DNA of 64,000 bases from Spirochaetia bacterium (GCA_965140585.1 OZ223269.1:1-64000), one strand, 5' to 3'; shown: positions 1 to 64,000, counted from the first letter of the stretch. Notes: a model not told the origin generated them from the letters alone. A program made the numbers and translations.

Positions 1-639
1 GGAACCCTTTTTCTTGATGAAATAGGTGAAATGCCTCTTGATATGCAGGTCAAACTACTGCGGGTCCTTGAAGACAGGGTTGTCAGCAGGGTAGGCAGCA
101 ATAATTATACCCCGGTTGATGTAAGAATTATTGCGGCAACCAATAAAAATCTGATTGATGAAGTTAATGACGGTGCGTTCAGGAAGGATTTGTTTTATAG
201 ATTGAATGTTCTGCCGATCACTCTTCCGTCTTTGCGTCGGCGTCGTGAGGACATTCCACTGCTCATCGAGCATTACAGCCGAAAGATCTCCAAAAAACTG
301 AACAAACGCGAAGTCAAGCTTGCAGGAGATAATCTTCAGCTCCTGTGCAGTTACGACTGGCCGGGAAATATACGCGAACTTGAAAACCTTGTGGAACTTA
401 TTATCAATTATGAGAAGGTTCCCGATTCATTCCCTCTGATGCAGGAAGGCCTCTGTTCAGAATTTGAAACCCCGAAGGAAGGGCACGGTCCAGAGGCCCT
501 GGAAGCAATTGAGAAAAACCATATCGAGAAAGTCCTTGAGGAAAATGATTATAACATCTCGGTTTCCGCCAGGTATCTCAGAATCGGAAGAAATACCCTC
601 TATCGGAAGATGAAAAACTACGGAATCAGATACGTCTGA
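1..639 (+). CDS. Sigma54-dependent transcriptional activator (AAA+ and Fis-HTH), 5'-truncated by the window edge; likely regulator of the AOR gene
   Basis: Frame open from base 1: GTLFLDEIGEM (Walker B), DVRIIAATN, FRKDLFYRLNV, WPGNIRELEN, C-terminal HTH (IGRNTLYRKM). Confidence 0.93.
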   Translation, partial: GTLFLDEIGEMPLDMQVKLLRVLEDRVVSRVGSNNYTPVDVRIIAATNKNLIDEVNDGAFRKDLFYRLNVLPITLPSLRRRREDIPLLIEHYSRKISKKLNKREVKLAGDNLQLLCSYDWPGNIRELENLVELIINYEKVPDSFPLMQEGLCSEFETPKEGHGPEALEAIEKNHIEKVLEENDYNISVSARYLRIGRNTLYRKMKNYGIRYV

Positions 640-649
640 AAAGCCCGGG

Positions 650-743
650 TGTTCTGATATGGAACACTTCCGGTTTTTATCTGTTCCATGCAGGAACAGA
701 TAAATTCTTTGATTACAGCCTCTGTATGTCCTCTTTTGGAACA
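650..743 (+). promoter_or_regulatory. Three putative enhancer sites TGTYCY-N5-GGAACA for the sigma54 activator
   Basis: TGTTCT-gatat-GGAACA 650-666, TGTTCC-atgca-GGAACA 682-698, TGTCCT-ctttt-GGAACA 727-743, upstream of a sigma54 promoter. Confidence 0.7.
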
Positions 744-835
744 CATACGTAAATAATCCCGTAATATACACTTTATATCACACAAACTTTGAAAAGAATT
801 ACTGTATCCCTCCAGAATTAGACCTTAATTCTCAA

Positions 836-851
836 TTGGCATGATTATTGC
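836..851 (+). promoter_or_regulatory. Sigma54 (-24/-12) promoter of the aor operon
   Basis: TTGGCATGATTATTGC with GG(838-839)-N10-GC(850-851), matching TGGCAC-N5-TTGC; adjacent to a sigma54 activator. Confidence 0.85.
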
Positions 852-887
852 GATATATCTGTTGATAAAAACCAAAGAGGAGAGATT

Positions 888-2696
888 TTGAACGGATATA
901 TTGGAAAGATTCTGCGGATAGATCTCAGTACCGTAAATATATCAACAGAAAAACTTGATCATGAAGCTGCATTAAAATATATAGGCGGCAGAGGTCTGGG
1001 TACTTACCTTATGACAAAGGAGACTTCACCGGAGGTTGATGCCCTCTCAGCTGAAAACAAACTGATGGTTGTCACCGGTCCGCTTACCGGCACACCTACG
1101 CCAACAGGCGGCTGGTACATGGTAGTTACAAAATCACCGCTTACCGGCACCATAGCATCATCCAATTCCGGAGGGTACTGGGGCGCTGAGCTCAAGTTCG
1201 CCGGTTATGATGCCATCATAATTGAGGGAAAGGCTGAAAAGCCTGTTTATATTGCTATCGAAGATGAGCGCGTTGAGATTCGCGATGCCAGACATCTCTG
1301 GGGAAAGCTGGTTTCGGAAACTACCGAAGAACTGCAGAAAGAAATTCCCGCAAAGGCGAGGGTAATGACCATCGGACCTGCAGGCGAAAACCTTTCACCA
1401 ATTGCAGCAATCATGAATGATCTCTGGAGGGCTGCAGGCCGTTCTGGTGTCGGGGCTGTTATGGGCTCTAAAAATCTTAAAGCCATTACGGTGAAAGGCT
1501 CAGGTAAACCGGCTGTAGCCGATGAAGATGCACTAAAAGAAGTTAATAAAAGATGCATGAAGCAGATAAAGTAAAACGGTGTTACCGGCCAGGGTCTTCC
1601 TACCTACGGAACCGCTGTTCTTGTAAATATAATTAATGAAAACGGGGTATTTCCTACAAATAATTTTCAGACATCACAGTTTGCTGATGCTGAAGAAATC
1701 AGCGGTGAAACAATGTCTGAAAGCTACCTGGTCAATAAAGACCCCTGCTACCGATGTCCGATTGCCTGCGGCAGATACTGCAAGGCTGATGACATTGAGG
1801 GCGGCGGACCTGAATACGAAACCGTCTGGGCCTTCGGAGGAGACTGCGGCGTTTCGGATATGGGAGCGGTAATTAAGGCCAATTACTGGTGTAATGAAAC
1901 CGGTATGGATACAATTTCTGCAGGATCAACAATTGCTGCCGCAATGGAACTGTATCAGAAGGGATATGTTGATGACTCTGAACTTGATGGTGTTTCCTTA
2001 AAATTCGGCGATGCAGAAGCTGTAGTTGAGTGGACAAAACGCATGGGCCGAGGAAAAGGCTTTGGAGCCAAAATGGCTTTGGGTTTCTACAGACTGACCG
2101 AATCGTACGGTGTACCTGAACTGTCCATGTCTGTAAAGAAGCAGGAGATACCGGCATATGACCCGCGAGGTATTCAGGGCCAGGGTCTGCAGTACGCTAC
2201 ATCAAACAGAGGCGGCTGCCATGTTCGCGGCTACCTTATTTCTCCGGAAATCCTCGGACTGCCGGAAGCCCTGGACAGGTTCAAGCTTGAGGGAAAAGCC
2301 GCCTGGGCAAAGATTTTTCAGGATCTGACTGCATTAATAGATTCATCAGGACTCTGCCTTTTTACTTCTTTTGCAATGGGAGCCGGAGATTATACGGATA
2401 TGCTGAATGCTGTTCTGGGTACCACCTGGTCTGCCGATGATATACTCGCGGCCGGTGAACGCATTTATAATATAGAAAGAATATACAATTTGAAAGCTGG
2501 AATTGAGCCTTCTCAGGATACACTGCCGAAAAGACTGTTTACCGAAGAAATTCCCGACGACCCATCGAAGGGATGGATACACAAGTTATCAGTTCTGCTC
2601 CCCGAATATTATAACCTGCGAGGCTGGGGCCTTGACGGAATACCTACTGCTGAAAGAGTTGAGTCTCTGGGTATTAAGCTTCCGGAAGGCCTATGA
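888..2696 (+). pseudogene. aor: Aldehyde:ferredoxin oxidoreductase (tungstopterin AOR family) interrupted by an in-frame TAA at 1572-1574
   Basis: ORFs 888-1574 and 1713-2696 are in the same frame and the intervening codons read NGVTGQGLPTYGTAVLVN; motifs TKSPLTG, AAGRSGVGAVMGSKNLK, CYRCPIACG, GPEYET, SNRGGCH, DSSGLC. Confidence 0.9.
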
Positions 2697-2917
2697 CTGT
2701 AACAGTAAGGCTCTTTGCCACTCTCCGAAACGGACGTGGCAAAGAGTTAAAGCTGGATTTTGAAGAAAGAGCTAACGTCCGGGATATCATTGAAAAACTG
2801 GATATCCCTAAAGAGGAGGTTGCGATTCTTCTTATTAATGGAAGAACCGGAACTATGGACAGGGAACTCACTTCAACAGATATTGTTTCTCTCTTTCCCC
2901 CTGTCGGAGGGGGGTGA
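2693..2917 (+). CDS. MoaD/ThiS-family sulfur carrier protein
   Basis: 74 aa, VRLFATLR...FPPVGGG with C-terminal di-glycine; start overlaps the aor stop. Confidence 0.9.
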   Translation: MTVTVRLFATLRNGRGKELKLDFEERANVRDIIEKLDIPKEEVAILLINGRTGTMDRELTSTDIVSLFPPVGGG

Positions 2918-3020
2918 GAATTTTCCCTGCATAAATTTGCATCCCTGAAAAAATTCTATAAAATTAATGAAAGAGATGAAAGCTCCTCATTTTATTTAAA
3001 GATTTTGATCAGGGAAATTT

Positions 3021-3224
3021 ATGCAAATACGAGTAGTTGTAAAGTTTGATGAGAAAACAGGTTCATATGATGCCCTCTGCCCGGAACTGCCAGGATGTAT
3101 TTGTTATGCCGATTCCGAAGAAGCCGTATGTAAAAAAATAAAAGAAGCTGTAGAAATCTATCTAAGTCCTGATAAGCGCTATCCGATTCCCAAAAAATCC
3201 CATGTTATCAACATCGATATTTGA
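3021..3224 (+). CDS. HicB-like antitoxin-domain protein (short, no DNA-binding domain)
   Basis: YDALCPELPGCICYADSEEAVCKKIKEAVEIYL resembles the HicB/UPF0150 core. Confidence 0.7.
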   Translation: MQIRVVVKFDEKTGSYDALCPELPGCICYADSEEAVCKKIKEAVEIYLSPDKRYPIPKKSHVINIDI

Positions 3225-3312
3225 AAGTTTCTGTTATGTTAAGTTTTTTTAAGCTGAATATAACTGGTACTATTGAATAAAAGCAATAAATCTGCTATTT
3301 ATACTTTGGTTT

Positions 3313-3523
3313 CGCAAATATTTGTTAAATTATTTGCGGGTGCCGAAAATTCCATGCGCTGACATTGAGGACGGGAAGCCTGTTCGTACCAATTCAGAAA
3401 AAATCTGTGAGGTGCCGCGGTCGCGCAAGCTGTAAAATAAATTTATTTTTAGGTTGCTGCGGTGGAATTATCTTCTTGAACTTTCCTTTCTTTAATCCGT
3501 ACCAGCCTGTACGGTGGAATTAT
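3313..3523 (+). ncRNA. Candidate structured cis-regulatory leader of the mtmB-like/ECF operon (class unassigned)
   Basis: GC-rich island in an AT-rich spacer; several hairpins; CGGTGGAATTAT repeated at 3460-3471 and 3512-3523, both complementary to AATTCCA at 3348-3354. Confidence 0.45.
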
Positions 3524-4889
3524 GATTAATTACCTTGAAATATCTGAACGTGCCTCGAAAGGCAGAAAGATGTCAAAAAATGACTGGGATTTTCTTATTG
3601 TCGAAAAGGCTATGAAGCTTGTAGACAAGTACAGCTTAAGCTGGAACCCTGAAAAGGTTCTTGAAGACAACCCGGAGCTTGCCGACAGGCTTTATAATGC
3701 GGGCCGGGAACTCCTGCTTGATACCGGAATATACTACCTGTCAGAAGGCACCGTGCTGGAGCTTTCCGCGGACGAAATAGATTCTGCTGCGAAGGCCATG
3801 AACAAATCACTTGTGATGGGTGAGGGGGCTCAGGCCTATACTCTGCATCCGCGAAAACCCCTTGATGAGCGTCCGCCCGCAGTGTGGGCCGGGAATCCGG
3901 GGGCTCCGACTCCCGAGCGAGTTTTCAAGGCAACGGTCAAAAGCTGGGCAAAGGAGCCTGTTGTTGATCTTATTACCTGCGGCTCCCTCATCGATGTCGA
4001 CGGAGTTCAGGTGCGTTCAGGCGAAGTCAGTGAACTCTATGCTTCCAAACGGGAACTTTCAATTCTGAAGGAAGTCCGCGAAGAATGCGGCCGCCCCGGA
4101 ATAGGAATGCTCGGTGCAGAAAGCAGTGTTACCGAAATTGGCGATCTGGCATCAGCTCATCCAGAGCTCCTCAGATCCTGCGATTCTCACCTTGTTGCAA
4201 TGTATAATGAACTTATGATAGATCGCGGCAATATGCTGCGTGCAGCCAATTCAGTGCACTACGGCATGGCTAATGCCTCGCTTGCTACTGTCATGGTAGG
4301 AGGGCTTGCCGGTGATGCTCCGGGTGCTGCGGTCGTACAGATAGCATCCTTTCTTGCAGCCAATATAATCTGTCTTGCTGACTACCATCTCTGCCACCCC
4401 ATACATATCAGGTATGTGGCTACATCCGCCCGCGGCTGCATGTGGCTTCAGAGCATGGTCTGCCAGGCCTTTGCTCGGAACGCCCCTGCAATTATTGTCG
4501 GTGATATATATCCCAAGAGCGGAGCAATGACAAAGGAAGTTCTGTATGAAGTTGCCGCCAATACTGTGGCGCTCAGCGTGGCAGGCGGTCACCTTGAAGG
4601 TGTAGGTTCCGCTGATGGAAGTGTCCCTCACGGAACGGGAATTGAGGTCCGCGTGATGGGAGAAACCGGTCATGCGGTTACAGGTCAGCGGATAGACTTT
4701 GAGGAAGGAAACAGGATTATTCTGGAACTTCTTTCAAGGTATGAGTTTGTGTTTGAAAAAGAGGGTGGAAATCCGGGGCTTCCATTTGATGAAGCATATG
4801 ATATGGATACTTGCGAGCCGAAAGCTGAATGGCTTTCCATCTATGAAGAAGTAAAGGCAGAATTAGCCAACATCGGCTTAAAATTATAG
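3522..4889 (+). CDS. Monomethylamine:corrinoid methyltransferase (MtmB) family protein lacking pyrrolysine
   Basis: 455 aa; ADRLYNAG, GRPGIGMLGAESS aligns by eye with archaeal GRPGMGV-Pyl-GPETS; no in-frame TAG. Confidence 0.85.
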   Translation: MINYLEISERASKGRKMSKNDWDFLIVEKAMKLVDKYSLSWNPEKVLEDNPELADRLYNAGRELLLDTGIYYLSEGTVLELSADEIDSAAKAMNKSLVMGEGAQAYTLHPRKPLDERPPAVWAGNPGAPTPERVFKATVKSWAKEPVVDLITCGSLIDVDGVQVRSGEVSELYASKRELSILKEVREECGRPGIGMLGAESSVTEIGDLASAHPELLRSCDSHLVAMYNELMIDRGNMLRAANSVHYGMANASLATVMVGGLAGDAPGAAVVQIASFLAANIICLADYHLCHPIHIRYVATSARGCMWLQSMVCQAFARNAPAIIVGDIYPKSGAMTKEVLYEVAANTVALSVAGGHLEGVGSADGSVPHGTGIEVRVMGETGHAVTGQRIDFEEGNRIILELLSRYEFVFEKEGGNPGLPFDEAYDMDTCEPKAEWLSIYEEVKAELANIGLKL

Positions 4890-4903
4890 AACAGGAGAAA
4901 ATA

Positions 4904-5542
4904 ATGGCTCTGTACACGGTTTTTAACGTTGCGGTCCTGGTTGTTCTTGGGCTGGTTGCCAGACTCACGGACAAGAATGTCTTTGAAAAAGAGAAGGGTG
5001 GATATTCCACACGGAACCTTGTTGTAGTTGCAGTACTTGCTGCAATTGCAGGTGTAATCAATACCGGTGTAGGCAACATCTGGTATCTTGCCAACACTTC
5101 ACTCGGACCTCTGGGCGGAGCCCTGATTCAGGGAATGTTCATGTGGGCATATATACTTGCTGTATTTATGGTAAGAAAGCCCGGTGTAGCGCTCGCTTTC
5201 GGAATTATAGAAGCTGCCACAGAAGTTCTTCTCGGCAATGCTGCCGGAGTCGGTACCCTCGGATGGGGTATCTCACAAGGACTTGCTATTGAATTCATAC
5301 TGATTCTTACAGCATATTCACGCTTCGGTCTTATGACAGCCCTGATGGCAGGTATTGCATCTTCCCAGTTCGGTACACTGTGGAGCTCTGTTTTCTACGG
5401 ATGGGATCCCGCCTATTCAAAGGATGTCTGGATTGCCGTTCCTGTCAATATGATTTCAGGTGCTGTATTCAGCGGTCTCCTCGGTTATTTCCTTGCAGGA
5501 CGAATCGCAAAGACCGGTCTTATAAGATCAGCGAAGAAATAA
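4904..5542 (+). CDS. ECF transporter S (substrate-binding) component, YkoE-like
   Basis: Hydrophobic ~6-7 TM, VRKPGVALAFG...EVLLGN...QGLAIE; upstream of ECF A and T genes. Confidence 0.8.
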   Translation: MALYTVFNVAVLVVLGLVARLTDKNVFEKEKGGYSTRNLVVVAVLAAIAGVINTGVGNIWYLANTSLGPLGGALIQGMFMWAYILAVFMVRKPGVALAFGIIEAATEVLLGNAAGVGTLGWGISQGLAIEFILILTAYSRFGLMTALMAGIASSQFGTLWSSVFYGWDPAYSKDVWIAVPVNMISGAVFSGLLGYFLAGRIAKTGLIRSAKK

Positions 5543-5549
5543 TTGAGCT

Positions 5550-7307
5550 ATGCCGGGTATAATAGAACTTAAGGATGTAACATTCACCTTTGACGGGGAA
5601 GAAAAGCCTGTATTAAGCGATCTCAGTTTTTCACTTCCGGCCGGAAGTTTCTCAATACTTGTCGGCCCCGGAGGAAGCGGTAAATCTACTCTCTGCAACC
5701 TTCTTAACGGACGAATTCCCCATCTTATTCCCGGCAGGCTTAAAGGATCCGTGCTGATCGACTCTATGAACAGCGCGGATACCGAAATGAAAGAGCTCTC
5801 CTGTTCAGTCGGATACGTGTTTCAGGATCCCGAGAATATGTTCGCTACCTTGTCGGTTGAAGATGAGATAGCTTTCGGTCCCGAGAACCTGCTTCATCCT
5901 GCGGAACAGATCAAGAGCTCAGTTGATGAGCTTCTTGATTTAACGGAGCTTGCACCTTACAGAAAGAATCTTGTCTGGAATCTTTCCGGCGGACAGATTC
6001 AGAAGCTTGGTCTGGCTTCGGTGCTTGCAATGAAACCCAAAATCATCGTCCTTGATGAACCGACAGCCAACCTTGATCCTGCTGCCACAAGACAGGTCCA
6101 TGAGTTGATACTCAGTCTGCGGAGTGAGGGGATAACAGTACTTCTCGTTACCAGGGAGCTCGATGATTTTATGGCCGAAGCGGATCAGATTCTTGTTCTA
6201 GAAGGCGGAAAACTCGCAGCAGCAGGTGAGCCCTACAGTCTTCTGTCTGAAAAAGGAGAGTATATCAATTCTCTTGGTATATGGCTTCCCGAAACAGTTG
6301 AGATAGGTCTGGGTCTTAAGAAGCTCGGGTACACAGTGTCTGGAATTCCCATCCGTATAGATGAAACCCTTAAACTTCTTGAAGATACAGGGCTGACTGC
6401 GTCAGTTAAGTGTCTGAACGGCCGCCCTCCTAAAAATGATGAAGCTCCACAATCGACCACGGGTTCAGTGTCGGAAGATATCCTGATAAAGGCTGAAAAT
6501 CTTCGCTACTCCTACGGCGCGGGGCTGTATGCTTTAAAAGGTGTCTCTTTTGATGTAAGAGCTGGTGAGATGCTTGCTGTAGTCGGCAGAAACGGTGCAG
6601 GTAAGAGTACTCTTGCCAAACTTCTAATCGGTCTTAATAAATGCACAGAAGGGAGTCTGATGCTGATGGGGAAGCCTTCAGCCAAATGGAAAATCCCGAA
6701 GCTTGCAAATCATATCGCTCTGGTTTTTCAGAATCCCGAGCATCAGTTTCTTACAGACACAGTATCAGAGGAAATTGAGTACAGTCTGAAGTCCAAGGGT
6801 GTGTTTGACAAGGATGAGATGGCTGCTGAACTGAAACGGCTTCTCGAGGAGCTTGATCTTACAGATGCTGCAGATTCTCATCCCTTTGCACTGAGTGCCG
6901 GAAAAAAACGCAGGCTGGGTGTTGCTACGATGCTTGTAGGTAATCCCTCCGTCCTGATTGTAGATGAACCGACATACGGACAGGATCGTGAGATGACCCG
7001 CAATCTTATGAAGCTTATGAAAGACATTCAGAGCCGCGGAGTAGCCGTGATCATGATAAGTCATGATATGAGGCTTGTTGAGGAATATGCCGACAGGGTG
7101 ATTGTTCTTAGTGAGGGCAGAAAATATTATGACGGAATACCCTCAGAGCTCTTCAAGAAGCCTGAGCTCCTGCAGCAGTCGAATCTTCAGCCGACCCTGC
7201 TGAGCGAAATTCTGAAAAAACTCGAACAGAACGGACTTGAAATTAACGGATGCATCCCGGGCAGCGGGATGTTTCTGGAGCTGCTGAGCGCGGGAGGAAA
7301 GATGTAA
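5550..7307 (+). CDS. ECF transporter fused double ATPase (A-A')
   Basis: Two Walker A motifs (GPGGSGKST, GRNGAGKST), VFQDPE/VFQNPE Q-loops, LSGGQ/LSAGK signatures, two DEPT motifs. Confidence 0.92.
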   Translation: MPGIIELKDVTFTFDGEEKPVLSDLSFSLPAGSFSILVGPGGSGKSTLCNLLNGRIPHLIPGRLKGSVLIDSMNSADTEMKELSCSVGYVFQDPENMFATLSVEDEIAFGPENLLHPAEQIKSSVDELLDLTELAPYRKNLVWNLSGGQIQKLGLASVLAMKPKIIVLDEPTANLDPAATRQVHELILSLRSEGITVLLVTRELDDFMAEADQILVLEGGKLAAAGEPYSLLSEKGEYINSLGIWLPETVEIGLGLKKLGYTVSGIPIRIDETLKLLEDTGLTASVKCLNGRPPKNDEAPQSTTGSVSEDILIKAENLRYSYGAGLYALKGVSFDVRAGEMLAVVGRNGAGKSTLAKLLIGLNKCTEGSLMLMGKPSAKWKIPKLANHIALVFQNPEHQFLTDTVSEEIEYSLKSKGVFDKDEMAAELKRLLEELDLTDAADSHPFALSAGKKRRLGVATMLVGNPSVLIVDEPTYGQDREMTRNLMKLMKDIQSRGVAVIMISHDMRLVEEYADRVIVLSEGRKYYDGIPSELFKKPELLQQSNLQPTLLSEILKKLEQNGLEINGCIPGSGMFLELLSAGGKM

Positions 7308-8101
7308 TGGCTGACAGTAATTTTCTTCAGTACAAAGAGCGGGGATCGGCACTTAACCGTACCTATCCACTGGTTAAGCTCATCTGGGTCTTTATTGTAG
7401 CTGTCGGACTCTTCATATTTAAAACACCGTACAGTGGTGCAGTGATGTTTGTCTTTATGCTTACTCTGGCTGTCACCGCAGGAAGAATTTCTTTACTAGA
7501 GATTTTTCGCAGCGGTCTGATAGTCTTCGGTTTGGGCATCCTTCTGATGATTTTCCATCTGTTTGCAGATCCTGGTGAACCTCTGATGAAAATAGGATTT
7601 ATTACCATTACAGATAACGGAATCTTTCAGGGACCAATATTCTTTTTCCGGCTCTCAGTGATTGTTCTTGCAAGTTTTGTTCTAATCTGGACAACAGATA
7701 CCAGGGACTTGATGCGTTCACTGGTAAAAGCCCGTATGCCCTACCGCTATGCATTTACCATCTTTCTGGCACTTCGCTTTCTGCCGCTTATTCAGCGCGA
7801 GGTTAATGCCGTCCGTTCTGCTCATGCCATCCGTGGAAAAGCCTCAGGTTCGGGACTGAGCCATCGCTTTGCCTTGTGGCAGCGCTATGTATTTACCATT
7901 CTTGTAAACGGTCTTAGAAAGGCGGAAATCACAGCTGATGCACTTGACTGCAGGGCTTTCGGTCATCATTCAGAACGTACCTATGTGAAAGATGTATTCT
8001 TTCATGGACGAGATATTCTACTCCCTGTTTTTACTTTAATCCTGCTTGGTTTACTGATAGTTCTGGAGCATTACCCGCTCATTCCCTTTCCCTCGGCTTA
8101 A
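7307..8101 (+). CDS. ECF transporter transmembrane T component
   Basis: P(L)VKL start, ALRFLP, AHAIRG and ALDCRAF X-Arg-X motifs; ATG overlaps the ATPase stop. Confidence 0.9.
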   Translation: MADSNFLQYKERGSALNRTYPLVKLIWVFIVAVGLFIFKTPYSGAVMFVFMLTLAVTAGRISLLEIFRSGLIVFGLGILLMIFHLFADPGEPLMKIGFITITDNGIFQGPIFFFRLSVIVLASFVLIWTTDTRDLMRSLVKARMPYRYAFTIFLALRFLPLIQREVNAVRSAHAIRGKASGSGLSHRFALWQRYVFTILVNGLRKAEITADALDCRAFGHHSERTYVKDVFFHGRDILLPVFTLILLGLLIVLEHYPLIPFPSA

Positions 8102-8135
8102 TGATATAATTCCCGGGCTTACAAGAGGAGAACTT

Positions 8136-8558
8136 ATGAAAAAACTTGCAATACTTACAGTCCTGGTTATTCTAATCAGCAGCTGCGGCAGCAGTCTCAA
8201 AGGAACTTATGCAGATCTTGCTACTGAAAATGAAATACCCGGCAGTGTCTATCAATATATATTCATGGATGACGGCAGTTTTACCTTTAACTGGAAGGTT
8301 CCCGGGCTCGAGACTGGGGAAGAGTACGATCTTGATATCTTTATGAAGGGTACTTTTTTGATTGCAGATGATATAATAACTTTTACGATAACCGAAGAAA
8401 CAAGCCGGATTCTCGGACAGAGTCCTGAAGCAGATGTGCCCTGGACAGTTGATATGCAGATTATCAATAAGAACAGTAAAAGTATTGAAATCAGCAGGCT
8501 GGCAGATGATTCATCTGAAAAAGAGGATTACAGGGTAATAAAACTTACCAGAAGATAA
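8136..8558 (+). CDS. Hypothetical lipoprotein
   Basis: AGGAG RBS; MKK + hydrophobic core + ISSC lipobox. Confidence 0.75.
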   Translation: MKKLAILTVLVILISSCGSSLKGTYADLATENEIPGSVYQYIFMDDGSFTFNWKVPGLETGEEYDLDIFMKGTFLIADDIITFTITEETSRILGQSPEADVPWTVDMQIINKNSKSIEISRLADDSSEKEDYRVIKLTRR

Positions 8559-8663
8559 TACTCTGACTTATAGCTTTCGCTTATTATTTTAATGAATATA
8601 TAATATTGGACGATCTCACCTCCCCGAAAATATAATAACCGTGAAACTTATGTTTTATATTGA

Positions 8664-9041
8664 ATGCACCATTGGAGTTTCAACAATGGCTCTTGGATGT
8701 CGAAGCAGTTTAAGGAGGCCGGCTTCACAAAGCAGGATATTCTTGAATACGTTGTTGAATACAACCATAGACCCTCAACCGAAATCCCCAGGGCGGCTAT
8801 CGGAAATAATCATCCCCGCAAGGGCCTGGTTTTCCCTTCTCCCGGCCTTAAGCACCATGTCCGCCTTTTCTGGAATACCGACCATATGTTTGTGATTGTA
8901 GGCGGAGCAGACTGGGGTACGGTTTATCTGGGAGGAGGTGACCACGGCGGGCCCTGCTGTAAGAAGGCTGTTCTGCCTTCGGCCTGGAAATCACTCGTTG
9001 ATAAATATCCGGGTAGGATGCCTGAATACCTGGATTATTAA
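8664..9041 (+). pseudogene. Probable C-terminal remnant of a larger conserved uncharacterised protein
   Basis: No RBS; protein-like sequence (EAGFTKQDILEYVVEY...GGGDHGGPC...LPSAW..LV.KY) begins abruptly after AT-rich DNA; own terminator follows. Confidence 0.4.
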
Positions 9042-9062
9042 TGATTTTTTGCATTCTTTTTT

Positions 9063-9092
9063 CAGCCTGCTTTTCGGCGGGCTGTTTTTTTT
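9063..9092 (+). terminator. Intrinsic terminator
   Basis: CAGCCTGC-TTTTCG-GCGGGCTG followed by a T run. Confidence 0.8.
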
Positions 9093-9123
9093 GTCTTTTT
9101 GAAGTATTTGCAGTAATATAAAT

Positions 9124-9171
9124 TTGACAATATGTAAGAAATATATTACATTTAGTAAGAAATAAGTTACT
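9124..9171 (+). promoter_or_regulatory. Sigma70 promoter overlapped by two GTAA-N8-TTAC operators
   Basis: TTGACA 9124-9129, 17 bp, TACATT 9147-9152; TGTAAGAAATATATTACA 9133-9150 and AGTAAGAAATAAGTTACT 9154-9171. Confidence 0.65.
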
Positions 9172-9192
9172 AAGGTACAGGGGGTACAATTT

Positions 9193-9699
9193 ATGTCATA
9201 TCAGGAAAAAAGAACCATTATGGGTATTATTACCGGAATTGCTTTTATAATTATCTATCTTTTCTATATAACTGGTAAGTACAGCAGCGGAATACTGGCT
9301 CTTGATGATTATCGGGGTCTGGCGATTTCAATGCTCAAGTTCACAGGAATTAGTGTTGTGCTTATAATTATCAGCCAGATTCTGTTTCATATATTCATGT
9401 CCATAGGGATGGCTGCGGTAAGTGCGGTCAGGGACAAGGTCTGTGATGAAAAGGAAATTGAGAGAAACATCAAGATTGAAATGACCGAAGATGAACGCGA
9501 CAAACTGATTGATCTTAAGTCTGTCAGAATCAGTTTTGTGATATCAGGGGTCGGTTTTATTGCGGCGCTCTTTTCGATTGTCCTTAACTACTCGCCGGCA
9601 GTAATGATGAATATAATGTTCCTGGCGTTTTTTACAGGGAGTATAGTCGAAGGTATTGCTAAACTTGTTTACTACAGGATGGGTAATGTCCATGCCTGA
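9193..9699 (+). CDS. Four-TM membrane protein (DERD motif) coupled to an XRE regulator
   Basis: Four hydrophobic segments, EDERDKLI loop. Confidence 0.75.
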   Translation: MSYQEKRTIMGIITGIAFIIIYLFYITGKYSSGILALDDYRGLAISMLKFTGISVVLIIISQILFHIFMSIGMAAVSAVRDKVCDEKEIERNIKIEMTEDERDKLIDLKSVRISFVISGVGFIAALFSIVLNYSPAVMMNIMFLAFFTGSIVEGIAKLVYYRMGNVHA

Positions 9700-9910
9700 A
9701 AAAATCATACTCACAAATAATATAAGGCAGCTTAGATTTTTCAACGATGAAATGACCCAGGCCTCCCTTGCAGAGGCTGCCGGGGTCTCAAGGCAGACTA
9801 TAGTGGCTCTTGAGGCGGGTAAGTATTCCCCGTCTCTTGAGCTGGCATTCAGGATTTCCGATGTATTTAATGTTCCTATAACTGATGTTTTCGGACATGA
9901 GAAACTTTAA
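9692..9910 (+). CDS. XRE-family helix-turn-helix regulator
   Basis: MTQASLAEAAGVSRQTIVALEAGKYSPSLELAFRIS. Confidence 0.92.
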   Translation: MPEKIILTNNIRQLRFFNDEMTQASLAEAAGVSRQTIVALEAGKYSPSLELAFRISDVFNVPITDVFGHEKL

Positions 9911-9972
9911 TACCTGACAGTTTGACTTAATAAATTCTATACTGCATACTTCAAATGAGGAGCAGTTTGATC

Positions 9973-10770
9973 ATGAAAAATAAAGCACAGATTATATACT
10001 TTTCTCATGGCGGCGGTCCAATGTCTATTATCGGTGAGCCGTCTCATCAAAAGATGGTTGATTTTATGCGGAAGCTTCCGGAAATAATCAGGAAACCGAA
10101 AGCCATTATTGTAATCAGTGCTCACTGGGAAGAACGTGTTCCCACCCTGCTCGGCAGTGAAGCCCCTTCCATGTATTATGATTACTACGGCTTCCCTTCT
10201 GAAACCTACTCCGTCCAGTATCCGGCTCCGGGTAATCCTGAACTTGCAGAAAGAACCTCAGCTTTGCTTCAGAGTGCTGGCATAGGTGCTGATATCGATA
10301 CACAGAGAGGCTTCGATCACGGCCTGTTTATTCCATTAATGATGATGTATCCCGATGCGGATATTCCGTCAATTCAGCTCTCGCTGATTAAGGGGCTTGA
10401 TGCAGGAAAGCATCTGTCTCTGGGGAAGGCACTTAAATCCTTGCTCGATGAAGATATTTTAATCATAGGCTCCGGATTCTCCTTTCATAACATGGATGCA
10501 TTTACTTTTTCAACCGACGGTGAGGCTGATGAGCGAAACGACTCGTTTCAGAACTGGCTTATAGATGTATGTACAGGTGAGTATTCAGCCGATGAACGTG
10601 AATCAATGCTGACACAGTGGCAGAATGCCACCGGCGCCCGATACTGTCATCCCCGTGAGGAGCATCTGCTGCCGCTTCATGTCTGCCAGGCTATGGCCGG
10701 TACCGGGGGCGAGCTTGTTTTTCATGATTATATTGCAGGGAAGCGGGCGGTCGCATTTCTGTGGCGCTGA
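9973..10770 (+). CDS. DODA/LigB-family extradiol ring-cleavage dioxygenase
   Basis: SHGGGP, SAHWE, YYDYYGFP, RGFDHG, GSGFSFHN, HPREEHLLPL. Confidence 0.9.
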   Translation: MKNKAQIIYFSHGGGPMSIIGEPSHQKMVDFMRKLPEIIRKPKAIIVISAHWEERVPTLLGSEAPSMYYDYYGFPSETYSVQYPAPGNPELAERTSALLQSAGIGADIDTQRGFDHGLFIPLMMMYPDADIPSIQLSLIKGLDAGKHLSLGKALKSLLDEDILIIGSGFSFHNMDAFTFSTDGEADERNDSFQNWLIDVCTGEYSADERESMLTQWQNATGARYCHPREEHLLPLHVCQAMAGTGGELVFHDYIAGKRAVAFLWR

Positions 10771-10927
10771 CACCGTGAATTGTTAAATCTTATAATGAAT
10801 CATTAAATAAATGTTCATTTAAAATGAAAAAATCTGCCCAAGACTTATGGATCCTTAATTCAAAAATTACTATGATGTTATAAGACAGCGGATATTTGTT
10901 GCTTTCCATTGTTCGGAGTTTAAATTC

Positions 10928-11779
10928 ATGACAAATGTGCATAAACATCTTAAAACCCGGTTATCAGGCATAGTTATATTCTTTTTAATGTTTCTGCTTC
11001 CCAATGCCTCTCTGTTTGCAGAAGGCGAGGATGTTTCGGGAACACTTTTCAACCATGTCCTTGACGGGCAGGAACTTGACCTTTTTCCTTTTTTACCTGC
11101 AATAGAGCTCCCTGAGTGGATGAGTGTTCACCAGTTTATGCTTGCACTCGCAACCATTATCATTCTTATAGTTTTTGCAGCAGTAACCCGAAAAGGGATT
11201 ATCAAACCTGGAAAGCTTCTAATCGGTGTTGAAACAATAGTTTTATTTGTACGTGATGATGTAGTATATCCTGTGATGGGTGAGGAAAAGGGAAAGAAAT
11301 GGATGCCCTTTTTTACCAGCATCTTTTTTTACCTTCTTTTTATTAACTTCCTGGGACTTATTCCCGCCTTCAAGAGTGCAACAGGTAATATCAATGTTAC
11401 CGGGGCTCTGGCTGTTATAATATTCATTCTTACTTTTGCAGTCGGATTCAAGGAAGTCGGCTTTTTTCATTTCTTCAAAAACCTTATTCCTGAGGGAGCG
11501 CCCCTTCCGATAGGTATCTTTGTTGCGCTTCTTGAGTTTATAAGTCTTTTTACCAAGGCCATCGTTCTTGCACTGCGTCTTTTTGCAAACATGTTTGCCG
11601 GTCATCTGGCAATTCTGTCTTTCCTTGTTCTTATTTTTGTAATCAGCCCTTTTTTCAGCATGGTATCTGTTCCTTTCGCAGTATTTACATATGTGCTTGA
11701 GGTGCTGGTGGCCTTTCTTCAGGCTTATGTTTTTACCCTGCTAAGCTGTATTTTTATCGGAATGGCCGGCTCGCATTAA
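10928..11779 (+). CDS. atpB: F1Fo ATP synthase subunit a
   Basis: NFLGLIP, SATGNINVT, LALRLFANMFAGH (essential Arg), VAFLQAYVF; start codon uncertain. Confidence 0.95.
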   Translation: MTNVHKHLKTRLSGIVIFFLMFLLPNASLFAEGEDVSGTLFNHVLDGQELDLFPFLPAIELPEWMSVHQFMLALATIIILIVFAAVTRKGIIKPGKLLIGVETIVLFVRDDVVYPVMGEEKGKKWMPFFTSIFFYLLFINFLGLIPAFKSATGNINVTGALAVIIFILTFAVGFKEVGFFHFFKNLIPEGAPLPIGIFVALLEFISLFTKAIVLALRLFANMFAGHLAILSFLVLIFVISPFFSMVSVPFAVFTYVLEVLVAFLQAYVFTLLSCIFIGMAGSH

Positions 11780-11865
11780 GCTGTGGTTATTATTTTGAAA
11801 ATAACTGCTGTAATTTTATTTTCAGCGGTTTTAAATAATTTGATAGTAAAATCTAAGGAGTAAAT

Positions 11866-12096
11866 ATGGATCTTACAATGTTAGCACGTGCAATTGCTAT
11901 TCTCGGTGCCGGTATTGGTATAGCTGGAGGCAGTATTGGAATTGGTCTGGTAGGATCAAAAGCGCTTGATGCAATTGCCAGACAGCCGCAGGAGAAGAAG
12001 GACCTCAGATCTAACATGATTCTGGCCGCAGCACTCATAGAGGGTCTTGCGTTTTTCGGTGCAATTATCGCACTTCTTGTTGTCTTCATGAAATAG
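11866..12096 (+). CDS. atpE: F1Fo ATP synthase subunit c
   Basis: GxGxG helix, ARQP loop, ALIEG carboxylate. Confidence 0.96.
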   Translation: MDLTMLARAIAILGAGIGIAGGSIGIGLVGSKALDAIARQPQEKKDLRSNMILAAALIEGLAFFGAIIALLVVFMK

Positions 12097-12102
12097 TAAA
12101 CG

Positions 12103-12585
12103 ATGGATTTATTTAAACTGGAACCCGGTCTTGCGATATGGACCTGGATAACATTCGGAATTCTCTTTTTCATTCTCTGGAAATTTGTTCTGCCTATAAT
12201 TCTCGGCAATATAACCAAACGTGAAGAATATATCTCATCTGCGGTGGACAATGCTTCAAAAATAGAGAACCGTCTGAAAGAAGTCCAGGATGAACGTGAG
12301 GCTATAATTAAAGCGGCGAACAAGGAAGCCGATGAAATACTCCACAGAACAAGGGATGATGCCGAGGCTCTCCGTAAAAATCTTGTAAAAAAGGCGGAGG
12401 ATGAGGCAGCTTCCATAATAGAGCAGGCAAAACAGTCTGCTGTAGAGGAAAGGGCGACCGCTCTTCAGTCTCTGCAGGATGAAATCGCTGATTTGATTTG
12501 TGAAGCCTCCGATACGGTTGTCGGAATGGCTGTTACAGGCGAAAAGGAAAAAGCCTGGGCAAGGGAGACTGTTAAAGCCTTATGA
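12103..12585 (+). CDS. atpF: F1Fo ATP synthase subunit b
   Basis: N-terminal TM (WTWITFGILFFILWKFV), coiled coil, operon position. Confidence 0.93.
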   Translation: MDLFKLEPGLAIWTWITFGILFFILWKFVLPIILGNITKREEYISSAVDNASKIENRLKEVQDEREAIIKAANKEADEILHRTRDDAEALRKNLVKKAEDEAASIIEQAKQSAVEERATALQSLQDEIADLICEASDTVVGMAVTGEKEKAWARETVKAL

Positions 12586-13112
12586 GCGGAGTTAAAGTCG
12601 TAAGGCGCTATGCCCGTGCTCTGTATGAGTCATCCTCGGAATCAGGGAAGCTTACCGAAGCAAAATCCGATATGGATTTTATCGGAAAACTTGTTTCAGA
12701 AGTACCCGAGATAAGATCGTTCTGTATGAACCAGCACAGCAGAAACAGTGAAAGGGAATTTATAGATACGGCATTCAGGCCGTATGTCAGCGAAGCAACA
12801 TCCAGAATGATGGATGTCCTCTGTGAAAACGGAAGGTTGGCGGCAATTCCCTTTCTTCCTGAAGCTTTCAGTTCTCAGGAAGACATAGAGAACGGCCTTA
12901 CCCCGCTGATAATTGAGACAGCAAATCAGCTCTCTGAAGAGACTGTCGCTGAGATAGAGAAAAAGATGAGTGCCAGAATCGGCAGCAAAATCAGATCTGA
13001 ACTTCGGATCAATAAGGCTCTCATCGGCGGCTTCAGGCTTACCTGGCAGAACCGGCGGATAGATATGTCGCTGAAGGGACGTCTGAAAACCTTGAAAACA
13101 TTACTGAAATAG
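12582..13112 (+). CDS. atpH: F1Fo ATP synthase subunit delta
   Basis: RRYARAL, LIGGF...IDMSLKGRL; operon position. Confidence 0.92.
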
Positions 13113-13123
13113 CAGGAAAAGAT

Positions 13124-15307
13124 ATGAGAGAAGATATTAAACCGGCTGAAATTCTTGAGATCCTTAAAAGCAGGATATCCGGATTTTCCCCTTCAACAGG
13201 CGAATCTGAAATCGGCAGAGTAATTCAGGCCGGTGACGGTATTGCACAGGTATGGGGACTCGATAACATCCTTTCAGGAGAGCTGGTAGAGATTGATATA
13301 GAGGACGGCAGTATTGTTCACGGCATGGTTATGAACCTCGAAGAGGAAACCGTCGGAGTAATTCTGTTTTCTGATTATGAGAAAGTTGTAGAAGGCTCCA
13401 ATGTCCGCCGGACAAAGAGAGTAGCTGAAGTTCCGGCAGGAATGGAGCTTCTTGGCAGGGTTGTAGATCCTCTCGGCAATTCACTTGACGGTCTTGGGGT
13501 AATTAAAACCGATACCATGAACAGGGTAGAAGTGAAGGGCCCCGGAATAGTTGCCAGGCGTAACGTTGAAGAGCCCCTCCAGACCGGTATCAAGGCTATC
13601 GATGCTATGATTCCAATCGGCCGTGGTCAGCGTGAACTGATAATCGGCGACCGTAGAACCGGAAAGACAACAATTGCAATTGATACCATCATCAACCAGT
13701 CAAAGACCGAGGGTGCAGACCGGGTTTACTGTGTCTATGTTGCAATCGGTCAGAAGCGCTCATCGGTTGTTCAGCTTGCTGAAACTTTCAAGAAGCATAA
13801 TGTTATGCAGAATACAATTATTGTAGCTGCAACAAGCTCGGATCCTGCCTCGCTGCAGTATCTTGCTCCCTATGCGGCAACCGCTATGGCGGAATATTTC
13901 CGCGACAATGGAATGCATGCCCTTGTGGTTTTTGATGATCTAACCAAGCATTCACAGGCTTACAGAGAGCTTTCGCTTCTTATGCGCCGCTCACCGGGGC
14001 GTGAAGCCTATCCGGGCGATATCTTCTACCTTCACTCAAGGCTCCTTGAGAGAGCCGCAAAAATGAGCGATGAACTAGGCGGTGGCTCACTTACAGCGCT
14101 TCCAATTATAGAAACACAGGAAGGCGATGTTTCGGCATACATTCCTACTAATATAATTTCAATCACTGACGGACAGATCTTTCTTGAAGCGGATCTTTTT
14201 AACTCGGGACTCCGTCCGGCTATTAATGTCGGTATCTCGGTTTCCCGTGTCGGCGGTGATGCGCAGCTTAAGGCCATGAAGCAGACCGCAAGCTCGCTCC
14301 GTATAGATCTGGCTCAGTTCAGGGAGCTTGCCGCCTTCATGCAGTTCTCTTCCGACCTTGATGCTTCTACGAAGCAGCAGCTTAACCGCGGTGAAAGACT
14401 GACCGAGATCCTCAAGCAGCACCAGTATGCGCCTATCGATGTATTTAAACAGATAATGATTCTGAAGGCCGGAACCTCCGGGCGACTTGATAAATACAAG
14501 ACTGCAAAGCTTCTTCATTATCAGTCTGAGCTTTTTGACTATCTTGAATCTGATTGTGCATCCTTCATGGAGAAGCTTCGCAGCGAAAAGGCCTTCACTA
14601 AAGAGCTTGAGGCAGAAGTTGAGAAAATCTTTGACAAATTTGAAGAGAAGTTCAGAGAGGATTCTGCAGACAGCGACATTGATTCCGGTTATACACTTAA
14701 TCTCTCAATGGCTCTAAGTCAGCGTACTTCCAGAATCAGCAGGGATATGTTCAAGCTTGTCGAACGTCTTACAGCAAGAGAGCTTGCATCACCTTCACTG
14801 GAAACTGAACTTGAAGAAATTATGACCGGAAAAGACCAGGTTGAAACAGACCGCTTTGAAGACCTTGTACTTTCATGTGAGATTCTCGATTATGATAAGA
14901 GCAATGATCTCAAGAAGCTTTTCTCTACCGCTGCAGAGCATCTTCAGTATGATCAGATGAGCAAGTCCGATATAAATAAGAAACTTATAGCCAGGGAAGA
15001 ATCCTCTTCAACAGCGCTAAGTCCATATTTTGCAATACCTCATATAGTTGTCGAAGGTGAGAATATCTTCAAGATGCTGATTGTCCGCTCAAAGAAGGGT
15101 ATAAAGTTCAACGATCAGATGTCGGAAGTTCATTCCATTTTCTTCCTTGCAGGCTCGCAGGATCAGAGACACTTTCACCTGGTTGTAATATCTTCACTCG
15201 CACAGATTGTTCAGAACCAGGCATTTGAGAAGAACTGGCTGGAAGTTGAGAACGCGGATGATATCAGAAAACTGATTATTGATATAAAAAGAAGCATAGG
15301 CAAGTAA
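13124..15307 (+). CDS. atpA: F1 ATP synthase subunit alpha fused to a C-terminal PTS EIIA (fructose/mannitol/Ntr-type) domain
   Basis: [45 protein letters not shown] in aa 1-~510; extension contains [38 protein letters not shown]. Confidence 0.93.
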
Positions 15308-15317
15308 ACGGTTTATT

Positions 15318-16214
15318 ATGAGTAATGTAAGAGACCTTGGAAGGAAAATAGGCTCGCTGCAGAATATGCAGAAGGTCACAAAGGCAATGAATATGATCTC
15401 CTCTATCAAGCTCCGGAAGCTTTATGGACTTCAGTCAGCCCTTAATACCTTCCATGCAAAAGCAGGGGAATTCTCAAACGAACTTATGGCTTCACTGCAG
15501 GGCCTGGTGCATCCTGTTGTAAGCGGATACCCGGAAGTGAAACGTGTGCATCTTGTAATGTTTACTGCAGATAAGGGCTTGTGCGGTACCCATAACAGTT
15601 CAGTAACAAAGGCTGTAGAACGGTTTATCAGTGAACAGCAGGAGCAGGATATTAAAGTTGAGGTGACAAGTATCGGCAACAAGGGTGCTGCTTTCTGCCG
15701 AAGAAAAGAATACGAAGTTTACCGAAAATCCGAGATAGCCGAAAAAACCTTTACAAAAGAACGCCTCAATGAGATGGCAACTGATATTTTCAAACGTTTT
15801 ATGAACGGTGATATTCAGAAGATCTATATTATAGGTAATATTTTCTATTCCGCTCTCCAGCAGGAGACAGAGCTTAAGCAGATATTTCCTGTAATTATGG
15901 ATAAGTCTGAGTCAGAAGAGGCCGTAGATGATGCAAAATCAGAAGCGGCTACCGGCCCGATTCAGATTGAACCCTCCGGTGATGAACTGGCTGTATCCGC
16001 CGGTTATCTCATGTTTAAATACAGGATGAATTCCTACCTGCTGCATTCTCTTTTAAGCGAGCATTCATCAAGAATGACTGCAATGGAAAATGCAACGAAC
16101 AACTCGGAAGATCTTATCAACAAGTATATGACAATGCAGAACCATGCCAGACAGGCTACTATAACCAATGAACTGATAGAGATTGTCTCAGGCAAGGAAG
16201 CATTAAAGGGATAA
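15318..16214 (+). CDS. atpG: F1 ATP synthase subunit gamma
   Basis: KVTKAMNMIS, DKGLCG, SEHSSRMTAMENAT, RQATITNELIEIVSG. Confidence 0.95.
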   Translation: MSNVRDLGRKIGSLQNMQKVTKAMNMISSIKLRKLYGLQSALNTFHAKAGEFSNELMASLQGLVHPVVSGYPEVKRVHLVMFTADKGLCGTHNSSVTKAVERFISEQQEQDIKVEVTSIGNKGAAFCRRKEYEVYRKSEIAEKTFTKERLNEMATDIFKRFMNGDIQKIYIIGNIFYSALQQETELKQIFPVIMDKSESEEAVDDAKSEAATGPIQIEPSGDELAVSAGYLMFKYRMNSYLLHSLLSEHSSRMTAMENATNNSEDLINKYMTMQNHARQATITNELIEIVSGKEALKG

Positions 16215-17878
<1,664 letters not shown>

Positions 17879-18254
17879 TATCAGCTTCTGTAAATAGTTT
17901 ACAGCCGGTTTACATTATGGCAACAAATTCTATCCTCTGCACAAATTCAGCTTTAATATGAAATTCATGTGTGCAAATTTCCACCAAGCTTTTATTCCCT
18001 GAATTTGTAATCCTGACAATAGAGTCTTATGTTATTTACATAACTTATTGAACAGGAATTCTAAATTGAAAAGAAAAATTATTGCAGCAGCAGCTGTATG
18101 CAACAGGTGCAGTTCTTGAAGGAACACTCAGCAGCAGTGAAAACGGCTTTGAAGTACAGACTTCCTTCAGATCAACTGAAGATATTAACGGATACTGGTT
18201 TCCGGAGAACTACAGAAGTTAACAAAACTTTAGATTTCTAAATATTTAAGCAGC

Positions 18255-18283
18255 CCTTTGGAGCATCAGTTTCAAAGGGCTTT
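18255..18283. terminator. Stem-loop between convergent units (likely terminator)
   Basis: AGCCCTTTGG...TCAAAGGGCT inverted repeat. Confidence 0.55.
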
Positions 18284-18285
18284 GT

Positions 18286-18738
18286 TTATTTTTGGTATTT
18301 ACCGAAAAGTTTTGAGAGCCCCCGGTGAAACTTGTGTATTGAATTAACCGGCTCTGCATACATCATAATACAGGCATGTGATACAACACTCATACCGTTC
18401 TCCTGGCAAAATTTAACCGCTTTTTCAGATTCAGCTCCCTGTTGCATCCATACCTTGTCTATTCCTAAATCATGCGCTTCCTGAACAAGTGTTTCTGTAA
18501 TTTCAGGTTTAACAACACATATTAAGGCTGAAGGTTTTTCGGGAATGTCAGCGAGAGCCTTATAGCAGGGATCTCCCTCAAAACTGTCCATTCCAGGATT
18601 CAGTCCGACTACGTTATAACCCTTTGATTTCAAATCTCTGTATACAGCACTGCCGAATTTATTAGGGTTTTTAGAAACTCCTGCAACGGCTATGGTTTCA
18701 GAACCTATAACTTGATCAATCTGTTCTCTCTGGCTCAT
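18286..18738 (-). CDS. CoA-binding protein (YccU-like)
   Basis: IAVAGVSKNPNKFG, KVWMQQG, ACIMM. Confidence 0.9.
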   Translation of the reverse strand: MSQREQIDQVIGSETIAVAGVSKNPNKFGSAVYRDLKSKGYNVVGLNPGMDSFEGDPCYKALADIPEKPSALICVVKPEITETLVQEAHDLGIDKVWMQQGAESEKAVKFCQENGMSVVSHACIMMYAEPVNSIHKFHRGLSKLFGKYQK

Positions 18739-19105
18739 CTGTACTCTCCATCACTGTAGCGGAGGTTGTTCCGTCAGTGTATTCAGATTTAATATCTGCA
18801 AAATATGATGCAGTGATTATTGCGGCGGCAATTACTATTCCCGGCAGAAGAAGAAATTTCTGGTGTCTTCGAAATCTTTCTGCAGCTGTGCCGGACTGAT
18901 CTTTGATAAATGCGGCTCTGAAGAAGCAAATAGTGCCGGCGGTAAAAAAGCAGAATAATGTTGCAGCAGGAGCAAATGTGCATACAGACCTGTATCCCAG
19001 TATATTCGGATAGCTGGCACCAGCCCTCGGGATCAGGGTGAAAATTCCTGCTAATGTGATTAGCACACTGGCTGTAAGAAGCAGTTTATAAGATAACCTG
19101 TGCAT
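18716..19105 (-). CDS. Small three-TM membrane protein with a C-terminal DGTTSAT motif
   Basis: Three hydrophobic helices, LGYRSVCTFAP; TTGACT-17-CATAAT promoter directly upstream. Confidence 0.7.
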   Translation of the reverse strand: MHRLSYKLLLTASVLITLAGIFTLIPRAGASYPNILGYRSVCTFAPAATLFCFFTAGTICFFRAAFIKDQSGTAAERFRRHQKFLLLPGIVIAAAIITASYFADIKSEYTDGTTSATVMESTDEPERTD

Positions 19106-19145
19106 ACAGATAATTATGAATCAGTTCTATTTATGAGTCAAATAA

Positions 19146-20654
19146 TTATTCTGTGGATTGCGGTAAATTGCTGAAGGTTGAGGTTTTATTTTTTCCGGTT
19201 CGTTTTGAGAAATACATGGCTGTGTCTGAGTTGTTTATAAGGTGATCCACATCCTTTATCTCACTGTCTCTGATACAGCTTACTCCCAGACTGATTGTGA
19301 ACTTTATATCATTGTCGCTCACAACTGCTTCCCTAAGTCTTTCCCCAATTTCAACGGCTTCGCGGCATTCAGTATGAGGCAGCATAATCACAAATTCCTC
19401 ACCCCCGTATCTGGCCAGAATGTCAATTTCTCTCAGCTGGTTAAGACATATTTCTGTCAGCCGGCATAGTGTCTCATCACCTGACTTATGTCCGTATTTG
19501 TCATTGATAATTTTAAAATTATCAATATCAAGCATGATGACTGAAACAGGATAATTGTATCGCAGAGCTTCCTTTATTTCCTTTTCACATTCAGTCATAA
19601 AGTATCTTCTATTGTAGACTCCAGTAAGCGGGTCTGTAACCGCCAGTTTTTCAAGTTTTATCCTGGCTGCGGTACGCTGTGTAATGTTGCTGAACACGTA
19701 TAGTGTGCAATGCTGTTTCTGATAGGGGATTATTTTCAGCTGATAGAAGCTTTCTCCAATGCTGATCTCATCAGTCCTTTCTCTTTCAAGAATTTCCGAA
19801 AGTTCCGGATATTCAGCAAGTCGATCACCAACTGATATATTGCTAAGAGGTGGAAAATACTCCGTAACAGCTGAATTGGTATTTATTACGATTCCATCGT
19901 CCGAAATTACTATGACAGCTTCCTCGATAGTATCAAGAATCATTTCGTGCGACAGTTCGCTGACCAGAAACAGCCTGTATCTGAACATCCCGGTTATATA
20001 ATTTATAACAAGCAGAAAATAGCTTATTGGTGAAAAATCAATATATCGCGGAAGTATACCTGCAATTGCGAGTATTGCGGCAATACAGGGTATAAGGATA
20101 CCTATTAACAGAAACCCCGCACGCTTCCTTGCATTTCGATCAAGAAGTTTCATACGGTAGATGAAGATAATTACACTGTACAGGGCGGCAGTAAACAGCA
20201 ACAGAGTTTGTACTGCATACCATGGACCGGGTTCAAGGATAAGAAGCGGAAATCCGTATGGACTGCCTGTAGTTACTGATCGATAGTAAAGATTATGTGC
20301 GCTGTTGGTCTGCAGAATAAAGAAGGTGGCGATATTGAGTGATAAAATTATTGCCCTGACAACTCTGTTTGCGATCTTTCTTTCATCAGTGTATTCGCTT
20401 GTAAACAGCATCAGAAGATAGGGATAGAAAGCGACTCCTATGTATTCGATTCTGATACAAAGAAACATCCTTTCCAGACTGTTTCCGATAAGCTCAAAAG
20501 CATAGCCGAATGAATGAATAACCATAGCAAGTACCAGTATTGAAAAAGTGCGTGCGCCTTTAACGTCTCTTTTTCTGAAACACCAGATACCAATAAAAAG
20601 CATGAGCGATGAAACGATAATTATCAGGATGCTAAGGTAATAATTCAGCCTCAT
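19146..20654 (-). CDS. 7TM (HisKA_7TM-like)-PAS-GGDEF diguanylate cyclase
   Basis: Seven TM segments, DPLTGVYNRR, DIDNFK.INDKYGH..GD, RYGGEEF. Confidence 0.9.
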   Translation of the reverse strand: MRLNYYLSILIIIVSSLMLFIGIWCFRKRDVKGARTFSILVLAMVIHSFGYAFELIGNSLERMFLCIRIEYIGVAFYPYLLMLFTSEYTDERKIANRVVRAIILSLNIATFFILQTNSAHNLYYRSVTTGSPYGFPLLILEPGPWYAVQTLLLFTAALYSVIIFIYRMKLLDRNARKRAGFLLIGILIPCIAAILAIAGILPRYIDFSPISYFLLVINYITGMFRYRLFLVSELSHEMILDTIEEAVIVISDDGIVINTNSAVTEYFPPLSNISVGDRLAEYPELSEILERERTDEISIGESFYQLKIIPYQKQHCTLYVFSNITQRTAARIKLEKLAVTDPLTGVYNRRYFMTECEKEIKEALRYNYPVSVIMLDIDNFKIINDKYGHKSGDETLCRLTEICLNQLREIDILARYGGEEFVIMLPHTECREAVEIGERLREAVVSDNDIKFTISLGVSCIRDSEIKDVDHLINNSDTAMYFSKRTGKNKTSTFSNLPQSTE

Positions 20655-20757
20655 ACAAGGATAATATAGTGAAACAGCTATCTGATGCAATGAATTATCC
20701 GATAGTATATGAATTATACGGAAATTGAGATATCATTCTTTCTGGAGAAGGTACAAT

Positions 20758-21222
20758 ATGCGTAAGTTAATATTCCCGATACTGATTACATTAATTCTAC
20801 TTATTTCATTTTCCTGCGCTACTACGCCGGAAGAAACTCCAGGCCCTGACCCGGAATCCGGGCGGTCTGAAACTCCTGCTGTTACGGTAAAAGCCGGCAA
20901 AACAGAGGCTGAAGACGCAAAAAAACTGGCCGGAACCTCACAGGAAAAGGCTGTTGAACTTAAAGCTCCAAAAGCTGCTCCTGATGAATACGGCAAGGCT
21001 ATGGAGTATTATGAACATGCAGATGATGCATTCGCCGATGAAAATTATTCGGATGCATTTGAACTATACAGTCTCGCCTCTGAGAAGTTTGATGAATCGG
21101 CCGATATTGCTCTGAAAAAAAGAGAAGAAGCTATTGCGGCCATGAAGGCGGCGGATGATGCAATTTCCAAAACAGAAAAAAACAGTGAGGATGCTCTTGA
21201 GGAAACCGGAGGAGATGAATGA
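20758..21222 (+). CDS. Helical lipoprotein (DUF4398-like)
   Basis: SFSC lipobox, Ala/Glu-rich helices; overlaps the LysM gene start. Confidence 0.7.
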   Translation: MRKLIFPILITLILLISFSCATTPEETPGPDPESGRSETPAVTVKAGKTEAEDAKKLAGTSQEKAVELKAPKAAPDEYGKAMEYYEHADDAFADENYSDAFELYSLASEKFDESADIALKKREEAIAAMKAADDAISKTEKNSEDALEETGGDE

Positions 21223-21929
21223 TCAAAAAGATAATTTTACTTCTTACCGTACTGGTTTTAATTTCAGGGGGAACCTTGTTTTCCCAGTCACTGAGGGATA
21301 ATCCCGACTATAACCGTTCAGTGGAGCTTAAAAAGCAGAGTGAAGCTGCCTTTGAGGAAGGTGATTACGATCTGGCCAGACAGCTTGCGGAAGAATCCCG
21401 TCATTACGCCGAATTAGCTGATGAATATGTACAGAAAAAGCTGCTTCAGTACAGGGCGAACAGCTATATTGTACTGACAAAAGATCGAATCCGCACTGCA
21501 ACACTATGGCAGGCTGAGAAAAACTTTCCTGATGAGTTTTCTGAAGGTAAAAAACTTTATAATACTGCCGTAGAGCAGTATAGAACCGAAGATTATGCTC
21601 AGAGTATTGAAAACTCAAAGCAGGCCCTGGAGGTCATGAAAGTCATCCATTATATCGGAAGCGGAGCAGCGCCGGAGGCTGAACCTGAAAAAACAGTATC
21701 AAAACCGCGATACTATACTGTAAGGCTACTTCCCGGAAATGCAGACTGCCTGTGGAATATAGCGGGCTACAGTTTTATATACGGAGATCCGACTCTATGG
21801 AGGCTTATCTACGAAAAGAATAAATCTTCAATGCCGGATCCCGACAATCCCGATCTGATACTTCCCGGAATGAAACTTGAAATACCCTCATTGTCAGGTG
21901 AATTACGAAGCGGCACCTGGAACGAATAG
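21219..21929 (+). CDS. Exported LysM peptidoglycan-binding protein
   Basis: Signal peptide; YTVR...DCLWNIAG...IYEKN...NPDLILPGMKLEIP. Confidence 0.88.
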   Translation: MIKKIILLLTVLVLISGGTLFSQSLRDNPDYNRSVELKKQSEAAFEEGDYDLARQLAEESRHYAELADEYVQKKLLQYRANSYIVLTKDRIRTATLWQAEKNFPDEFSEGKKLYNTAVEQYRTEDYAQSIENSKQALEVMKVIHYIGSGAAPEAEPEKTVSKPRYYTVRLLPGNADCLWNIAGYSFIYGDPTLWRLIYEKNKSSMPDPDNPDLILPGMKLEIPSLSGELRSGTWNE

Positions 21930-21964
21930 AATTTGTAATTTACTGATAATCGCAGGAAGGTATT

Positions 21965-22011
21965 AAAAAACTGCAGTGATTGTTCTGTTGGAATAATTCA
22001 CTGCAGTTTTT
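21965..22011. terminator. Bidirectional intrinsic terminator
   Basis: AAAAAACTGCAGTGA...TCACTGCAGTTTTTT between convergent genes. Confidence 0.75.
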
Positions 22012-22016
22012 TATTT

Positions 22017-22220
22017 CTAATAATGCGGCGGCCGCTGATCTGCACTGAAGTCTGAGTTGTCAGATTCTGCCAGATCATTTAATTTTTTCTGCAGCTCCAG
22101 ACAAAAGGCTCTGAGTTTCTGAATCTCTTTTTCCTGAGTAAGAACTGTTCTGTTCAATTCAACTATGCTGTCTTCTGCAAAAGCAAGTTTAGTTTCCAGT
22201 GAAATTATCCTATCTTCCAT
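22017..22220 (-). CDS. slyX: SlyX family protein
   Basis: RIISLETKLAFAE...C-terminal PPHY. Confidence 0.9.
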   Translation of the reverse strand: MEDRIISLETKLAFAEDSIVELNRTVLTQEKEIQKLRAFCLELQKKLNDLAESDNSDFSADQRPPHY

Positions 22221-22336
22221 ATTCTATGAATACACGAAATAACGTTTTTTGTATACAAGTCCAAATATACTCACGAACCATGTGAAAATAAAAAACTTGA
22301 ATAAGTTATGATGAGGTCTATACTCATAGAATATAT

Positions 22337-23608
22337 ATGAATGTTCTGCAGGTTATCAGTTTATTTACAGCTTTGTTCGCTCTGTTTCAGGGGATCTTTG
22401 TCCTTGTTCTTGATCGAAAAGTGAAAGAGCATGTGCTGTTTTTCTTTATTACTCTCTGTATTGCCGAGTGGTCTTTTTCGGCAGCTATGGGGCATGGGGC
22501 AGAAAACGTCGAGCAGGTTCGCTTCTGGATGCATGCAACCAGTCCCGGTTTCTGTTTTCTACATGTATTTACTCTGTGGTTTGTGATTGTCCTGACCGGG
22601 ATGGATTCGAAATATCTTAGGCTTAAAATAATACTGCTTTTTGTACCATCAATTTTCTTTACCTGGTATGGGTTTAATTTCCCGTTTGTTTTCAGGGATT
22701 TTTACAAAGAAGGAGCATTTTGGATAGGCACACCCACATTTGAATCCCCTGTATTTTTAATATTCATATTACAATATCTTAGTTACTATACCGCATCAGT
22801 GATTCTCCTGTTACGGTGGAGCAGAAGAAGCGGAAGCAACCGGATCCGACGGCAGGGCTCAATTATGGTAGTCCTTATAAGTGTAACAATACTGCTGTTT
22901 AATATAGAACCCTTTCTTTTCCCGCTTCTCACCGGATATAAAACCTCTGCCGGAAGTGTAAATGCCGGTATTGTATGGATTACCGGATTCTGGATTGCTA
23001 TACTCAGATTCAGACTGTTCACCTGGGAATCATTTCATCTAATTACTGATATCTTTAATTCTGTAGATCAGCTGCTTATCCTGCTTGATTCTAACTATAG
23101 AATACAAATGTTTAATGAGCATGCCGCAAGAGTTTTTAACAAAAGCTTTGCAGAGGTAAGAGGCTGTAATATTGGAATCATAATTCCTGATTGGAACCCG
23201 GTAAAGTGCGCCGCAGAACTTCAGAAGGCAGCTGTCTTTTTCAGTGCAGTCAGTTCGGATGATAAGAATATAAATATCAAGTTTAAAGTTAGGCCGATGT
23301 ATGATCAGTATAAGGATTACTATGGAATTCTTCTAAGCGGTATTGTCAGCAAGTCATTTGATGTTCTACAGGATAAATTTAATCTCACCCAAAGAGAATT
23401 AGCTATTGTTATTCATATAGCTAACGGATTAAATAACCTGGAAATCTCTGATAAAGATTCAATTTCAATCAGTACAGTGAAGTCACATCTGAATCATATA
23501 TATAATAAAACCGGAACATCAAGCCGAATTGAATTATTAAAACTGCTTTCTGATTATAATTCTCATGATGATCAGGTCAGTTCACTTTATTCAATGAAAA
23601 ATTCATAA
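22337..23608 (+). CDS. Membrane-bound 7TM-PAS-LuxR one-component regulator
   Basis: Seven TM segments, PAS-like MFNEHAARVF, LTQRELAIVIHIANG...STVKSHLNHIYNK. Confidence 0.85.
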   Translation: MNVLQVISLFTALFALFQGIFVLVLDRKVKEHVLFFFITLCIAEWSFSAAMGHGAENVEQVRFWMHATSPGFCFLHVFTLWFVIVLTGMDSKYLRLKIILLFVPSIFFTWYGFNFPFVFRDFYKEGAFWIGTPTFESPVFLIFILQYLSYYTASVILLLRWSRRSGSNRIRRQGSIMVVLISVTILLFNIEPFLFPLLTGYKTSAGSVNAGIVWITGFWIAILRFRLFTWESFHLITDIFNSVDQLLILLDSNYRIQMFNEHAARVFNKSFAEVRGCNIGIIIPDWNPVKCAAELQKAAVFFSAVSSDDKNINIKFKVRPMYDQYKDYYGILLSGIVSKSFDVLQDKFNLTQRELAIVIHIANGLNNLEISDKDSISISTVKSHLNHIYNKTGTSSRIELLKLLSDYNSHDDQVSSLYSMKNS

Positions 23609-23626
23609 ATCATACTAAAGTACGAT
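23609..23626 (+). promoter_or_regulatory. 18-bp imperfect palindrome, candidate LuxR-type operator
   Basis: ATCATACT-AA-AGTACGAT (one mismatch) between the regulator and the next gene. Confidence 0.55.
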
Positions 23627-23687
23627 GCAGAACTATTATCTCAGGCTGATAATTATCCTGAAAATTTATTAAATCAGGAGTAAAGCT

Positions 23688-24377
23688 ATGATGAGAAAAT
23701 CTGTTTATTTAATTCTTCCGATATTAATCCTTTTTTCCGCTTGTGACCCGGAAAGTCTTGAGACAGCTGGAGCTGATTATGCAATCGGAGATACTGGCCC
23801 CGGTGGAGGGATTGTTTTTTATGATGATGAAGAAGGTTTCGATTTTAATGCCGATGGAATTATTGGTGCTGATGAGAAAGGTTTGTTTAACGGTAAGGCA
23901 GAAATGAATGATAAAAGATATCTGGAATCTGCTGTAATCGGATGGAACGGAAGCTCAGAAGACAGCACTGCGATCTGGGGTGATTACGGGACTGATATAT
24001 CTGCAGTAGTAAATCTTGAAGTATACAGTGATGAAGTACTGAATGTTCTCTCCAGTATGACTGGATATGGATTATCAAATACATTGAATATAATCGACAA
24101 TATGGAATCAAAATCAATTTCGGGAACTGCTGCCCAGATTTGCGGTGCTTATAATGGTGGAGACTGTAATGACTGGTTTCTTCCTTCAGTCGGCGAAATG
24201 TACATTTTATATATACGACAGTATACAGCCGGCGGCGGCTTTTCTCAGAATGAATACTGGACATCATCAGAGCACAGTACAACTTTGGTCTGGTATGTTT
24301 TTATGAGGACCGGCACGATGAATACCAGCAAGAAAGGCGTATCGACCTACTATATAAGACCTGTGAGGGCATTTTAA
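23688..24377 (+). CDS. Lipoprotein with a DUF1566-like domain
   Basis: FSAC lipobox; IGDTGPGGGIVFY, DWFLPS..E, YWTSSE, IRPVRAF. Confidence 0.75.
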   Translation: MMRKSVYLILPILILFSACDPESLETAGADYAIGDTGPGGGIVFYDDEEGFDFNADGIIGADEKGLFNGKAEMNDKRYLESAVIGWNGSSEDSTAIWGDYGTDISAVVNLEVYSDEVLNVLSSMTGYGLSNTLNIIDNMESKSISGTAAQICGAYNGGDCNDWFLPSVGEMYILYIRQYTAGGGFSQNEYWTSSEHSTTLVWYVFMRTGTMNTSKKGVSTYYIRPVRAF

Positions 24378-24430
24378 AAATCCCCCTCTTGTATAGAGGG
24401 GGAGGGGAATCTATGATAGAAGTCTGATAA

Positions 24431-25051
24431 TCAGACTTCCATCGTAACTTCTGATTTATTTTTACTTTCTGTATATCCGACGTATGAGTCATCTACTATC
24501 AGAATAAATACAATAGCAATTACTGCGAGAATGGCCAGAACCAGATAGGCGTATGAATAACCGACTGTGTTTCCGAGCCCTCCTACTATACTTATACCAA
24601 GGGCTCCGATTATTGCAATAAGCGGTTTTAAAACCCTGTAAGCCATATTAAAATCGTATCTGCCCCAGATTGTGGTAGTGAGTGATACCAGGTAGTTGGC
24701 AGCGCCGCCCAGCATTACTCCCAGGAAAGGCTGTGCAGCAAACATAAGAGCTTTTGCCGCCCCTGCATTTCCGCCTACCTTGAGGTAGCCGCCTACAAGG
24801 TTTAAAATTAATGAGAACAGCCCGAGTATAAGTGTTATAAGGACAGCTCTTTTGGGGCCAACCGTTGAGAAAAGATAAAGCGGGGCAGGGTTATTCATTC
24901 CGAATTTCTGCGCGAATATCTCAATAGTAACGTTCAGTGAGTCATAAATAATTGAGCTCATCAAAAGAATGCTGAAAAATGCAAGAACCAGAATCCCCCA
25001 GCCCTTCCGTCCGAAATTGCTTTTTGTCAGTGATAAATCTTTCGTCGACAT
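24431..25051 (-). pseudogene. MFS transporter with a large in-frame internal deletion
   Basis: Only 206 aa and ~5 TM; N-terminal MFS start (NFGRKGW...DSLNV) is joined directly to a GPKRA loop and the C-terminal helices. Confidence 0.6.
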
Positions 25052-25098
25052 CCTATCCTTCTCCTGTTTTGCCTTTTTTTAAGATAAATCAAACTCTC

Positions 25099-26025
25099 TT
25101 AAAGAATTTTTCTTGGATTGTAATTTTCGTAGCGCGGCATTTTTGATTTTGCTTCGCCGATATTTTCAAAAAAAGTTTTCTGAACCAGGCCTATCTCAGC
25201 ACCGTGATTCTCCCTGCCCTCTGTGAACAGTCTGCAGTGTTCAAGTCCGTTATCTGCGATCACAAAGTTTATCTCTCCGGTAGAATCAGCCGTCAGATCC
25301 CCTCCGGCACCGCACATTGCACATTCGTACTTGAACTTTAGGCCGTTCCAGTGAGGTTTTCCCTTCATTATCAGGTTGTGATGGCATACAGGGCAGAAGC
25401 CTTCTTCTTCACCAAGATATTCAACCTTGTCATATTTGATGCTACAGGCGCCGGCAACATTTTCTCCCAGCTTTTTAGCCTTTGCTATAAATTCGTCCTT
25501 GAGCACTACATGTCCCGGTCTTGCAACACCGGTAGCCATCATCATATCTACGACTTTTATTGACTGCATGAACATTGAAACGTTCAGTGAAGCAAGTGTC
25601 ATTGTCATCCAGTTCTGTGTTGAGCCGCCGCAGGTGATAAGTCCGGCCACCCTGTCCGGAGCCTTTTCAACAAGACCGGCCTGTTTCTGCAGAGCCCATT
25701 CATACGGAAGCCATCTGTCTGTGAAGATACGCCAGATGCCCTGCGGCTGCATGCAGAATGAGGGAACAGATATGATCAGACCGTCAGCAGCGGCAAGCTC
25801 TGCCATGATTTTTTCCATATCATCCTTGCCTTTGTGGGGGCTTTCATGCTTCATTGCTACGCGCATGGTACAGACTTCGCACCCTGTGCAGGGAATAATC
25901 TTTGCATCGTGCAGATTGAACCATGATGTCTCTGCTCCCTGTGCTTCTGCGGCAAGCAGGGCATCTTTCATAAGTATTTCAGAATTGCCGTTTTTACGTC
26001 CAGCAGCGATTCCAAGTATTTTCAT
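25099..26025 (-). CDS. Flavodoxin-family / iron-sulfur flavoprotein with a C-terminal Cys4 domain
   Basis: GRKNGNSE, CTGCEVC, KDDM, ADGLIISVP; CPVCH...CAMCG. Confidence 0.85.
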   Translation of the reverse strand: MKILGIAAGRKNGNSEILMKDALLAAEAQGAETSWFNLHDAKIIPCTGCEVCTMRVAMKHESPHKGKDDMEKIMAELAAADGLIISVPSFCMQPQGIWRIFTDRWLPYEWALQKQAGLVEKAPDRVAGLITCGGSTQNWMTMTLASLNVSMFMQSIKVVDMMMATGVARPGHVVLKDEFIAKAKKLGENVAGACSIKYDKVEYLGEEEGFCPVCHHNLIMKGKPHWNGLKFKYECAMCGAGGDLTADSTGEINFVIADNGLEHCRLFTEGRENHGAEIGLVQKTFFENIGEAKSKMPRYENYNPRKIL

Positions 26026-26203
26026 GGAATAGTCCTTCCTTTATCAATAATTTATTATTCTTTTAAAGTTTAATTCAGGGTAACATCATAAATTAAATCT
26101 GAAAAATATAAGTTTCCGTCATTTATATATCCAAAATGGAATAAATATGAATAGTTTATAACTTGAGAGTTATGGATAAGCGTGATAATATGACATCTAG
26201 AAC

Positions 26204-27088
26204 ATGACACTAACCAAAATTAAGTATTTTATGGAAGTTGCCAGTACTCTGAATTTTACTCAGGCAGCTGAAAAACTGTTTATTGCTCAGCCCAATCTAA
26301 GCAAACACATTGCACAGATGGAAGAAGAGATCGGTGTTCAGCTTTTTGTAAGAACAAAGCGAAGTGTGAATCTAACAGAAGCCGGAAAAATGTTATTCGA
26401 TGAGCTTGACGGAGTCCCACAGCAGATTGAGAATGCCTTCGAGCAGGCTAGAGCTCTTGGCCGCGGAGAAAACGGCAGGATAGCTATCGGGATACTTGAG
26501 GGGCAGGAACTTACAGCAGCGCTTCTTAAGAAACTTGAAGATTTTGAAATACAGTATCCCCATATTGAAATTATTCTTGAACGTGCAGGATTCAGCAGAC
26601 TTCGGGCTGGTCTTGCAACGGGATGCTATGATGCAATAATAACCATGTGTTTTGATATAACCAGCACCCAGGAATTTAATTATAATATTCTTCTGAGCCG
26701 GGGCGGCGGAGTTATAGCAATAAACCATAAAAATCCAATGTCTGAAAAAAATAACCTGTCCTTGTCAGATTTGAAAGATGAAAACTTTGTTGTCATATCA
26801 CCGGAAGAATCTCCTCAGGGCTACAGCCGTTTTATAAGTGAGTGCAGCCGATCCGGATTCACTCCCAAAATTACCAGAAAACTTAACTCTCTTGAAAGTT
26901 TGATGCTTTGTGTCGAAGCCGGGCTGGGAATAACCCTGCTTGATCACAACACAAGGCTTGAGAAAAACAGTGAAGTATGCACCTTCGGAATTCCGGATTC
27001 CCCTCCTGCGTATCTGGGAATTGTCTGGAGAGGTAATGATTCACGACCTGTTCTCAAAAATCTTATCAAAACTATGAATCTGCAATAA
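26204..27088 (+). CDS. LysR-family transcriptional regulator (divergent from the flavoprotein)
   Basis: LNFTQAAEKLFIAQPNLSKHIAQMEEEIGVQLFVR. Confidence 0.95.
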   Translation: MTLTKIKYFMEVASTLNFTQAAEKLFIAQPNLSKHIAQMEEEIGVQLFVRTKRSVNLTEAGKMLFDELDGVPQQIENAFEQARALGRGENGRIAIGILEGQELTAALLKKLEDFEIQYPHIEIILERAGFSRLRAGLATGCYDAIITMCFDITSTQEFNYNILLSRGGGVIAINHKNPMSEKNNLSLSDLKDENFVVISPEESPQGYSRFISECSRSGFTPKITRKLNSLESLMLCVEAGLGITLLDHNTRLEKNSEVCTFGIPDSPPAYLGIVWRGNDSRPVLKNLIKTMNLQ

Positions 27089-27139
27089 GTTTGTATATAG
27101 TTTAAATATACAGCATGAGCTGTGAATCGGAGGAAAACT

Positions 27140-27766
27140 ATGTATAATACCAGAGTCGGTATCTTCATGACAATAGCCGTCGTACTGATGCTTAATTCCT
27201 GTCTGGGTGCAAAAATTCATACCAGCTTCAATCGTGACGGAAGCGGATCGATTCTAATGGAGTTCAAAATTTCACAGATTTTTTATCAGATGGGAGCCGC
27301 AGAAGGGGGGAAAGGTGATTCCATTCCCTTAAGTGCAGATCAGCTGCGGGAAGATCTGGGGGATCAGCCTGGTGTCTCTGTCAGGGAAGTGAGTGAGGAG
27401 GTTGGAGAAGAGTTTAATCTTATAAGAGCTGTTCTTGATTTTGAAAACTTTGTCGCGCTTGAAAAAACTGATGTGATGGGAGACGCTGTTCTAAGCCATG
27501 AAGGCAAAAGATGGATATTCAGGCAGAAGATAGCTGATGAATCGGAACCCTCGGATGAAGAAGTCAGCGAGGAAGAACTGGCACAGATGAAGCCTTTCTT
27601 TGAAGGATACGAAATTAGTTTTATTGTAACTGCACCGAAAAAAGTTATTTCTTACAATATGGGAGAACTGTCCTCCGACGGCAGGACAGTTACCTATTCA
27701 GTTCCGACGCTCGAGATGAATATGCTTGGAAATACGGAAGATCTGGTTATGGAAGTTATATGGTAA
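27140..27766 (+). CDS. Hypothetical lipoprotein (LppM/DUF3153-like)
   Basis: GGAGG RBS, LNSC lipobox, FNRDGSG, DGRTVTY. Confidence 0.65.
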   Translation: MYNTRVGIFMTIAVVLMLNSCLGAKIHTSFNRDGSGSILMEFKISQIFYQMGAAEGGKGDSIPLSADQLREDLGDQPGVSVREVSEEVGEEFNLIRAVLDFENFVALEKTDVMGDAVLSHEGKRWIFRQKIADESEPSDEEVSEEELAQMKPFFEGYEISFIVTAPKKVISYNMGELSSDGRTVTYSVPTLEMNMLGNTEDLVMEVIW

Positions 27767-27805
27767 AAAAGGCCGTTATCCGGTTTTCCGGCATAACGGC
27801 TTTTT
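27766..27805. terminator. Bidirectional terminator
   Basis: AAAAAGGCCGTTAT...ATAACGGCTTTTT. Confidence 0.75.
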
Positions 27806-27811
27806 CTATAT

Positions 27812-28516
27812 TTAATCGCGGTGTCTTGCTTCTCTTATATCCTTCTGCAGAAGTTCCAGAGTTTCATCCATTGATTCGTACATAAGCCGTTCAAATCCTT
27901 CTGCAAGCTCAGCTTCATCAAGTTTATCAAGGACCGCAATGGTCATAACATCTCCTACCACTGCATCAAGTCCGAAGAAGCCAGGTGTAACATCCTTTGA
28001 TGTATTGACATGCCTCTGCCAGATGATTTCACGATTCATCTTATGGTACAGACGCACTTCCATGTCTATGACCATTTCTATATGCGCCCCGGATGAATAT
28101 GATTCTATGCCGTAATGGTCGATATCCACCTCAAGTACTACATCTGAATCCTTGACCTTATCAACTCTTACTGCATCAAGAGTCTGAACTGTACGTGCAA
28201 GCACGAGTTCTCCAACCATTTCGGGAAGGTACATGCCCTTAAGAGCCGACTCAAGTTTCTGCTGAGTTCTCTTTTCCTGGTCAGCTTTAATGAGGTTTGC
28301 ACCAATCTGTATAGCCGCACCGAGCACTGAATCATCAGTATCGTAGTAGCTGGAGCTGATATCAACCTCTGGTCTGCTTGGGGCCATAAGGTCCAGGGCA
28401 ATCGGTGTCCCGGTAAGATCGTAGTCGGCCAGGTTATTTATTGTTGAACAGGCACTGAAAGTTACAGTCAAACCTGCAAGTAACAGAAGTACTGATGTTT
28501 TTAATTTATATTTCAT
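27812..28516 (-). CDS. Hypothetical lipoprotein
   Basis: FSAC lipobox; GGAG RBS. Confidence 0.75.
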   Translation of the reverse strand: MKYKLKTSVLLLLAGLTVTFSACSTINNLADYDLTGTPIALDLMAPSRPEVDISSSYYDTDDSVLGAAIQIGANLIKADQEKRTQQKLESALKGMYLPEMVGELVLARTVQTLDAVRVDKVKDSDVVLEVDIDHYGIESYSSGAHIEMVIDMEVRLYHKMNREIIWQRHVNTSKDVTPGFFGLDAVVGDVMTIAVLDKLDEAELAEGFERLMYESMDETLELLQKDIREARHRD

Positions 28517-28592
28517 GTTGTCTCCTTGGAATACATATAACCATGCTATAGATATAACACATCATCCGTTAAAATCTGTCACTTAAAACATC

Positions 28593-29834
28593 TCAGTCCG
28601 GAACATATCGAATATTATCGATGTAACAGTCTTCAGGAGTCCAGCTGGATGAGTAATATCTCCATTTCAGTGTATGTACACCGGCTGTAAGTGCAGTATT
28701 CAGTGCAGTCCAGCTGCTGTAGGATGTTGATGTATAAATCTCCAGATTATCGTCAATGTAGAGGTATAATCTGCCACTGGTTCCGTTTTTCAGAGTATCA
28801 AAATAAATTGTTCCGGCAGCAGAGAAGTCGGCCAGTAATTCAAACCAGCTCTCATCAGAATAACTGCTTAATTCTCCAAATTCAACAGCGGAGGTTCCGT
28901 CACTGTATTCAGTGTTCTGTATAAACGGAAGTTCATCACCGCCTATCTCCCATTGATTATCCGATGAAAGCACTGTTCCCGAATTTTCAAAACTGTCATC
29001 GTTGAAAATCTCAACCGGATCAAATCTTATACAGTCCAGGTATGCATTACCTGCCTCAGCATTCCAGCTTTGCTCATAATTCCAATAAAAATAATAATCA
29101 TCCGGTTCAATATAGACCATGTACCGGGTCCATTCCGTGATTTCCTCATTAACAGTAATGCTGTCCGTGTAATTTCCCGGATAGAAATAAAGACTGGAAT
29201 CGTCTCCGATATTTTTATAATAGAAAGAAAAGAAACCGTATTCATCAGTAGTAAAATCAAGCGACAGCTTGTTATCAACAGAATCACCAGTCTCATCCTC
29301 ATTAAACTGAACAGAGTGAAAACCGTCATATGCTGTAGAATCAGTGATAAACGGGAGGGTATCTCCGGACAAAGACCATTCATGCTGTGTTGAAAATCCG
29401 TCTTGCTCAAAATCTTCAAAATGTTCGAAAGTGTTTTCATCAAGGTAGGCAAAGGCATAACTAAACCAGCTAGTTACTGTTTCGTCTACCATTGTCATTC
29501 TGATGCGCCAGTAGTACCTGCCGTAGTCCGGAAGATCACTGCTTAGAGTATAGCTGTCTGCTGTGCTTTTGCTTATATCAGCAAGCAGGGAAGTGCTGAA
29601 GGACTCTGAAGCTGAAAGCTGAAAATCATACGAAATAATATTATCAGATACAGGCCATTGAATTTCAGGTCTGGCGCTGTAGGTGTATTTATTTATACCG
29701 GGTGATACAATATCGGTTGCAAGATCATATTTTTCTACATAAAATCCCTGTTCATCCAGAATGCCTAAAACGTCGCATGCGCCCAGGCATGTAATTACAG
29801 CAATTATTAATAAACTTTTTTTTCTTTTATTCAT
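28593..29834 (-). CDS. Acidic lipoprotein with an Fn3-like region and two repeated beta-sandwich domains
   Basis: LGAC lipobox; YYWRIR; two repeats each starting (E/D)xFE...W...GD.LPFI...YxDG..xVxF. Confidence 0.7.
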   Translation of the reverse strand: MNKRKKSLLIIAVITCLGACDVLGILDEQGFYVEKYDLATDIVSPGINKYTYSARPEIQWPVSDNIISYDFQLSASESFSTSLLADISKSTADSYTLSSDLPDYGRYYWRIRMTMVDETVTSWFSYAFAYLDENTFEHFEDFEQDGFSTQHEWSLSGDTLPFITDSTAYDGFHSVQFNEDETGDSVDNKLSLDFTTDEYGFFSFYYKNIGDDSSLYFYPGNYTDSITVNEEITEWTRYMVYIEPDDYYFYWNYEQSWNAEAGNAYLDCIRFDPVEIFNDDSFENSGTVLSSDNQWEIGGDELPFIQNTEYSDGTSAVEFGELSSYSDESWFELLADFSAAGTIYFDTLKNGTSGRLYLYIDDNLEIYTSTSYSSWTALNTALTAGVHTLKWRYYSSSWTPEDCYIDNIRYVPD

Positions 29835-29850
29835 CAGGTTCTCCAGCTTC

Positions 29851-31017
29851 CTAATATTTCAGGAGTGTGTAGCCGCTGACAACTCCGCCGGTAACTGCAA
29901 CAATCAGCCCGGAGAAAGTTGTTCCAAGCGTTGTGTATTTTAAAATCTTGTAGGTATCATAGTCAGGTGAGACACTCGACAGGAAACTGTTATTTGTTGC
30001 AAGCAGCCCTGCTGCCGCAAGAGCCGAGCCGATTCCCCCTATAATGATTCCGTCTTTGATGCCTTTTTTTCTTGCATATTCGGGATTCTTGACATACTCA
30101 AGCACCGATTCAGATGTGGTACTTCCTTCGCCCAATATGCTTAAAACAATCGGAAGAAATTCTTCATGAAATATAGATACCTGATTCTTACCCGGTTGAA
30201 TAGATAGAATACCATTACTGACCAAGGCGGTGACTTCAATGTCATTGAGAAAAACCCTGCTTTCGGGTTTTAACCCCGATAGTTTCAGTTTAGGGGTGCT
30301 TGGGACCATCTCCACCTGAATCTCACAGTCTTTATCTGCTATTATAACTGAAAATTCAGCCCTCTCATAATCTGGATTATATATTTCTCCAAGCCACTTC
30401 CCGCTGCTCAGAGTAATCTCATCAGATTCGGTAAAACTGTATTTTTCCATCGCTGATGTATTAAACAGGGTGATAGTTGTATTTTCCGGCAGAGAAGGTG
30501 TCAGCTGCAGTTTATGCGCTCTCTTTAAACTGAATGTCAGGTAGGCTGTTTCAAGTTCAGGTATTATAACATCGAAGGTTCGGGAAAGATAATCCTTTCC
30601 GCTTGCAGTAATTTCATGCGGACCTGAATCAAGTTTAATAAGCCAGGATTCTGTATCGGAAACCGGTTCTCCGTCGATAAATAAATCAGGATTTTCAGGA
30701 GATGAAATTGAAAGATATCCATAATAATTTTCAGGAGAAGGGGAATAAACCGTAGTTTCTGTAATAGCAGAATTGTATTTCAGTTTAATTTCACAAAATC
30801 TGTTATCACCGTGAATCTGCAGCATCCGGGCTCCGGCTGAAAGATCAGAGATGAAAAGCGGAGTTTTACCGGCAGTTTTTCCGTCTATGTAAACAGTCCC
30901 CGGCCAGCCCGGGTTAATGAATAGAAAGGCTCCTGTTTCCAGAAAAGCTGAATCTTGAGCTGATGAGCAGATCAATGCAGAAAAAAACAAAAGAATGGTA
31001 AAAAATTTTTTTTTCAT
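29851..31017 (-). CDS. PEGA-domain protein with C-terminal membrane helices
   Basis: Signal peptide; VYIDGKTAGKTP, LFIDGEPV, GPHEI. Confidence 0.75.
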   Translation of the reverse strand: MKKKFFTILLFFSALICSSAQDSAFLETGAFLFINPGWPGTVYIDGKTAGKTPLFISDLSAGARMLQIHGDNRFCEIKLKYNSAITETTVYSPSPENYYGYLSISSPENPDLFIDGEPVSDTESWLIKLDSGPHEITASGKDYLSRTFDVIIPELETAYLTFSLKRAHKLQLTPSLPENTTITLFNTSAMEKYSFTESDEITLSSGKWLGEIYNPDYERAEFSVIIADKDCEIQVEMVPSTPKLKLSGLKPESRVFLNDIEVTALVSNGILSIQPGKNQVSIFHEEFLPIVLSILGEGSTTSESVLEYVKNPEYARKKGIKDGIIIGGIGSALAAAGLLATNNSFLSSVSPDYDTYKILKYTTLGTTFSGLIVAVTGGVVSGYTLLKY

Positions 31018-31106
31018 ATGGATCCTGTTATTCTTTAAATAGTTAATTACATGATATATTTTTAACATAATAGTATAACAAGTTCAATTAAAATAAGGTT
31101 GAGTAT

Positions 31107-34100
31107 ATGTATAAAAAATTCGTTGTCCTTCTGATCATTATTATGCTGATGCTTTATGGCTGCGCCGGAGTACCGGAGACCGCTGAAAACAGCGAAGAGC
31201 TGCTGCAGTTAAAGAATTCGATAAAACTTCAGTTAAATCAGGGCTGGGAGGAGCTGTATTCAGGTAATTTCAGCAGAGCCGCTGAGACCTTCACTGCTGC
31301 CTATAATGAAACACTGCCTGATTCCTCAGCGCTCAGGGGCAGGGGCCTGGCTGAATATTTCATGAATGATGATTTTAATGCTTTTACCTACCTTTCTTCA
31401 TCAATTAAAGCAGCTCCGCTTGAGCCTGTTTCTATTCCAGCTGCGAATTTTTTAAGTGATTTTTGTCTATATTCAAATACAGATTATCAGCTGTATATGA
31501 ATACACTCGAAAAAATTATCCACGATAGAAATACATCTGAGTGGTCTGCCCGTGAATATCAGACACTGCTTTTTGATTACAGATATAATTCTTCCGGTGA
31601 AGCCGCGGCCTGTGAGAAGATTAAAACTGAAATGAATCTTGTTACCGGCTGGCAGTTCCTGGGACCCTTTTCCAATGTGTCAGGATGCGGTGTCGGCTAT
31701 GATTATGTGAAGATTGAAGATGAAAAGAACTTTGGTTTTGGAGAATACTCATCCGGGAAAAATAACTGGGAACTGGAACCGTATAAGCCTCTCTTAACAG
31801 ATACATCTCTTCAAATTCCTGTTAGCAGTTATTACAGCAAGCCGAACTATGCTTCTATATATGCATTCAGCATACTTGAAGTGGAAGAGCCCGGTGAATA
31901 TGAACTTGTTTTCAGTCGAAGCGGCAGCTTTGAAGCCTGGCTTGATAATGAAAAGATCGTAGAATTAGCAGATTATAGTTCAGGTGAAAATGTGATATAT
32001 CTTCGCCGGGAGCTGCCTGCTGGCAGATATAATCTGCTGGTGAAATGCAGCAACAGGGAAGAATCGTCGTCTTTCAATGCCTCATTTTATAAGGCTACCG
32101 ACCGCTGGAAGGAACGTTCAGCCCTCTATTCTAAACTTTTTGAAGATGAAAGAATCTTTGATCCTTATTTAAATGAACTCTGTTCCGGCATTGATGACAA
32201 TCCGGATTCAGCGGAATTGAGATTCTGGCTTATCTATGCTCTGGAAAAGAAGGGCTGGAACGAACAGGCAGGGGAGGTTTTGTCGGAGATTAAACCGGAA
32301 TTTTTCAGTATTCTGCTTGAATGGCAGCAGGCAATGTTTGAAAGAGCTGAGGGGAATTTTGCAGTTTATGAGAAAAAAATGCTTATGCTTGCAGAAGAAA
32401 ATAAACTTGCACCGGCAATCGAATATGCCATTTATAATTTTTTCTCCAATGAAAGATACGGGAAGGCCGAGGCTTTTCTGGACCAGCTTAATCCGCAGTA
32501 CAGAGACTGGTATTATTATCAGCAGGGCCGGCTCAGGCTTCTTCTCAGCAACAAGGAAACTAAAGCCGCCGCTTCCCTGATAGGGAAAATTACTGAAAAG
32601 TTCCCGGGCATAGCTCTGCCATATTATACAATGCTCAGATATGCCGATAACCTTTCAGATGAACAGCTCATAAAGTATATTTCGGGTCTCGGCAGGACAG
32701 GCGGTTACCGGTCTGCAGTAGTTTACAATTACAGGGTAAATCGCAGCCGCGATAATTTTGCACTCGCAAAGAAATATATAACAGAATATCTGGAACATTA
32801 TCCGATTAATGAATCCTGGTGGGTTGATTACATCAATCTTCTTTTTGACGAAGGAAATGCCAAATTAAGTGATATAAGAACAATAACTACAGAGATAGCA
32901 GGGACATTCCCCATGTCTTATGAGATTATGTCAAAGGAAAAAAGCCAGTCCAGGTATGTTTACCGCCAGCTTGATGCTGTTAAGTCGGAAAATAATACCG
33001 GTTTAAGCAGCGAATTCAGATCCATGTATTACAAGGAGAAAGCCGCCTACAGTGATGCTCTTGGTAAATTGGTGAAATACTATCCGCAGGATATGGATAC
33101 CCGGGATGAATTAAGAGAGCTGAACGGAGAGAGCCTTTTCGGAAAGGAACTGAAGGTTTCTGACAGTTATTCTGTTGTTGATGATTACCGGAAGTCCGGC
33201 TTTTTCTTTGAAGATGCTGATGCTGTGGTTGTTTTTGACGACAGGACTGAAGTTTCTTTCGGCGACGGGGCTTCATTCACCATGCAGCACTTCATTTTAA
33301 AGATATTAAGTGCCAGGGGGGTAGAAGATAACCGTTATCAGTACCTCGAGTTTAATCCGGCATACGGGAACGGCGATATAGATGAAGCTTTTATTCTCAA
33401 AGACGACGGTACAAAGATCTATGCTCAGAGATCCGGCAGGAAACTTGCATTCCCCGGTCTGAGCCCCGGAGATTTTATCGTCATGAAATACAGAATAAAC
33501 AGCTATATGTCAGGGCAGATAAATAATGAACTGTGGTCATCTGTATATTTGAAAAATTTTTATCCGGTATACCGGATGAAGTTTCAGCTGATATATCCGG
33601 AAGATACGGAGCTTTCATATAATTACAATAATGTTGCTGAAGATGAAGTTGAGAAGGTAACAGATAATTTTATTGAAGGATATAAAAGAACAGTTTTTAC
33701 TGTCAGTCAGGCAAAAGCAATTAAGGTTGATGCCATGTCGCCACCTCTGCGTGATATTGCTCCATGGGTTGATATATCTTCCATATCTGAGTGGACAGAT
33801 ATTGTTGACTGGTACAAATCACTTTACCTTGGTCAGACAGAGTCGGACAGCAGAATTGAAGAGAAAGTAAAAGACTTATGCTCAGGCCTTGAAAAAACAG
33901 ATGATATAATCGCTGCAATATTTAATTACGTTTCTGCGAAAATTGAATATGAGGACCTTTCGTTTCAGTACAGCAATTTTGTTCCTCAGACTGCTGAATC
34001 AATATTCAGAGAAGGTTACGGTGACTGTAAGGATCAGAGTGTACTTCTGGTATCAATGCTGAAAGCAGCAGGTATTGATTCATATCTGGTTCTAAGTACT

Positions 34101-34973
34101 CCCGGCTACTACGGAGAACATCCTTATCTGCCGTCTCCCAGATTTACGCATGCAATTGTAGCAGTACCGTTTGGCGACAGGGTGGAGTTTCTGGATCCTA
34201 CAGGAACCAACTATACATACAGAGAAATGCCGGAGATGCTTTATAATACATGGGTTCTTCCCATTACTGAAGGCGGTCATCTGGTAAAAATTAATGAAGC
34301 AGATGATTCAGAAAGAACATATACCTTAATTGAGATGTCAGGTATTACAGGAAATACCGAGATTAAAGGAACGGCTGTATATCAGGGCCGCTCAGCCGGA
34401 AATCTCAGGGCTGCATTTAACTGGCGGAACAGAGAGCAGCAGAAAGAATATTATTCCGCCGCATTGAATACATGGATGCCCGGGATGCTGCTCAAAGATT
34501 TCAATACTCAAAATATCGGAGATCTGCTCTTTGATCCGATAATCTCATTTACCGGAACAGTTCCTCCTGTTCTTAAATCAGCAGGTGATGAGCTGTTCTG
34601 CATCTCTCCTGCATGGGAGGATATTATTGACTTGCGTGTCAGATCCTGGCTTGGTGTAAATAAAAGTACCAATGGAATTTCAATTACCGGGTCTCCATTA
34701 TCATCACCTCAGGTACAGACTTCTATAATTGATATTCCTGATGATTTTATATTAAGCAGCCTCCCTGAAAGCGCTGATTATAATTATGGTGAAAGTTACA
34801 TGAAATACAGCTACTCTTTTGAGTCTAAAAAACTGATTTGTACCAGAGAAGTGTATATACCAGATCAGTTTATTCCTGAGTCGGAAATGAATGCCTTCCG
34901 GGAGTTCCTTAAGCGCGGGATTATTAAGGATTCGGAACAGGTGTATCTGGGAATGGATACCCAAATACAATAA
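31107..34973 (+). CDS. Large lipoprotein with TPR-like, DUF3857-like and transglutaminase-like domains
   Basis: LYGC lipobox; GDCKDQS (Cys), FTHAI (His), FLDPT (Asp). Confidence 0.85.
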   Translation: MYKKFVVLLIIIMLMLYGCAGVPETAENSEELLQLKNSIKLQLNQGWEELYSGNFSRAAETFTAAYNETLPDSSALRGRGLAEYFMNDDFNAFTYLSSSIKAAPLEPVSIPAANFLSDFCLYSNTDYQLYMNTLEKIIHDRNTSEWSAREYQTLLFDYRYNSSGEAAACEKIKTEMNLVTGWQFLGPFSNVSGCGVGYDYVKIEDEKNFGFGEYSSGKNNWELEPYKPLLTDTSLQIPVSSYYSKPNYASIYAFSILEVEEPGEYELVFSRSGSFEAWLDNEKIVELADYSSGENVIYLRRELPAGRYNLLVKCSNREESSSFNASFYKATDRWKERSALYSKLFEDERIFDPYLNELCSGIDDNPDSAELRFWLIYALEKKGWNEQAGEVLSEIKPEFFSILLEWQQAMFERAEGNFAVYEKKMLMLAEENKLAPAIEYAIYNFFSNERYGKAEAFLDQLNPQYRDWYYYQQGRLRLLLSNKETKAAASLIGKITEKFPGIALPYYTMLRYADNLSDEQLIKYISGLGRTGGYRSAVVYNYRVNRSRDNFALAKKYITEYLEHYPINESWWVDYINLLFDEGNAKLSDIRTITTEIAGTFPMSYEIMSKEKSQSRYVYRQLDAVKSENNTGLSSEFRSMYYKEKAAYSDALGKLVKYYPQDMDTRDELRELNGESLFGKELKVSDSYSVVDDYRKSGFFFEDADAVVVFDDRTEVSFGDGASFTMQHFILKILSARGVEDNRYQYLEFNPAYGNGDIDEAFILKDDGTKIYAQRSGRKLAFPGLSPGDFIVMKYRINSYMSGQINNELWSSVYLKNFYPVYRMKFQLIYPEDTELSYNYNNVAEDEVEKVTDNFIEGYKRTVFTVSQAKAIKVDAMSPPLRDIAPWVDISSISEWTDIVDWYKSLYLGQTESDSRIEEKVKDLCSGLEKTDDIIAAIFNYVSAKIEYEDLSFQYSNFVPQTAESIFREGYGDCKDQSVLLVSMLKAAGIDSYLVLSTPGYYGEHPYLPSPRFTHAIVAVPFGDRVEFLDPTGTNYTYREMPEMLYNTWVLPITEGGHLVKINEADDSERTYTLIEMSGITGNTEIKGTAVYQGRSAGNLRAAFNWRNREQQKEYYSAALNTWMPGMLLKDFNTQNIGDLLFDPIISFTGTVPPVLKSAGDELFCISPAWEDIIDLRVRSWLGVNKSTNGISITGSPLSSPQVQTSIIDIPDDFILSSLPESADYNYGESYMKYSYSFESKKLICTREVYIPDQFIPESEMNAFREFLKRGIIKDSEQVYLGMDTQIQ

Positions 34974-35000
34974 TGACGGCATTTTCTATAAATATGTAAG

Positions 35001-35146
35001 TTGCAATATATAACAACTTTCTCTATAATCTGTACTGCGATTTACCATTTGGCCGGACGGTTCACCGGCTAAAAACAAATACAGCCTGTCAGGTTGTATT
35101 CCATTCCTTAATAGGCTGCCGTGATTCAGCGGCCAGCCTCTTTTTT
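35001..35146 (+). promoter_or_regulatory. Sigma70 promoter followed by an attenuator-like leader ending in an intrinsic terminator
   Basis: TTGCAA-17-TATAAT (35001-35029); hairpins 35050-35071 and 35078-35100; terminator 35113-35146. Confidence 0.6.
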
Positions 35147-35203
35147 CACCGAAAATATTTTGAAATCTGCGGTTTTATTATTACACTCATCTTAGGGGGA
35201 TTT

Positions 35204-35368
35204 ATGACAGAACTCAAACGAAAGATGTGTAAATATTCAAAGGAAGATTTCAAAGAAAACAAAGAGCTGTTTGTTGAGAACGCTTTAAATGCAAAATTCA
35301 TCTGCAAACAGTGCCTCCGGACGGCCGCCGAAAAAGACCTGCTCTGTGACCCGAAAAAATTAAAATGA
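35204..35368 (+). CDS. 54-aa Cys-rich small protein (absent from the ORF track)
   Basis: AGGGGG RBS; MTELKRKMCKYSKEDFKENKELFVENALNAKFICKQCLRTAAEKDLLCDPKKLK. Confidence 0.75.
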   Translation: MTELKRKMCKYSKEDFKENKELFVENALNAKFICKQCLRTAAEKDLLCDPKKLK

Positions 35369-35376
35369 GGTAATTA

Positions 35377-36962
35377 ATGACAACAGCAGAACTTCTTGTT
35401 AAATGTCTTGAACAGGAGGATGTGGAGTATATTTTCGGTGTTCCGGGTGAGGAGAACATTGATATTATCCACGCACTTACCCAGTCTCCGATTCGGTTTA
35501 TAACCACCAGACACGAGCAGGGTGCGGCCTTTATGGCAGATGTCTACGGCAGGCTGACCGGAAATCCCGGCGTATGTCTTTCAACCCTCGGTCCCGGAGC
35601 TACAAACCTGATGACAGGAGTTGCAGATGCCAACCTGGATGGAGCCCCTCTGATAGCAATTACAGCGCAGGTGGGGACCGACAAAATGCATATCACCTGG
35701 CATCAATATCTAGATCTTGTGAATATGTTCCAGCCTGTGACCAAATGGAGCAAGCAGATAGTCCGCCCCGATATTACACCTGAGGTGGTAAGAAAGGCCT
35801 TTAAGCTTGCATCCCGGGAAAAACCGGGGGCTGTACATATTAATCTGCCCAATAATATCGGTGCAATGACTACCGAGGCGGAACCTATCCGGAAAACATT
35901 GACCGATGAGAAGAGTTTTGCCGCATACGGAAGCGTTGAAAAGGCGGCGGTTGCCATTTCAAGAGCAGCCAATCCGGTAATTCTTGCAGGGAATGAAGTA
36001 ATCCGTTGTAATGCTGCCGGGGCTGTATTGAGGATGGCTGAAAGCCTGCAGATTCCGGTAGTAAATACCTTCATGGGGAAAGGGATAATTCCTTTCACAA
36101 GCAGGTATTCGATGTTCAGTGTCGGTCTTAATCACCGGATGGCAATTGATAAACTTTTTGACAGTTCCGATCTTGTAATCTGTATCGGTTATGATTTCAT
36201 TGAGTACGCACCAAAAATGTGGAATTCAGAGAGAAATATTGATGTAATACATATAGGCTCTCATGAGGCTGAGGTGAACAAGTACTACCAGCCGATTGTA
36301 AATATTATCGGAGACATATCTGATTCCATAACCGAGATCATAAGGCGATCTGTACGTACCGAAAAACCTGAGGCTGCCTACCAGTTGAAGGATGAGCTGC
36401 TTGAAGAATATCATTCGGCAGCGGTGATAGACTCATTTCCCATGGATCCGAGGCGAATTTTATATGATGTGCGGGCAGTTCTCGGGGAGGACGATATCTT
36501 GATTTCTGATGTCGGAGCCCATAAATGTCAATTGCACGGTATTATCACTGCTACCGACCCAATACCTGCATCATTTCAAACGGATTCGCGGCAATGGGAA
36601 TAGCTGTTCCAGGCGCGTTCGCTGCAAAAATTGTATATCCTGATAGAAAAATACTTGCAGTAACAGGAGACGGAGGCTTCATGATGAATGCCCAGGAACT
36701 TGAAACAGCAAAAAGAGAGGAAATAAATTTTGTCACTTTAATTTTCAGAGATAACGAGTACGGGTTAATCTCAATGAAGCAGAAAGAGAAGTTCGGAACA
36801 GCCGAAATGACCGGCTTTTCTAACCCTGACTTCCGGATGATGGCTGAAAGTATGGGGCTGAAAGGCTATTCAATCACATCGGCAGCCGATTTGAAACCGG
36901 TCCTTGAGGAAGCATTTTCTCTTTCTGTCCCAGCAGTAATCGACTGTCCGGTTGTCTACTGA
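35377..36962 (+). pseudogene. Acetolactate synthase large-subunit-like ThDP enzyme, frameshifted near 36523-36525
   Basis: IFGVPGEEN, RHEQGAAFMA, GPGATN; the ThDP motif GDGGFMM...N lies in another frame; DVGAHK|MSIARYY joins if one A is restored. Confidence 0.85.
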
Positions 36963-37405
36963 TTCTCCATAAGAAAATAGCTGCCCTCGGTAAGACTGCC
37001 GAGGGTGGATATAAGCGCCACTATTTTCCGGCTTACGGCTGCTGCATTTTCTCTCTCTGTTATTCCCTTTTCAACGAGGTAGTCGGCCGTCTGATCCATT
37101 ATCCTCCTGGAAAAACCTTCGGCTGATTCTTCAGTCATACCAATCACGTGGACATTCGCGGAGATAGTGTCACCGATCGTATATTCATTTGAAGAAAACA
37201 TGAACATGATATCAGTTTCATCATTCAACTTGTAAACCGAATACTTCATAAACGGAATTGGTATCTCAAGCTCAACTTCCGCACGTATCCAGGTGTCGGT
37301 TCCGGCATAAATCTCCGGTTTTGATTTTATATTCTCGAATGTGGTTGTACAGCCGGCCATCAGCATAAGAGCTGCTGCCAGGATAACTATTCGCTGTTTA
37401 CTCAT
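36956..37405 (-). CDS. Hypothetical lipoprotein (OB-fold-like)
   Basis: MAGC lipobox, AAGGAG RBS. Confidence 0.7.
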   Translation of the reverse strand: MSKQRIVILAAALMLMAGCTTTFENIKSKPEIYAGTDTWIRAEVELEIPIPFMKYSVYKLNDETDIMFMFSSNEYTIGDTISANVHVIGMTEESAEGFSRRIMDQTADYLVEKGITERENAAAVSRKIVALISTLGSLTEGSYFLMENQ

Positions 37406-37546
37406 ATTAATCTCCTTTTTAAAATATATTGTATCGTAAAACCAGAATAAGTTCCTGTGCATATAGAGAATTTCTTATCAATATTAATTTGACTATATGA
37501 AATTAATGCCTGATAATATTACTAATCATTAGCAAAGGAGAAAACA

Positions 37547-38119
37547 TTGCGTAAACTCATTTTAGTTCTTGTAATTATTGCAGTATCAGCTGCAGGTGCA
37601 TTCGCACAGGATCTTAAGATTGATTTCAAGGTTGATGTTACAGGCAAAACAAGAGTAAGCTATTTTACCTTCACAGGTCCTATCCGCTACATGGCTGCAG
37701 AGCAGGATCATTACGATGGTGCAACTTCAGCATCTCTTAAGGGTTCAACTCATCTATTTCAGCCGTACCGAAACGATGTTGAAGGAAAAAAAGTAATGCC
37801 TGACGGACTTAGAGGTCTGTTTCTTTTCGGTGTTGCAGGCGGCGAGCAGGCAAAGGGTGACGGTCTCAAGGCCTCAAAAGCATCCAATGGTGTTATAACA
37901 ATTGAATATTCACACCGCGGATCAGAATACAAGATTGTTACAGACAGAAACGGAAATATCAGTCTTACTAACGGTACCTTCATCAAGATGACAGACGGAA
38001 AAGATGTAGGCGATATGCCCGATCCCAACGCTATGTTCTACTGGAAAGGCAGCCTTAAGGCAGCTCTTAACGGTGATATTCTTACAATCAACGGTGAACT
38101 TGACGCAGTAAAAAAATAA
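37547..38119 (+). CDS. Exported protein with a DGATSAS motif
   Basis: AAGGAG RBS, TTG start, AFA signal cleavage site. Confidence 0.75.
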   Translation: MRKLILVLVIIAVSAAGAFAQDLKIDFKVDVTGKTRVSYFTFTGPIRYMAAEQDHYDGATSASLKGSTHLFQPYRNDVEGKKVMPDGLRGLFLFGVAGGEQAKGDGLKASKASNGVITIEYSHRGSEYKIVTDRNGNISLTNGTFIKMTDGKDVGDMPDPNAMFYWKGSLKAALNGDILTINGELDAVKK

Positions 38120-38145
38120 ATTAGTTTCAGAGACCGGATTAGCGC

Positions 38146-39165
38146 TTATTCAACGCAGATCCGGTCTATTTTTTTAAGTTCATCTTCAGTGAAGGGGCTG
38201 AATTGTGCAGCCGAAATGTTCTCGGTAATCTGCTTCGGAGAACTTGCTCCAATCAGCACAGATGCTACCTGAGCTTTGTTCAGCAGCCATGAAACAGACA
38301 GCTGTGCAAGAGTCTGACCGCGCTCCTGCGCAATCTTGTTAAGTTCCTTTGCTTTCCGTATCTTAATGGCCGTTTCACTGTTTTCATCCAGATATGAACT
38401 CTCATCTGCTAGCCTCGAGCCCTCCGGTATACCTTCAAGATATCGTCCGGCAAGTATTCCCTGTTCAAGCGGACTGAACGGCATAAGACCGTAACCGTTT
38501 CTATCCGGGCTGTCCGCAAGCGCTTCGGCCCTTCGATCGAACATTGAAAAGCGTATCTGATTAACCAGAAGCTGAATCCCCTGCGATTTCAGAAGCCCTG
38601 CTGCCTCATCGGCAGAAGCGGCGTCGTAGCGGTTTGATATTCCGGCATACAGAGCCTTTCCCTGTCTCACAAGCTGGGCCAGTGCCTCAGCAGTTTCTTC
38701 AACCGGGGTCTGAGGGTCTGGGCAGTGGTGGTAGAAAATATCAAAGTATTCCATTCCTGTGCGCTTCAGACTCTGCTCGCAGCTTGCAATGATGTACTTT
38801 TTTGAACCGCCGCTGCCGTAGGGCCCGTCCCACATATCAAAGCCCGCCTTGGAGGAAATTATCAGTTCATCCCTGAAGGGCAGAAAATCATTTTTAAACA
38901 TTTTACCGAAATTTTCTTCGGCAGAACCGTACGGCGGTCCGTAGTTATTGGCAAGGTCAAAATGGGTTATCCCGCAGTCAAATGCCTTTCTAAGTGTCTG
39001 CCTTGATTTATGAAGATCTGCGCTGTCGCCGAAATTATGCCATAAGCCTAACGACAGTGCCGGAAGTTTCAGCCCGCTTCGGCCGCAGTTTTGATAAATA
39101 TTCTTTGAATAACGTTCTTCAGACGGCTGGTAGGGGAGTATTCTTTTGTGATCATTTGTAATCAT
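38146..39165 (-). CDS. Aldo/keto reductase (YghZ/Gpr-like)
   Basis: LSLGLWHNFG, THFDLANNYGPP, ISSKAG, VLIGASS. Confidence 0.9.
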   Translation of the reverse strand: MITNDHKRILPYQPSEERYSKNIYQNCGRSGLKLPALSLGLWHNFGDSADLHKSRQTLRKAFDCGITHFDLANNYGPPYGSAEENFGKMFKNDFLPFRDELIISSKAGFDMWDGPYGSGGSKKYIIASCEQSLKRTGMEYFDIFYHHCPDPQTPVEETAEALAQLVRQGKALYAGISNRYDAASADEAAGLLKSQGIQLLVNQIRFSMFDRRAEALADSPDRNGYGLMPFSPLEQGILAGRYLEGIPEGSRLADESSYLDENSETAIKIRKAKELNKIAQERGQTLAQLSVSWLLNKAQVASVLIGASSPKQITENISAAQFSPFTEDELKKIDRICVE

Positions 39166-39213
39166 TCTTAAATGATAGTGACAAGTTCCGCTGCAGTCAA
39201 TAAAATACCGTTT

Positions 39214-39681
39214 ATGGGAAAGACAAACGCGGTCAGAATACTAGAATCTCTGAAAATCGGTTTTGATATTTTTGAATATGAGGTTGATGATTCTGATCTC
39301 AGCGCCCAGTCTGTTGCGGCTAAACTCGGGCAGGATATTGAAGCCGTGTTTAAAACCCTTGTTCTGCGGAGCGACAGGGGGGAAGTTTTTGTATGTGTAA
39401 TTCCCGGAAACAGCGAACTGGATTTGAAAAAGGCTGCAAAAGCATCCGGTTCAAAAAAATGTGATCTTGTTCCGATGAAAGAAATACTTGCGCTCACAGG
39501 TTATATCCGCGGAGGCTGTTCACCGGTTGGGATGAAAAAAAATTATCCAGTATATATAGATGAAACATGCATTCTGCATGAACGCATATACGTCAGCGCC
39601 GGGGTTCGCGGCATGCAGGTCCATCTATCACCCGGTGATCTTGTTGAGACTGTGTCCGCAGAAATATCAGATCTTGTGTGA
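39214..39681 (+). CDS. ybaK: Cys-tRNA(Pro) deacylase YbaK
   Basis: KTNAVRIL, VFKTLV, GYIRGGCSPVGMKK, SAGVRG. Confidence 0.92.
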   Translation: MGKTNAVRILESLKIGFDIFEYEVDDSDLSAQSVAAKLGQDIEAVFKTLVLRSDRGEVFVCVIPGNSELDLKKAAKASGSKKCDLVPMKEILALTGYIRGGCSPVGMKKNYPVYIDETCILHERIYVSAGVRGMQVHLSPGDLVETVSAEISDLV

Positions 39682-39711
39682 ATTTTCACTAAACGATGGT
39701 ATGCTGTAATT

Positions 39712-41721
39712 ATGAAAAAGCATACTTCATATATTATTTTTGTAATTCTTGTAATATTTTCAACTCCATTTAATATTTCTGCGGCAGGAACTCTGGATGC
39801 TGCTTCAGTACCGTCTGATGTCCTTGCTGAGGAAATTTCTCTTCCTGTGACATCGGTAAATCTGTACTCATCCGGACTTGCACAGATAGTCCAGACTGGA
39901 AGGATCAGCGGTGATGCTGTCATTAATCTTGATGTGAGTCCTGATGATATAAACGATATCCTTAAAAGTCTGGTTGCCGAGGATCTCGGCGGCGGTTATG
40001 TAGATGTTATCAGTTTCGACAGCAGCGAACCTCTGTACGCCGCCCTCCAGGACCTTCGTATTAACCCATCAGGGGCTGATTCTTTATTTATATTTCTTTC
40101 AAAACTTCAGGGTGAGGAAATCTCGGTGATTACTGCGTCAGGGTTGTTCAGCGGCAGAATATTCAGTGTTGAGGACGGCTATGAAGGCGGTCCGGACTCC
40201 GCTGTACTTAATCTGATGACATCCTCAGGCCTGAAACCTGTTTCGCTTAGCGGGCTTCGAAGAATCAGCTTTGCAGATGATACGCTGCAGCAGGAGCTGG
40301 AATCAGCGCTTGAGCTTATATCAGGTTCAAGGGTTCGTACACGCAGAAATGTCAGTCTTTCCTTCAGGGGCACCGGCGATAGAGATGTACGTATAAGCTA
40401 TATAAGAAAAGTCCCCCTCTGGAAAACCAGCTACCGTCTCAGGCTTGACGATGAGGGCAGTACCCTGCTTGAAGGCTGGGCAATCGTACAGAATACCGGC
40501 ACTTCAGACTGGAAGGATATAAAGCTGACTTTTACGGCCGGAAGTCCCAACGCCTTTATCATGGACCTTGCGACACCTGTCTATGTAGACCGTCAGACAA
40601 TAAGCAGCAGACCTGATGCTCCCGTAGCAGCCGTTGAATATGACCGTGCTTACGGTGCTCCTTCGTCTGCCAAAAGTTATGCCGAGGCTCCGATGCGCAG
40701 TATGGCAACTGATAATCTCTACGATTATGTTGAAGATGAAGCCTATCTGCCTGCCCCGGCTCCCGCAGTTGTACAGGCAAGCGGTGAGCGAAGCGGAAAC
40801 TTCTACCGATATGAAGTGAGCAAGCCGGTGACCGTGAAGGCCGGAACCTCAGCAATGGTACCGGTAATTGTCGACACTGACGCCGGATTTCCTGTCGGAG
40901 TATATGATCCGGCCTACGAACTGGTATTCAAAGGCGTAATGCTTGAGAATGATACCCGGGCACACTGGTCTTACGGTCCGGCAACAGTACTGGAAGGCCG
41001 TGCCTATGCAGGAGATACTATCGTTCCTGATATCATTCCTGATGCTGACCAGCTTGTTACATATGCGGTACACGGCACCTCGGAGGTTATAAAAAGCGAA
41101 GGCTCTATTTCACAGCGGATTTCGGCTATGAAGATTGTTGACGGTATTCTGTACCGCTCTGATATCCGTAGAAAAAGCACTGAATACCGGATAAGCGGGA
41201 ACGAAGAGAAGCTGATCATTATTCATCCGAAAGCCTACGGCTGGAAAATAGTGGAAGGTCCTGAAGTCTTCGAAGAAAACAGCAGTGAGTACCGCTTTAT
41301 TGTGGGTACCGGGAACGAAAAGGTAGTCGTGACAGAAGAATACCCGGTTACTTATCAGTATGGATTGGAAAACAGCGGGCTCTCTGATATTTCAGTCTGG
41401 ATTGAATGGAAGGAAATGTCAGCCTCCATGAAATCTGCTCTTCAGCGCATAGCCGAACTTAAAAAAGATATTGAGCGAATCCGCTCGGAAGCTTCCATCA
41501 ACTCTTCCTCTCTGAGCAGGATCGAGAGAGATCAAAACAGGGTTAGAGAGAACATGAAGGTTCTGGACAAGGATTCAGATTTATATATACGTTATTCAGG
41601 ACAGCTTGAAAAGCAGGAGACCGACATTCAGCAGCTGAACACTAGGGCGGAAGCTCTTGCAGAAGAGCTCCTGCAGGCTCAGAACAGGCTTAAGGAGTAT
41701 ATAGGTTCGCTTAAAATTTAA
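39712..41721 (+). CDS. DUF4139/DUF4140-like exported protein with a C-terminal coiled coil
   Basis: VNLYSSG, INDILKSL, PLWKTSYRL, GWAIVQN..DW. Confidence 0.75.
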   Translation: MKKHTSYIIFVILVIFSTPFNISAAGTLDAASVPSDVLAEEISLPVTSVNLYSSGLAQIVQTGRISGDAVINLDVSPDDINDILKSLVAEDLGGGYVDVISFDSSEPLYAALQDLRINPSGADSLFIFLSKLQGEEISVITASGLFSGRIFSVEDGYEGGPDSAVLNLMTSSGLKPVSLSGLRRISFADDTLQQELESALELISGSRVRTRRNVSLSFRGTGDRDVRISYIRKVPLWKTSYRLRLDDEGSTLLEGWAIVQNTGTSDWKDIKLTFTAGSPNAFIMDLATPVYVDRQTISSRPDAPVAAVEYDRAYGAPSSAKSYAEAPMRSMATDNLYDYVEDEAYLPAPAPAVVQASGERSGNFYRYEVSKPVTVKAGTSAMVPVIVDTDAGFPVGVYDPAYELVFKGVMLENDTRAHWSYGPATVLEGRAYAGDTIVPDIIPDADQLVTYAVHGTSEVIKSEGSISQRISAMKIVDGILYRSDIRRKSTEYRISGNEEKLIIIHPKAYGWKIVEGPEVFEENSSEYRFIVGTGNEKVVVTEEYPVTYQYGLENSGLSDISVWIEWKEMSASMKSALQRIAELKKDIERIRSEASINSSSLSRIERDQNRVRENMKVLDKDSDLYIRYSGQLEKQETDIQQLNTRAEALAEELLQAQNRLKEYIGSLKI

Positions 41722-41815
41722 ACAGTATAAAGGCTTTGTAAATAGTACCGGTAACGGCTGAGAAAACTGAAACTCTGTAATATATATTTTTTATAATAAA
41801 TTAATGGAGTTTTTA

Positions 41816-42338
41816 ATGAAGATTAAAAATCTGACGGTTCTCGCTGTACTGCCGGTACTTTTTTTACTTTTGTCATGCGATGATTCGGTTGATGCTTCCG
41901 GCACTTGAATATGATCCGGACAGTTTGTACGGCTATGAGCATGTAACCATTACCGCTGCGGGAGTATACAGCCTTTCAGAGGCCTCCAGAGATGACGCTA
42001 TAAATGTCGCCGGCGGTACCGATGCCTCATCACCGGGGACTTCTTCAAAACAGTATTCTGTGTAAATTACCTACAGTACAAGCCAGAGTGCGGACCCCCT
42101 GGTACATATCGAAGATGCTGATGGAGATGATGTACTTACCTTTGTGCCGTCAAAGATATACCAGGCCCTTGTCTTTTCTTCATCTGATCTTGTATACGGT
42201 TCAGAATACAGTCTTTACAGCGGAGGACGCTCTACCGGTACCGAAACCGATGAACTGTATTTCAGAGGAACATATGCAACCTCAGGTTCAGCTACAGAGT
42301 TTATTTTAAATTCTGTCGTGAAATCTGTGACAAAATAA
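41816..42338 (+). pseudogene. Heavily deleted lipoprotein gene (Cthe_2159/DUF4353-like)
   Basis: MKIKN...LLSC lipobox then stop; fragments VTITAAGVYSLS, DAIN, FVPSKIYQALVFSSSDL..G..Y.LYSGG with a frameshift and an internal stop. Confidence 0.6.
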
Positions 42339-42388
42339 CTGCTGTTCAAACTATTGCAAATCAGCGATTTTTTCTTAATATTCAAGGA

Positions 42389-43102
42389 ATGAAGACTATA
42401 GCTTCAGTGCTGGTATTAATTCTGATTAACATATTTCCATCATGGTCCTTACAAAATAGCTACGATTTTCAATTCGGAGGGACAGGGTGGGTGAAACGTA
42501 ATTCCGTCGAACCTTCAGGGCCGGGACCGAATATCTTTGGAGCAGCAGGCATTCAAGCCTTACCGGACGGAATAACGCTTGAGATTCAAAAGCTTGAAGG
42601 GAATTGGCAATGTGCAGAAATATTTACCGCCGGGACATTTTCTTATGGTACTTTTGATCTGGAATTTTCATTAGATTCCAAGATTGACAGCAATGCTGTA
42701 TTCGGGCTTTTTTTATACAATAGAGACATTCCACCACGCTTTAACGAAATTGATTTTGAAATAGCGAGGTGGGGAAACTCTAAAAATAATAATTGCCAGT
42801 TTACCGTCCAGCCGTATGAAAAAAACGGAAACAGTATAAGTTTTTTAAAGAATGCTCCAACGAACAGGTTCAGATTGCTGATAAGCTGGACAAGTGAATT
42901 TATTCTTTTTACACTGCTTGATAATAAAGGTCGGGTTATTAATAGCTGGGAGTATGGTGGGCCGGATATTCCCAGGAACACCAAAAGCAGATTTCATATT
43001 AATGCATGGCTTTTTGATGGACAGCAGCCGTCCGGTGACGGCATACTTTCCATTACTATCCATAAATTTGAATATAGAGATATTTTTGATAATCGAGGTT
43101 AA
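42389..43102 (+). CDS. GH16-family glycoside hydrolase-like secreted protein
   Basis: Signal peptide; FSYGTF, EIDFE catalytic motif. Confidence 0.75.
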   Translation: MKTIASVLVLILINIFPSWSLQNSYDFQFGGTGWVKRNSVEPSGPGPNIFGAAGIQALPDGITLEIQKLEGNWQCAEIFTAGTFSYGTFDLEFSLDSKIDSNAVFGLFLYNRDIPPRFNEIDFEIARWGNSKNNNCQFTVQPYEKNGNSISFLKNAPTNRFRLLISWTSEFILFTLLDNKGRVINSWEYGGPDIPRNTKSRFHINAWLFDGQQPSGDGILSITIHKFEYRDIFDNRG

Positions 43103-43119
43103 AATGTATCTGGGACTGC

Positions 43120-44997
43120 TCACTCCGCAGCGGTTTTAAACACCGCTGCATCTGTTTCAATCTTCAGTATGTCGCTCAGGTTCGATTCTCCGATTTTCTG
43201 TATGTTATCAATCGAATCCTTCAGATTGCTTATTCCGCTGTGAATCGTTTTTATTGAATCACTTGATATGCTGCTCGAAGATTTTAATTCCTGAACCGCA
43301 TTAAGTATCTGGGAATTCCCTCCGGTCATTTCTCCGGCTGCTGATTCAACAGAAGCCGCTGTGTCCTTCAGCTGATCAAGGCTGTCTATAATGAGGCGGC
43401 TTCCGGCGTTAAGCTCTCCGGTTCCGGCTTCAATTTCCATAAAAAGATTACTCACGTTGTTTATTGAGTTTATTATCCGTCCGAAATCCCGATCTGTCCC
43501 GGCTGCCGCAGCGGAAACCTGCTCAATCGATTGTCTTATAGTGTTAAGATTCTGCTTAACCCCCTTCGACTGTTCAGCGGACTGTTCTGCAAGCAGTCTT
43601 ATTTCCTCTGCTACAACCGAGAACCCTCTTCCTGCTTCGCCCGCGTGAGCCGCCTCAATTGCGGCATTCATAGAGAGCAGGTTTGTTCTGCTTGAAAGGT
43701 TTGATATGAGATCATTTGCCTGAATCAGTTTTTCCGATTCAACGACTATAGTTTTTATAAGTTCAATTACATTCAGCATAGACTGGCGTCCAAGTTCAGT
43801 GCTGGCATTCATCTCAGAAACATCCTGCTCAGCACCGGAGAGCCTGTCGGAAATAGAGTTTATTCCGGCTATCATCTGCTCGATTGCACTGCTTGATTCG
43901 GAAATACTGTCAGTCTGTCTTGATACGGTATTCTTGAGGCTGTCAACATTCCGTGAAAGCTGTTCCACTGCCGCTGCAGTCTGATCGGTTGATGCAGACT
44001 GACTGAGTATTATATCTCTTATCGAATCGGTCTTCTCAATGATTTTAATGATTTCATCATTGGCAGAAACAATCTGGGTGTTCAGATTGTTTCCCGAGAT
44101 ACTCATCCTGTTAAACTGTTTTTGCAGATTAAGCACAAGCCCTGAAACCGATTCAATGATCTGTTCAAAGCTGATAATCAGGGTGTCTGTTTCATCAGGC
44201 AGTAAACGGTGCTTTTTTACCGGCATTTTTCTGCTGAAGTCGCTTCCTCCGGTACTGTCCATGAAATGTGATAATTTAATCAGAGGACTTACTGAAAGGC
44301 GAATCCTGAAGAATGAAAAAATCACCAGTACAAGTGATATACCGGCCAGAGTCAGAGAAACAACCCTGATAATAAAGCCGATCCGGGTATCCAGTTCTGA
44401 TTCAAATGATAATACTGCTTTTTCAATTTCATCGGTATAAACCCCGGTTCCAATCCAAATGTCGGTTCCAGGAACCATCATGGCTGTCCCAAGCTTGGGA
44501 AATACTACATTCTCAGGTTCTCCCGGTTTTGACCAGTAGAATTCCAGAAACATAGAACCGTCCGAAGCTGCTTTATCGAGTTCTCTTATGATGTACTGTT
44601 TTTTATCCGGAGACTGCAGGTCCCACAGATTTTTTCCAATATTTCCCGGGTTTCCCCCATGAATTACATTAATGCCGTTTCCTTTTTGATATCCGTAAAA
44701 GTAGCCGTCAGTTCCGAACCTTATCTTTCCAATTATCTCCCTGCTGAGCTTAAGCTTTTCTTCGGCGGTTAAACCGGATTGTTCAAAGACTGCCTGCATT
44801 GCCGTTACCGCAGATTCTGTTGTACTTTTAAGTTCCTGCCTGTATCCATTGTTGATTATTTCAGTTGTATAGTCGCTGACTGCCGACTCAAGCCTCTGAA
44901 TCAGAGAACTGAAGGTAAAAATAGTTACAATTGAAAATGCGGCGAATAATGCCGCCATTGGAATTATTAGTTTTAGACTGATGCTGATGCGCTTCAT
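43120..44997 (-). CDS. Methyl-accepting chemotaxis protein with a Cache domain
   Basis: Two TM, GYFYGY...FYWSKPG...[37 protein letters not shown]. Confidence 0.93.
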
Positions 44998-45270
44998 CTG
45001 GTATATCTCCGGTGTTGTTGTGTATGAAATTAATTGAGTAAATATATATCGTTTAATCGATTTCTAACAGATACAGAGTGTTAGAAATTTGTAAAATAAT
45101 TGCAAGTTTTAAACAAATTATGATAGAATCGATGAACATTTCCGATTAGGGTAGATCTCCGGCAGTAGGTCAAAGAATATTTGACTCTAATCAAAAAATA
45201 ATCTATGGTGTATCGTTGATTATATTATTGGATTTATTTGATCTTAAATACCGATTTTACAGGACAGTAA

Positions 45271-46455
45271 ATGAAAAAGAACAATGCTGTTATTAGAAAA
45301 GCATTAAGGCACAGTCCAATCAGTGCTTACCATCTTGCTAACGGATTTCTGGGAATGCAGAAAGCCAGACATCTGGACTACAGGTTAAAAAGAACCAAAG
45401 GCCGCCAGCTGAAGCTTGTGACTTTTAAGATTACGCCCTTATGCAACCTTCGCTGTGTTATGTGCGGACAGCGCGGTGAGAAAGGGATTCTAAAGGACGA
45501 TCTTGCATTAGAAGAAAATAAAAAAATAATTGATATTGATACTTATAAGAAACTTATTGATGATATAGCTCCCAAAAAGCCTATAGTATACATCTGGGGC
45601 GGTGAGCCTATGCTGTATCCGAACTTTATGGATCTTGCAGCATATTTTAAGAAGAAACTTCCCTTCTTTTCGGTAAATACAAACGGTACCCTGCTTAAAA
45701 AACATGCTGAGCGGATAGTTGCAGATAAATGGACCAGTCTTTTTATATCGCTCGATTCCTTTGAGGATGTGAATGATCAGATTCGCGGAAAGGGATCTTT
45801 TGCCAAGGTAATGGAAGGCATTGAGGCTATCAATCGTGAGAAAGCCCGGCAAAAATCAACTTTTCCTCTTATAGGGATTGTTACAACCATAACAAACCTC
45901 AACTACATGTATCTTGATAAAATGACTGAATCCGTTAGTAAAATGGGTCTTGCCTGGCATATCATCAACCTCGGAACCTATGTGAACGAAGAAATCGGTC
46001 AACGTCATACCGCCTACATGAAAGAAAAACTTGATATAGATGCAGTCTCCTGGAAGGGGTTTACCAGCGGATACAATGAGGGCATAGACGGTGAAGCCTT
46101 TTCTCATATTCTGAATAAAGTCCAGCGGATGGACCCCGGATATCCTATAATTACCGTACCGGTAATCGATCACAGGGTAATCGGGAAGTATTACTCTGAT
46201 CTTGATATGATTGTACGCAATAAATGTTATTATCCCTGGTTCGGATGTGATATTAATTACAACGGTGATGTTCATTTCTGTGCAGATTATCCTGAATATG
46301 TTATAGGGAATATCAAGGATAACAGGCTGATAGATATTTACAATGGTGAAAAAGCCGAACGTTTCAGGAGGGAGCTTATCGATTCTCCCGAGGGGCTTTT
46401 CCCTGCCTGTAAACGCTGCTATCAGAATATGCTTGCAGGAAACAGGGTTAAATAA
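45271..46455 (+). CDS. Radical SAM protein with a SPASM/twitch domain
   Basis: CNLRCVMC, WGGEP, TNG; CYYPW...G.VHFC...IGNI...CKRC. Confidence 0.9.
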   Translation: MKKNNAVIRKALRHSPISAYHLANGFLGMQKARHLDYRLKRTKGRQLKLVTFKITPLCNLRCVMCGQRGEKGILKDDLALEENKKIIDIDTYKKLIDDIAPKKPIVYIWGGEPMLYPNFMDLAAYFKKKLPFFSVNTNGTLLKKHAERIVADKWTSLFISLDSFEDVNDQIRGKGSFAKVMEGIEAINREKARQKSTFPLIGIVTTITNLNYMYLDKMTESVSKMGLAWHIINLGTYVNEEIGQRHTAYMKEKLDIDAVSWKGFTSGYNEGIDGEAFSHILNKVQRMDPGYPIITVPVIDHRVIGKYYSDLDMIVRNKCYYPWFGCDINYNGDVHFCADYPEYVIGNIKDNRLIDIYNGEKAERFRRELIDSPEGLFPACKRCYQNMLAGNRVK

Positions 46456-46503
46456 ACTATATATTAAATTGCTTTTAATCCATTTCTTTCTATACTTAAG
46501 TGT

Positions 46504-47088
46504 ATGAAGAAATGGATTTTTTTTATTCTGCTAATCTGTGTATCAACGGTCTTTCCTGCCGCCGAGACCACGCTGTCCGGTAAGGTTTCAGATGGACTTC
46601 TGCTTATGAGGGAAGAGGAAAAGCTTGCCAGAGATGTATACACATTCCTGTATAAATCTACCGGTCAGCAGATCTTCAGAAACATTGCATCAAGTGAACA
46701 GACCCATATGGATCAGATACTCAGGCTTCTGGACTTTTATGGAATCCCGGATCCTGTATCAGGTTTTGATTACGGCCAGTTCAAATCAGGTGAAATGAAG
46801 GCTCTATATAAAGAATTGACTGAAACCGGAGCAAAGTCTCTGGAAAATGCCCTTAAAACCGGAGCAACTATTGAAGATCTTGATATCAGAGATTTAAAAC
46901 TACTAATTTCGGAAACCTCTGAAACATCGATAATAACTGTTTATGAAAGTCTGCTTAAAGGTTCTAGAAATCATATGCGAAGTTTCATAAGCAGCATGAA
47001 CAGGTACGGATACAGATACAATCCGATCTATATAACACCGAAAGAATTCGAAGAGATTATCACATCACCAATGGAGCGTGGGAACTGA
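46504..47088 (+). CDS. DUF2202 ferritin-like exported protein
   Basis: MREEEKLARDVY, SEQTHM, IEDLDI.DL, GSRNHMRSF. Confidence 0.88.
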   Translation: MKKWIFFILLICVSTVFPAAETTLSGKVSDGLLLMREEEKLARDVYTFLYKSTGQQIFRNIASSEQTHMDQILRLLDFYGIPDPVSGFDYGQFKSGEMKALYKELTETGAKSLENALKTGATIEDLDIRDLKLLISETSETSIITVYESLLKGSRNHMRSFISSMNRYGYRYNPIYITPKEFEEIITSPMERGN

Positions 47089-47148
47089 GAAAGTCCGTTC
47101 TTCCGAAACCGTCTTTACATATACGGACTTAGATCTTAAAATTAGAAC

Positions 47149-48912
47149 GTGAGCGTAAAGGGCAGATATTCTATACGGAGTAGGTTTTTATTCGTTGTAA
47201 TTCTCGCATCTCTACCTTTTTTCATTACCGTCACCACCTCTACAATACTAATTTACAACATTTCCGCTAAAAACCTGCTCAGGCAGATTAAGAATACATC
47301 AACTGTTATCCAGAATCTCACAGAATCAATGCTTAATACGGGAGTCAGATCATATCTGGCTTCAAAAGCGGATTCCGCTGCAGAGGTTATTTATCATGAT
47401 TATGCTGAGGGCGTACCTCTGGAGCAGGTCTACAGCCGTATTTTAAACTGTGATATTGGAAGAACAGGATACTTTTACGGAATGAATTCAAAGGGTGTGA
47501 TTATTTTTCATCCGGACTCCTTTATTGTCGGAATGGATCTGTCTAAAACCGATCCGGTAAAATATCAGCTTTCAGTACGAGAAGGATATTACGAATATTA
47601 CTGGCGGAATACTACTGAAAAGGAAGCGAGAGCAAAGGGACTGTATATGAGGTATCTGCCCGAAATTGATCTTATTCTTACCGCAACCGGATACCGAAAT
47701 GAGTTTATTAATATGATAGATTTTACGGAAATAGAGAATGCCATGCTTTCGACAATATCCGGAAGCCCGGTGATTCCTTATATTCTGGATTCATCAGGAA
47801 AAATTCTTTTTCACCCGAATTTCAATAATAAACCGGAAGATGAAATAATCTCCAATGAAGAGTTCTCAACCTTTATAAACGAGGTCATCACCAAAAAAGA
47901 TGGATTTACTTCATATTCGTGGCGTGATTCTCAAAATACATCATACCGCGAAAAAATAGTATACCTGAAATATGTAAAGGATTTTGACTGGATAATCGGA
48001 ACCTCGGTATATAAGTCTGAACTTAACAGAAATCTGGGTTTTGTGGTTATGATAGACACCCTGGTCGTCTTCATTGTGGCCACGATAATATTTATTATTA
48101 TTTTCAAGTCCAATAAGCTGTTTGAGCATGAAATCATGCAGCTTTCGGGAATGCTGTCCGATTCGCTTGGTAAAGAAGACTTAAGTCTTCGAGTAAAGAC
48201 CGGCAAGCTTCTTGAAATTGCTGAATTCGGAAATAATCTGAACCACTTTATGGAAAATCTTGAAATAAAAAGCCTCCAGCTGTCGGAATCTATAAAAGAA
48301 AAAGACTTCCTTCTCTCTGAAATCCAGCACAGGGTAATGAATAATCTACAGACAATAATCAGTATATTGAATCTTCAGATGCTGCAGGAATCCCTCTCCA
48401 GTGAGACTTATTCGGCTCTTGCCGCTACCCAGAACAGGATTAACGCCATGGCTATCGTTTATACTCATCTGTCCGTTGATAATGAACAGTTTAAAACGGA
48501 TATGGTGTATATAAGAAGTTTTATGGATGATTTTATAAGCTCGGCTATAAGCCTTTTTAAGATTGATACCGGCCGGATACAGATCATAAAGAACATTGAG
48601 GATATTTCTCTTCCACGGAATGAAACTATATTATGCGGGTTGATTATCAATGAACTTATATCGCTTATAATCAAGACAACAAAAGATCCAGATGCGTGCA
48701 GAACAATTATAATATCAATGGCAGCTATGGATGAAGAAGGGAAGTGTGTTCTTGAATTAAGCGCAGATTGCAGCAGCGGGATGATAGTTGATTCCGATGC
48801 AGAGGCTCTGCTGGAAATAGAGCTTGTCAATATTTTATCCGAGCAGATTGGAAGCTTGTATGATTTTGAGTATACTGATTTTTTCAGATATAAAATTGAA
48901 CTGCAATGTTAA
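47149..48912 (+). CDS. Cache-domain sensor with a HisKA_2-type kinase core and a degenerate ATPase domain
   Basis: Two TM, two Cache-like repeats, EIQHRVMNNLQ; N and G boxes altered. Confidence 0.75.
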   Translation: MSVKGRYSIRSRFLFVVILASLPFFITVTTSTILIYNISAKNLLRQIKNTSTVIQNLTESMLNTGVRSYLASKADSAAEVIYHDYAEGVPLEQVYSRILNCDIGRTGYFYGMNSKGVIIFHPDSFIVGMDLSKTDPVKYQLSVREGYYEYYWRNTTEKEARAKGLYMRYLPEIDLILTATGYRNEFINMIDFTEIENAMLSTISGSPVIPYILDSSGKILFHPNFNNKPEDEIISNEEFSTFINEVITKKDGFTSYSWRDSQNTSYREKIVYLKYVKDFDWIIGTSVYKSELNRNLGFVVMIDTLVVFIVATIIFIIIFKSNKLFEHEIMQLSGMLSDSLGKEDLSLRVKTGKLLEIAEFGNNLNHFMENLEIKSLQLSESIKEKDFLLSEIQHRVMNNLQTIISILNLQMLQESLSSETYSALAATQNRINAMAIVYTHLSVDNEQFKTDMVYIRSFMDDFISSAISLFKIDTGRIQIIKNIEDISLPRNETILCGLIINELISLIIKTTKDPDACRTIIISMAAMDEEGKCVLELSADCSSGMIVDSDAEALLEIELVNILSEQIGSLYDFEYTDFFRYKIELQC

Positions 48913-48962
48913 AAAAAGTAAAAAAGTTGACAACTCAATAAAATTGCTGATTAATATATAGT

Positions 48963-51344
48963 ATGTACCAGCTTGTTGCTTTACTGTTTCCTGTTTTTCT
49001 TATTGGAATACTTTCATTTGTAGCCACAGCATATCTAATTCTGTTCTATAGAAGTAAAAACAAGAATTACATCCATTATATCGCAATCTTTGCTGTTTCA
49101 ATTGTTTATTCTTTGCTGGAAGTCTATTCATGTTCGCTGCTCTATCTTAAAGAGACTCCATGGGCGGTTCCTGATATATATCAGATAAAATCATTTGTGA
49201 TTATGGGTTATCTTGTTTTTCTGATTTTTTTCACGGATATTAAAACAGCTAAAATTATAAGTCCTGTTTTGACTGCGGCATTTTTAGTGATAATTTTTTT
49301 TACACCTCAATATTTTGTAAATATTTCAAGCAGCCCTTCCGGGGAATCTCTTCTCAGTTGGGGAATTCCGTCATTGTTCAAGTATGTGTTTTTCCTTTTA
49401 GCTTTCTTTCTGATAATTATATCGAGCGGAAAAAGCGATATGCTTGAGGTTGTCGAGTATTCCGGAAAACTTCCTGTTGAATCGGTTTTCTTTTCGGGTT
49501 TTCTTATTTTTGATGATTTTCTTATAACCTCACTGAATACAATTGAGCCTCTTGGTAATTCCTTGAATATCATAAGAACGTTTATTACATTTGCACTTAT
49601 TATCATCTTTTCTCTGACAGGAAACCGGCATACCCAGCACAGAAGACACGTGGAGTGGATACATTCTGTGTTCAGTAATGTCATTAAAGGAAAGCTTGAT
49701 CTCAGAAGCTCCAGCATTAAAAAAGATGCTGTCTGCTGGGTTGTAGATCCCGAGACAAAAAAGATTGAATATGTCAATTCCACATTCGACCGAATATGGT
49801 TGAATACCAGAACATTGCCGGCCGAAAAATATAAACTCTGGATAGAATCAATACATGAGGATGATTTTGATTATGTTTTCAGAAGTTATAAAAGCCTTAC
49901 ACCTGAATCTGAGCTTTTAGTAGAATACCGTATAAATACAAATGAGGGCATAAAATGGATCAGGGAAAAGGCACTGCTTACCTGCGATTCAAACGGCAAT
50001 TTTAGAATATTCAAGGAATCAAATGAAATTACAAGCGAGGTCCGGTATAATGAGCGCTTCTCAGGACCTGAATATGCTCTTTCGGTGATCAGCAGGAAGA
50101 TTTATCTCGATGTTCTGGATTCTATTGCAGAGGGCTACAGCGGATTTACATCCCCTGTTTACTTTGCTCTTCTGCTTATTGATATCAACCGGTTCCGGGA
50201 TATCAATATGGTCCACGGCAACAGAGTGGGGGATAAAGTTCTTGAAATCATATTTTTTCAGATTAAAAATGTAATCAGGAAAACTGATAAATTGTTCAGA
50301 ACCAACGGAGATAATTTTGCTGTTATTCTGACTGCTGTCAGCCGTGAACGCGATGTAATTAAAATTGCAGAAAAAATACTCAGATTATTCAGAGATCCGA
50401 TAAATATTGATAGTATGAGTATTCATGTTGAAATTAATATGGGAATAGCTGTTTATCCCTCCGATGGTGATACGGGCGAGGTTTTAAACAAGAGTGCTGA
50501 GCTGGCTCTCATACATGCTAAGAAATCAGATACGCCTTATATCTTCTCCTCTGAATCATTGAATACCGATGCTATGGTAAGACTTCAGATAACGGAAACT
50601 CTGAAAAAATCCCTTGTACAGAATGAGTTCTATCTTCATTATCAGCCTATCTTCGAATCTGAATACAAAATAGTCGGATACGAGGCGCTGCTGAGATGGA
50701 ACTGCAGCGGAAGCGGATTCTCGATTCAGGACATTATTGAGATAGCAGAAACCACCAGTCTGATGGAGGTTCTCGGTGAGTGGATATACAATAAAGCATT
50801 TGAAGATTTTGTGAAAATCCTGGAGCGGAATCCGGATCTTTTTCTTTCGGTCAACATTTCACCGGTTCAGCTTCAGAATCAGTCTTTTATCAGAAAAATC
50901 CATCATTCTGCTGTGCAGTCAGGGATTCCTTTTAATCAGGTGCACCTTGAAATTACTGAAACTACTTTTATGCGGGATCGGAATCTTTTATTTGAGAAAA
51001 TAAGTCGGCTGTCGGCGCTTGGATTCATAATATCAATGGATGATTTCGGAACCGGTTATTCCTCACTTGCATCGCTGAGAAAACTGCCCTTTCAGGTGAT
51101 AAAACTTGATCGTGAATTTATTCTGGAAATTCCTGAGAGCTCGGAAGCGTGCAGTTTTTTTGATGCTGCGGTACAGATGATCATTTCCGCAGGCAAGCGG
51201 CTGATTATCGAAGGGATTGAGACTGAGGAGCAATTCGAATACATAAAACAAAATGGAATAAACATTGAATTTCAGGGGTATCATTTTTCCAGGCCCCTCT
51301 CTTTTGATTCATTCAGCGAGCTTCTTAAGGCATACAGGAAGTAA
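48963..51344 (+). CDS. Membrane PAS-GGDEF(degenerate)-EAL c-di-GMP phosphodiesterase
   Basis: NGDNF in place of GGDEF; YQP, EALLRW, SVNIS, EITET, DDFGTGYSS, KLD, EGIE. Confidence 0.88.
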   Translation: MYQLVALLFPVFLIGILSFVATAYLILFYRSKNKNYIHYIAIFAVSIVYSLLEVYSCSLLYLKETPWAVPDIYQIKSFVIMGYLVFLIFFTDIKTAKIISPVLTAAFLVIIFFTPQYFVNISSSPSGESLLSWGIPSLFKYVFFLLAFFLIIISSGKSDMLEVVEYSGKLPVESVFFSGFLIFDDFLITSLNTIEPLGNSLNIIRTFITFALIIIFSLTGNRHTQHRRHVEWIHSVFSNVIKGKLDLRSSSIKKDAVCWVVDPETKKIEYVNSTFDRIWLNTRTLPAEKYKLWIESIHEDDFDYVFRSYKSLTPESELLVEYRINTNEGIKWIREKALLTCDSNGNFRIFKESNEITSEVRYNERFSGPEYALSVISRKIYLDVLDSIAEGYSGFTSPVYFALLLIDINRFRDINMVHGNRVGDKVLEIIFFQIKNVIRKTDKLFRTNGDNFAVILTAVSRERDVIKIAEKILRLFRDPINIDSMSIHVEINMGIAVYPSDGDTGEVLNKSAELALIHAKKSDTPYIFSSESLNTDAMVRLQITETLKKSLVQNEFYLHYQPIFESEYKIVGYEALLRWNCSGSGFSIQDIIEIAETTSLMEVLGEWIYNKAFEDFVKILERNPDLFLSVNISPVQLQNQSFIRKIHHSAVQSGIPFNQVHLEITETTFMRDRNLLFEKISRLSALGFIISMDDFGTGYSSLASLRKLPFQVIKLDREFILEIPESSEACSFFDAAVQMIISAGKRLIIEGIETEEQFEYIKQNGINIEFQGYHFSRPLSFDSFSELLKAYRK

Positions 51345-51363
51345 TTCTTTTTTCTTTACTTAT

Positions 51364-51390
51364 TTAGACTTTTAGATTAAATTAGTCTAA
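51364..51390 (+). promoter_or_regulatory. Palindromic operator directly upstream of tetR
   Basis: TTAGACT-N13-AGTCTAA, 4 bp before the ATG. Confidence 0.6.
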
Positions 51391-51394
51391 GAGT

Positions 51395-51970
51395 ATGAAA
51401 AGAGATGTCTATCTACAGGTAATAAAAGTCTCAGAGAATCTTTTTAACAGGTTCGGAATATCCAAAACGGCAGTCGATGACATCGCTTCAAAATCATCGG
51501 TCTCACGAGCTACTTTATTCAATAATTTCGGCAGCAAGGAAGGTTTGATAAGGGCGGTCCTGGATGAAAATCTTAAATCAATGGCTGATATAATCGAGAG
51601 AAAATCTGCCGCTAAAAGCAGATTCTTTGAAAGCCTAAGAGAACTCATTATCGCCAGACTGAATCTTATAAACAAGCTGAAGTTTATTGTTGATAAAGAA
51701 ATCAGCACAGAACTCCCGGTGATCAACGAATTCAGAAGAAAGCTAAATATTGTATTCAGAAAGGGGCTTGTTTCTTTTTTTGACCGTGGACGGCTCAGGG
51801 ATGAGGAGAAGAGAAGGCTTATTGAGGGCCTTATGATTATGATAAGCGGAATTGAGAATAAAATATCGGCTGACGGAGTTGATTTTAATTCAGAAACCGT
51901 TTCGTCAGATATTGATTTTTATATCCGCTCATTTATAGGAAATACCAGTTTTCGGGAGGTTTTAGAATAA
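51395..51970 (+). CDS. TetR-family regulator
   Basis: LFNRFGISKTAVDDIA...VSRATLFNNFGSKEGL. Confidence 0.9.
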   Translation: MKRDVYLQVIKVSENLFNRFGISKTAVDDIASKSSVSRATLFNNFGSKEGLIRAVLDENLKSMADIIERKSAAKSRFFESLRELIIARLNLINKLKFIVDKEISTELPVINEFRRKLNIVFRKGLVSFFDRGRLRDEEKRRLIEGLMIMISGIENKISADGVDFNSETVSSDIDFYIRSFIGNTSFREVLE

Positions 51971-52525
51971 ATGGAGATTGATGAATCTGTTTTCTTTTAT
52001 TTTCTTCTGTTTTCAGTTACCGGATGGATTATTGAGTTTATATTCAGAAGTTTGTATGAGAAGAGGATTGTAAATCCTGGAATGCTTCATGGTCCCTGGC
52101 TGCCTCTTTACGGTTTCGGCGGTTTGATTATGCTTTTTAGCCGTGCCCTTCTTTTTCGTTACGGAATCCTGACTGCTGCTGTATATTATTTTACGGTCTT
52201 CAGTCTGCTGGAACTTGGTGCCGGAATAATACTTGAGAAGGTCTTTGACCGCCGGTACTGGGATTATTCCGAAAACCGCTTCAATATTATGGGTTATGTC
52301 TGTCCGCTATATTCGATGGGCTGGGTTATTATCGGTCTTGCAGGAAGCCGCTTCATTCTGCCGTTTTTTACAGACTTTGTATCAGTACTTGCAGGCTCCG
52401 GTGCCTATTTTTTTAACAGAATGATTATGCTTGTTATGGTTTCTGATATTGTTATCTCTGTCCTTTTTACTGAAGCAAGACTTCAGAAGATCAAGGAGAA
52501 TTTGAACAGAAGATTTAGATGGTAG
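51971..52525 (+). CDS. CmpB-like putative ABC permease membrane protein
   Basis: GWIIE, NPGMLHGPWLPLYGFG, WDYS..RFN..G.VC. Confidence 0.8.
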   Translation: MEIDESVFFYFLLFSVTGWIIEFIFRSLYEKRIVNPGMLHGPWLPLYGFGGLIMLFSRALLFRYGILTAAVYYFTVFSLLELGAGIILEKVFDRRYWDYSENRFNIMGYVCPLYSMGWVIIGLAGSRFILPFFTDFVSVLAGSGAYFFNRMIMLVMVSDIVISVLFTEARLQKIKENLNRRFRW

Positions 52526-53034
52526 CGGGAAAACAGGAATTCCAAAGATCATTACCTCCGTTTTTTTTAAAAGAGGAATCAATTCTTGAAATACTCGAGC
52601 ACAGGCTCTTTCTTCAGACTGCAGATTATAAGCATCATGATACAATAAGCTGTCATTCACACAGTCTGAAGGTAGCGAAGATAGCTTTTGATATTACTGC
52701 AAAAATCAGTGTTGATCGGGTTTCTCTGATCAGGGGGGCTCTGCTCCATGATTTTTATCTATATGACTGGCATGAAGGATGTCCGCCCTTTCACGGGTTT
52801 CGTCACCCTGAGGTTGCACTGCGGAATGCATCAGGACATTTCAGTATTAACAGGGTCGAAAAGGATATAATTCTGCGGCATATGTTTCCGCTCACTCCTG
52901 TGCCTCCCGTTACAGCAGAAGCTGTAATCGTCTGTATTGCCGATAAGGCCGCTGCAATGAAGGAGTATAGTTCTATCTGGCAAGGTAAACTCTGGCAAAC
53001 TCTGTCGCACCTGCGGAACCGCTGCCTGCGGTAA
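52519..53034 (+). CDS. HD-domain phosphohydrolase
   Basis: HSLKVA, GALLHDFYLYDW, HGFRHP, HMFP, ADK. Confidence 0.88.
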   Translation: MVAGKQEFQRSLPPFFLKEESILEILEHRLFLQTADYKHHDTISCHSHSLKVAKIAFDITAKISVDRVSLIRGALLHDFYLYDWHEGCPPFHGFRHPEVALRNASGHFSINRVEKDIILRHMFPLTPVPPVTAEAVIVCIADKAAAMKEYSSIWQGKLWQTLSHLRNRCLR

Positions 53035-53722
53035 TTTTGTCAAAACCGCTGAAAACTTCTATTTTTGTAAAACCTGCTGCCTTGAGCTCCGTTTCCAGGA
53101 ACTGCCGGGTCAGCGGCAGCAGCTTTGTGCTGTCTGATTCTGTCTTATCGGTTTCCCTGTCGGTAAGGGAAATGTGAAAGTTGATATATTCATCAGAAGT
53201 AAATTCATAGCTGCGTTTAAAGATATGGCTGTCAGTCTGTATTTCATCAAATGATACATTTCTGTTTTTTAAAATCATATCAAAATTCAGAATCTGAAAT
53301 ATGAAACCTCCCTCAAGGTTAAGGTTTCTTCTTACATCAGCGAAAAAGTTTTTAACTGAATCCTCCGAATCAAGATGAGGGAGTGTGTTTCCAAGGCAGA
53401 GGATTAAATCAAAATTTCCGAATCCGGATATGTCCTCCATTCCTGCAGCATGAAAATCTATTTTTTGCCGAATCCAGTCAGCTGTATTTGCTTTTCTTTG
53501 CTGTGCAGCTTGAATCATTTCAACACTGAGGTCAATCCCTGTAACTCTATGTCCGTTTTCTGCAAGCAGAACGGCAAGTTCTCCGTCCGCGCAGCCGACA
53601 TCAAGGATTCTGCAGGTCTTCTTTACGCCTGCCAAATGTCCAGCTTCTGCAATGCAGAAAGCAGTCTTTCGATTTTCAGAAGGAAAAAGTTCTGAATAAA
53701 AGGGTGAGATCAGTTCATACAT
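52973..53722 (-). CDS. Class I SAM-dependent methyltransferase
   Basis: ILDVGCADG, GIDLS, CLGNTLPH. Confidence 0.9.
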   Translation of the reverse strand: MYELISPFYSELFPSENRKTAFCIAEAGHLAGVKKTCRILDVGCADGELAVLLAENGHRVTGIDLSVEMIQAAQQRKANTADWIRQKIDFHAAGMEDISGFGNFDLILCLGNTLPHLDSEDSVKNFFADVRRNLNLEGGFIFQILNFDMILKNRNVSFDEIQTDSHIFKRSYEFTSDEYINFHISLTDRETDKTESDSTKLLPLTRQFLETELKAAGFTKIEVFSGFDKITAGSGSAGATEFARVYLAR

Positions 53723-53737
53723 TGATAATTCCGCCTT

Positions 53738-53968
53738 TCAGCCGTTATTTCCGATGGCATTAACCGGACACATTCCCATTGCTTCAGCGCAGGCTGCCTC
53801 TTCTGTTTCATTTTCCGGCTGACTGTATACATAGGCGTAGTCTTCACCCTCTATCATTTTAAAGCACCCAGGTGCTTCGTTGATACATAAGCCGCAGGCT
53901 ATACAGCCGGAATCAATATAATACCTTCCGGCTGTATTTTCCGCAACTTTATCATTCTTGTCTGCCAT
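53738..53968 (-). CDS. Single-cluster ferredoxin
   Basis: CIACGLC...CPVNAIG; AGGAG RBS. Confidence 0.9.
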   Translation of the reverse strand: MADKNDKVAENTAGRYYIDSGCIACGLCINEAPGCFKMIEGEDYAYVYSQPENETEEAACAEAMGMCPVNAIGNNG

Positions 53969-54026
53969 TATCTGCTCCTGATGTTTAAATTATAGGAGCT
54001 GCGGCGGCAGAAATAAAGTTTTCTGC

Positions 54027-55037
54027 TCAGATTATAAAAATATTCCCGGCTACAGACAGCCCTGCACCCGATGCTACAGTACATACTTTATCACCGGTTT
54101 TTACTGATCCCTCAGTTACGGCATAAGAAAGCGCCATTGGGATACAGCCCGAGCCGGTATACCCGTATTTATCCATTACCATCACAGCCTTCTCAATCGG
54201 CTGCTTGAGAATGGACATCACTTCCTTTATCACACTGGCATTGATCTGTGTGAATATATAGTGGTCTATTTCATTGGCGGTGTATCCTGCCTTTTCAATC
54301 ATCTCAAGAGTAAATGCAGGCCAGAGTGTGATATTACGATCCCCGGGGAGCCGCTGAAGAAGCTGAAGACCCCATTCATCGTTATCAAGCCTTTCCTTTG
54401 TGATTGGCTGTCTTGTTCCGCCGGAATATACACCGATATAGTCCCACTGAGTACCGTCGGCAAGTTTATGTCCGGTGATATATTTGTTTTCTTCTTTATC
54501 GGTACACTTTTTCAGAACAAAAGCACCTGCACCGTCGGCAAAAATAGAATACCCGAAAGCGTCACCGGGTCTGAAAAAGGCCGGCATGTTATATACGCCT
54601 GCAACAACAGCATATTTAATCTCAGGATCGCAGGCTACCATTCTGGCAGCAGCATCCAATGCAGAAGTGAAACTTGCACATGAAGAGGCTATATCAAAGG
54701 CCCCGGTGTTGTGTTGACCCTTCTGAAGTCTGCCCTGTACAAGTATCGCTGTGGCAGGCGAAATATATTCGGGGGTATCTGTTGCGACTATAATAAGATT
54801 TATATCCTCCGGACTTATTCCGGCCGCCTCAATGGCTTTTACCGAGGCCTTCTCGGCAAAATCCGCGGTGGTTTCATCCAGTCCCCTGAGATGTGCAATG
54901 TGTCTTGTTTTAATACCAATTTTATCTTCAATTTTTTGTGCATCAAACTCGACACCGGCAAGTTTCAGCACCTCCTCATTTGAGATAGGATCACCGGGGG
55001 CATACAGGCCTGTTCCGGCAATAATTACTCCATCCAT
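54027..55037 (-). CDS. FabH/KAS III-fold enzyme with atypical catalytic residues
   Basis: GTGLYAP, GIKTRH, ASSCASF (Cys), FADGAGA, IFTQIN, YGYTGSGC; start at MDGVII after a GGAG RBS. Confidence 0.85.
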   Translation of the reverse strand: MDGVIIAGTGLYAPGDPISNEEVLKLAGVEFDAQKIEDKIGIKTRHIAHLRGLDETTADFAEKASVKAIEAAGISPEDINLIIVATDTPEYISPATAILVQGRLQKGQHNTGAFDIASSCASFTSALDAAARMVACDPEIKYAVVAGVYNMPAFFRPGDAFGYSIFADGAGAFVLKKCTDKEENKYITGHKLADGTQWDYIGVYSGGTRQPITKERLDNDEWGLQLLQRLPGDRNITLWPAFTLEMIEKAGYTANEIDHYIFTQINASVIKEVMSILKQPIEKAVMVMDKYGYTGSGCIPMALSYAVTEGSVKTGDKVCTVASGAGLSVAGNIFII

Positions 55038-55038
55038 T

Positions 55039-56295
55039 CTAACTCTCCCTTCTGAGTACTGTAACACAGTTTGTGACCGCAGATCCTCCGACATTAAGGA
55101 CTGCAGCAGTTTCAGGTGTCCCCGCAGATGGGGCAGTACCAATCGGATTGCCGCAGAGCTGTTTATAAAGTAAAGCATGCATAGATACACCTGTAGCTCC
55201 TACCGGATGACCCTTTGCCTTCAATCCGCCGGACAGGTTGACCGGACACTTGTCGTCCTTGTCAAAGCGTCCTTCCATGTACTCATAACCCGATTTGCCG
55301 TCTTCAGACAATCCCAGAGCCTCCGTACACAGCAGCTGGTTAATAGTGAAGCAGTCATGCACCTCTGCAATGTCCACATCAGAAGCAGTAATCCCTGCCT
55401 CTTCGTATGCTTGGGCTACCGCTATTTTCCCTGCCATCAGTTCGTGCATATTGGGGCGCACGCTTATCGGCAGTCTTTCGGTAACCTGTGCGATTCCTGC
55501 AACATGAACCGGTTTTGATGCTGATTTTGAGAATTCCTCATTTGTAAGAATGACTGCTGCAGCGCCGTCTGTAACCAGTGAGCAGTCATGCAGTCTAAGC
55601 GGTTCGGCAATTATCGGGTTTTTTTCATCCGGCAGATTTTTTATTGCTTCAGCAGTAAAGAGGCCGAGCTTTTCCGGCACTGCTCCTTTGCCGAAGTGGG
55701 CAAGGGGATTATCAAGAGCATTGCGGTACATTAGAGCAGATACATTCGCAAGCATATCTGTAAGTTTTTCATCGCCCAGTTTATAGTGATCGCGATAGCC
55801 CTTCGCATACTCGGCAAAGAGTCCCGGAAAGGTCATTCCGTTAGCGCCTTCTTCAGGCCAGTATGAGGAGCAGGCAAGAGTATGTGTTACTCCCTTGGTC
55901 GGCAGCAACGACATTTTTTCTGCTCCGATTACGAGGACTCTTTTATATCTGCCTGATTCTATTCCGTAGATTGCGTTATACAGAGCAAGCGAGGAGGACG
56001 CACAGGCTCCTTCTACCCTGGTGGTGGGCAGAAAGCGGAATTTGTCAGGATTAACCTCAAGGCCCAGAGGTCCGATGTGCTCCTGATTTACAAACAGACT
56101 GGGGGAACAGGCTCCAATCCATATCGCATCTATTTCGGAAGGGTCCAGCCCTGCATCTTCAATTGCTCCGTTACCAGCTTCCTTAATCAGTTCATAAAAA
56201 CTGTAATTATCTGTAATCTCTCCGGTTTCCCTGTTTTTTGTAGAGAAAGTTCCGAATTTGGTGTTATAGGCACCTGTGATCCAGGTTTTACTCAT
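55039..56295 (-). CDS. SCP2-type thiolase
   Basis: EGACASS, DGAAAV, EVHDCF, KGHPVGATG. Confidence 0.9.
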   Translation of the reverse strand: MSKTWITGAYNTKFGTFSTKNRETGEITDNYSFYELIKEAGNGAIEDAGLDPSEIDAIWIGACSPSLFVNQEHIGPLGLEVNPDKFRFLPTTRVEGACASSSLALYNAIYGIESGRYKRVLVIGAEKMSLLPTKGVTHTLACSSYWPEEGANGMTFPGLFAEYAKGYRDHYKLGDEKLTDMLANVSALMYRNALDNPLAHFGKGAVPEKLGLFTAEAIKNLPDEKNPIIAEPLRLHDCSLVTDGAAAVILTNEEFSKSASKPVHVAGIAQVTERLPISVRPNMHELMAGKIAVAQAYEEAGITASDVDIAEVHDCFTINQLLCTEALGLSEDGKSGYEYMEGRFDKDDKCPVNLSGGLKAKGHPVGATGVSMHALLYKQLCGNPIGTAPSAGTPETAAVLNVGGSAVTNCVTVLRRES

Positions 56296-56324
56296 TTTTT
56301 AACCTCCATTTGTTAAGTTATATG

Positions 56325-56418
56325 TGAATCATCTCTCATTTATTATAGCATAAGCCCTTTATCTGTCAATTTTTTTCTTGACAGTAATAAAAACTGGACT
56401 ATAATGAGAGGTGATTCA
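56325..56418. promoter_or_regulatory. Back-to-back sigma70 promoters, each followed by TGAGAGRTGATTCA
   Basis: Plus strand: TTGACA 56378-83, TATAAT 56400-05, motif 56405-18. Minus strand: TTGACA 56369-64, TATAAT 56347-42, motif 56338-25. Confidence 0.8.
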
Positions 56419-56436
56419 GTATAAACAGGAGGCTAT

Positions 56437-57234
56437 ATGGATATTAAAGGTAAAGTCCTGGTTGTTACAGGCGGCGGAAGCGGCATCGGTGAGGCAGTAG
56501 CAAAGACTATAGCAAAAGCCGGGGCAAAAGTATTTCTTGGGGATATAAACCAGGAGAGCATCGACAGAGTTGTTGCTGAAATTCAGGCTGCAGGCGGAGA
56601 GGCTGCAGGTACTACAGTAAATGTTACTGATGAGAATCAGGTTAAAGAGCTGATGAAAAAAGCAGCTGAGACTTACGGCTCTGTGAATATTGTTGTTCCC
56701 TGTGCGGGAATTATACGTGACGGACTTATGATTAATACAGATAAGGAAACCGGAAAAGTTAAACGAACCATGAGTTTTGATGATTTTCAGTCTGTAATAA
56801 ACATAAATCTTTCAGGAACCTTCCTGACGCTCAGGGAAGCTGCGGCAATTATGGTTGATAACGGATGGGAAGGAGTTCTTTTTACAATTTCTTCAGTAAA
56901 CAAGATTGGACAGGTAGGGCAGCTTAACTACTCAGCTACAAAATCAGCAGTCGGTATGTGGCCGAAGCTGCTTGCAGGCGAATTTCACATGAAGGGAATA
57001 AGCAATATCAGGGTAGTCGGTCTGGCTCCTGGATATGTTGGGACCCCGATGCTTACAAATATGAATCAGGATGCACTTAATGCAATTCTCAAGGATGTTC
57101 ATATCGGAAGACTGATAGCTCCGGAAGAAATAGCAAAACTGATGCTTCATGTTGTTGATAATGAAGCTATTGATGGAACTACCATTGAAATCACCGGAGG
57201 AGTAACATTCGGTTCACGTCAAATCGCTAAATAA
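56437..57234 (+). CDS. SDR oxidoreductase (3-oxoacyl/acetoacetyl reductase-like)
   Basis: TGGGSGIG, AGIIRDG, GQLNYSATK. Confidence 0.9.
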   Translation: MDIKGKVLVVTGGGSGIGEAVAKTIAKAGAKVFLGDINQESIDRVVAEIQAAGGEAAGTTVNVTDENQVKELMKKAAETYGSVNIVVPCAGIIRDGLMINTDKETGKVKRTMSFDDFQSVININLSGTFLTLREAAAIMVDNGWEGVLFTISSVNKIGQVGQLNYSATKSAVGMWPKLLAGEFHMKGISNIRVVGLAPGYVGTPMLTNMNQDALNAILKDVHIGRLIAPEEIAKLMLHVVDNEAIDGTTIEITGGVTFGSRQIAK

Positions 57235-57294
57235 GAATGTCTTTGACATTCTTATTTTAGAGTTAGATTATTTCTATGATAGAAATAATCTAAC
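57229..57294. repeat. Two adjacent perfect inverted repeats
   Basis: AAATAAGAATGTC-TTT-GACATTCTTATTT (57229-57257) and GTTAGATTATTTCTAT-G-ATAGAAATAATCTAAC (57262-57294). Confidence 0.85.
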
Positions 57295-57326
57295 ACCGGA
57301 AATTAATAAGAATAATTGAGGCACTT

Positions 57327-58346
57327 ATGCATATGAAATTTGATAATCCCTGTGTGGGATTAAGAGGATGGGGAACGTATATTCCTGAAACTTTCTGGGA
57401 CGCGGCAAAGGTCTCTGAAGAGAGCGGGGTCCCCGAGAATATAGTTATTGAAAAACTGGGTTTTAAACGCAAGCCTATGGCTCAGGAGCATGAGACAACC
57501 GCATTTATGGCGCTGGAGGCTTCCAGAAAAGCAATAGTCATGGCGGATATCGATCCCATGGCTATTGACTGCGTTATTTACAACGGCGGTCAGCATAAGG
57601 ATTATGTCTGCTGGCTTGCCGGTCTTAATATTGCTGATAAGCTTGGTTCTAAAAACGCCTGGTCATTCGATATGGAGGCCATGTGCGGTTCAATGATCAG
57701 CGGGTTTGAAGTTGCCAGGGGACTTATAGCTTCAGGCCGCTGCAAGACAGTTCTTCTTGCCAGTGGATACCGCAACGGAGATTTTATTAATTACAAAGTC
57801 CCCGAAACTACCTTCATGTACGACCTTGGCGCCGGCGGAAGCGCGGCCATTCTTCAGGGCGGCTACGAAAAGAATATCCTTATGGGATCTTCGTTCAAGG
57901 GTGACGGAAGTTTTTCCGAACTATGTACAGTTAAGTACGGCGGAACTAAACACTGGCCGATGAAGCCGGAAGACGCAGAAAAGATGTATTTTACGATCGA
58001 GGATAATGATCTTTTCAAGGAGAAGCTCAAGGAGGTAACAGTTCCCAACTTCTATGCTGTTATCAGAGAATCTCTTGAGCAGTCAGGGCTTGATGATTCG
58101 CGACTTGATTATCTGGGTATTCTGCATTTTAACCGCAGGACGCACGAAGCATTTCTGAACGAATTTAATTTAAAACCGGAACAGAGTTTCTATCTTGAAG
58201 ACTACGGCCATATAGGCCAGAATGACCAGCTGATTTCACTTGAAGAAGGATTGAAACTGGGCAGAATTAAAGACGGAGACAATGTTGTCTTTGTAGCAGG
58301 CGGTATAGGCTTTGTCTGGGCTGCCTGTGTAATCAGGATGGGATAA
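57327..58346 (+). CDS. Second FabH/KAS III-fold enzyme (Cys-His-His type)
   Basis: GTYIPE, EAMCGS, ILHFN, YGHIGQND, GGIGFVW. Confidence 0.85.
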   Translation: MHMKFDNPCVGLRGWGTYIPETFWDAAKVSEESGVPENIVIEKLGFKRKPMAQEHETTAFMALEASRKAIVMADIDPMAIDCVIYNGGQHKDYVCWLAGLNIADKLGSKNAWSFDMEAMCGSMISGFEVARGLIASGRCKTVLLASGYRNGDFINYKVPETTFMYDLGAGGSAAILQGGYEKNILMGSSFKGDGSFSELCTVKYGGTKHWPMKPEDAEKMYFTIEDNDLFKEKLKEVTVPNFYAVIRESLEQSGLDDSRLDYLGILHFNRRTHEAFLNEFNLKPEQSFYLEDYGHIGQNDQLISLEEGLKLGRIKDGDNVVFVAGGIGFVWAACVIRMG

Positions 58347-59154
58347 GCCTTTTCCTTTCATAGAAGCCCATGATCAGTTCGTTTAGTTCATGGGCTTTTT
58401 CAAATATAGCCACATGTCCGCAGTCCGGAATTAGAATCAGTTCACCTGAGGGAATACTATCAGCAATTATTTCTGAAAAGTACGGTGGTTTCAATATATC
58501 TTCTTTACCGCAAAGTACAAGCACAGGTGCTGTTATCCCGTGCAGCTTTGAAGTGATGTCAACAGTAAGAAAGGTACGGTATAGATCCGCCTGTCCGCTA
58601 AAGTACTCTGAGGGAAGGCTGTTCATCTGGCATCCTCTCTGCATGAGAAAATCATGGTTATTCTTAAGATAGCTGCTGCTGTAAAGCCATGGAAGCATGA
58701 TGTTGTAGAATGCTTCGCCATTGCCCAGCTCTGCAGCCGTCAGCCAGGAGCCCACAGCCGCCTCAAGCAGCGGACTTAATTCGCTCACAGAATCGATTAT
58801 CACACCGGAAGAGCACATCTGCGGATATTTAACGGCAAAATACATGAATACTTCGCCTCCGTAGCTTGTTCCAATGAAGGATGCGCGGGAAATCCCGAGG
58901 TGATTCATCAAGCCTCTTAGATCCTCAACATGTTCATCGAATTTAGGTGTCTGTTCAGGTTTTCCTGATTTTAACTGGGCTCGAAAGTCATGCAGAATAA
59001 TCCGGAACCCCGCTTTTTCAAAGACAGGAAGCATCAGGTCCCAGCTTCCGGTTGATGCCATAACGCCGTTGAGAAAGAAAAGAGCCGTATCCGAACCCGG
59101 GTCACCCTTTTCCTCGTAATAGATATTTATTCCGTTTATCATTACTTCAGACAT
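58333..59154 (-). CDS. Alpha/beta hydrolase
   Basis: LNGVM, GTSYGG nucleophile, G.ED, GH. Confidence 0.9.
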   Translation of the reverse strand: MSEVMINGINIYYEEKGDPGSDTALFFLNGVMASTGSWDLMLPVFEKAGFRIILHDFRAQLKSGKPEQTPKFDEHVEDLRGLMNHLGISRASFIGTSYGGEVFMYFAVKYPQMCSSGVIIDSVSELSPLLEAAVGSWLTAAELGNGEAFYNIMLPWLYSSSYLKNNHDFLMQRGCQMNSLPSEYFSGQADLYRTFLTVDITSKLHGITAPVLVLCGKEDILKPPYFSEIIADSIPSGELILIPDCGHVAIFEKAHELNELIMGFYERKRLIPS

Positions 59155-59172
59155 GAAATTCCTCCTAAAAAC

Positions 59173-59272
59173 TGAATCACCTCTCAAAAATATTAACATC
59201 AGGGCAGATTTGGTGCAAGTTTTTTCTTGACAACGGTAAATAGTCATTCAATAATAAATGAGAGAAGATTCA
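59173..59272. promoter_or_regulatory. Second divergent promoter pair carrying the same 14-bp motif
   Basis: Minus strand: TTGCAC-17-TAATAT, motif 59186-73. Plus strand: TTGACA 59227-32, 17 bp, AATAAT, motif 59259-72. Confidence 0.75.
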
Positions 59273-59296
59273 GTTATCATTTTTTTGGAGGTAGAT

Positions 59297-60520
59297 ATGA
59301 CAATGCGAAAGCTAATGCTTCTTGCCGTTCTTCTGCTCAGTACTGCGGTACTGTTTGCCGGAGGACAACAGGAAGGTGGAAAAGATCCGATTAAGCTTGG
59401 TGGTGTATGGCCGCTGGCTGATATTTCAGGGGATCAGGGAAGCAAGGCTGCTCAGCTCGCAGTTGATGAGATCAATGCAAAGGGTGGAGTTCTTGGTCGA
59501 CCACTGGAATTAATTGTAATCGACAGTGAGTTCAAGCCTGAGAAAGGTGCTGCTGCGATAGAGAGACTTGCAACAGTAGAAAATGTTGATGCCTTTATCG
59601 GCGGTATGGCAAGCAGTGTTCATCTTGGACAGATTCCTACACTGAAAAAGTATAAGAAACTTACTGTATGGACAGGTGCTGCTTCAAGTGCTGCAGAAAA
59701 AGCTATGGGTCCGGATGCCGACTGGTACTTCCATCTTCATCCATGGGATTACAACCAGGGTGCAAGCTATGTTGTTGGCTGGGATGCTATTGCTGAAAAA
59801 TATCCGCAGATTAAAATTGACAGGTGGTTCCTAGCTTACGAAGAAGGTCCTTTTGGGAAATCATCATTTGATGCAACAAAGATCCTTTTTGCTGATCTTG
59901 ATATCGATGGAGAATCCTTTCAGTCTGCGGCTGCAGGCGGCGGAGACTACAGTGCTGTTATAGAACATGCAAAGGCATACAAGCCTGATGTATTCATCTG
60001 GGCAGGTTATGATGCTGATGCTCTTCCGCTTCTGGAACAGTCAAAGGCTATGGATTTTAATCCTCCTCTGTACGTTGGAGCTCCTCCAGGATGGCCTGCA
60101 GACTTCGGTGACTCACCTCTGGCCGAAAACGTAACTCTTTACGGAATGTGGGTTCCTTCAATAGACAAGGTAAGTGATGTAAGTAAGAACTTTACAGCAG
60201 GATACAAGGCTAAATACGGCAATGTACCGGCTACATACTTTGCACCGCTTTCATATTCTGCTGTTTATATTGTTGCTGAGGCTATGGAAAAAGCCGGAAC
60301 TCTTGAAACAGAGGCTCTTGTAGCAGCAGCAAAACAGACCAGTTATGAATCCCCGCTTGGAGAAACCATCACTTTCAGCCCGTCAAATGTAATTCAGAAC
60401 CAGGGAATCAGAAACCAGAAGATTCTGCAGTGGCAGAATGGTGTTCAGGAAGTTATCTGGCCGTTCGAATACGCAACAGCCGCACCTGTTTACCCGTTTA
60501 CACCCTGGGGCAAAAGATAA
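59297..60520 (+). CDS. Liv-type ABC transporter substrate-binding protein
   Basis: GGAGG RBS; LAVDEINAKGGVLGRPLEL, ILQWQNG...VIWP. Confidence 0.9.
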   Translation: MTMRKLMLLAVLLLSTAVLFAGGQQEGGKDPIKLGGVWPLADISGDQGSKAAQLAVDEINAKGGVLGRPLELIVIDSEFKPEKGAAAIERLATVENVDAFIGGMASSVHLGQIPTLKKYKKLTVWTGAASSAAEKAMGPDADWYFHLHPWDYNQGASYVVGWDAIAEKYPQIKIDRWFLAYEEGPFGKSSFDATKILFADLDIDGESFQSAAAGGGDYSAVIEHAKAYKPDVFIWAGYDADALPLLEQSKAMDFNPPLYVGAPPGWPADFGDSPLAENVTLYGMWVPSIDKVSDVSKNFTAGYKAKYGNVPATYFAPLSYSAVYIVAEAMEKAGTLETEALVAAAKQTSYESPLGETITFSPSNVIQNQGIRNQKILQWQNGVQEVIWPFEYATAAPVYPFTPWGKR

Positions 60521-60533
60521 TATCTTTAAAAGA

Positions 60534-60559
60534 AGGGAAACCTCTCAAGAGGTTTCCCT
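60534..60559 (+). other. Intra-operon stem-loop after the binding-protein gene
   Basis: AGGGAAACCTCT-CA-AGAGGTTTCCCT. Confidence 0.6.
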
Positions 60560-60586
60560 CTCTCACTCATCCACAGGAGAATTTAT

Positions 60587-61513
60587 ATGTCGAATAGAAA
60601 GCTAAAGGTAATAGTACCGGTAGCGCTATCCATCATTATTGTAGTGATTCTGCTTATATGGAAACCGACTGTTCTGATATTCGGTGTCCAGAGAGCCGGA
60701 CTGTACGCGGCTATTGCTCTTCCGATGGCTCTTGTCCTTGGAATAGTTCACATCGTCAACCTTGCCCACGGCGAGCTGATGATTCTTGCAGCATACATGA
60801 CTTATAACATAAGCAGGATGACTGGTATTGATCCTCTTATTGCAATGTTTCTTACAGCAGCCGTAATGTTCGTAATCGGGGCAATCCTTTATCAGATTAC
60901 TATTAAAAGAGCAATAAGCGCACCCGAGCTTAATCAGCTGATACTTACATTCGGTATTGCAATGGTCATCAGTCAGGGGATCAACCTTTTTGCAACATCA
61001 CAGCCGAGAAAACTCTCACTCGATTATGTAACGGCTTCTGCCAAAATTGGGGAATTGAGTTTCGGCACCTATGATTTTATATTTGTTGCGGTGGCTGTCG
61101 TCATGCTTGTCGGCCTTCTGTTGTTTCTGAAGAAGACCAGGATTGGTCAGGCTGCACTGGCTGTCGGCCAGAACCCCAGAGGCGCCGCAATAGTCGGAAT
61201 TAATGTACATTTAACCTACATGCTGATTTTTTCAATTTCAACAGCACTTCTTGGAATAATGGGAGCATTCTTTCTCACAAAGATGTCCATATTCCCGACA
61301 GCCGGAGGCCCTTTCACCATGAAATCTTTCTGTCTGGTTGCAATGGCGGGAATCGGAAATCTTCCTGCAGTGCTTCTGGGAAGTATCGGCCTTGGTGTAG
61401 CTGAAAGTTTCATCTCATCATTCAGAGGCCTCAGCGGCTGGTCAAATATAATATTCTTTGTTCTAATTATCGTTGTAATTCTAAGCCGTTCATTAAAGGG
61501 GAGGAAACTGTGA
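60587..61513 (+). CDS. Liv-type ABC permease (LivH-like)
   Basis: IVNLAHGE, KTRIG.A..AV.QN, GIN, GIGN. Confidence 0.9.
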   Translation: MSNRKLKVIVPVALSIIIVVILLIWKPTVLIFGVQRAGLYAAIALPMALVLGIVHIVNLAHGELMILAAYMTYNISRMTGIDPLIAMFLTAAVMFVIGAILYQITIKRAISAPELNQLILTFGIAMVISQGINLFATSQPRKLSLDYVTASAKIGELSFGTYDFIFVAVAVVMLVGLLLFLKKTRIGQAALAVGQNPRGAAIVGINVHLTYMLIFSISTALLGIMGAFFLTKMSIFPTAGGPFTMKSFCLVAMAGIGNLPAVLLGSIGLGVAESFISSFRGLSGWSNIIFFVLIIVVILSRSLKGRKL

Positions 61514-62436
61514 AAAACCTGAAAATGATAATTCCTGCTGCTTTGGTAGCGGTGTTTGCAATACTGTTTCCGCTTTTTTCAGGTCCCTATCCTCAGTCAA
61601 TAGCCCGGACAGTAATGACTTATATGGCGCTGGCTGTAAGCTGGGACATGCTGATTCGTTCCGGACAGCTGTCATTCGGTATTGCCGGATTTTTCGGAAT
61701 CGGCAGTTACTTTTCAGCATTGCTCTGTTTGAAGCTTGGAATACCGGCGTTACCTTCAATCATGATCGGCGGTGTTCTTGTCGGTCTTGTGGCTTTTGGT
61801 ATGGGATTCATAGTGTTGAGGCTTAGGGGGATGTATTTTGCAATTACAACCCTTGCCGCTGCCGAAATATTTAAAATAATCATCAGGAACTGGAATGATG
61901 TAACCGGCGGACCTGAAGGTCTTGTTTTAAAAGATGTAATCTTCGGCGGTAATTCTTACGGAATGTACTTTCTTACACTTGCCCTTGCTATAGGAGCAAT
62001 TGCTGCATCTATGTATTTTGAGCGGTCAAAGTTTCATCTGGCCCTGACTTCAATCCGTAATAATGAAATTGTAGCAAGAACCAGTGGAATAAACATCTTC
62101 ATGTATCTTGTAGTTGTCTTTGGAATTACTTCCGGTATACAGGGTCTTGCAGGCGGTGTTTATGCCCAGATGTACGGCTTTGTAACCCCTGACAGCAGTT
62201 TCAGTTCAGACTATACACTCCTGCCTCTGGCCATGTCGCTGCTGGGCGGAATGTACGGAACCTGGGGCCCGGTAGTCGGCGCTCTTCTGCTTGGCATAGT
62301 GTCGGAGTATTTGAAACTCTACATTCCATACGGTCATTTAATTGTTTATGGACTTATTATCGTGTTTGTTATTTTGGTTATGCCTGCCGGAATTACCGGT
62401 CTGATTAAATCAAGATTTTCAAGGGAGGCAAAATAA
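61510..62436 (+). CDS. Liv-type ABC permease (LivM-like)
   Basis: GQLSFG..GFFGIG.Y, LRLRGMYFAITTLA, TGGPEG, GPVVGA. Confidence 0.9.
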   Translation: MKNLKMIIPAALVAVFAILFPLFSGPYPQSIARTVMTYMALAVSWDMLIRSGQLSFGIAGFFGIGSYFSALLCLKLGIPALPSIMIGGVLVGLVAFGMGFIVLRLRGMYFAITTLAAAEIFKIIIRNWNDVTGGPEGLVLKDVIFGGNSYGMYFLTLALAIGAIAASMYFERSKFHLALTSIRNNEIVARTSGINIFMYLVVVFGITSGIQGLAGGVYAQMYGFVTPDSSFSSDYTLLPLAMSLLGGMYGTWGPVVGALLLGIVSEYLKLYIPYGHLIVYGLIIVFVILVMPAGITGLIKSRFSREAK

Positions 62437-63155
62437 TGGCTGATCTCGAAATCAAAAGTTTAACCAAGCGCTTCGGTGGTCTGCAGGCTGTTAACGGTGT
62501 TGATCTGACAATTTCGCGCGGTGAAATAGTAGGTATAATCGGACCAAACGGGGCAGGTAAGACAACGCTTATCAACCTGATCTCGGGAGTTATCAATCCC
62601 ACTTCAGGTACCATTCACTTCAACGGTGTGGATATCTCCTATATGGCACCGCATCTGAGGGCACGAATGGGTATTGCCCGTACTTATCAGCTTATTCACC
62701 CGCTTGAAAATCTCAGTTTAAAAGAGAATATAATGGTAGGTTTTGTGTTTGCTCAGGGGATGTCGCAGCGTAAAGCCGCCTCAGAGACTGAAAAACTCTG
62801 TGAATATCTCGGTCTTGAAAATATTACAAGGCCTGTTAGTAAGCTTAATATTCTTGAAATAAAGATGATGGAAATTGCTCACGCTCTTTCAACCGGACCG
62901 ACAATTCTGTTTCTAGATGAAATTATGGCAGGACTTAATGCCGATGAAACCCATAATGTCATCGATCTTGTAAAGAAAATAGCAGTAGAACAGAATCTCG
63001 GGATTGGGGTTGTGGAGCATGTTATGGGTGTTATCAAGGAAACTACAACCAGGGTTGTTGTCCTGGATGCCGGAGAACTGATAGCAGAAGGTCCTTACGA
63101 AAAGGTTGTTCAGAATCCTGAAGTAATCAAAGCTTATCTCGGAGGTGCACTCTGA
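62436..63155 (+). CDS. Liv-type ABC ATPase (LivG-like)
   Basis: KRFGGLQAV, GPNGAGKTT, LDE, VEH, AYLG. Confidence 0.92.
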   Translation: MADLEIKSLTKRFGGLQAVNGVDLTISRGEIVGIIGPNGAGKTTLINLISGVINPTSGTIHFNGVDISYMAPHLRARMGIARTYQLIHPLENLSLKENIMVGFVFAQGMSQRKAASETEKLCEYLGLENITRPVSKLNILEIKMMEIAHALSTGPTILFLDEIMAGLNADETHNVIDLVKKIAVEQNLGIGVVEHVMGVIKETTTRVVVLDAGELIAEGPYEKVVQNPEVIKAYLGGAL

Positions 63156-63856
63156 TGCTTGAAATTAAGAATCTTAACTGTTACTACGGAAAGCTGCATG
63201 TAATCAGGGATCTCAGCATGACAATCGGTGAAGAGTCAGTAGGACTCTTCGGGCCCAACGGTGCAGGAAAAACAACCCTGATTAACGCTGTAATGGGTAT
63301 GGTAAAGCCTGCTTCCGGTGAAATAATATTTGATGGAAATCCTGTGACCGGCATGGAAACTCATCTGGTCGCTCGTTCGGGCATAGCTCTGGTTCCCCAG
63401 GAAAGAGAGCTTTTTCCCTTTCTTTCGGTTTATGAAAACCTGCTTTTAGGGTCTTCATTTATTCCTCATGCTAAGGACAGGCAGGAAGAAATGCTTGAGA
63501 AGGTTTATGCAATCTTTCCGATCCTTAAGGAGCGAAAGGCTCAGCATGCAGGGACTATGAGCGGCGGTCAGCAGCGTCAGCTTGCAATCGGACGATCCCT
63601 AATGTCTATCCCCAAGCTCTTAATCCTGGATGAACCGTCTCTCGGTCTTCAGCCTTCGATCGTGTCAGAACTGTTTACAATTCTGAAGGATATGAAGAAG
63701 GATATTTCTGTACTGGTGACAGAGCAGAATGTAAAAGAAAGCCTCCGGGCAGTTGACAGAGGGTATATACTGGAGAATGGCAGCATAATTATGGAAAATT
63801 CTTCAGAAAAACTTGCCAATGATCCGCATGTTCTGCAGGCTTATCTTGGAATTTAA
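63155..63856 (+). CDS. Liv-type ABC ATPase (LivF-like)
   Basis: GPNGAGKTT, MSGGQQ, LDEPSLGL, EQN, AYLG. Confidence 0.92.
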   Translation: MLEIKNLNCYYGKLHVIRDLSMTIGEESVGLFGPNGAGKTTLINAVMGMVKPASGEIIFDGNPVTGMETHLVARSGIALVPQERELFPFLSVYENLLLGSSFIPHAKDRQEEMLEKVYAIFPILKERKAQHAGTMSGGQQRQLAIGRSLMSIPKLLILDEPSLGLQPSIVSELFTILKDMKKDISVLVTEQNVKESLRAVDRGYILENGSIIMENSSEKLANDPHVLQAYLGI

Positions 63857-63871
63857 ATAAAGGATGTAAAG

Positions 63872-64000
63872 ATGGATATACCGGGTAAATACATAAGTAT
63901 CAAGAATCACAGACTGTACTATCAGGAACAAGGTGAGGGCAGCCCGGTACTTTTCATCCATGGTAATACAGGTTCACATGTCTGGTTCCGGGATGTTATG
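63872..64000 (+). CDS. Alpha/beta hydrolase, 3'-truncated by the window edge
   Basis: MDIPGKYISIKNHRLYYQEQGEGSPVLFIHGNTGSHVWF. Confidence 0.75.
   Translation, partial: MDIPGKYISIKNHRLYYQEQGEGSPVLFIHGNTGSHVWFRDVM

Follow-up and report, generated by a model that had tools for sequence, protein, structure and literature searches.

The window analysed here, a 64,000-nucleotide stretch of a Spirochaetia bacterium (GCA_965140585.1 OZ223269.1:1-64000; C6:1-64000), contains an operon in which a pyrrolysine-free homologue of the methyltransferase MtmB is followed by the S, A-A' and T genes of an ECF transporter and preceded by a conserved structured leader RNA. We lean towards reading this operon as an import-and-demethylate module that would combine a corrinoid-dependent demethylase with the importer of its own substrate, probably an N-methylated purine. 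The original prediction, made from the sequence of the window, had proposed an uptake-plus-demethylation module rather than bulk methylamine catabolism, and this is supported by the fold of the enzyme, the residue at its pyrrolysine position, the recurrent pairing with transporter genes and an S-component subfamily that is tied to the enzyme.

The MtmB homologue and its operon

The first gene of the operon encodes a protein that matches the MtmB family over positions 4-450 of the 450 in the profile (PF05369, E 3.3e-92, 310 bits against a curated cut-off of 25 bits) and aligns through residues 7-453 with the MtmB chains of Methanosarcina barkeri (1L2Q/1NTH, E 3.7e-59, HMMER). In this alignment Leu197, within GRPGIGM-L-GAESS, stands opposite the residue given as X in the chain, which is pyrrolysine 202; its codon is CTC (4110-4112), as originally predicted, and no in-frame UAG occurs at the pyrrolysine column. 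Leucine is invariant at this position (121/121 homologues). An AlphaFold2 model (pLDDT 91.6) superimposes on 1NTH with a TM score of 0.95 and an rmsd of 1.6 Å over 453 columns (Foldseek E 8e-43), which gives it the MtmB TIM-barrel fold and bears out the placement of the pyrrolysine site. Judged by its gene, the enzyme would not be a monomethylamine methyltransferase in the strict sense, having neither a UAG-encoded pyrrolysine nor an adjacent MtmC.

Table 1. Features of the operon and its flanks (positions counted from the first letter of the window)
Feature	Position	Strand	Evidence
Conserved structured 5' leader RNA, candidate riboswitch	3345..3470	+	Comparative structure, model R1 matches
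Second copy of GGTGGAATTAT	3513..3523	+	12-nt self-match; first copy 3461-3471
Pyrrolysine-free MtmB-family methyltransferase, full-length, 455 aa	3522..4889	+	PF05369, PDB match, predicted structure
ECF S (substrate-binding) component, YkoE-like, 212 aa	4904..5542	+	PF09819 E 2.4e-25
Fused ECF ATPase (EcfA1-EcfA2), 585 aa	5550..7307	+	TIGR04520 + TIGR04521, two PF00005 stretches
ECF T (transmembrane coupling) component, 283 aa	7250..8101 (longest ORF)	+	PF02361 CbiQ E 1.2e-33
Small lipoprotein-like ORF	8136..8558	+	Sequence; own AGGAG, 34 nt downstream of T gene

The transporter genes lie where the original prediction had put them, with gaps of 14 nt between the MtmB homologue and the S gene and 7 nt between the S and ATPase genes. 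The S component, whose sole relative in the PDB is YkoE (5EDL, E 1e-16), begins at an ATG preceded by AGGAGAA, and its orthologues align with it from residue 1. The ATPase exceeds the cut-offs of both halves (TIGR04520, 417 bits against 315; TIGR04521, 399 bits against 330). The ATPase and T genes overlap if the longest ORF is taken, and by 1 nt if translation begins at an internal ATG at 7307, which is probably the start of the T component; T-component orthologues from beyond the genus align across 230-261 of the 283 residues. The small ORF further downstream has no Pfam family, is kept only in a 97%-identical relative (L001) and falls outside the conserved module; it may be co-transcribed with the operon, the first terminator-like site being at 9063-9084.

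Recurrence of the module, exchange of importers and the probable substrate

The enzyme was found at 84 loci, which were dereplicated at 90% identity to 57 lineages. The pairing with ECF genes that the original prediction had expected to recur does so: orthologous ECF genes, with S components 55-86% identical, adjoin the enzyme in 8 of the 57 lineages, and four further genomes of the class carry the MtmB and ECF module with S components 80-99% identical. Some kind of transporter lies within 6 kb of the enzyme in 36/57 lineages, and in 21/25 of those with at least 3 kb of sequence on both sides. The ECF type is present in 8 lineages, a Bmp/PnrA-type ABC transporter in 12, a 510-aa permease in 13 and a DUF4153 protein in 3; the ABC transporter or the permease, which has a UraA fold, holds the place of the ECF genes in other lineages, the closest relatives included, and the ECF, ABC and permease types are each seen within the class. 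A quick tree of the enzyme, searched incompletely, shows the transporter types interleaved: the window's own clade (99% support) has ECF twice and permease once, and its sister clade has the ABC type. By gene context the ECF transporter is one of three or four interchangeable importers next to orthologous enzymes. Recurrent neighbours at ECF-type loci are PNPOx-like, BtpA, GntR and GH3 proteins.

The S-component subfamily strictly co-occurs with the enzyme: it is 80-100% identical in 5 enzyme-bearing genomes and at most 32% in the other 146, and nothing closer than 31% appears among 400 genomes sampled across the phylum, in which no orthologue of the enzyme was found. This bears on an unlikely alternative, that the transporter imports a cofactor or vitamin (corrinoid, cobalt, or HMP/thiamine), feeding a B12-dependent enzyme or merely lying beside it, while the methyl donor enters otherwise. 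A B12 importer next to a B12 enzyme would be a sensible pairing, the best models for the T component are CbiQ-type, and the S component belongs to PF09819 and has one relative with a solved structure, YkoE, an HMP/thiamine protein; but the S component shares just 27-32% identity with the YkoE-family proteins that other spirochetes have, it is found only alongside the enzyme, and sister lineages exchange the ECF genes for a nucleoside-type ABC transporter or a permease, not for B12 or thiamine transporters. Nor was a TPP or cobalamin riboswitch found in the window or at any of 12 further loci of the ECF type. Elsewhere the genome has two cobalamin riboswitches and a single TPP riboswitch (C6:1070941), the latter before the solute-binding protein of a different ABC system. 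We read the riboswitch distribution as indicating that the ECF transporter would not be a vitamin importer.

Linked genes and riboswitches at orthologous loci suggest instead that the imported compound is a methylated purine. An adenine deaminase (TIGR01178 at 648 bits, cut-off 472) lies near the enzyme in 8/57 lineages, a nucleoside phosphorylase in 3/57 and GntR/UTRA regulators in 6/57. The Rfam purine riboswitch occurs at 8 of the 52 loci scanned, representing 6 lineages. The operon that it precedes in L066 comprises the genes for adenine deaminase, the MtmB homologue and the permease; in the other five lineages it follows the enzyme gene and precedes the ABC genes, and so would control the latter and not the enzyme. 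These riboswitches are guanine-type (C74) and not adenine-type, which counts against the methylated-purine reading, as does the lack of an adenine deaminase of this type in the window's own genome. The permease, modelled with a UraA/UapA/SLC26 fold, has among its nearest Atlas clusters one named AGZA xanthine/uracil permease, has no match in Pfam or NCBIfam and is negative by hhalign against the genome's own Xan_ur_permease; its assignment to nucleobases is suggested by fold and an automatic name alone. The UraA/SLC26 fold also carries anions, in SLC26/BicA, and Bmp-family binding proteins bind non-purine ligands too. In NCBIfam the Bmp-type protein matches just one model, labelled 'B6', and weakly so (51 bits where the cut-off is 400). 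No purine gene was found in the window's operon or at any ECF-type locus, so the case for a purine there rests on orthology, at 53-71% identity, and on the interleaved transporter types, and subclades could differ in substrate. The substrate would probably be an N-methylated purine, with N6-methyladenine as one example.

It is very improbable that free monomethylamine is demethylated after all, for example if it were made from N6-methyladenine by the adenine deaminase homologue acting as a methyladenine deaminase. The family and fold of the enzyme are those of MtmB, and a B. subtilis 'adenine deaminase' homologue works on N6-methylated adenine compounds (PMC8643624). Against this stand the invariant leucine in the place of pyrrolysine, the scarcity of the deaminase near the enzyme, its absence from the window's own genome (no PF13382 match at 98.5% completeness) and the dedicated high-affinity importer, which would make little sense for a product made inside the cell.

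In agreement with the original prediction that the window contains no corrinoid protein, second methyltransferase or RamA-like activator, a whole-genome search placed no match to PF02310 (B12-binding), PF14574 (RACo/RamA), PF01208 (URO-D) or PF00809 (pterin-binding) within C6:1-64000, and the genome's homocysteine-methyltransferase homologues are solely on C7 and C2. The best candidate for a partner acting in trans is a corrinoid protein at G000:C1:782.5 kb, which adjoins a URO-D methyltransferase, CobW and a RACo/RamA activase and is 48% identical to the corrinoid protein of L122. In L118, L122 and L123 a cognate-type corrinoid protein, a homocysteine S-methyltransferase and a RACo activase adjoin the enzyme orthologue, and the L122 and L123 loci also contain orthologous ECF genes; L113-116 have the corrinoid protein adjacent, without the other partners. 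That a corrinoid protein adjoins the enzyme in just 3/57 lineages (L118, L122/L123 and L113-116) counts against the import-and-demethylate module.

The best NCBIfam models for the corrinoid protein of L118, L122 and L123, although below their cut-offs, are MtgC-type, which would suit an enzyme that demethylates a quaternary amine (choline, tetramethylammonium or a related N-methyl osmolyte) imported by the ECF transporter. The original prediction that the substrates of non-pyrrolysine MtmB proteins are poorly defined now has one exception: an archaeal member, MtqB, has been assigned tetramethylammonium and choline (PMC13044021, 2026). No other enzyme of this kind is known to have a published function, which counts against a purine, and every characterised non-pyrrolysine MttB relative named in that paper uses quaternary amines. 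The paper places MtqB near the pyrrolysine-containing MtmB proteins and describes the other non-pyrrolysine clades as 'of unknown function'. No betaine- or choline-type transporter recurs in the 57 lineages, among families present in at least three loci; the importers seen are YkoE-like ECF, Bmp/PnrA ABC and UraA-fold permease, and adenine deaminase and purine riboswitches do not fit amine catabolism. A quaternary amine is as unlikely a substrate as a vitamin is a cargo.

The leader RNA and a proposed pathway

The leader was detected through similarity between upstream regions that are otherwise unalignable, and its structure was derived with RNAalifold. An outer helix, in which AATTCCAT (3348-3355) pairs with GTGGAATT (3462-3469) and which has 6-10 bp in all ten sequences, accompanies an inner core of three stems (3345-3434), and the 20-mer TGAGGACGGGAAGCCTGTTC (3366-3385) is invariant. 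In the alignment of 10 sequences from 6 lineages, 95.5% of cells pair, compared with 32-52% in slid controls, and 7 of the 20 pairs show compensatory changes, statistics that are modest because there are just six lineages, all of one class. The leader thus has a conserved multi-stem structure with compensatory changes and a fixed position before one gene family: all ten occurrences found with model R1 are upstream of the enzyme gene, and it is present in 5/8 relatives with the enzyme versus 0/143 without, so that it too strictly co-occurs with the enzyme. Rfam has no family for it, none being matched in the window at gathering score or at 2900-3600 with E up to 10; it is a new element, not described before, and a candidate riboswitch. 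The second copy of GGTGGAATTAT shares bases with the ribosome-binding region and with the start codon at 3522, and it offers the 5' strand of the leader an alternative pairing partner; in the minimum-free-energy fold of 3345-3530 (z -2.2), 5' AUUCCAU pairs with it, and it may have a regulatory role.

In the pathway proposed, a scarce N-methylated heterocycle would be imported through the YkoE-like S component and the dedicated ATPase and T component; the best candidate is an N-methylated purine, as base or as nucleoside, for instance N6-methyladenine. The MtmB homologue would act as a substrate-specific MT1, methylating the Co(I) form of a corrinoid protein whose gene lies elsewhere. From there a second methyltransferase would transfer the methyl group to homocysteine or folate, and the demethylated purine would enter salvage. 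If the methylamino group sits on a ring carbon, the substrate itself would supply what pyrrolysine gives free methylamine, which would explain the hydrophobic leucine. The leader probably responds to a small molecule and controls translation by letting its 5' strand pair either with the internal partner or with the ribosome-binding region. More speculatively, and with clearly less confidence than we place in the module itself, the leader might represent a new riboswitch class for a methylated purine (such as N6-methyladenine or the corresponding nucleoside) that turns on oxygen-independent, B12-dependent N-demethylation of the imported base by the pyrrolysine-free enzyme. If true, this would be an undescribed route by which anaerobes recycle modified nucleobases out of decaying DNA and RNA, with a ring-bound methylamino group replacing the pyrrolysine-methylamine adduct.

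Comparison with known systems

The ykoEDC operon of B. subtilis is controlled by a TPP riboswitch. Its product, a group I (dedicated) ECF transporter for HMP/thiamine (YkoE, 5EDL), combines an S component of PF09819 with a double ATPase fused into one protein and a T component, all encoded in a single operon, and by this architecture the window's transporter is of the same type. Unlike ykoEDC, the window's operon has no TPP riboswitch or thiamine genes and contains an enzyme. Its S component belongs to a separate subfamily, which was found only alongside the MtmB homologue and shares at most 32% identity with YkoE-family members from other spirochetes. In 6 lineages the purine riboswitch RF00167 governs either the importer or the entire operon next to an enzyme orthologue. 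The leader sits where L066 has its riboswitch, but it differs in architecture and conserved core, has no Rfam hit and is not a member.

MtmB of M. barkeri (1L2Q, 1NTH, 1TV2) is of the same Pfam family, 30% identical over its full length, and shares the DSH and NEL motifs that follow the pyrrolysine strand, whereas the window's clade has the invariant Leu197 in place of UAG-encoded pyrrolysine, and its enzyme is found in a bacterium, without an adjacent MtmC, linked to importers and not to methanogenesis genes. Non-pyrrolysine MttB-type systems (MtgB and relatives), and MtgBCD, a split methionine synthase from Ruegeria pomeroyi (PMC12478193), follow a similar logic, in which a substrate-specific MT1 works with a corrinoid protein and a second methyltransferase, and a RamA-type activase completes the set; in L118, L122 and L123 a homocysteine S-methyltransferase is the partner. 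The window's MT1 differs in belonging to the MtmB superfamily, in having its partners unlinked in this genome and in a substrate class that is probably nucleobase and not betaine. MtqB of Methanococcoides methylutens Q3c is likewise a non-pyrrolysine MtmB member; it has a conserved Met/Cys/aromatic pocket and methylates its cognate corrinoid protein, MtqC. Compared by description, it differs in being archaeal, encoded beside its corrinoid protein and active on tetramethylammonium and choline, and a full-text term search of PMC13044021 finds no mention of a transporter or purine context for it. MtqB shows that such enzymes accept substrates in which the N-methyl group is already on a larger molecule.

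Enzyme, ECF operon and corrinoid partners

The 455-amino-acid product of the MtmB-family gene matches the Pfam MtmB profile across its entire length (E 3.3e-92) and aligns end to end with the M. barkeri MtmB chains 1L2Q and 1NTH (E 3.7e-59), in which pyrrolysine 202 (written X) stands opposite Leu197 of the motif GRPGIGM-L-GAESS, as the original prediction had placed it; the coordinates that it gave for the four ORFs also hold (Table). An AlphaFold2 model built from 40 homologues (pLDDT 91.6) superposes on 1NTH with a TM score of 0.95 and an rmsd of 1.6 Å, in agreement with the proposed fold. The enzyme is the single MtmB-family protein encoded in its own genome (4.85 Mb, 98.5% complete). A word-indexed search yielded 1059 relatives among 8000 scored candidates, of which the best 120 (56-97% identity) are almost all uninterrupted and full-length at 452-477 amino acids, two being shorter (407 and 432), and leucine occupies the pyrrolysine column in all 121 sequences. 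The sources of these 120, going by their names, are Spirochaetes, Anaerolineae, Blautia, Bacteroidetes, Planctomycetota and Deltaproteobacteria, and sequence comparison indicates that MtmB homologues without pyrrolysine are widespread in bacteria. Distant paralogues, 26-31% identical to the enzyme, occur in 15 of 17 genomes of one family of Spirochaetota (f19; for example G022, G036, G048, G089 and G127), with up to four or more per genome, some in tandem and none with internal stops; they are a separate pyrrolysine-free expansion.

The enzyme gene is followed, at spacings of 14 nt, 7 nt and then an overlap, by genes for a PF09819 S component, a fused TIGR04520 and TIGR04521 ATPase and a CbiQ-type T component, and no intrinsic terminator of weight was found ahead of position 9063. 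Recurrence of this pairing, which the original prediction had made a point to check, was examined in 83 loci with enzyme orthologues (53-97% identical), three of them from reference genomes and 80 being the best of 198 matches in metagenomes. With the window's proteins as tblastn queries, orthologous S (55-98%), A-A' (52-95%) and T genes were found beside the enzyme gene in 14 loci, including one (L087) whose contig ends behind the S gene and one pair (L122/L123) with the ECF genes in divergent orientation. Dereplication at 90% enzyme identity leaves 57 lineages, the window's own included, and the pairing recurs, with ECF genes in eight of them. Eight of 151 relatives of the genome have an enzyme orthologue; orthologues of the S component (80-99%) are present in exactly the four other genomes where it flanks the enzyme, the remaining 146 having nothing above 32% identity. 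A further 400 genomes of the phylum, sampled separately, lack both the enzyme and the S subfamily, with best matches of 31% identity in each case. Because the pairing recurs among lineages and the S subfamily is confined to enzyme-bearing genomes, the association is real and travels as a unit. At the locus of G457 (L140), the RNA, enzyme and S genes are intact, and the energising part of the ECF system looks truncated, with matches of only 211 amino acids to the fused ATPase and 105 to the T component.

As the original prediction had remarked, no B12-binding, RACo, URO-D or pterin-binding gene was found in the window. Elsewhere (L118 and L122/L123), genes for a cognate-type corrinoid protein, a homocysteine S-methyltransferase and a RACo activase come after that of the orthologue, and L122/L123 also have the orthologous ECF genes next to them. 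The best match to this corrinoid protein in the window's own genome (48%) is at 782.5 kb of contig C1, and the gene cluster there (Table) is the likely partner set; homologues of the homocysteine methyltransferase are encoded on contig C7, and MetH on C2. With partners encoded on other contigs, we therefore infer that they are present but act in trans. The C1 cluster was also considered as a type 1 MGC ('mlp') cluster and rejected, since the definition requires at least two Mlp genes (PMC10418091) and it has a single URO-D gene.

Several other genes of the window were noted in passing. The in-frame TAA of the aldehyde:ferredoxin oxidoreductase gene (…MKQIK-stop-NGVTGQ…) is GAA (Glu) in a 97%-identical relative (L001); the stop is due to a nonsense mutation or to an error of assembly and is no case of recoding. 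Two small ORFs lie between this gene and the leader RNA, and the ATP synthase alpha subunit carries an unusual fusion to PTS EIIA_2.

Coordinates of the features discussed (L-, G- and C-numbers denote loci, genomes and contigs of the analysis)
Feature	Source	Position	Strand	Remarks
Aldehyde:ferredoxin oxidoreductase gene	window	888-2696	+	
In-frame TAA	window	1572-1574	+	one in the gene
ThiS/MoaD-like ORF	window	2693-2917	+	74 aa, GGG end, E 1.6e-11
HicB-like antitoxin ORF	window	3021-3224	+	67 aa, 26.6 bits against Pfam cut-off of 27
Leader RNA	window	3345-3470		candidate riboswitch
Leader invariant GAGGACGGGAAGCC	window	3367-3380		
MtmB-family enzyme gene	window	3522-4889		
Leu197 codon	window	4110-4112		CTC
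ECF S component	window	4904-5542		
ECF fused ATPase A-A'	window	5550-7307		
ECF T component	window	7250-8101		
ATP synthase alpha subunit ORF	window	13124-15307	+	727 aa; C-terminal PTS EIIA_2, residues 592-719, E 9e-22
Shortened ATPase and T matches	L140 (G457:C1:156000-166000)	~5750-6590		
Corrinoid cluster	G000:C1 (own genome)	780957-787452 (L016 6958-13453)		PocR/AraC regulator, corrinoid protein 211 aa, URO-D methyltransferase 457 aa, CobW GTPase, RACo activase 608 aa
Purine riboswitch	L003	6993-7095		between enzyme gene and ABC genes
Purine riboswitch	L062	1483-1585		between enzyme gene and ABC genes
Purine riboswitch	L064	9395-9497		between enzyme gene and ABC genes
Purine riboswitch	L077	9481-9583		between enzyme gene and ABC genes
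Purine riboswitch	L099	9486-9588		between enzyme gene and ABC genes
Purine riboswitch	L090	3117-3219		between enzyme gene and ABC genes
Purine riboswitch	L095	2262-2364		between enzyme gene and ABC genes

A candidate riboswitch upstream of the enzyme gene

The regions upstream of the enzyme gene in the window, L001, L002 and L047-L050 share an identical stretch of 22-26 nt and are otherwise unalignable. Their alignment gives a three-stem core with the invariant segment GAGGACGGGAAGCCTGTTC and compensatory change in 7 of 20 pairs (RNAalifold). A covariance model of this leader (R1) matched those seven alone among 84 sources, with no further copy outside the window's clade. Among the 151 relatives it matched once in each of five genomes. 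Apart from those of the window and its same-genus relative, three matches were examined (G437, G457 and G517), and all lie approximately 140-150 nt 5' of an enzyme orthologue, with ECF genes after it. The leader accompanies five of the eight orthologues (those at least 68% identical) and occurs in none of the 143 genomes without one. It is single-copy in its own genome. Across ten leader sequences from six lineages, 95.5% of cells pair, compared with 32-52% in slid controls, and an outer helix of 6-10 bp (AATTCC../..GGAATT) encloses the core in all ten, with changes from AT/AT to GG/CC. In the window a second copy of the 3' strand of this helix covers the start codon and ribosome-binding region, and the minimum-energy fold pairs with that copy, which suggests that the leader may act as a translational switch. 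Known riboswitches were sought in its place: none reached the gathering score anywhere in the window, and 2900-3600 gave only chance-level matches at E ≤10. The leader is a new RNA and a candidate riboswitch. The upstream regions of the other ECF-type lineages (L055, L079, L096, L087 and L122) have no detectable motif in common with that of the window.

Residue A2058 of 23S rRNA is the adenine methylated by Erm enzymes. The surrounding rRNA segment, GAGGACGGAAAGACC (from primers in PMC7449152), is identical to the leader's invariant GAGGACGGGAAGCC except at two positions, A2058 being one; the likeness is probably a coincidence.

Importers and purine genes beside orthologous enzymes

Of the 57 lineages, 36 have a recognised transporter within 6 kb of the enzyme gene; among the 25 whose flanks both extend for 3 kb or more, 21 do. 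The types are ECF (8 lineages), a Bmp/PnrA-type ABC system with a double ATPase, two BPD_transp_2 permeases and a Bmp binding protein (12), a 510-amino-acid protein with ten transmembrane segments (13) and DUF4153 (3). These types interleave on a quick maximum-likelihood enzyme tree (IQ-TREE, SH-aLRT support), on which ECF requires seven changes for eight rows: the window's clade (99%) includes ECF (window and L047) and permease (L002, an Oceanispirochaeta) types, its sister clade (96%) is of the ABC type, and ABC (G449) and permease (G461) types also occur within the class. The locus of G506 (L145; enzyme 66% identical) lacks every recurrent importer type and has just an MFS gene, at a distance of 2 kb. 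Such swapping of importers beside orthologous enzymes argues that one kind of compound is imported by all of them, and this would be the enzyme's substrate. The ECF system might instead import a vitamin or cofactor, as could be supposed from the sole solved relative of its S component, YkoE (E 1e-16), but TPP and cobalamin riboswitches are absent from the window and from 12 other ECF-type loci, and in the window's own genome the one TPP riboswitch precedes the binding protein of another transporter and the two cobalamin riboswitches lie elsewhere.

The neighbouring genes point to purines. Adenine deaminase (TIGR01178, 648 bits, above cut-off) is encoded within 6 kb of the enzyme gene in 8 of 57 lineages, mostly directly adjacent; DeoD/Udp-type nucleoside phosphorylases are found in three and GntR/UTRA regulators in six. 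When 52 of the 83 loci were scanned with Rfam, purine riboswitches turned up in eight (six lineages) with scores of 57.9-80.2 bits, the gathering score being 37. That of L066 heads a tightly spaced operon that encodes adenine deaminase, the MtmB homologue and the permease; the others, of L003, L062, L064, L077/L099 and L090/L095, are listed in the Table. All have C at the specificity position, and so are of the guanine/hypoxanthine type. At a site in the junction before P1 that adjoins the specificity nucleotide, the seven in the Table carry G-C in place of the A-C of the Rfam consensus, and they may be a variant with altered ligand preference; that of L066 keeps the usual A-C. The 510-amino-acid permease (family c3) matches nothing in Pfam or NCBIfam up to E 10; its model (pLDDT 71) has the UraA/UapA/BicA fold, and among the Atlas clusters nearest to it is one under the name AGZA xanthine/uracil permease. 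Since hhalign to the PF00860 permease of the window's own genome was negative (probability 0.1%), a nucleobase-type carrier, suggested by the predicted fold and an automatic Atlas name, is a lead only. Taken together, these observations place the enzyme family within the uptake and salvage of purines. Small PNPOx-like (split-barrel flavoprotein) genes were also seen near the enzyme gene in three lineages (L047-L050, L102/L105/L106 and L145), and BtpA/SgcQ in one.

The simplest reading is that the enzyme would strip an N-methyl group, whereupon adenine deaminase could act and hypoxanthine would feed back on the riboswitch. N6-methyladenine would be a chemically fitting substrate, because in it, as in the adduct of pyrrolysine with methylamine, the methylamino group is attached to a ring carbon. 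The case is weaker for the window itself: the ECF-type loci contain no purine gene and the window's own genome no adenine deaminase of this type, and the purine link would extend to the window's operon by orthology. The substrate of the window's enzyme is probably a methylated purine.

Relation to known methyltransferases

The fold, the leucine at the pyrrolysine position and the recurrent ECF pairing support the original prediction of a module for uptake and demethylation of a methylated metabolite: an MtmB-type methyltransferase that lacks pyrrolysine here forms a system with a dedicated importer of the ECF type and a candidate riboswitch of its own. Experiments can reach the substrate directly in this clade: the S component can be purified with its ligand, in-line probing can identify that of the candidate riboswitch, and the neighbouring genes suggest a short list of candidates.

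No published tie of MtmB homologues to adenine, ECF transporters or riboswitches was found in the literature searched. According to a 2026 report (PMC13044021), the archaeal MtqB, acting on tetramethylammonium/choline, is the first pyrrolysine-free MtmB homologue to be given a function, and the other such clades are 'of unknown function', with roles that 'have remained elusive'; a term search of it found mention of neither a transporter nor a Spirochaete. If the substrate here is a methylated purine, the system would be an anaerobic, cobalamin-dependent counterpart to the oxidative and hydrolytic routes by which nucleobases lose N-methyl groups, would tie nucleic-acid turnover to one-carbon metabolism, and would bear on how the pyrrolysine enzymes and their pyrrolysine-free relatives diverged.
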